From positions 7,229 through 30,773 of the forward strand of contig CAZYCQ010000004.1 in the NCBI GenBank assembly GCA_964645535.1: DNA of 23,545 bases, given 5' to 3'. The translations under genes and the position numbers were made by a program. The notes beneath the pieces were generated by a model, which saw only the letters and a program-made list of their open reading frames with translations, made no database searches and had not been told where the DNA came from. Of this stretch, positions 1 through 23,545 are shown one piece after another; the stretch's first letter is position 1; every line of letters begins with the position of its first letter. This stretch comes from an uncultured archaeon (lineage in GTDB: Archaea; Asgardarchaeota; Heimdallarchaeia; Heimdallarchaeales; Kariarchaeaceae).

Positions 1-2
1 TT

Positions 3-380
3 GTTCTACTGATTGCTTTGACAGTTGCAGCTGGTGCCATCATTTGGACAATTGTTTTACCACTGCTTGAACCAACTGAAACTCTGACTTTGACAAATAA
101 AATTTCTTCAGATTGGGATTCTACCTCTAAAGTTTTTACCTTCAAAGGAACTTTTGACGCATCTTCGGCTGGAACTATTAATTCAGTAGTTCTTGATGTA
201 AATGGTGGTTCTTCAATCACTGCCGAAACCAATTCAAGCTCTTCAGTAGTTGCTGGAGCGAACACGTTGACATTCTACTTCACCGTAACTAGTGGTGCAG
301 GTTCTGGTTCAATAACTATTACTTGGACTCCTGATGGTGGCTCTTCAACAACCTATACCTTTGACGTTACTTGGTCATAA
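3..380 (+). CDS. Archaeal type IV pilin / archaellin-like protein (5'-truncated)
   Basis: The frame is open from nt 3 and reads VLLIALTVAAGAIIWTIVLPLL, typical of the hydrophobic N-terminal helix after a class III signal peptide (consensus like SPVIATVLLIAITVAAA). A short Ser/Thr/Gly-rich beta-strand domain follows. The true start and the cleavage site lie upstream of the window; TTG18 is not the real start. Confidence 0.75.
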   Translation, partial: VLLIALTVAAGAIIWTIVLPLLEPTETLTLTNKISSDWDSTSKVFTFKGTFDASSAGTINSVVLDVNGGSSITAETNSSSSVVAGANTLTFYFTVTSGAGSGSITITWTPDGGSSTTYTFDVTWS

Positions 381-427
381 ACAAACGGCAATGAAAACCT
401 GAAATTTAACCCGAAAGAATTGTTAGA

Positions 428-434
428 TTTATAT
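428..434 (+). promoter_or_regulatory. Putative archaeal TATA box for the TRAP-beta-like gene
   Basis: TTTATAT about 25 nt upstream of ATG457; GGAG at 448-451. Confidence 0.4.
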
Positions 435-456
435 TTAGCTCAGAAATGGAGAACGT

Positions 457-1038
457 ATGAGTATTTCCTCCAGGCAAAAAATACTATTGGGAATTGCACT
501 TGTCTTCATTTTCATCATACATTCAATAAATACATCTGCAATCCCCATTCATTCCAAGGATGAGGGTCCCCCGTATCCCGCTTTACAGATATTCAAAACG
601 ATCAACGTTGAGGATGATTTAATACAAGTAGGAACTGAAATTCAGGTTTCGGTCAATATGACTAACTTTGGAGGAAAGACCGCAATCAATGTCAGTCTTG
701 TCGAACCTGTGCTACAGAATTTCACTATTTCCAACCTCAAAGGATATGATCCTAAGAATTGGATAAAGATAGGCCCTGGGGCAAGTGTGAGTTATTCATT
801 CTCATTCGTGATCGAAAAACCGGGAAACTACACCATTGAACCGACCACTGCAACATATCTTGATGAAAATCAAAATGAATATTCTGCAAAATCGGGTTTC
901 TTTGAACTGAATGTGATTAAAGGAAAACCTCCTGTTTCCTTGGACGAGGAATGGAGAATGGCGTTCATCCAAATGGGATCGATCCTTGCCCTCCCAATTA
1001 TTTGGCTTCTGTTAAAGAAATATGTAATTGATAAGTAA
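457..1038 (+). CDS. Translocon-associated protein beta (TRAP-beta/SSR2)-like / BatD-like single-pass membrane protein
   Basis: Signal peptide, one Ig-like domain (LQIFKTI..VGTEIQVSVNMTNFGGKTAINVSLVE..WIKIGPGASVSYSF..PGNYTIEPTTATY), C-terminal TM (EEWRMAFIQMGSILALPIIWLLL) and a short basic tail KKY. The size (193 aa) and motif order match SSR2 as I recall it. Confidence 0.7.
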   Translation: MSISSRQKILLGIALVFIFIIHSINTSAIPIHSKDEGPPYPALQIFKTINVEDDLIQVGTEIQVSVNMTNFGGKTAINVSLVEPVLQNFTISNLKGYDPKNWIKIGPGASVSYSFSFVIEKPGNYTIEPTTATYLDENQNEYSAKSGFFELNVIKGKPPVSLDEEWRMAFIQMGSILALPIIWLLLKKYVIDK

Positions 1039-1081
1039 GTAAAGAATATTATAACTGAGCTCCGATCAAGAATTAGAAAAT

Positions 1082-1087
1082 AGGTGA
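1082..1087 (+). promoter_or_regulatory. Shine-Dalgarno AGGTGA
   Basis: AGGTGA 5 nt upstream of ATG1093, favouring 1093 over GTG1084 as the start. Confidence 0.6.
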
Positions 1088-1092
1088 TTCTT

Positions 1093-2097
1093 ATGGTTTT
1101 ACAGAATTTAGTCGATAATCCTGATAAAAGATTTATTCTTGTAGGTGGAAAGGGCGGAACAGGTAAAACATCTTCTGCTGCCGCAATTGCAGTTTATTTC
1201 GCTGAAAGAGGAGAAAAAACATTGATCATTTCCACCGATCCTGCACATTCCCTATCTGATTCCTTTGACCAACCTTTGGGAAATAAAGACCCCGTTAAGA
1301 TAATAGGTGTTGAAGGAAGTCTATACGGACTTGAAATTGATCCTGAACAGGCTTCTGGTGATTTCGCTGAAGTCTTGAACATGACAGGTACAAGTACGGA
1401 TGACCTTGCCAATTCATTGGGTTCTATGGGATTGGACGAATTCAAGGACATGTTCTCCACCATGCCTCCCGGAGTTGATGAAGCTCTTGCATTGGCAAAA
1501 GTTATTCAATTTATTGAATCTCCTGAATATGAGGATTTTCAGAGAATCATCTTTGATACTGCCCCAACAGGACATACACTACGTCTTTTGGCATTGCCTG
1601 ATTTCCTTGATAGTTTTCTTGGCAAGGCAATGAAGCTCAGAGCCAAAATCAATAACATGTTTGCTGGTTTCAAGAGCCTCCTTGGAATGGAAGCCCAGAG
1701 GGACAATACAGTTGAGGCAATCGAAGCGCTGAAAGCCACAATAACCAAAGTCAGAGAATTCTTCCAAGACGAAAAAAGAACTGAATTCATTATCGTGACA
1801 ATCCCGACAATCATGGCAATCAATGAATCCGAAAGATTGGCAGAAGAATTGAAACTCCAAAATATTGCTGTAAAGAATGTCATTGTCAATCAGATCATGC
1901 CCAAAAATGTAGACTGCAAGTTTTGTCAAGCACGATCCGCAGGTCAGGAACAAAATTTGGAGTACATCCGGAGTTTGTTTGTCAATTACAATCTAACTGA
2001 GGTTCCATTTTTTGATCGAGAAATACGAGGAGTCCCCGCCTTACGAATCATGGCTCAAGCCCTTTTTGAAAAGAAATTTGTTCCATCTGAAACTTGA
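1093..2097 (+). CDS. get3: Get3/TRC40 (ArsA-family) ATPase, single domain
   Basis: Deviant Walker A [10 protein letters not shown], switch [11 protein letters not shown], switch II [12 protein letters not shown], Met-containing Get3 insert ([24 protein letters not shown]) and dimer CxxC (CKFC, 1915-1926). It has no other Cys residues. Confidence 0.9.
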   Translation: [334 protein letters not shown]

Positions 2098-2168
2098 AAT
2101 TTCTCCCATTCTTTAATTGTTTTCACAATAAATTTTTGAAGGACGAATTCATAGGCACCTTGAGAAAG

Positions 2169-4220
2169 ATGTCAGAGGACATAATGCAGACACAGCGATC
2201 AATCCCGATCAATCTTCGGATATTGCTCATCATCGCTTTATTGCTGGCTGGGCTAGGAATTCCTGCAATTTATTCAACCGCCCGCCAACAAGAGTTGGCA
2301 AAGAATATTGAAGTAGGTCTTGCCCATCAGGAAAGAGATCTAAACCTTGTCTCCTCAATTGAACGACTCAATGGCTATCTGAATCAAATCGTAAAGGATC
2401 AGTTGGTGGATACTTTTGAAAAATCAAGAAATAGGGAAGGTGTTGCAAATATTTCCTCAATCGCAAATATTACTAACGAAGTGCGTTCACGGATTCAAGA
2501 AGTCTCAACATTGCTTGACCAGCGAGGAGTTGAAGGATACAACTTGGAAACAATCGATCTGACCCCTGAAACTTTCCAGAACAATGAATTGGTCTTGTCA
2601 TTGTCTGCAATTAAACCCAATATTGAAATCAATTTGACTAATCAATTGGCATTGGTTCGTAACTTTACTAATCAATATTCAAACAAGATGGAAAATGTTG
2701 CAAATAATATCAGCTATATTGTTGGTCAACCTAGACCAGGCCTAAATCTCAAAGGAAGCCTTCTTTCCAATGCCACAACGGACTACAATTCGCTTATTGC
2801 AAATCTTAAGGCAAAATTCGACAATGCAACGGCTTTCAACGATAATGAAACCATTGCCTATGTTGCGGATGTTTTGGAACGAATTTCTGAATTCCCCAAT
2901 ATTTTCGATGAAATTCAAGATCTTGGGCTTCAATACCAGACGTATGCAATAACGGAATCTCCAGAAACGTTCCTTGACTTTTCCAAGAACTTCCTTCAAA
3001 AATTCAGCCTGCTAAAATTCAGAATTGATTTTGAATTTGAAAAATATCTAGATCCTACCTCAAACAGATATTTCGAACTTCAACCGGATGATTTAGATTT
3101 TGTCCAGCAGATGGCCCTTTCATTGCAGGGAGACGTACAAAATGGAACTGTCATTACCAAAGGTGCAGTTCATTACTTCAATGATTCTTATAACCTGCTT
3201 TTCGATGCGTATGAACTTATCAGCCAGATTCTTAATCAACAACTCCCTAGACTTGAAGTGATTCTTTCTGAATCAAGTGTCGAACTGAATTTCATGAAGG
3301 AAGTCATCAAAATTGAACTTGCAAACTTTATTGAAACCTTCAATGCATATGTGTCTGCTAGATCCAATGCAAACATTCTAATCCAGACCTTGATAATCGG
3401 TGCACTAGGGCTTCTGATATTTGGAGGAACCATTCCCTTCCTGAACCAAGTGAGAAAATTGACTGTAAGACTCGATCAAGGTTTTTCGAGAATTGCCAAT
3501 TATGACCTGAATATCCAGAAATTTGACAAAATTGAAGGAGGGGAATTGGGAAGAATTCAAATCGGTTTCAATAGAATGATTGACGAATTGAGAGGCATTC
3601 TCCAATCGTTGGCAGAAGCTAGCGAGATCCTGTCAACAATTTCAGAAACCATGGCTTCAAGTTCCGAAGAGGCGTCTGCTTCTGTAACGGAGGTCTCTGA
3701 CACAATTTCTCAAATCGCATATGGTGCTTCTGAACAGAACCGAGTTATTGAAGACCTCTCCCAACAATTGCAGCGCCATCTTGCAGAAGTCAATGATGCT
3801 ACCACTAGAATCAATGAAGCAAGCGCTTTCGTGAAACAGGTGGCGAAAAGAACAAACATTCTTGGTTTGAATGCTTCTATAGAGGCTGCAAAGGCAGGGC
3901 ATTTCGGACGAGGATTCAATGTTGTCGCAGAAAATGTCCGTGAACTTTCCGAAGATACCAAGAAATCTGCCAACGAAATATCTCAACTGATCGAGGATGT
4001 TTCGTTCAAGATTTCTCAGACTGTCAGAACAGTTATCGAGGAAATGGAGCAAGCAAGGGCTATTTCTGAAAATACTGCTTCAGGAAGTGAAGAAGCCAAT
4101 GCTGCAACTACCGAACAAGTCTCTATGCTCCATGAAATCAGTGAGCAGGCTGCGGAAATTGCCAATATTGCCACTGAATTAAATACGATCATGTCAAAAT
4201 TCAACTTCGCAATGAAATAA
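2169..4220 (+). CDS. Methyl-accepting chemotaxis protein (TM-sensor-TM-HAMP-MA)
   Basis: TM1 ILLIIALLLAGLGIPAIY, ~370-aa helical extracellular region, TM2 ILIQTLIIGALGLLIFGG, HAMP (GELGRIQIGFNRMIDEL) and hairpin tip RTNILGLNASIEAAKAGHFGRGFNVVAENVRELS. ATG2169 (MSEDI) is preferred over TTG2094. Confidence 0.93.
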   Translation: MSEDIMQTQRSIPINLRILLIIALLLAGLGIPAIYSTARQQELAKNIEVGLAHQERDLNLVSSIERLNGYLNQIVKDQLVDTFEKSRNREGVANISSIANITNEVRSRIQEVSTLLDQRGVEGYNLETIDLTPETFQNNELVLSLSAIKPNIEINLTNQLALVRNFTNQYSNKMENVANNISYIVGQPRPGLNLKGSLLSNATTDYNSLIANLKAKFDNATAFNDNETIAYVADVLERISEFPNIFDEIQDLGLQYQTYAITESPETFLDFSKNFLQKFSLLKFRIDFEFEKYLDPTSNRYFELQPDDLDFVQQMALSLQGDVQNGTVITKGAVHYFNDSYNLLFDAYELISQILNQQLPRLEVILSESSVELNFMKEVIKIELANFIETFNAYVSARSNANILIQTLIIGALGLLIFGGTIPFLNQVRKLTVRLDQGFSRIANYDLNIQKFDKIEGGELGRIQIGFNRMIDELRGILQSLAEASEILSTISETMASSSEEASASVTEVSDTISQIAYGASEQNRVIEDLSQQLQRHLAEVNDATTRINEASAFVKQVAKRTNILGLNASIEAAKAGHFGRGFNVVAENVRELSEDTKKSANEISQLIEDVSFKISQTVRTVIEEMEQARAISENTASGSEEANAATTEQVSMLHEISEQAAEIANIATELNTIMSKFNFAMK

Positions 4221-4274
4221 ACTTGATTTGGGCTTGAAGGTAACTTTATCAATCTTCTCTCAATCCAATTTTTG

Positions 4275-5285
4275 ATGAAAATTATCGACTTAAGAAGCGA
4301 TACTGTTACTCATCCAACCGACGAAATGAGAGAAGCAGCAGCAGCAGCTGAGGTGGGCGATGATGTTTTTGGAGATGACCCGACAGTCAATAGACTTGAG
4401 GAACTGGCTGCCAAAATGATGGGAAAGGAAGCCGCTCTGTTTGTGACAAGTGGAACACAAGGTAATTTGATTGCAGTTAAAGGACAAACTCAACCAGGCA
4501 ATGAAGTTATACTTGAAGCAGATTCACACATTTATCATTATGAGGTCGGAGGAATAAGTGCTATCGCTGGAGCCATTCCAAAACTAATCCCTAGCACTCA
4601 CGGAATATTCTCTCCTGAACAGCTGCTCTCTGCTCTTCGTCCAAAGAATATCCATTTTCCTGATACTGCACTTGTTTGTTTGGAGAATACACATAATCGC
4701 CATGGAGGCATTGCCATTTCTCCAAATGAAATTAAAGATGTGGCAACATTGGCTCATGAAAACAATTTATTTGTGCATTTGGATGGGGCCCGAATATTCA
4801 ATGCTGCAATTTTTCATGATGTGGATGTTCAACGATATGCTGAAAGTGTCGATACAATTCAATTCTGCCTTTCAAAGGGTCTAAGCGCCCCTGTGGGGTC
4901 TTTGATTGCAGGAACACAGGAATTTATCGATAAGGCAAGAAAAATCCGTAAGATGCTTGGAGGAGGAATGAGACAAGCAGGAATTTTGGCGGCACCCGGA
5001 ATTGTCGCATTGACAAAAATGGTTTCCCGCCTGAAAGAAGATCATGAAAACGCCAAATCACTTGGAAAAATCCTGAAAGAACAGGGATTCGATATCATTG
5101 ACCCTCAAACCAATATCTTGGTTGTTTCAATCGAAGGGAAATTCAAATCTCCAGAGGAAGCTGTAGAATACTTCAATTCAAAGGGAATCCTTTGTGTTCC
5201 ATTTGGAGGAAATCGGATACGATTTACCACACACCGGATGATCACAAGGGAAGACATTGAGGAAATTGCTCAGAGAATCGCGTGA
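4275..5285 (+). CDS. ltaE: Low-specificity L-threonine aldolase (PLP-dependent)
   Basis: Motifs IDLRSDTVT, VGDDVFGDDPTV, SGTQGN, LENTHN, HLDGARIFNA, CLSKGLSAPVGS (PLP Lys) and RKMLGGGMRQAG. Confidence 0.95.
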   Translation: MKIIDLRSDTVTHPTDEMREAAAAAEVGDDVFGDDPTVNRLEELAAKMMGKEAALFVTSGTQGNLIAVKGQTQPGNEVILEADSHIYHYEVGGISAIAGAIPKLIPSTHGIFSPEQLLSALRPKNIHFPDTALVCLENTHNRHGGIAISPNEIKDVATLAHENNLFVHLDGARIFNAAIFHDVDVQRYAESVDTIQFCLSKGLSAPVGSLIAGTQEFIDKARKIRKMLGGGMRQAGILAAPGIVALTKMVSRLKEDHENAKSLGKILKEQGFDIIDPQTNILVVSIEGKFKSPEEAVEYFNSKGILCVPFGGNRIRFTTHRMITREDIEEIAQRIA

Positions 5286-5351
5286 CAATTTTGATTTATT
5301 GTTCACATCATCTACAATCTTAACAAGAATGAAAATCGATAGCGCGAAAAG

Positions 5352-5981
5352 ATGAGTCAGGATTGGCAAACATCCCAACAAAGACCTCGGAAAGGTCTTT
5401 TCGTGGCAATTGAAGGAATTGATGGTGCGGGAAAAACCACCATGGCCCAACTTCTTGTTCAAAAACTCAAAAAACTTGTGTCACAGGATATTATATTGAC
5501 CTCTGAACCGACAAAAGGAAAGATCGGAAAACTTCTTCGTGAATACCTTCGAATGGATCAAGCCCAAAAGGAGGTTGATGCCCTTCTCTTTGCGGCAGAC
5601 AGGGTTGAACATTTTCATACTGAAATCTTGCCAAATCTCGAACAGGGAAATATTGTAATAACCGATAGATATGTTTATTCCTCGTATGCCTACCAATCTA
5701 CTCAAGGTCTCCCTCTTGATTGGTTACAGGAGATCAACAAATTCGTTCCGTTACCCGATGTGGTCTTTCTGCTGGATATCCCAGTCACCACGGCATTTGA
5801 GAGACTGAAAAACCAAAACCGTGATGAAAACGAAAAATTCGAGAAAGTTGTCTTTCTCAAAGAAGTCAAGAAAGTTTATGATCAATTCACAAAAGAATCA
5901 AATGTGAGAGTGGTGGATGCAGATAGATCATCTACAGAAATATTGAATGATCTTACCCGGTACATTCTTGACATGATTTGA
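5352..5981 (+). CDS. tmk: Thymidylate (dTMP) kinase
   Basis: P-loop EGIDGAGKTT, EPT, LLFAADR, DRYVYSSYAYQ, PDVVFLLD and FEK motifs. Confidence 0.95.
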   Translation: MSQDWQTSQQRPRKGLFVAIEGIDGAGKTTMAQLLVQKLKKLVSQDIILTSEPTKGKIGKLLREYLRMDQAQKEVDALLFAADRVEHFHTEILPNLEQGNIVITDRYVYSSYAYQSTQGLPLDWLQEINKFVPLPDVVFLLDIPVTTAFERLKNQNRDENEKFEKVVFLKEVKKVYDQFTKESNVRVVDADRSSTEILNDLTRYILDMI

Positions 5982-6066
5982 TAGGTCATTAGGAAAGCTT
6001 TCAGACTGAGGAACAAACAATTCTTTGCAGGGAATTGATTAAACTTATTAAGAAAATTGAAACTTT

Positions 6067-6147
6067 GGACTTTAGAAGAAGTCCGACGCGCATAATTTAT
6101 CTATTGAGGTGACCTACCAAAATTCAGTCGCGTCGCTATTCGGGTGA
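6067..6147 (+). promoter_or_regulatory. Putative structured 5' leader plus SD (GGGTGA 6142-6147) of the envelope operon
   Basis: Hairpin GGACTT(6067-72)/AAGTCC(6079-84) and a 7-bp GC-rich stem CGACGCG(6084-90)/CGCGTCG(6129-35) just upstream of the SD. Confidence 0.35.
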
Positions 6148-6151
6148 AACC

Positions 6152-9100
6152 ATGAGCATTTCAGAAGGGAAATCCAACCGAAAAAGAAGAAGAAAACGGG
6201 GTATTACAAGAAGGGTAGTTGATGAACATGGCAATGTAATAGTCAAGAGATATACCAGGCGACAATCAAAGATCAGAATTCCTGGTCTTACTGCAAGAAA
6301 AATCCCTTCCCTGATGCTTGGACTTGTATTTGGCTTCTACGCGATGTTGGCATATTATGAGAGTAAGGGTGTACTTGCTAATAGTGAGAATAGCTTACTG
6401 CAATACTTTCATGAATTCTTCCTGTCAATGAACCCTGTTGTCAAGATATTTGCTGCTGGAACCATTGGCATTGCTCTTTCAACATTTTTTGGATATGCCT
6501 TCTTCACACAGGGCTTCAAAATAAAGAATTGGGGGAAAGCCTTTAGACAATTGGTTTCTATCCTCCTTGTGATTTTGGTTGCCTCTTCGATCCTTTCACC
6601 ATTCCTTACGGAGCCTGGCATCGTCAGACAGATCAGTGACGAAGATTTTCAACCACGGACTGATGAATTCGATCTAAGTGGACTAAACTCACCATTCTAT
6701 GATGAATTATTGAACAGTTTTCTAGATCTGCTCGGTGGTTTGGATCCAGACATCGCATATCAGGTGGTGGCAAATATCACTCCAACAGATTCCTTTGGCT
6801 TAGATCCTACGAGAGACATCTACCTTTTCAGATGGCAGGTATCTGAAACTTGGGATCCAGTAGCGAACGATTTCATAAAGGCGGATGAAACAACAATACT
6901 ACCTTTCAGTGGTTTTGACCCAGGGACTCAATCCCTTGATCCGGATTCCTTAAGATCCTTTGAGGTTGATAATGCTTACCTAACAGCTGTAACATCCTAT
7001 TCACAGCCTTTGGTCTCTTTTTGGAACTCCGAGGAAGGTGCAACCATCGCGAATACATCCCAATTTTCTCTGAAATCCTCCAATCCTGATATCCAACTGA
7101 GTTCCTTGGATGTCAATAATGATGTAAACGAACAGCCTATTGTAAATGCTAAATTTTCCGAAGCCTCATCCAGTGGTGCCATTAGTTTTCCCGCATGGTG
7201 GAAGGCTGAAGATGTGCAAGGCATAAGCTCTGGCGCTGTATCATTAGGTGAATTGGAAAGCCTTTTCGGTCAGGCTCCCTCGGATCGTTTCCCCAGTTCG
7301 AAACTTGCAAACAATGGTGAAGGCATTTCCAACTTTTGGGGAAGGAATTCCCTGCCAAAAAACTATATTTGGGCTGATCAAGAACTTGGCAAAGAAGATG
7401 CATTTACCAGAAAATACAATGAATTTGATAAGATTTTTACAGAGTCAACGTCTGTCTATGCTGCAATTATGACAATTCATACCTTTATCCAAAACGCAGT
7501 ATTGGAAGCATTCAACAACAACTACCTAAACTTTGACCCAATTGAGGGACAAGGCGATTTTGCAGGAACAACAGATAAAGGCCATTATTTCTATGAAGCC
7601 ATTGAAAACAATCTCCCTTGGGGTCTCAGGGAAATGCTTCCCGGTTATGTGAACATGTTGAGATCCTTTGGAATTCCTGCCCGCGTAGTTCTCGGTTTTG
7701 CAGGTGGGACAATAGATTCATCCAAAATAACTCTTCAAATGTTGAATAGGCACTATTGGGTTGAAGCCCTTATTCCTTGGAGGGACGATACTGGAACTTT
7801 GCATTGGAGTTGGGGAATTCTCAATCCTGTTCCCATATTCTCTGCCCTCCAAAGCGAACAAATTGCCTATGGAAGAAATGCACTGGGAGGTGGAAGTAGC
7901 CTCAAAGTTGACGTGGTCACTGGAGAGGAAAGCGTATCAGGTGTCCCAATCAAACTGCAGCAGATGGGAGAAAATTTCCAAGTTAATATCTCTGCTGATT
8001 TCAGCGGAGTTCCTGCTTCTGGTCAAAATATTCAACTTAAACTTCTAGATGACAATGATCAGTCACAACTCTTGTCTGGAACCCTCCCCACTGATCTAAG
8101 TAATTTTGGTTTAGATTTACCATCTATTACTCTAAATGATCGAGGTTACTATCTTCTTAATGGAACTGTCGATTACGAAGGAAACATGACGGTGAACGGA
8201 ACTGAAGTAACTACGATCAAACCAATTAATATCAATGCGGCATTGAATCCTGGGTTGGGAGAACCTGTCAATGGTTATGCCATTCTTGCCCTATTTGGAT
8301 TCACATATAATTTCACTGCAATTGCCTGGCTCAAGAATGGTACTTTGGTTGCCTCGTTTGTAGGACTGCAGACCAGTCCAATTCCTGGTGTTGATGCTCC
8401 CGGTACCGTGGTAACCCCAACAGTTCAATTCTCCATTGCAAGCACACTTTACAAGGCTGATGGGGCAACTCAAGGAAATGAAATTGTAGGTGAAAATCTT
8501 ACTTTACTCCTTTATACACAAACACAATATGAAAACTTGGATCTTACATCTTTAACGGATACTCAGGGTGCAAAAACCTATGCCGAGGGAATCCTTGATG
8601 CACAAACTCCTGCCACTCAGCAGACAGATACACAAGGTTCCACCCAATGGGATATTACCTTCCCCCTAAATGATCCCAGTTATCCTGTGGATGATGAAAT
8701 CTATATATTTATTGTCCAATGGGAAGGTAGCACTGTGTTTTCACTTCCATTAAGTGTCTTGGTTTCACTCAGAGCCCAAATGGATACTGTCTCGTATTTC
8801 AATACCTCTGTTCTATCATCCGGACAGACTGTGGATACATGGTATTCGAATATCACATTGACGTCCTTGGCAGGAGTTTTGATTGACCCGTTGCCAATTC
8901 ACGGCGTACCTGTTGATATTCTGCTAGTTAACAAGCTTGATTTTGACAATGCAGGTGTGACGACCTACTCTGATCTCCAATCTTTCTTGAGTGGTCAAAC
9001 CGAAGGAACAACATTTTACAATCTTAGCAACCCCACACTTCATCCAAATGTTCTGACTTTGGGAGGGGTGCCAATAACGGACAACAATGGATTTGTACAG

Positions 9101-9340
9101 GCGCAGATAAAGATTGCTGCAAATGAAATTGCTGCTGGCTTCTTCTATTATATCCTTGCGGTTGCTGATGAATTTTCCATCTTTACCATCCTTAAGAATG
9201 GAACAGATACCACCAATTTCCAATTTGGTGTGGCAGGTGCACCAAGTTTGCAAGATATCTCCATTACAAATCCAATGTCCATTGAAATCGTTGCTAAATA
9301 CGAAGACAAACTTGAATTAGATCTGGAGGGGCAAAAATGA
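6152..9340 (+). CDS. Membrane-anchored transglutaminase-like (TgpA-type) protein, catalytically degenerate, with C-terminal Ig-like beta domains
   Basis: Basic N-terminus (RKRRRKR), three TM helices, TGase-core motifs VNMLRSFGIPARVVLGF and HYWVE..W.ILNP (~7620-7835), then beta-rich repeats with TD..G motifs. No Cys in 1062 aa. Confidence 0.8.
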   Translation: MSISEGKSNRKRRRKRGITRRVVDEHGNVIVKRYTRRQSKIRIPGLTARKIPSLMLGLVFGFYAMLAYYESKGVLANSENSLLQYFHEFFLSMNPVVKIFAAGTIGIALSTFFGYAFFTQGFKIKNWGKAFRQLVSILLVILVASSILSPFLTEPGIVRQISDEDFQPRTDEFDLSGLNSPFYDELLNSFLDLLGGLDPDIAYQVVANITPTDSFGLDPTRDIYLFRWQVSETWDPVANDFIKADETTILPFSGFDPGTQSLDPDSLRSFEVDNAYLTAVTSYSQPLVSFWNSEEGATIANTSQFSLKSSNPDIQLSSLDVNNDVNEQPIVNAKFSEASSSGAISFPAWWKAEDVQGISSGAVSLGELESLFGQAPSDRFPSSKLANNGEGISNFWGRNSLPKNYIWADQELGKEDAFTRKYNEFDKIFTESTSVYAAIMTIHTFIQNAVLEAFNNNYLNFDPIEGQGDFAGTTDKGHYFYEAIENNLPWGLREMLPGYVNMLRSFGIPARVVLGFAGGTIDSSKITLQMLNRHYWVEALIPWRDDTGTLHWSWGILNPVPIFSALQSEQIAYGRNALGGGSSLKVDVVTGEESVSGVPIKLQQMGENFQVNISADFSGVPASGQNIQLKLLDDNDQSQLLSGTLPTDLSNFGLDLPSITLNDRGYYLLNGTVDYEGNMTVNGTEVTTIKPININAALNPGLGEPVNGYAILALFGFTYNFTAIAWLKNGTLVASFVGLQTSPIPGVDAPGTVVTPTVQFSIASTLYKADGATQGNEIVGENLTLLLYTQTQYENLDLTSLTDTQGAKTYAEGILDAQTPATQQTDTQGSTQWDITFPLNDPSYPVDDEIYIFIVQWEGSTVFSLPLSVLVSLRAQMDTVSYFNTSVLSSGQTVDTWYSNITLTSLAGVLIDPLPIHGVPVDILLVNKLDFDNAGVTTYSDLQSFLSGQTEGTTFYNLSNPTLHPNVLTLGGVPITDNNGFVQAQIKIAANEIAAGFFYYILAVADEFSIFTILKNGTDTTNFQFGVAGAPSLQDISITNPMSIEIVAKYEDKLELDLEGQK

Positions 9341-12300
9341 GGAAAATGGCAGTTATCATTCTTGTTTTGCTTATTGGACAATTGAACTTTGGTTTCGCTA
9401 ATTTCGTCTATCAAGACAGGAAAGCCTATGACGGCTCCAGTGCTTCGGATGAGTCAAAAGCAATCATTAAAAACCAAATTCTCCCTCCATCAAAAGCGAA
9501 TGAATTACCACAACAAATGATCTCCAAATCTATCAAATCCATTAAAACGATCAATAGCCACCATAGATTTTCATCTTTACACCCCAGCGCAAAGGAACCT
9601 TCTCGTCCTCTGTTTCCAATTAAAGTTGCTGCTACACAGGAAAACCATTCCACCGCTGTTGGCTCAACTCTTTCCATTACTGGAACATTAAAGAGTGGTT
9701 CGGTCCCATGGACGGATGAACCTGTAGTCTTAATTCGTCCTGGATATGCAAATGTAACTGTAACCACAGATTCAGTAACTGGTGATTACCAGTTTGATTT
9801 GACGTATACCATAAATGATATCGGAAGACATAACTACACAGTCTATTTCCCCGGAAATCCTTCTTTGCTTCGGGTTGCGGCAGTTCTGAAGTATGGTGTC
9901 ATTACTGTAACCGATACCATAACCATGAAGGCAACAACTGATCAGGTTACAACAACTGTTCCCCCAAACACAGGATACAATGTCATAATAACCTTTGAAT
10001 TTTCGGATGGCACTCCATTTGATCCCACTGCCGTGAATTTCAAAGATGAATTCAATACACCTTATGATTTTTCCACTTTAGCGCTTAATGTAACAGAAAC
10101 CTATCAAGATACGGGCGGAGGTACTCCTGACACCAGTACTGCACTGAATCAAATTGGACTGCCTGTCTCCTCAGATACGATTACTCTCCCAAGCAATACC
10201 GGGAATCAGATTGCCTCAATGAATATCCTACTGTCTGTTTTCCTGAAAAATTTTGAACCGTTTACGAAAATCTTGACATTTAAATCTGAAACTGATGTGC
10301 AAAATCCCTACATCGTCAATAAACTGATACTGCAAATTGAAGTTGAGTTTGTATTTACTGCATCTTTCTTTATTGATGGAGTTCCCCTTGATGGAAGTAG
10401 GTATTATCGCAACAACCAGAACATTACTGTTTTCGGCCAATTGTCAAATGCTGTTCTTGATCCCTCTTATGTAAGAGGTGTCGGATATACTTGGACCCTG
10501 CAATATGGAACCTCCACAATTGCAGTTCGAAATGGGAAAACAGATGTTAATGGACAACTCCAAGAAACTTTCTTCCTGAACAAGACAACATTCAACAATC
10601 CTCTATTGGATGTTCGCATTACTGTTCAAATTGACACCTCAAATTCAACAATCACCAATCTAAACCCAAGTTCGGTTTCCACATCATTTGGACTTTACGA
10701 ATATATCGCGTCCATTTCCGTGAATTCTCTTCCTTCAACATCTGAAGTTTATGCAAAACAGGGAGATCAATTCGTTGTAAACGGAACCCTGCTGGACGTG
10801 GATAACAAACCTGTAGAAAGTGCAACAGTTAAAATAGAGTTATTTGATTCATTGAATGTTGCTTCTTCTCAGTCATTTTCAGCTTCCACTGATGCCACCG
10901 GTTTCTTCCAAACCATAGTAACACTTCCTGATTTGAGTACAGGAAATGGAAATTTCTCGATATTGACAAGTGTGATTAATGGCTCTTCTCCAAATTCAGT
11001 TTGGTACGTGACTGCCCCACTTAATGCAACCCATGGTTCGTTCAACTTTACCAGGGGCGCTCAGCTTACCGTCCAAAACCTAAATGGTGTTCCATTGGTC
11101 AATGGTGATACAATTGACGTATTCAATATCACCTTTTTCCAACTCCTTCAATCTGATCCCAATTATACAATTTCTGTTGTTGACTTCTTCGGACGTGCAC
11201 CCTTGGGAATGAACGTGAAGGTGGTTGAAACAGGTTCCACTTGGACTGCAAATTCCAATGTGTTTACCGTCAATTCAACAAACAATGGAAACTTTGTCGT
11301 AAAAATAAATGATTTCAGTCAAATTCTGAACTCAACTGGACCGAATGCCGCAAGATTGCTTAATCGGGCTGGAGATTCCTTTGTTTACACGATTGTCCTG
11401 TTGGATTCAAGTGGAGGAACCGCTCAAAGCGTGTCCGAAACCTATCGGATTTATGGATCCGATGAAGAACCCCCTACATTGAATCTCAATTCATTGACAA
11501 TCTTAAATGCAAACACTCCGAATGATGTCAATGTATCTATCGCTCTGGCAGACCCAACTCAGGTTCATAACATAAGGAATGTAACAATCTGGTTCAGGCT
11601 GAGTGTCAATTCAAACGTGAATGATACAACGCCGGATTTCACTGGACAGACATATGAACCTCGTCTCATGATCAATGACACTTTGAATAACAGGTTTTTC
11701 TTTACCTTCAAATTCAACACATCCCAGAATGGCATCTGGATCGACTTTTACATAATTGCATATGATCTGGCTGGAAATGGATTGGATATCAACGGAATTA
11801 CAATAAGACCTCCTGCCTATGATCCATCATATACCTTGTCCTATGATATCCGTACTGATCCAAATTGGTCAAATCAAGGAATATTCAGAATGGGAGATAC
11901 TGCAATCAATCCCATCAATATGGGGACTGATGTCACTGTCAACGGTACACAATTGGGAGCATTTGATGGCAATGTTGACAATGGCTCGACCCTAGTCATC
12001 ATATTCAATGCTCCTTCAGATGCTTCCGGAATTTCTAAGGTCTATATCGTCTATAGGACTCGAACTATTGACCCAATAACATTGCAGGGTGGAGCATGGT
12101 CTGACAATATCACAGCAGAGATGCAGAAAATGAACGATTTCCAGTGGAACTATACTTTTGGGTCAGACCTATTGGTTTGGGGTGTAGAAATAGATTACAG
12201 GTTCTTATATCGTGATTCTTTCGGAAATACGGCAGAAACTGAATTTACCAGTGAGTTATTCTCTGGATCACAAATCAGGCGAAATCCTGTCGTAATAGAT

Positions 12301-13335
12301 GAAACCACACCCACCGTGATTGTAAACCTTGAATCTCCCTATGGTTCAACTTATCCGATTGCAGGAAGGGATGGAAATAACGGAACAGCCTATGAGGTGT
12401 GGACAAATGAGACTGTTAAATTAATTCTGGAAATTAACGACTTTGATGGATCTGGCCTCAAGAATGTAACTGTTCAAATTATCTATTATGATGAAAATGG
12501 AACTTTGATATCAGATACGACGGTTATCCTTTATGAATCTTCAATTTTTGGTGAAGGACAAGCTTTGAATTTAACGTACACAATTCCGACCGATTCCTAT
12601 GCAATCAATGGTTCATTTACTTGGATCGTCAATGCAACAGACAAGTTTGGAAATTCTGCAGTTCTCAATCAAGATGGGATTTCCCTAATAATACGAGAAC
12701 CCCCGACACCTCCGTTGCCTCCTGATCAGACAGTGATTTCAACTGAGATTACAACAACCATCAATGGTTCCGTGGTGACGCTTCAGACATCATTGACCAT
12801 CAGTAATGCAACTACAACCACTCAAGCCAATGATTTCAGAGGGTTAATCATTCTTGGATTTTTCATTTTGGGATTGGTTTTGCTTGTGGTCTACTATAAG
12901 CGTCACACATTCCTTGAATATCTCAGGCGACGAAACCGTGCGAGATTGCTCACCTCCCGATTACAAGACATTACTGATGACATCGTCCGTCTAGCAAAAG
13001 ACGGCAACTATAAGGAGGCTGTTTTACTGATTTGGCAGGCTTTTGAACGAGCTTGTAGAGAGGCATTGCAATCACCACGGAAATACAACATGACAGTGCG
13101 TATGTACGTCGATTATATAGGGACAATTTCTCTTGTCGATCCTCTCATTCTCACAACCTTGGCTCATATCTTTGAAAAGGCTAGGTATGGGAACGAGGAG
13201 ATCACAGAAGATGACTTCAAGGAGGCGTTCAACGCTCTCGAAGTCACAATTCAAACCCTGATTGCCACAGGCGCAAGAAAGGTCATCCTTGAAGACGAGG
13301 ATGAAGACTTCGATATTGGTATCGAAGAAGAATAA
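9337..13335 (+). CDS. Large cell-surface glycoprotein: signal peptide, multiple Ig-like domains, Pro/Thr linker, TM, cytoplasmic DUF4129, acidic tail
   Basis: Signal MRKMAVIILVLLIG; G.L....P.....TD..G-type and D..P..D.SG...D..GN-type repeats (AYDLAGN, YRDSFGN, ATDKFGN); about 35 N-x-S/T sequons; TM at ~12841-12897; DUF4129-like motif MTVRMY..LAHIFEKARYGNEEITEDD; tail EDEDEDFDIGIEEE. ATGA overlap with the upstream gene. Confidence 0.8.
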   Translation: MRKMAVIILVLLIGQLNFGFANFVYQDRKAYDGSSASDESKAIIKNQILPPSKANELPQQMISKSIKSIKTINSHHRFSSLHPSAKEPSRPLFPIKVAATQENHSTAVGSTLSITGTLKSGSVPWTDEPVVLIRPGYANVTVTTDSVTGDYQFDLTYTINDIGRHNYTVYFPGNPSLLRVAAVLKYGVITVTDTITMKATTDQVTTTVPPNTGYNVIITFEFSDGTPFDPTAVNFKDEFNTPYDFSTLALNVTETYQDTGGGTPDTSTALNQIGLPVSSDTITLPSNTGNQIASMNILLSVFLKNFEPFTKILTFKSETDVQNPYIVNKLILQIEVEFVFTASFFIDGVPLDGSRYYRNNQNITVFGQLSNAVLDPSYVRGVGYTWTLQYGTSTIAVRNGKTDVNGQLQETFFLNKTTFNNPLLDVRITVQIDTSNSTITNLNPSSVSTSFGLYEYIASISVNSLPSTSEVYAKQGDQFVVNGTLLDVDNKPVESATVKIELFDSLNVASSQSFSASTDATGFFQTIVTLPDLSTGNGNFSILTSVINGSSPNSVWYVTAPLNATHGSFNFTRGAQLTVQNLNGVPLVNGDTIDVFNITFFQLLQSDPNYTISVVDFFGRAPLGMNVKVVETGSTWTANSNVFTVNSTNNGNFVVKINDFSQILNSTGPNAARLLNRAGDSFVYTIVLLDSSGGTAQSVSETYRIYGSDEEPPTLNLNSLTILNANTPNDVNVSIALADPTQVHNIRNVTIWFRLSVNSNVNDTTPDFTGQTYEPRLMINDTLNNRFFFTFKFNTSQNGIWIDFYIIAYDLAGNGLDINGITIRPPAYDPSYTLSYDIRTDPNWSNQGIFRMGDTAINPINMGTDVTVNGTQLGAFDGNVDNGSTLVIIFNAPSDASGISKVYIVYRTRTIDPITLQGGAWSDNITAEMQKMNDFQWNYTFGSDLLVWGVEIDYRFLYRDSFGNTAETEFTSELFSGSQIRRNPVVIDETTPTVIVNLESPYGSTYPIAGRDGNNGTAYEVWTNETVKLILEINDFDGSGLKNVTVQIIYYDENGTLISDTTVILYESSIFGEGQALNLTYTIPTDSYAINGSFTWIVNATDKFGNSAVLNQDGISLIIREPPTPPLPPDQTVISTEITTTINGSVVTLQTSLTISNATTTTQANDFRGLIILGFFILGLVLLVVYYKRHTFLEYLRRRNRARLLTSRLQDITDDIVRLAKDGNYKEAVLLIWQAFERACREALQSPRKYNMTVRMYVDYIGTISLVDPLILTTLAHIFEKARYGNEEITEDDFKEAFNALEVTIQTLIATGARKVILEDEDEDFDIGIEEE

Positions 13336-13350
13336 AAGGAGCGATAAAAA

Positions 13351-13854
13351 ATGGGACTACTAGATTCGATAATGGGGGCCCTTAAGGGTCTGTTTGGTTC
13401 GAAAAAAGATGGTGCTGCCAATGTCAGGGCTGCAATGGATGCGGTCAAATTGGCAGTCCAAAATGGTGACTATGATGACGCTTCCATCAAGGCTTTCTAT
13501 GCATTTGAAGCCATGGGAACGACATACCTTCAAAAACCTCGAGAAGAGGCACAAACCGCAAGGGAATATCTGGCAGTTCTTCTTGAGGAAGTGAAAATAC
13601 CTCAGGATGAAATGATGCCCTTGGTTTATGCTTTTGAGGTCGCGAAATACAGTCCTGAAAGTGTAACTGCCGATCAATTCCTCAAGGCGGATGAAGCTCT
13701 CAAGCTCTTCGAAGCAAGAGCCAAAGCTGGAGGTGCTGCCAAAGTCAAAGAAAAAGGCGGAGGCAGAAGACCAAAACAAAGGCGGCAACGCGGAACAGGG
13801 ACAGCTGCGAGGCGAAGAAGAAGAAAAGGAAGGCGAGCGCAAAGTGGTGAATAG
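13351..13854 (+). CDS. Stand-alone DUF4129-domain protein with N-terminal amphipathic helix and Arg-rich C-terminal tail
   Basis: DUF4129-like motif QTAREY..LVYAFEVAKYS..VTADQF; N-terminus MGLLDSIMGALKGLFGSKK; tail RRPKQRRQRGTGTAARRRRRKGRR; SD AAGGAG upstream. Confidence 0.75.
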   Translation: MGLLDSIMGALKGLFGSKKDGAANVRAAMDAVKLAVQNGDYDDASIKAFYAFEAMGTTYLQKPREEAQTAREYLAVLLEEVKIPQDEMMPLVYAFEVAKYSPESVTADQFLKADEALKLFEARAKAGGAAKVKEKGGGRRPKQRRQRGTGTAARRRRRKGRRAQSGE

Positions 13855-15619
13855 AGAAGCTCAAAAGGTTTTCGGATGGCTTCAGATCTTGGCCCTGACC
13901 TTCATTTTCGTGGTTGGTGTTGCCCCCATCTTCCTCTCATACACGGGAGAAAGTAATGAGACATTCTCAATTTACAACACCGGTGCCGAAGGTCTTTCAG
14001 TTTTCCGAAATGAACTTGAGCTTCAGACTGTTGGAGGCCAAAACAAATACAATGTCAGTAACCTTGTCAGCAATCTGAATGCACTGAACAGGTTCAATGA
14101 CAGTGGTGTCCTGATGGTCATTGGACCATCTGCACAATATGATCAGACAGAATTCTTTTCCCTGCTTCTATTCCTGCTTAGGGGTGGAAGTCTCGTCATT
14201 GCAGATGATTTCGGTACCGGCAACGATATCCTTGAACCCCTTTTCAAGGCATTTGAAAGTTATGATTCCTTTGTAGAAAACCTGAATAAAACTGCTGGAA
14301 TTCAAATACCGACTTTCAATGAACTTCTTCAAAACTTTACTTCAACAGATGCTGGACAAGAGGAGCAAGCAGCCCTTTCCGGGTCAACTCCAGGGGGTCA
14401 AACTATTCCTGGTGTTGATCTAGGAAGTTCTACACAAACATTGGCAAATGGTCTCTTCAACCTGATTGGTAATGTGCTGAAACGTTTCGGTTTCAACGGA
14501 AGTGTCTTGATGGATGCCGGTAGCAATAATCAAAATCCTAATCGACCAATAATAGTCGATCTTGACGAGACAAATACCCCATATCGAATAACTGAAGGTG
14601 TTTCAAAAATACAGACTGAAATGCCTACAATCATTTCATTGCAACTGAATGTTTCTGTAGATGTGACAGACCCCGTGACTGGTGAAACCAAAAAAGAAGC
14701 TCGAACAGTCTGGCAACCGTTAAGCCGCTTTTCATTATCCCAGATTGCAGGAGGAAGTTTGGGCGATATACCACCAGAACTTGACGCATTCAGACAACTT
14801 GACTTCTTGTTCCCTCTCTATTCATCCAAACAGTCTTGGATAGAAACCGATATCAAAGGTGCTGCCGACAATACTGCCACCCCTGACCTAGATGAATGGG
14901 GAAATGAGGCGTTCAGCTTGGCTCTTACCCTCCCCATCTTCCCCGGTGGTGGAAAAATCGTTTTCATAGCAGATCCGAGCATTTTCATCAATCGGTGGAC
15001 TTCAAAAACCACAGAAAATGACAATCTGAAATTTGCAATGAACTTGGTGGAAATGACTACCCGTCATCTTGAAGACAATGGAAAACCAATTCCCGTGATC
15101 TTTGATTTTGGCCATACTTATCAAAGTCCTACTTCGCCTGCTCTCTATTCGACTGCTCTTCTGAAACTCATTGCCAACCTAAGTATGTTCCCGTTGGTCG
15201 CTCCATTTGTACCCTTTACCGCTTACAGTTTCGGAAAGTTGGTCATCCCCAAGTCTCGAAGATTACGACCTATTCTGCTTACCAAAAGGAGAGGCGAAAA
15301 AGGAGTATCTCAATTTGAGCAGAAACTTCAGGACATCAAGGAATCAGGTGCCTACGGTGAACCAATCAAGCATCTTGTAAACCGATTGGTCAGAACGGTT
15401 CAAAATGATGCTCGATTCAAAGGAAGGTTTGCTAGAGACCCTCGGGAAATGGCCGAATTCTTTGTGGAAAATTTCCCTGGGGCATTCAATCGTAGGGAAC
15501 TTGAAAGAAACCTCAAGACCCTCTACCGATATGCCGAAAATCCCACCAAACGGATGACTCTCATTCAGGCAAAAGTATACTTCACATTATTGAACCGGTT
15601 GCTTTCTTACGTTACATGA
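13847..15619 (+). CDS. DUF4350-domain membrane protein (GATase-like fold)
   Basis: N-terminal TM, FSIYNTGAEGLS, VIGPS..Y, FLLRGGSLVIADDFGTGN, GGKIVFIADPSIFIN..N, FDFGH, a second hydrophobic segment and a cytoplasmic helical C-domain. The start is likely GTG13844 or GTG13847, overlapping the upstream stop, not ATG13691. Confidence 0.8.
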   Translation: MNREAQKVFGWLQILALTFIFVVGVAPIFLSYTGESNETFSIYNTGAEGLSVFRNELELQTVGGQNKYNVSNLVSNLNALNRFNDSGVLMVIGPSAQYDQTEFFSLLLFLLRGGSLVIADDFGTGNDILEPLFKAFESYDSFVENLNKTAGIQIPTFNELLQNFTSTDAGQEEQAALSGSTPGGQTIPGVDLGSSTQTLANGLFNLIGNVLKRFGFNGSVLMDAGSNNQNPNRPIIVDLDETNTPYRITEGVSKIQTEMPTIISLQLNVSVDVTDPVTGETKKEARTVWQPLSRFSLSQIAGGSLGDIPPELDAFRQLDFLFPLYSSKQSWIETDIKGAADNTATPDLDEWGNEAFSLALTLPIFPGGGKIVFIADPSIFINRWTSKTTENDNLKFAMNLVEMTTRHLEDNGKPIPVIFDFGHTYQSPTSPALYSTALLKLIANLSMFPLVAPFVPFTAYSFGKLVIPKSRRLRPILLTKRRGEKGVSQFEQKLQDIKESGAYGEPIKHLVNRLVRTVQNDARFKGRFARDPREMAEFFVENFPGAFNRRELERNLKTLYRYAENPTKRMTLIQAKVYFTLLNRLLSYVT

Positions 15620-15662
15620 ACCTATCGGTTAATTTAATTGAAGAGTAACCTTCCTTTTCATA

Positions 15663-16226
15663 GTGACAGATGATTTAGTCAAAAAATATGGAGACACAAT
15701 TCGAAATCTCCTTTTGGATCTAGGAATCACAAACAAGGAAGTAATCGCCAACACTCCAAAAAGATGGATCAGGTTTTTAGAATCCTATAGTAAACCTCTA
15801 AATTCTGATTTCCACGATTTCAAAACCTTTTCAACAGACAGTGACGACATGGTCATCGCTGAAACTCACTTTTGGTCGATTTGTGAACACCATCTGCTCC
15901 CCTATTTTGGAAAAGTCTTCTTTGGCTATATTCCTCAAGGTGAAGTTTTGGGAATCAGCAAGATTGTCAGATTCATCCAATATGTGGCAAAGCAACCATC
16001 TATCCAGGAAGGATTGACCCAAACCATTGCCGACACTTTGTTCGTGAAATCCGGTGGAAAAGGCGTAATGGTTCTTATCAAAGGCTTCCATACCTGTGTG
16101 GCCTCCAGATACTCAAATGGATGGATGACCACATCTGCCGTTCGGGGAATCTTCCGTGAAAACAAAACTTTGAAGACTGAATTTTTGAACCTCATTCGAT
16201 TGGAAAACACTTCCGTCCTTGAGTGA
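15663..16226 (+). CDS. folE: GTP cyclohydrolase IA
   Basis: Motifs TPKR, SICEHHLLPYFG (Zn Cys/His), GYIP..VLGISKIVR, IQEGLT, HTCVASR and TTSAVRGIF. Confidence 0.92.
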   Translation: MTDDLVKKYGDTIRNLLLDLGITNKEVIANTPKRWIRFLESYSKPLNSDFHDFKTFSTDSDDMVIAETHFWSICEHHLLPYFGKVFFGYIPQGEVLGISKIVRFIQYVAKQPSIQEGLTQTIADTLFVKSGGKGVMVLIKGFHTCVASRYSNGWMTTSAVRGIFRENKTLKTEFLNLIRLENTSVLE

Positions 16227-16269
16227 AATTAGGTGATTGCAATTCCTTTTATTGCTGAAATAACTTTAT

Positions 16270-17124
16270 TTGATTGTGAAACAAATCGTTTTTGCATTTA
16301 CCCTGCTGGCACTTATAGGTTCCTCCATTTTAGGATCAGCACAACAATCCACTACTGTATGGACACCAAGAATCAATTATAGCCTAACATATGCACAGGA
16401 TATCAAACTCAACTTCGGAAATGTCACTCTTGATCAGGCCAACCTCCCAACTTCATTCAACGTCACTGATATGAACAATACGGGATATCGCTATATTCTT
16501 CAAGGCGATCCAAACCAAAAGGAAAAGAGTGTCAATATGCAGATAATGAATATTCCAAACTTTGGGACATTTGAATTGCCAACGGGAGACCTTCCAATTT
16601 TTCTCCCACTCTCATTCAACGGAAAAGAAGATTGGATGGACTCATTTGGCTCTCAGCTTCAGGTACTTGGGGGACTGCTCAATTCTTTAAATGAAAGTGC
16701 TATCTTTTCTTCAAATATCACTATTACAAACAGCGCAATCACCTTCTCCTTAATCAGCAAGTTTGATGAGCTTACTCTTGCCAATGTTTCCGATGATATA
16801 TCTTCATACCTTGATTTTCTTCCTCAGGTTGTATTTGACCAAGATGTTGTTTTCAGAGGGGTTGAGTTCTTTACGAACATCACCTATTCAAAAACCTCTG
16901 GTATAATGGATTCATTCGTAATCGACCTACATTCTGATAATTCAACTGTGAACAACGTCACGTACGTTGATCAAAGCATCTTTCAAAATTTCATTTTTGC
17001 TGCTGTTCTTCCACCATTTGGTTCTACAGGGATTATCGATACAAACTTCCCCTTCTTGATGTCCTTACTGATTGTTCCGATAAGTGTGTCGTTCCGCAAA
17101 ATTAAGAAGAAAACGAATGAATGA
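16270..17124 (+). CDS. Secreted/surface glycoprotein with C-terminal membrane anchor
   Basis: Signal peptide (KQIVFAFTLLALIGSSILGSA), many N-x-S/T sequons and C-terminal NFPFLMSLLIVPISVSF + RKIKKK. The start could be TTG16270 or GTG16276. Confidence 0.7.
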   Translation: MIVKQIVFAFTLLALIGSSILGSAQQSTTVWTPRINYSLTYAQDIKLNFGNVTLDQANLPTSFNVTDMNNTGYRYILQGDPNQKEKSVNMQIMNIPNFGTFELPTGDLPIFLPLSFNGKEDWMDSFGSQLQVLGGLLNSLNESAIFSSNITITNSAITFSLISKFDELTLANVSDDISSYLDFLPQVVFDQDVVFRGVEFFTNITYSKTSGIMDSFVIDLHSDNSTVNNVTYVDQSIFQNFIFAAVLPPFGSTGIIDTNFPFLMSLLIVPISVSFRKIKKKTNE

Positions 17125-18427
17125 TTTGCTTTAGTTTCTGGATAGTTTCCTTTTGAAAGGCCTTTTCATCCAACTCCATAGTTGAAAGTTCTTGGATTAT
17201 TGCTCTTTTCATTTTCTCATCCTTGCATTTGGTAAGTCTTTTCAAGAATATCTCCAAATCTTTTTGTGACTTTGTTGCTTTGAACAATTTGAGATGAAGA
17301 TGTGATGCAATGCAATAATTTTTCTCTGCAATGGCTAAATCAATTGCATTCTGTAAAATTGCAACAGAAGGGATTTGAGATAAGTTAAGTAACGTCGTCA
17401 AAAAAATATGCGTGATTAAAGGATTAAATGGAGAATCCTTTGGTAAAGAACGTATGGTGTCATAGATTTGAAGCAAATCCTCTTCGTTCAGGTCAATGCT
17501 CTCATTTCCATCAAGTAGTATCTTCACATTCTTGTAGAACACTTTCTCAACTATGTTATTGCTTTCTGATAGCTCCTTGACCTTTTTTATTAGCAAGTCT
17601 CTTGTGTCTTTAGTAAGAAATCCTAATTCATCCCATGACATTTGGTTTTTCATCACCACTCGCATCAGATCCATCAAAACACGATTCTGATTGTTTCTGA
17701 TGCTTTCCTGAAGAATCTGGTCAAACTGCTTTCCATCTTTTTCTGGGATGAATTCTGTCAGGAATGCCCTGATCGTTAACTCCTGTCTTAGGTTCGGGTC
17801 GTTTTTTATTTTTGAAGCGAATTTCAATAACTTTCTTTTTCTTTCCGACTTAGTTTCAAATTGCCATAGGATTTGGTTAATTTCCGCCTCTAAACGTTGT
17901 CTCAGCTCTTTTTTCTTGATCTTTTTCAGATTTTTCAATAGTGTTTTTCCAATCCTTTTACTTTCTTCTTCCTTTCCTTGTGAAAGAAGAATTTTCAACA
18001 ATGAAATCCCTAGTTGTTCTCCTTCTTCAAAATCCTTGCTCTCAAAATAGCTGGTGACTGCCTGTTCAAGATACAATGTTCCATTTCTGAAATCCTGCAT
18101 CAAAAGATATCCTTCTGCCAATTTCCGAAGAATAGTGCCCTTAAATTGACTTTCTTTCTTTTTGAACTGAATCTTTTCATTTAGAAACTTGAAAGATTTG
18201 ATTGCTTTTTCTGGTTTTTGGATTCTCAGATAACAATCTCCTTCAAGAAATTTCACCATTATATATGTGCTGAGCTCATCGGGAGGAAGAGTTCCTTTTG
18301 CAAGACGGGAATCTGCACGATTCAAGTACTTTTTTGCCAATTTCAATGCTCCACGGAAATTCCCTCCATCAATCATGCCTGTTAATGCTTCGATATCGAT
18401 TCTTTGTCCTTTAGGAACTCTTTCCAT
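17102..18427 (-). CDS. TPR/alpha-solenoid repeat protein
   Basis: TPR-like helix pairs FLEGDCYLRIQKPEKAIKSF, LRKLAEGYLLMQDFRNGTLYLEQA and LLKILLSQGKEEESKRI. ATG18427 has a GAAGAGG SD-like site; TTG18475 is the alternative start. Confidence 0.65.
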   Translation of the reverse strand: MERVPKGQRIDIEALTGMIDGGNFRGALKLAKKYLNRADSRLAKGTLPPDELSTYIMVKFLEGDCYLRIQKPEKAIKSFKFLNEKIQFKKKESQFKGTILRKLAEGYLLMQDFRNGTLYLEQAVTSYFESKDFEEGEQLGISLLKILLSQGKEEESKRIGKTLLKNLKKIKKKELRQRLEAEINQILWQFETKSERKRKLLKFASKIKNDPNLRQELTIRAFLTEFIPEKDGKQFDQILQESIRNNQNRVLMDLMRVVMKNQMSWDELGFLTKDTRDLLIKKVKELSESNNIVEKVFYKNVKILLDGNESIDLNEEDLLQIYDTIRSLPKDSPFNPLITHIFLTTLLNLSQIPSVAILQNAIDLAIAEKNYCIASHLHLKLFKATKSQKDLEIFLKRLTKCKDEKMKRAIIQELSTMELDEKAFQKETIQKLKQIIHSFSS

Positions 18428-18450
18428 ATATGCCTCTTCTTTCCAAGCTA

Positions 18451-18535
18451 TTATATTGTTTATATCATCAGACAAAATTCATGGAAAGAACTTCGATAGT
18501 TTCTGCCACGTAGAAAATTTAAATATAATATTAAT
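18451..18535. promoter_or_regulatory. Divergent promoter region (TPR gene / helical protein gene)
   Basis: Plus strand GAAAA-TTTAAATA (18513-18525, BRE+TATA-like); minus strand TATAAA (18464-18459). Each lies about 30-35 nt from the proposed ATG. Confidence 0.4.
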
Positions 18536-18557
18536 GCATCTGTACCTTGTCTGGAAA

Positions 18558-20414
18558 ATGCCGATGATCCTTTTAAACATAAATCGGGAACAGCCTTCAA
18601 ATTTTGATGCTCTTATTTCAGAGGCACATGAAATTATTCTCAACATTGATTCCCTTTCCCGAACCATTGATTTGTCAGACCCTAATACCCCTAAACTAAT
18701 GGTTCTGAAAAATCGGATCAAAGATCTTATGGAACTTGTTTCCAATATCGGCGACTATCAAGATGTGCAGGCTTCAATCAAGCAGGATAAAATCATGGAT
18801 ATCCAAAATAACCTGTTAATCCTGACCAACAGAATTTTCGGCATCAGCCAAGAAATTGACATGATGCTTTCCATTATCACAAATTTTCTTCTCTACCATC
18901 TCTGCTCGACTGCAGCAGCTACTCCCCATTCACAGGTTATTGGCGTTGCAAATGTACTTGCCCAGGTTCTTTCAAGTGAACAGTCAAATAAGGAACCGCT
19001 TTTGGAATTGAACCAGAATCTTCCTCCTTCAATGTTCTTCAACAGATTTGCTCTGAATTTCAATTATTTACTGACAAATGCTGGATTATATGCCTCTCCT
19101 ATCACAAGTCTTCCCCACATCTCAATTTCTGCACTAGGTGGATGGGCAGAAACTGCTCTGAACTCTTTCTCTGAATTGTTTGAATTCATTGACAAATACT
19201 TCTCAATCACGGATTTTCTCTCTTTTGACAAAATCTTTGATTCGGTTGTTCAATTTGATTCTGCCAAAGATGTCCTCTCGGTCTATCTTTACGCCAATGA
19301 ATTTTATTCTTCCTTGGCGGCACTTGCAGATCTCCTAAGTGGCATCAGATTTCCCAAAAATCTCCTTGGCTTGGAGGAGGACGTTGTCTTCAGCTCAAAC
19401 GATCAAATTACTACCACATTGGCCCGCGCCATAGAAAAGAACCATGAACGGATTCAAGAATTCATGAAAACAATTTATACCTTGTTTGACAACGGTCTTA
19501 TCGATAAAAACGAAAATCCCTACAAGGATCCGGAATTGCAACAAATTGAAATGGAAAGCAATGTTTGGATCCTGATCGCAAAAATGGGTTTGGTCATCCA
19601 AAAGCTTCTTTCAATTGAATCTCAGGTCTTTACTGATACATCCGATTCGAATTTGGAACATCGAATTCTTTCAAGTAACTTGGTAAGGGATGCTGTCAAA
19701 CAACAAATGCCAACCCTTGAAAGAGATTTGATCACCCAATTTGATGAACTTGAAACACAATTTCTTACATTGATGGGCTTTGAAAGTCCTGACCAGATTT
19801 TGGCGTCCTCTTCAAGATTCATACGATATCGTCATTTCTTCCAATATCTCATGTATTTGGCCTCTGCATTGTACATATTTTTTGAGAACGATGAAATCAT
19901 ATCTCGTCTCAATAAAGAATATTACTTTCTCTTCAAACCTCCTAACTCTGAAAAAAATCCTATAGGTACGATTATTTTAGGTCAGGTCTTTTGTATTATG
20001 GGTCTAGAGAAACAAAATGACTTTCTCATCCAGGAAGGAATCGAAATCCTCACACAAATCCTCCCTGCAATTCAATTCCAATCTCATCATTATATTCATG
20101 TCATGATTCTGATTGAATTGTTCAATGCCCACCTTCAGTCACTTTCCCACATGGAAATTGCCGAAACTATCAAATCAAGAATCTCAGAATTGCTTGAAGG
20201 CAATGTCTTGATGCAGGAAAGCAAACTTTATCAGAAACTCATCGTTTATACGGGACTATTGGACATTTACAAGGAAAGTGGAATTTTCATGTCAAATAGC
20301 GGAGAAAGACTTATCCCCTTTGACATTTTTACATGGCTGATGACTCCTGCGCTTCTTTTCACTCTTCCTTTCATTCCCTTGAATACTGCCCTTGATAATC
20401 TTGATGAAGGATAG
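18558..20414 (+). CDS. Hypothetical all-alpha-helical protein (~618 aa)
   Basis: Long ORF with Leu/Ile/Glu-rich helical periodicity and no recognisable catalytic motif. ATG18558 (MPMIL) is preferred because the GTG18267 extension overlaps the opposite-strand TPR gene. Confidence 0.7.
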   Translation: MPMILLNINREQPSNFDALISEAHEIILNIDSLSRTIDLSDPNTPKLMVLKNRIKDLMELVSNIGDYQDVQASIKQDKIMDIQNNLLILTNRIFGISQEIDMMLSIITNFLLYHLCSTAAATPHSQVIGVANVLAQVLSSEQSNKEPLLELNQNLPPSMFFNRFALNFNYLLTNAGLYASPITSLPHISISALGGWAETALNSFSELFEFIDKYFSITDFLSFDKIFDSVVQFDSAKDVLSVYLYANEFYSSLAALADLLSGIRFPKNLLGLEEDVVFSSNDQITTTLARAIEKNHERIQEFMKTIYTLFDNGLIDKNENPYKDPELQQIEMESNVWILIAKMGLVIQKLLSIESQVFTDTSDSNLEHRILSSNLVRDAVKQQMPTLERDLITQFDELETQFLTLMGFESPDQILASSSRFIRYRHFFQYLMYLASALYIFFENDEIISRLNKEYYFLFKPPNSEKNPIGTIILGQVFCIMGLEKQNDFLIQEGIEILTQILPAIQFQSHHYIHVMILIELFNAHLQSLSHMEIAETIKSRISELLEGNVLMQESKLYQKLIVYTGLLDIYKESGIFMSNSGERLIPFDIFTWLMTPALLFTLPFIPLNTALDNLDEG

Positions 20415-20485
20415 TTTCTATTTTTCCTTCTTCAAAACACCTAACCTTAAAAATGATCTAGTACCCTAATTTAATAAGGGAACTT

Positions 20486-21253
20486 ATGTCTTCTTCAAAC
20501 CAAAATCAAACAGATAGTCTTATCTCTGGGTTAATCCTTGTTGTTGTAAAGGAAATGGGGCCTGAAATCGTAGCAAATATCTCCCCGATTGATGATGATC
20601 TTGCCTTCATTACCGCTGCCCATCTATTTTCTTTGGCAGGATTGATGGACACACAAGAGGATGAAGATCGTGAGGTCATAGGACCAATTCCAGTCAAAAA
20701 TACCAAAGGTATTAAGGCATTGTTCTTTTTAACCAGTGTTTCACATCCTGAATCAAAGGATCAAAGACTTGCTGTACATGGTGCTCAATTGGGAACAATC
20801 CTTCTTTTTGATGAAAACCGTCTGCCTGAAATTCGAAGGGCAGTTGGTCTTATTGAGCCCTACCTCAAATCCTTCTTCAATAAACCAAAAGTGAATCTTG
20901 ATGTTAATGGTCTAACTGAAGAATTTGGAAAGAAATTGTATGACCATATCATCGAACTTGTTTCAAAACCGAGAACAAGGGCATTTTGGTATCAACCCCC
21001 AAACAAATTGATTGAATACAAGGATCCGTTTTACATCGATAAATCCAAAGACATTGTAATTGTTGATGAATATGAGAAGCAGGCATATATACTAACCTCT
21101 CCCAACACTTCACCGTTCGAAGCACGAAAATTGAACAATACTGTCAATCAGATGAATTTTGATCTCTACCGAGGTGCTTTAGGAATTCAGAAAATGGAAG
21201 ATTTTATGGAGATTGAACCTCTTCTCATTAAATATGGTATCAAAACCTATTGA
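20486..21253 (+). CDS. Putative longin/uDENN-like domain fused to a degenerate gelsolin-like domain
   Basis: aa12-160: GLILVVVKEMGPEIV..helix..IGPIPV..ALFF..KDQR..TILLF..helix, a uDENN/longin pattern. aa161-250: PRTRAF..LIEY..KDIVIVDEYEKQAYILTSPNTSPFEARKL..RGALGIQKMED..E, with gelsolin-repeat spacing. Confidence 0.55.
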   Translation: MSSSNQNQTDSLISGLILVVVKEMGPEIVANISPIDDDLAFITAAHLFSLAGLMDTQEDEDREVIGPIPVKNTKGIKALFFLTSVSHPESKDQRLAVHGAQLGTILLFDENRLPEIRRAVGLIEPYLKSFFNKPKVNLDVNGLTEEFGKKLYDHIIELVSKPRTRAFWYQPPNKLIEYKDPFYIDKSKDIVIVDEYEKQAYILTSPNTSPFEARKLNNTVNQMNFDLYRGALGIQKMEDFMEIEPLLIKYGIKTY

Positions 21254-22213
21254 TTAAGGATTTCCTCCCAATAATTTTGCTGCCCAAACATCGACCTCCT
21301 CAAGAACTTCCTTCTTCCCTATTTTGCCAGACCTGATGGCTTCTGCAATTTTCCTAATTGAAAAGAATATTGTGGTGGCAGGAACGTCGCGATCTTGGAT
21401 TTCATCTCTGAAATTTTCTAGAAGTCGTGGTATCTTTTGAATGTCTGTTGCTTTAATTGTGTCCTTCAGGTATTCGAACAGCTCCGGAAGAGTAAGCTCA
21501 CTAAGATTTACTTCCTCTACCTCTTTGATAATGGATGAATTGATCATGATCTCATCAGCTTCTTCCTTGAGGTAGCCTTTTCTTACTAATTGAGCAAGAT
21601 GAAATTCAAATTGCTCAACCATCGCCTTTTCCTTTAACTTGACTTGTGGACCTTTTCCACCATATTTTATCAGTGTGGCTAAAATCTTGGTTTCAGGGTC
21701 TCCTGCCTGTGTGAGTGCCTCAACAAATTCAACAAAGGCTGATGTGAACCTTTCATCATCACTTTCCAATTCTCTCATCAACATTTTTTGTGTTGATTCA
21801 ATCAATCTGGATGGCAATGATTCATTATATTGATTGACTGCATGTGTCGACACTGTTCTGGAACTTTCAGCAAGATCTCTTTTCAGCATATCATTTTCAC
21901 GTTGCAAAAGGGCAATTCTATTCTGAAGTTCCTCTATCTTCTCATCATTAGTAGACATGGTCTGCCCTCTCCCTTCAAACTGTTTCAATTGTTGCTCCTT
22001 CTCCTCAATAACCTTCGCGAAATACTGGTTTTCCTCTTCCAATTCTTTTTTGGCCTTGATCAATTTATTAAGGGCTTCCTCATAATCCTTGATCAATTCA
22101 TTCAATTCATGTATTCGCTGTTGTAATCCCTGATTATGCCTCTGTGCTTGCTCAAATTTTGCCTTCCACGCATATTTGGTGTCTGTGTTTTCATTCCCGA
22201 ACATTTCTCTCAT
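21254..22213 (-). CDS. Coiled-coil + winged-helix + small C-terminal helical domain protein
   Basis: aa~15-118 heptad coiled coil; aa~172-225 PETKILATLIKYGGK..KLKEK..FHLAQLVRKGYLKEEADEIMIN (wHTH pattern); C-terminal helical bundle ending VDVWAAKL. Confidence 0.6.
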   Translation of the reverse strand: MREMFGNENTDTKYAWKAKFEQAQRHNQGLQQRIHELNELIKDYEEALNKLIKAKKELEEENQYFAKVIEEKEQQLKQFEGRGQTMSTNDEKIEELQNRIALLQRENDMLKRDLAESSRTVSTHAVNQYNESLPSRLIESTQKMLMRELESDDERFTSAFVEFVEALTQAGDPETKILATLIKYGGKGPQVKLKEKAMVEQFEFHLAQLVRKGYLKEEADEIMINSSIIKEVEEVNLSELTLPELFEYLKDTIKATDIQKIPRLLENFRDEIQDRDVPATTIFFSIRKIAEAIRSGKIGKKEVLEEVDVWAAKLLGGNP

Positions 22214-22316
22214 GAATTTGAAATTTCTTAAGTAAAAGTATTTCTAAATCTCAATTGTTTAGAGAACGAGAGTTCAAAGAATTTTATGAAGAAGTTCAAC
22301 CTTTCTTACTTTTTCT

Positions 22317-23066
22317 TCATGTTTTCATCAATAACTTGAAAATTTTCTGATTAAATGCATTGAACCTTTTGATAGTCTCATCCTTTGCATCTGGTTGAAT
22401 GACTGCCTGCCCCAGCAAGAAAAAATCAGTACTTCCAAGTCTTGATATCAGCAGAATTTCCTTGACAATCTCATCGTTCCTTTGGAATGCAGATGATTCT
22501 CCGATCCACGAGGTTTCTATTGGCAATTGAGACATGATTTCCATTAGTAATGTTACTTTTTCCCGATTTCCAAGATAGACATGGATTATCCCATCATCAA
22601 GATCCCCCAAAAGAAGAGTTTCGAATTCGATTCCTTCGGCAATCAATTCATCAATGAGCTGGTAGGTTTCTGGTAGTTTGTCGATTGGAAATTGATCACT
22701 GATCAGGATTCTTTTGATTTTCTCTTCGATTTCTTTGTCAGGTATCCAAGAAAAAAGCGTATCGATGGTTAAATCTTTGCAGACAAGATTTATCACCTCC
22801 ATAAGTTTTGAGGTGACAAATTCAAAGTTATCAAAAATATCCGAAAATGCAACATATTGTACTCCATTCATGTTTGAAACTGAGATCCGTAATGTACCAA
22901 TGTCTGCCCTTTTAAAATCCAAATCTGATGAAAGTGTACCTGTAAAAAGCAAAAGAGCCCCCACTAACCCAGATAGCAATGAGGAATCTACCTTGATTGA
23001 TTTGTCGTCATAAAGATCAAAACCAAGTCCTGAATCCTTGTCCAGAACTATGATTTTCCTGATCAT
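22317..23066 (-). CDS. Longin-domain protein with C-terminal roadblock-like domain
   Basis: N-terminal MIRKIIVLDKDSGL..DSSLLSGLVGALLLFTGTL..three strands..helix is the classic longin pattern. C-terminal helix-FETLLLGDLDDGIIH-helix-strands-helix is a roadblock-like topology. Confidence 0.65.
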   Translation of the reverse strand: MIRKIIVLDKDSGLGFDLYDDKSIKVDSSLLSGLVGALLLFTGTLSSDLDFKRADIGTLRISVSNMNGVQYVAFSDIFDNFEFVTSKLMEVINLVCKDLTIDTLFSWIPDKEIEEKIKRILISDQFPIDKLPETYQLIDELIAEGIEFETLLLGDLDDGIIHVYLGNREKVTLLMEIMSQLPIETSWIGESSAFQRNDEIVKEILLISRLGSTDFFLLGQAVIQPDAKDETIKRFNAFNQKIFKLLMKT

Positions 23067-23091
23067 TCTAGTTGAGGAATACGATTTCTCT

Positions 23092-23101
23092 CTTTATAAA
23101 G
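23092..23101. promoter_or_regulatory. Palindromic TATA box CTTTATAAAG (likely promoter of a leaderless longin-gene transcript)
   Basis: Perfect palindrome 26-35 nt upstream of the minus-strand ATG23066. Confidence 0.55.
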
Positions 23102-23156
23102 TAGACGCCTCTTCCTCCTCGTATTACTTCCAAATCACAAGGAAATTTATTTTCCG

Positions 23157-23180
23157 AAAAAAACTTGAACAAGTTTTTTT
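23157..23180. repeat. Perfect 11-bp inverted repeat AAAAAAACTTG-AA-CAAGTTTTTTT
   Basis: Directly visible in the divergent intergenic region. Confidence 0.7.
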
Positions 23181-23204
23181 AATCAAGAAATCAGAGTTTA
23201 CACA

Positions 23205-23545
23205 TTGAATGATGCTGTACATGGTTCCGAGTGGACGGAATACTTAGACAAATTGTACGAATGGGTCAATTCACGCCTTACAGCATACCAAAATGGTGAA
23301 ATTTCCAAGGAAGAATATTATAGAGATTATGACTACTATAAAATGGAAATCAAACGGGTTTATGCAATTATAGAAGAAAGAAAACGCAAGAAGAAAAATC
23401 AACAACCAATTCAAAGCCAAGTTATAAAACCTGACCTGATATTCAAGTATTTCTATGAAAATGAACCTAACACCAAGAGTGAAACTTCATTGCCATCACA
23501 ACAAGAGACAACCGACGTCTCTCAAATGCAAGAAGTTCAGACAGC
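23205..23545 (+). CDS. Hypothetical protein, 3'-truncated (absent from the ORF track)
   Basis: The frame is open from TTG23205 to the window end (113 codons): NDAVHGSEWTEYLDKLYEWVNSRLTAYQNGEISKEEYYRDYDYYKMEIKRVYAIIEERKRKKK... It contains a SHOCT-like GEISKEEY motif. Confidence 0.55.
   Translation, partial: MNDAVHGSEWTEYLDKLYEWVNSRLTAYQNGEISKEEYYRDYDYYKMEIKRVYAIIEERKRKKKNQQPIQSQVIKPDLIFKYFYENEPNTKSETSLPSQQETTDVSQMQEVQT

Follow-up and report, generated by a model that had tools for sequence, protein, structure and literature searches.

Eukaryotic Get3 proteins are divided into GET3a and GET3bc, groups that were reportedly defined by Xing et al. 2017 (PNAS). The cytosolic Get3/TRC40/GET3a proteins, such as yeast Get3, human ASNA1, plant GET3A, and diatom Get3a (8HAC), carry a signature of their own, TTFVCVCI.EFLSLYETERL, and a short spacer before switch II. 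The GET3b/c proteins include Arabidopsis GET3B and GET3C, Chlamydomonas ArsA1 (5ZME), and Phaeodactylum Get3b; to plant cell biologists they are a puzzling extra paralogue. In thylakoids, the partners of plant GET3B are ALB3 and ALB4 (PMC12040988). Archaeal Get3 is known from Methanothermobacter thermautotrophicus (3ZQ6) and Methanocaldococcus jannaschii (3UG6), and archaeal Get3 proteins bind tail-anchored proteins according to the passages of PMC5382584 and PMC11170914 that draw on Sherrill 2011 and Suloway 2012. Two further relatives are bacterial ArsA (E. coli R773, 1F48), a tandem protein of about 583 residues with three metalloid-binding cysteines that belongs to an ars operon, and Get3d, which is present in cyanobacteria and forms a separate clade (PMC10248533).

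We describe a Get3/TRC40-type ATPase, native and present in one copy, from a Kariarchaeaceae archaeon (Heimdallarchaeia, Asgard), encoded in a 23.5-kb stretch of DNA (the window). The get3 coding sequence, taken from the open reading frame list and its translation, runs on the plus strand from an ATG at 1093 to a TGA ending at 2097, stop included, and specifies a single-domain protein of 334 residues (P0001). Inspection of the sequence places a Shine–Dalgarno-like AGGTGA at 1080–1085 on the plus strand, with 7 nt between its end and the ATG, and relatives begin at the equivalent position; for both reasons, the true start is likely 1093 instead of the GTG at 1084. Twelve residues precede the first strand, and the chain ends directly after the ATPase core. 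The catalytic motifs are in place on the plus strand: a deviant Walker A P-loop with its signature lysine, GGKGGTGKT (1144–1170, residues 18–26), which alignment A1 shows to be invariant among archaeal relatives and GET3B; a switch I of the DPAH..SD type (1231–1260, residues 47–56), conserved in every group aligned; and the switch II motif DTAPTGHT (1555–1578, residues 155–162), invariant in the same alignment. The helical client-binding subdomain, including the counterpart of the TRC40 insert, would start at 1594–1704 (residues 168–204). Farther downstream lies a CxxC motif, CKFC (1915–1926), whose Cys275 and Cys278 are the sole cysteines of the protein.

In itself, P0001 is an ordinary Asgard Get3. 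It matches the model TIGR00345 (GET3_arsA_TRC40) at 285 bits (cut-off 135), and it shares length, P-loop, switches, helical insert, and CxxC motif with the methanogen proteins, which align with it over the full length at 240 bits (3ZQ6) and 212 bits (3UG6). Identity to methanogen Get3 is only about 40%, however (38–41% by BLASTP to the genome relatives L037 and L054). With the cytosolic proteins it has the fold family and the catalytic motifs in common, and its identity to Get3 proteins of solved structure is enough to settle the fold. Source annotations carry the label “ArsA family ATPase” or “arsenite-transporting ATPase,” and the Pfam family that P0001 shares with ArsA, within the same P-loop ATPase superfamily, is named ArsA_ATPase (PF02374; 288 bits, residues 13–325); a role in arsenite efflux, as the pump's catalytic subunit, would fit these names. 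Several features of the protein and its surroundings speak against that role, and we regard its probability as negligible. P0001 has one domain and reaches only 140 bits on the ArsA equivalog (TIGR04291; cut-off 650). Both of its cysteines belong to the CxxC motif, leaving no metalloid-binding triad, and none of arsB, acr3, arsD, and arsR occurs among the open reading frames of the window. Across residues 152–271, the alignment with M. thermautotrophicus Get3 contains a single gap of three residues, whereas E. coli ArsA spans the stretch with about 18 fewer residues; P0001 thus appears to carry the helical subdomain together with the TRC40 insert that is missing from ArsA. The earlier note on this DNA had already set the protein apart from ArsA by its cysteines, its single domain, and the want of arsB, acr3, or arsD nearby, and on each point it was right.

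A mechanism can be proposed from the motifs of P0001 and from studied Get3 proteins, mainly those of the cytosolic Get3/TRC40/GET3a type. Two subunits would be linked through a zinc ion bound at the CxxC pair, a role for the motif suggested by solved Get3 structures. With ATP bound and the dimer closed, the helical subdomains would form a hydrophobic groove that covers the C-terminal transmembrane helix of a tail-anchored client, and ATP hydrolysis together with a membrane receptor or insertase would then release the client. As for characterized archaeal Get3, the clients are presumed to be tail-anchored proteins. The receptor is likely an Oxa1-superfamily protein of the DUF106/EMC3-like kind; the host genome holds two EMC3/TMCO1-family genes, both candidates. 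The membrane partners must differ from the ALB proteins that serve plant GET3B.

The gene is at home in its genome. Database relatives of P0001 are named Heimdallarchaeota or Kariarchaeaceae, which supports the assignment of the contig to the Heimdall group of Asgard archaea; the earlier note had supposed an Asgard source. In the 3.6-Mb host genome, get3 is the sole match to the PF02374 family. Orthologues are found in 140 of 151 Asgard genomes, in nearly all of them as a single copy, and identity to P0001 drops with taxonomic distance; get3 is therefore native to these archaea. Its neighbors encode a TRAP-beta-like protein, a chemotaxis-receptor-like protein, a threonine-aldolase-type lyase, and a thymidylate kinase. 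The first of these, a membrane protein of 193 residues (457–1038, plus strand; Pfam TRAP_beta, 43 bits, cut-off 22.4), ends 54 nt before get3, and a homologue of it adjoins get3 in families f1 (Kariarchaeaceae Get3, in the trees, alignments, and spacer counts alike), f2, f4, f6, f14, and f19, and in Hodarchaeum.

Outside the archaea, P0001 resembles organellar proteins. Heimdall-group proteins lead the database matches; the named ones that follow are GET3B proteins of plants, green algae, and red algae, at 47–50% identity over the whole ATPase, vs. 31–36% for cytosolic GET3a. The comparison from the other side agrees: GET3B is 49–50% identical to f1, 34–43% to other Asgard Get3, and 30–33% to GET3a. 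Among solved structures, the best match is chloroplast ARSA1 of Chlamydomonas (5zme; its two domains score 249 and 281 bits), ahead of archaeal Get3 (212–240 bits), the fungal, human, and Giardia proteins (143–190), and E. coli ArsA (127). When moss GET3B was searched exhaustively with HMMER against 1.84 billion representatives, the top single-domain prokaryotic match was P0025, an f1-type protein (51%, 321 bits). The two groups also share particular stretches, namely TEF(I/V)xxTIPTxMA..ES.RL and EIRGVPAL, and the CxxC cysteines are conserved in f1, in land-plant GET3B, and in the single-domain GET3bc of red algae. The strings on which the earlier note had based this likeness (residues 125–173 and 230–249, DCKFC with Cys275 and Cys278, and EIRGVPALR at 310–318) are all present in P0001, and its view that the protein is closer to GET3b/c than to cytosolic Get3 holds. 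The likeness is real and far beyond chance. The differences lie at the ends and in the setting: P0001 has neither an N-terminal transit peptide nor a C-terminal extension and sits on an archaeal contig, whereas GET3B proteins have 70–200 extra N-terminal residues; and it has one domain, in contrast to the tandem arrangement of many algal forms.

A sequence detail ties the two groups together. At 1519–1545 (plus strand), the motif SPEYEDFQR contains the site of a three-residue insertion, which is followed by a conserved Arg; this arrangement before switch II (..EY..F.RI.FDTAP) is common to Kariarchaeaceae Get3 and eukaryotic GET3bc. We scored the insertion without an alignment, as the length of the spacer from G.DE to DTAPTGH. 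The spacer measures 24 residues in all 35 scorable f1 proteins (one f1 protein lacks the motif) and 24–25 in most GET3bc, vs. 21 in each of the 202 scorable GET3a proteins of the clade. In every other Asgard family sampled, it is 21–22 wherever the motif was scorable, f19 excepted, and methanogen Get3, like that of nearly all archaea outside f1, lacks the insertion. In the tandem GET3bc of red algae and SAR, part of the domains have the short spacer. A three-residue loop insertion could also originate twice: the f19 spacer likewise has 24 residues, with an unrelated sequence at the same spot.

Phylogenetic placement was examined in three trees: a FastTree of 672 domains, a quick tree of 110 sequences, and a careful tree of 84 sequences under LG+C20+F+G4 with PMSF, a single-gene tree of about 328 columns. 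The GET3a set was collected with a 70-residue piece of diatom Get3a as the query, followed by a profile search, and does not include plant GET3A. The trees contain no cyanobacterial or alphaproteobacterial sequences, and we exclude these sources from the ranking of search matches and from Barlow et al. 2023. In all three trees, f1 and eukaryotic GET3bc are joined, with a support of 100/97 in the careful tree, apart from GET3a, generic archaeal Get3, and any bacterial group sampled; this is the relationship for which the earlier note had proposed a phylogeny. Within the joint clade of the careful tree, the genus of the window is sister (99/90) to the remaining f1 plus GET3bc, so that the archaeal branch nearest to GET3bc is the other branch of Kariarchaeaceae; the best tree has GET3bc arising from within a paraphyletic f1. 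Support for the part of the tree that bears on one vs. two transfers (the main plus the red-algal GET3bc clade) is 90/60. Kariarchaeaceae lie on the stem of GET3bc or beside it, outside the eukaryotic crown, and are the nearest prokaryotic kin known for the organellar GET3b/c clade.

Could this grouping be an artefact of slow evolution in both groups, of composition, or of alignment, with no specific archaeal donor? The alignment has few columns, composition deviates in several GET3bc rows, and the long branches of GET3a and Hodarchaeales disturb the tree; Hodarchaeales Get3 stands apart from other Heimdallarchaeia, and the gene tree therefore does not track the species tree cleanly. Against these concerns, the grouping is repeated over three samplings and methods, plain identities concur with it, and the spacer count, which needs no alignment, gives f1 and GET3bc the insertion in common. 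AU tests, moreover, reject the alternatives: a topology in which no eukaryotes lie inside Asgard (delta lnL 70.7, p 0.002), and one in which GET3bc lies outside the Heimdall-type group (delta lnL 53.1, p 0.006), a group that was partly defined after the tree had been seen. We give the artefact a slim chance.

The f1–GET3bc clade taken alone would fit either direction of exchange, including one in which an early alga gave GET3bc to an ancestor of Kariarchaeaceae and displaced the native Get3, and an AU test does not reject a monophyletic f1 with GET3bc as its sister and not nested in it (p 0.17). The wider tree argues for the opposite direction. The clade falls among the Get3 proteins of families of the same order (f2, f3, f4) and class (f6), where a native gene should fall; f1 retains the TRAP-beta/get3 neighborhood of other Asgard lineages; and the best tree does not place f1 inside GET3bc. 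A gift from alga to archaeon is accordingly very improbable, and in our reading the gene moved from archaeon to eukaryote.

A more serious contender is vertical descent, in which the Get3 of the Asgard host was duplicated in stem eukaryotes, or already in the host, after which GET3a evolved fast and GET3bc stayed archaeal-like and was kept only where it was recruited to plastids or mitochondria. Published plant work points this way: PMC8644595, which cites Xing 2017 and Farkas 2019 on this point, attributes the a/bc split to a duplication early in eukaryotes. GET3a, a separate clade (100/100), also attaches to the Heimdall-type part of our tree (95/86), by a very long branch of 1.16, and a single eukaryotic clade of GET3a and GET3bc is not rejected (delta lnL 20.2, p-AU 0.076). 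The archaeal genomes tell against it. No sampled Asgard genome has a GET3a-like copy, nor a pair of a-like and bc-like copies, and the additional copies found in some of them are Get3d-like or bacterial-like; with one Get3 per genome and extras that are never GET3a-like, nothing therefore points to an a/bc duplication in archaea. GET3bc, furthermore, is placed with a single family of Heimdallarchaeia, neither at the base of Asgard (methanogen Get3 is the outgroup to all Asgard Get3) nor beside Hodarchaeales, and shares with that family an insertion absent from GET3a and from the sister families. For this placement, later transfer is a better fit than host inheritance. Vertical descent would also require the loss of GET3bc across all plastid-lacking supergroups, and a tie between eukaryotes and Kariarchaeaceae that is absent from published species trees (PMC10307638, PMC12222021). 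We consider vertical descent unlikely.

The earlier note had proposed that organellar GET3bc descends from a paralogue in the Asgard host and not from an endosymbiont. Its Asgard half stands, on the AU test that rejects eukaryotes outside Asgard and on the shared insertion; its host paralogue finds no support, given a single archaeal Get3 and no GET3a-like copy.

Taken together, we think it probable that P0001 is a native Kariarchaeaceae Get3 working by the mechanism given above and that GET3bc derives from an archaeal Get3 related to that of Kariarchaeaceae, with transfer into an early alga as the favored route. The source would be such an archaeal gene and not a cyanobacterial or alphaproteobacterial endosymbiont; a search at the contig level returned no sequence of either bacterial group among the best 80 matches. 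Named holders of GET3bc all bear plastids (land plants, green and red algae, chlorarachniophytes, and a raphidophyte, among the lineages that could be named), and one further member is located on an algal contig. Because GET3bc lies within or beside one archaeal family and its named holders are plastid-bearing, a later transfer from archaeon to alga is favored. Among the routes, we lean modestly toward horizontal transfer, once or twice, into an early archaeplastid ancestor that bore plastids, after which secondary plastids carried the gene further; that the host of eukaryogenesis passed it on is less likely. The choice between transfer and host inheritance is not settled, as neither the joint GET3a–GET3bc clade nor f1 monophyly is rejected. 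The fuller history, in which a Kariarchaeaceae-related Get3 entered an early alga after eukaryogenesis, became the targeting factor GET3B of the stroma (and GET3C of mitochondria), and spread with secondary plastids, is plausible but falls a little short of probable.

If that history is true, a core factor of protein sorting in plastids would be a horizontal gift from Asgard archaea, owed neither to the cyanobacterium nor to the original host. The well-supported tie to one Heimdall family in any case gives GET3bc a concrete origin among prokaryotes and a history that can be tested: either a rare transfer of an organellar sorting factor from Asgard to alga, or a last eukaryotic common ancestor (LECA) that kept an archaeal-type Get3 beside a derived cytosolic copy. 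Literature searches that paired GET3bc or GET3B with Asgard or archaea returned no paper linking them; Xing et al. 2017, whose tree might place Lokiarchaeum near GET3bc, lay outside their coverage. For the biochemistry of GET3B, P0001 offers a simple stand-in with a single domain and no transit peptide.

Several other sequences were considered along the way. Tandem matches to GET3B of 640–700 residues might pass for cyanobacterial proteins; those that are named belong to DPANN or Bathyarchaeota archaea or are red-algal GET3a tandems. Hodarchaeales Get3 was rejected as a GET3a-like form, since its scores bring it no nearer to GET3a than those of P0001. The Asgard paralogue L137 stands beside GET3a in the FastTree and is only 23–28% identical to it, and this placement is therefore a long-branch effect. 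Get3d of cyanobacteria and plants has a C-terminal alpha-crystallin domain and no CxxC motif, the opposite of P0001 on both counts; Get3d-like copies with the alpha-crystallin domain do occur in other Asgard families (L134, L135, and L142).

On sequence evidence, we trace the eukaryotic organellar GET3b/c clade (GET3bc) to Heimdall-group archaea, and specifically to a Kariarchaeaceae-like Get3. The get3 gene of the window runs on the + strand from an ATG at 1093 to a TGA at 2097 and encodes a protein of 334 aa (P0001). Since a Shine-Dalgarno-like AGGTGA can be read upstream of this ATG and the starts of close relatives coincide with it, the coordinates given in the earlier note are right; the peptides it quoted are all found in P0001, at residues 125–173, 230–249, 274–278, and 310–318.

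P0001 matches Pfam ArsA_ATPase with 288 bits (residues 13–325) and NCBIfam GET3_arsA_TRC40 with 285 bits (cut-off 135). It carries a deviant Walker A loop (GGKGGTGKT), switch I ([11 protein letters not shown]), switch II ([8 protein letters not shown]), and a CxxC pair, C275 and C278. These are its sole cysteines; therefore, the metalloid triad of ArsA is absent, as the note had claimed. Over the helical client-binding subdomain (residues 152–271), the alignment with Methanothermobacter Get3 (3zq6) has a single 3-residue gap, and because E. coli ArsA is about 18 residues shorter here, a TRC40-type insert is present in P0001. An arsenite pump subunit was rejected on both features, on a score against the ArsA equivalogs far under their cut-off (140 versus 650 bits), and on the lack of any ars gene in the whole 23.5-kb window, a lack the note had also recorded. 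Judged by its sequence, P0001 is a Get3/TRC40-type ATPase, and its gene belongs, as an ordinary member, to the known Asgard Get3 family.

By analogy with studied Get3 proteins, P0001 subunits would pair as a zinc-bridged dimer that, when closed by ATP, would form a hydrophobic groove shielding tail anchors, which would then be handed to a membrane insertase. Candidate receptors are two EMC3/TMCO1 (DUF106, Oxa1-superfamily) proteins encoded in the window's genome (loci L152 and L153, at G000:C11:61121–61618, −, and G000:C9:54029–54529, +). One of the two genes lies within a 495-aa open frame, far above the usual length of the family.

The contig is number 4 of a 3.6-Mb assembly (89% complete). 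Its placement in Asgard (Heimdallarchaeia, Kariarchaeaceae) holds, because the closest database proteins (54–94% identity) are labelled, where named, Heimdallarchaeota or Kariarchaeaceae, the Get3 of G145, which shares the GTDB family of the window's genome, clusters with proteins labelled Kariarchaeaceae, and the surveyed phylum includes the named records Hodarchaeum, Thorarchaeota, Promethearchaeota, and Borrarchaeum. Get3 is single in the window's genome and matched in 140 of 151 sampled Asgard genomes, nearly always as one orthologue. Across this sample, identity to P0001 drops with taxonomic distance: 62–86% within the genus, 59% within the family, 43–52% within the order, 39–41% in Hodarchaeales, and 37–52% in other classes, the pattern of an archaeal gene that is native and has been passed on vertically. 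A second, distant homologue of 387–389 aa (L134:301–1461; L135:158–1318, −; L142:298–1464) with a C-terminal alpha-crystallin-like tail, as in Get3d of cyanobacteria and plants, occurs in some genomes of families f14 and f19 (the latter Borrarchaeum); no such second copy is present in the window's genome.

The neighbors of get3 are genes for a TRAP-beta-like membrane protein, a chemotaxis-receptor-like protein, a threonine-aldolase-type lyase, and thymidylate kinase; two very large transglutaminase/DUF4129 proteins and GTP cyclohydrolase I are also encoded. The TRAP-beta-like protein (457–1038, +; 193 aa; Pfam PF05753, 43 bits) has a signal peptide and a C-terminal anchor, and its gene ends 54 nt before get3 begins. 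In tblastn searches, a homologue adjoins get3 in Kariarchaeaceae, in families f2 and f4 of the same order, in f6 of the same class, in f14 and f19, and in Hodarchaeum mangrovi. Downstream, a protein of 708 aa (2094–4220, +) that contains a methyl-accepting chemotaxis signalling domain starts at or just past the get3 stop, which its listed TTG start overlaps by 4 nt. The two giant ORFs (1062 and 1332 aa) adjoin each other within 6152–13335 (+), match transglutaminase-core and DUF4129 no more than weakly, and are followed by DUF4129/DUF4350-type genes.

Past the Heimdall group, GET3B provides the next named matches to P0001, from land plants, charophytes, chlorophytes, and red algae (47–50% identity). 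The top solved structure is the tandem, GET3bc-type Chlamydomonas ARSA1 (5zme; 249 and 281 bits per domain), for which there is evidence of a stromal location (PMC8644595); archaeal Get3 structures score 212–240, GET3a-type 143–190, and ArsA 127 bits. The likeness to GET3b/c over cytosolic Get3 that the note described is borne out. The relation is reciprocal: when Physcomitrium GET3B was run exhaustively with HMMER against 1.84 billion cluster representatives, the best single-domain prokaryotic match was the Kariarchaeaceae-type P0025 (51%, 321 bits), followed by other Heimdall and Asgard proteins. In pairwise BLAST, GET3B is 49–50% identical to Kariarchaeaceae Get3, 34–43% to other Asgard Get3, and 30–33% to GET3a, the cytosolic clade, which is itself about equidistant from all Asgard Get3 (27–38%).

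We regard a three-residue insertion before switch II as a character independent of trees. Counted alignment-free, the spacer from the G.DE motif to DTAPTGH is 24 residues in 35/35 scorable Kariarchaeaceae proteins and 24–25 in 31/31 red-type GET3bc domains; within the main GET3bc clade, 24–25 is also the commonest length (41 domains have 24). All 202 GET3a of the clade that could be scored have 21, as do 32 of the 35 scorable named non-Asgard archaea; the spacer is 21–22 in all other scorable Asgard families but f19, where the 24 residues are of unrelated sequence (EKKDEHDYD). Kariarchaeaceae and GET3bc are alike in the inserted residues and the next Arg (..EY..F.RI.FDTAP). About 20 tandem red-algal and SAR GET3bc domains have a short spacer, which we read as a secondary change that weakens the character somewhat.

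Trees covered Asgard Get3 from 27 GTDB families; named archaeal and bacterial homologues; GET3bc of green plants and algae, red algae, chlorarachniophytes, and one raphidophyte; and GET3a of animals, chytrids, diatoms, red algae, and protists, without cyanobacterial, alphaproteobacterial, or plant GET3A rows. Three analyses agree in joining GET3bc to the window's archaeal group. FastTree (672 domains) puts GET3bc within the part formed by the window's order, with a red-algal single-domain subclade inside Kariarchaeaceae; a quick LG+C20+F+G4 PMSF tree (110 rows) and a careful tree (84 rows, 328 columns) recover a Kariarchaeaceae+GET3bc clade with SH-aLRT 97 and with 100/97 support, respectively. 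The trees rest on one short gene and several algal rows deviate in composition; that the grouping is an artefact nevertheless seems very improbable. In the careful tree, GET3a forms a separate clade (100/100). It joins the base of the Heimdall-type group (95/86; rows such as P0523, P0294, and P0454), neither with Hodarchaeales nor outside Asgard, a placement that is uncertain because its branch is very long (1.16 substitutions per site). Hodarchaeales Get3 (L112–L115, L045, L047), on a long branch (0.92), stands apart from other Heimdallarchaeia with other Asgard classes, a discordance, and is no nearer to GET3a than other Asgard Get3.

In the same careful tree, the Kariarchaeaceae+GET3bc clade sits among f2, f3, f4, and f6, families of the same order or class. 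Because this is where Kariarchaeaceae taxonomy predicts it and because the family keeps the TRAP-beta/get3 neighborhood, the gene is native to archaea and passed from archaeon to eukaryote; transfer in the reverse direction, which both observations oppose, is hardly credible. The window's genus is sister (99/90) to the other Kariarchaeaceae plus both GET3bc subclades, and this other branch, not the window's genus, is nearest to GET3bc. Just 1% of bootstrap trees show Kariarchaeaceae as monophyletic, and the AU test does not reject their monophyly (delta lnL 8.2, p-AU 0.17). It does reject a single Asgard clade, fixed in advance from taxonomy, with no eukaryote inside (70.7, 0.002), and a Heimdall-type group without GET3bc (53.1, 0.006), to which three families and L032 were added once the tree was known.

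The earlier note had derived organellar GET3bc from an Asgard host paralogue rather than an endosymbiont. The Heimdall-group source stands. An endosymbiont origin is unsupported: no bacterial group is close to GET3bc among the matches listed, the high-ranking tandem matches to GET3B either come from DPANN or Bathyarchaeota archaea or are eukaryotic, and cyanobacterial proteins fall in the separate Get3d clade (PMC10248533). The host paralogue is likewise unsupported, as no sampled Asgard genome pairs a bc-like with an a-like copy. Descent from the host with duplication in stem eukaryotes is unlikely: a single eukaryotic Get3 clade is not rejected (delta lnL 20.2, p-AU 0.076), but it would tie eukaryotes to Kariarchaeaceae for get3, need the insertion lost or absent in GET3a, and need GET3bc loss in every plastid-lacking supergroup. 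We lean toward a later transfer from a Kariarchaeaceae-related archaeon to an early plastid-bearing ancestor, with spread through secondary plastids, which would account for the family-level position, the shared insertion, and the fact that all named GET3bc holders are plastid-bearing (our searches; PMC8644595, PMC11170914).

This link appears to be undescribed so far and is of moderate interest for plant cell biology and eukaryote evolution. It is not mentioned by Farkas 2019 (PMC6593721), Barlow 2023 (PMC10248533), Mehlhorn 2021 (PMC8644595), or the diatom and GET3B papers (PMC11170914, PMC12040988), and we found no literature joining GET3B/GET3bc with Asgard; prior notice in Xing et al. 2017 is possible. 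Neveu et al. (bioRxiv 10.1101/810531) go no further than noting that Get3 is present in Heimdallarchaeota.

Two further groupings emerged from FastTree. A large clade of tandem two-domain Get3 (~650 aa) from DPANN (Nanoarchaeota) and Bathyarchaeota (P0166, P0191, and ~50 other representatives) adjoins the Asgard-plus-eukaryote part. P0259 (L155:334–1344; 336 aa), from a compact, high-GC, prokaryote-looking JGI metagenome contig of 3.7 kb, falls inside the green-algal GET3bc clade; its N-terminal half looks ArsA-like (STDPASNLSE) and its C-terminal half is green-algal GET3B-like, for which either chimeric assembly or alga-to-bacterium transfer may account.
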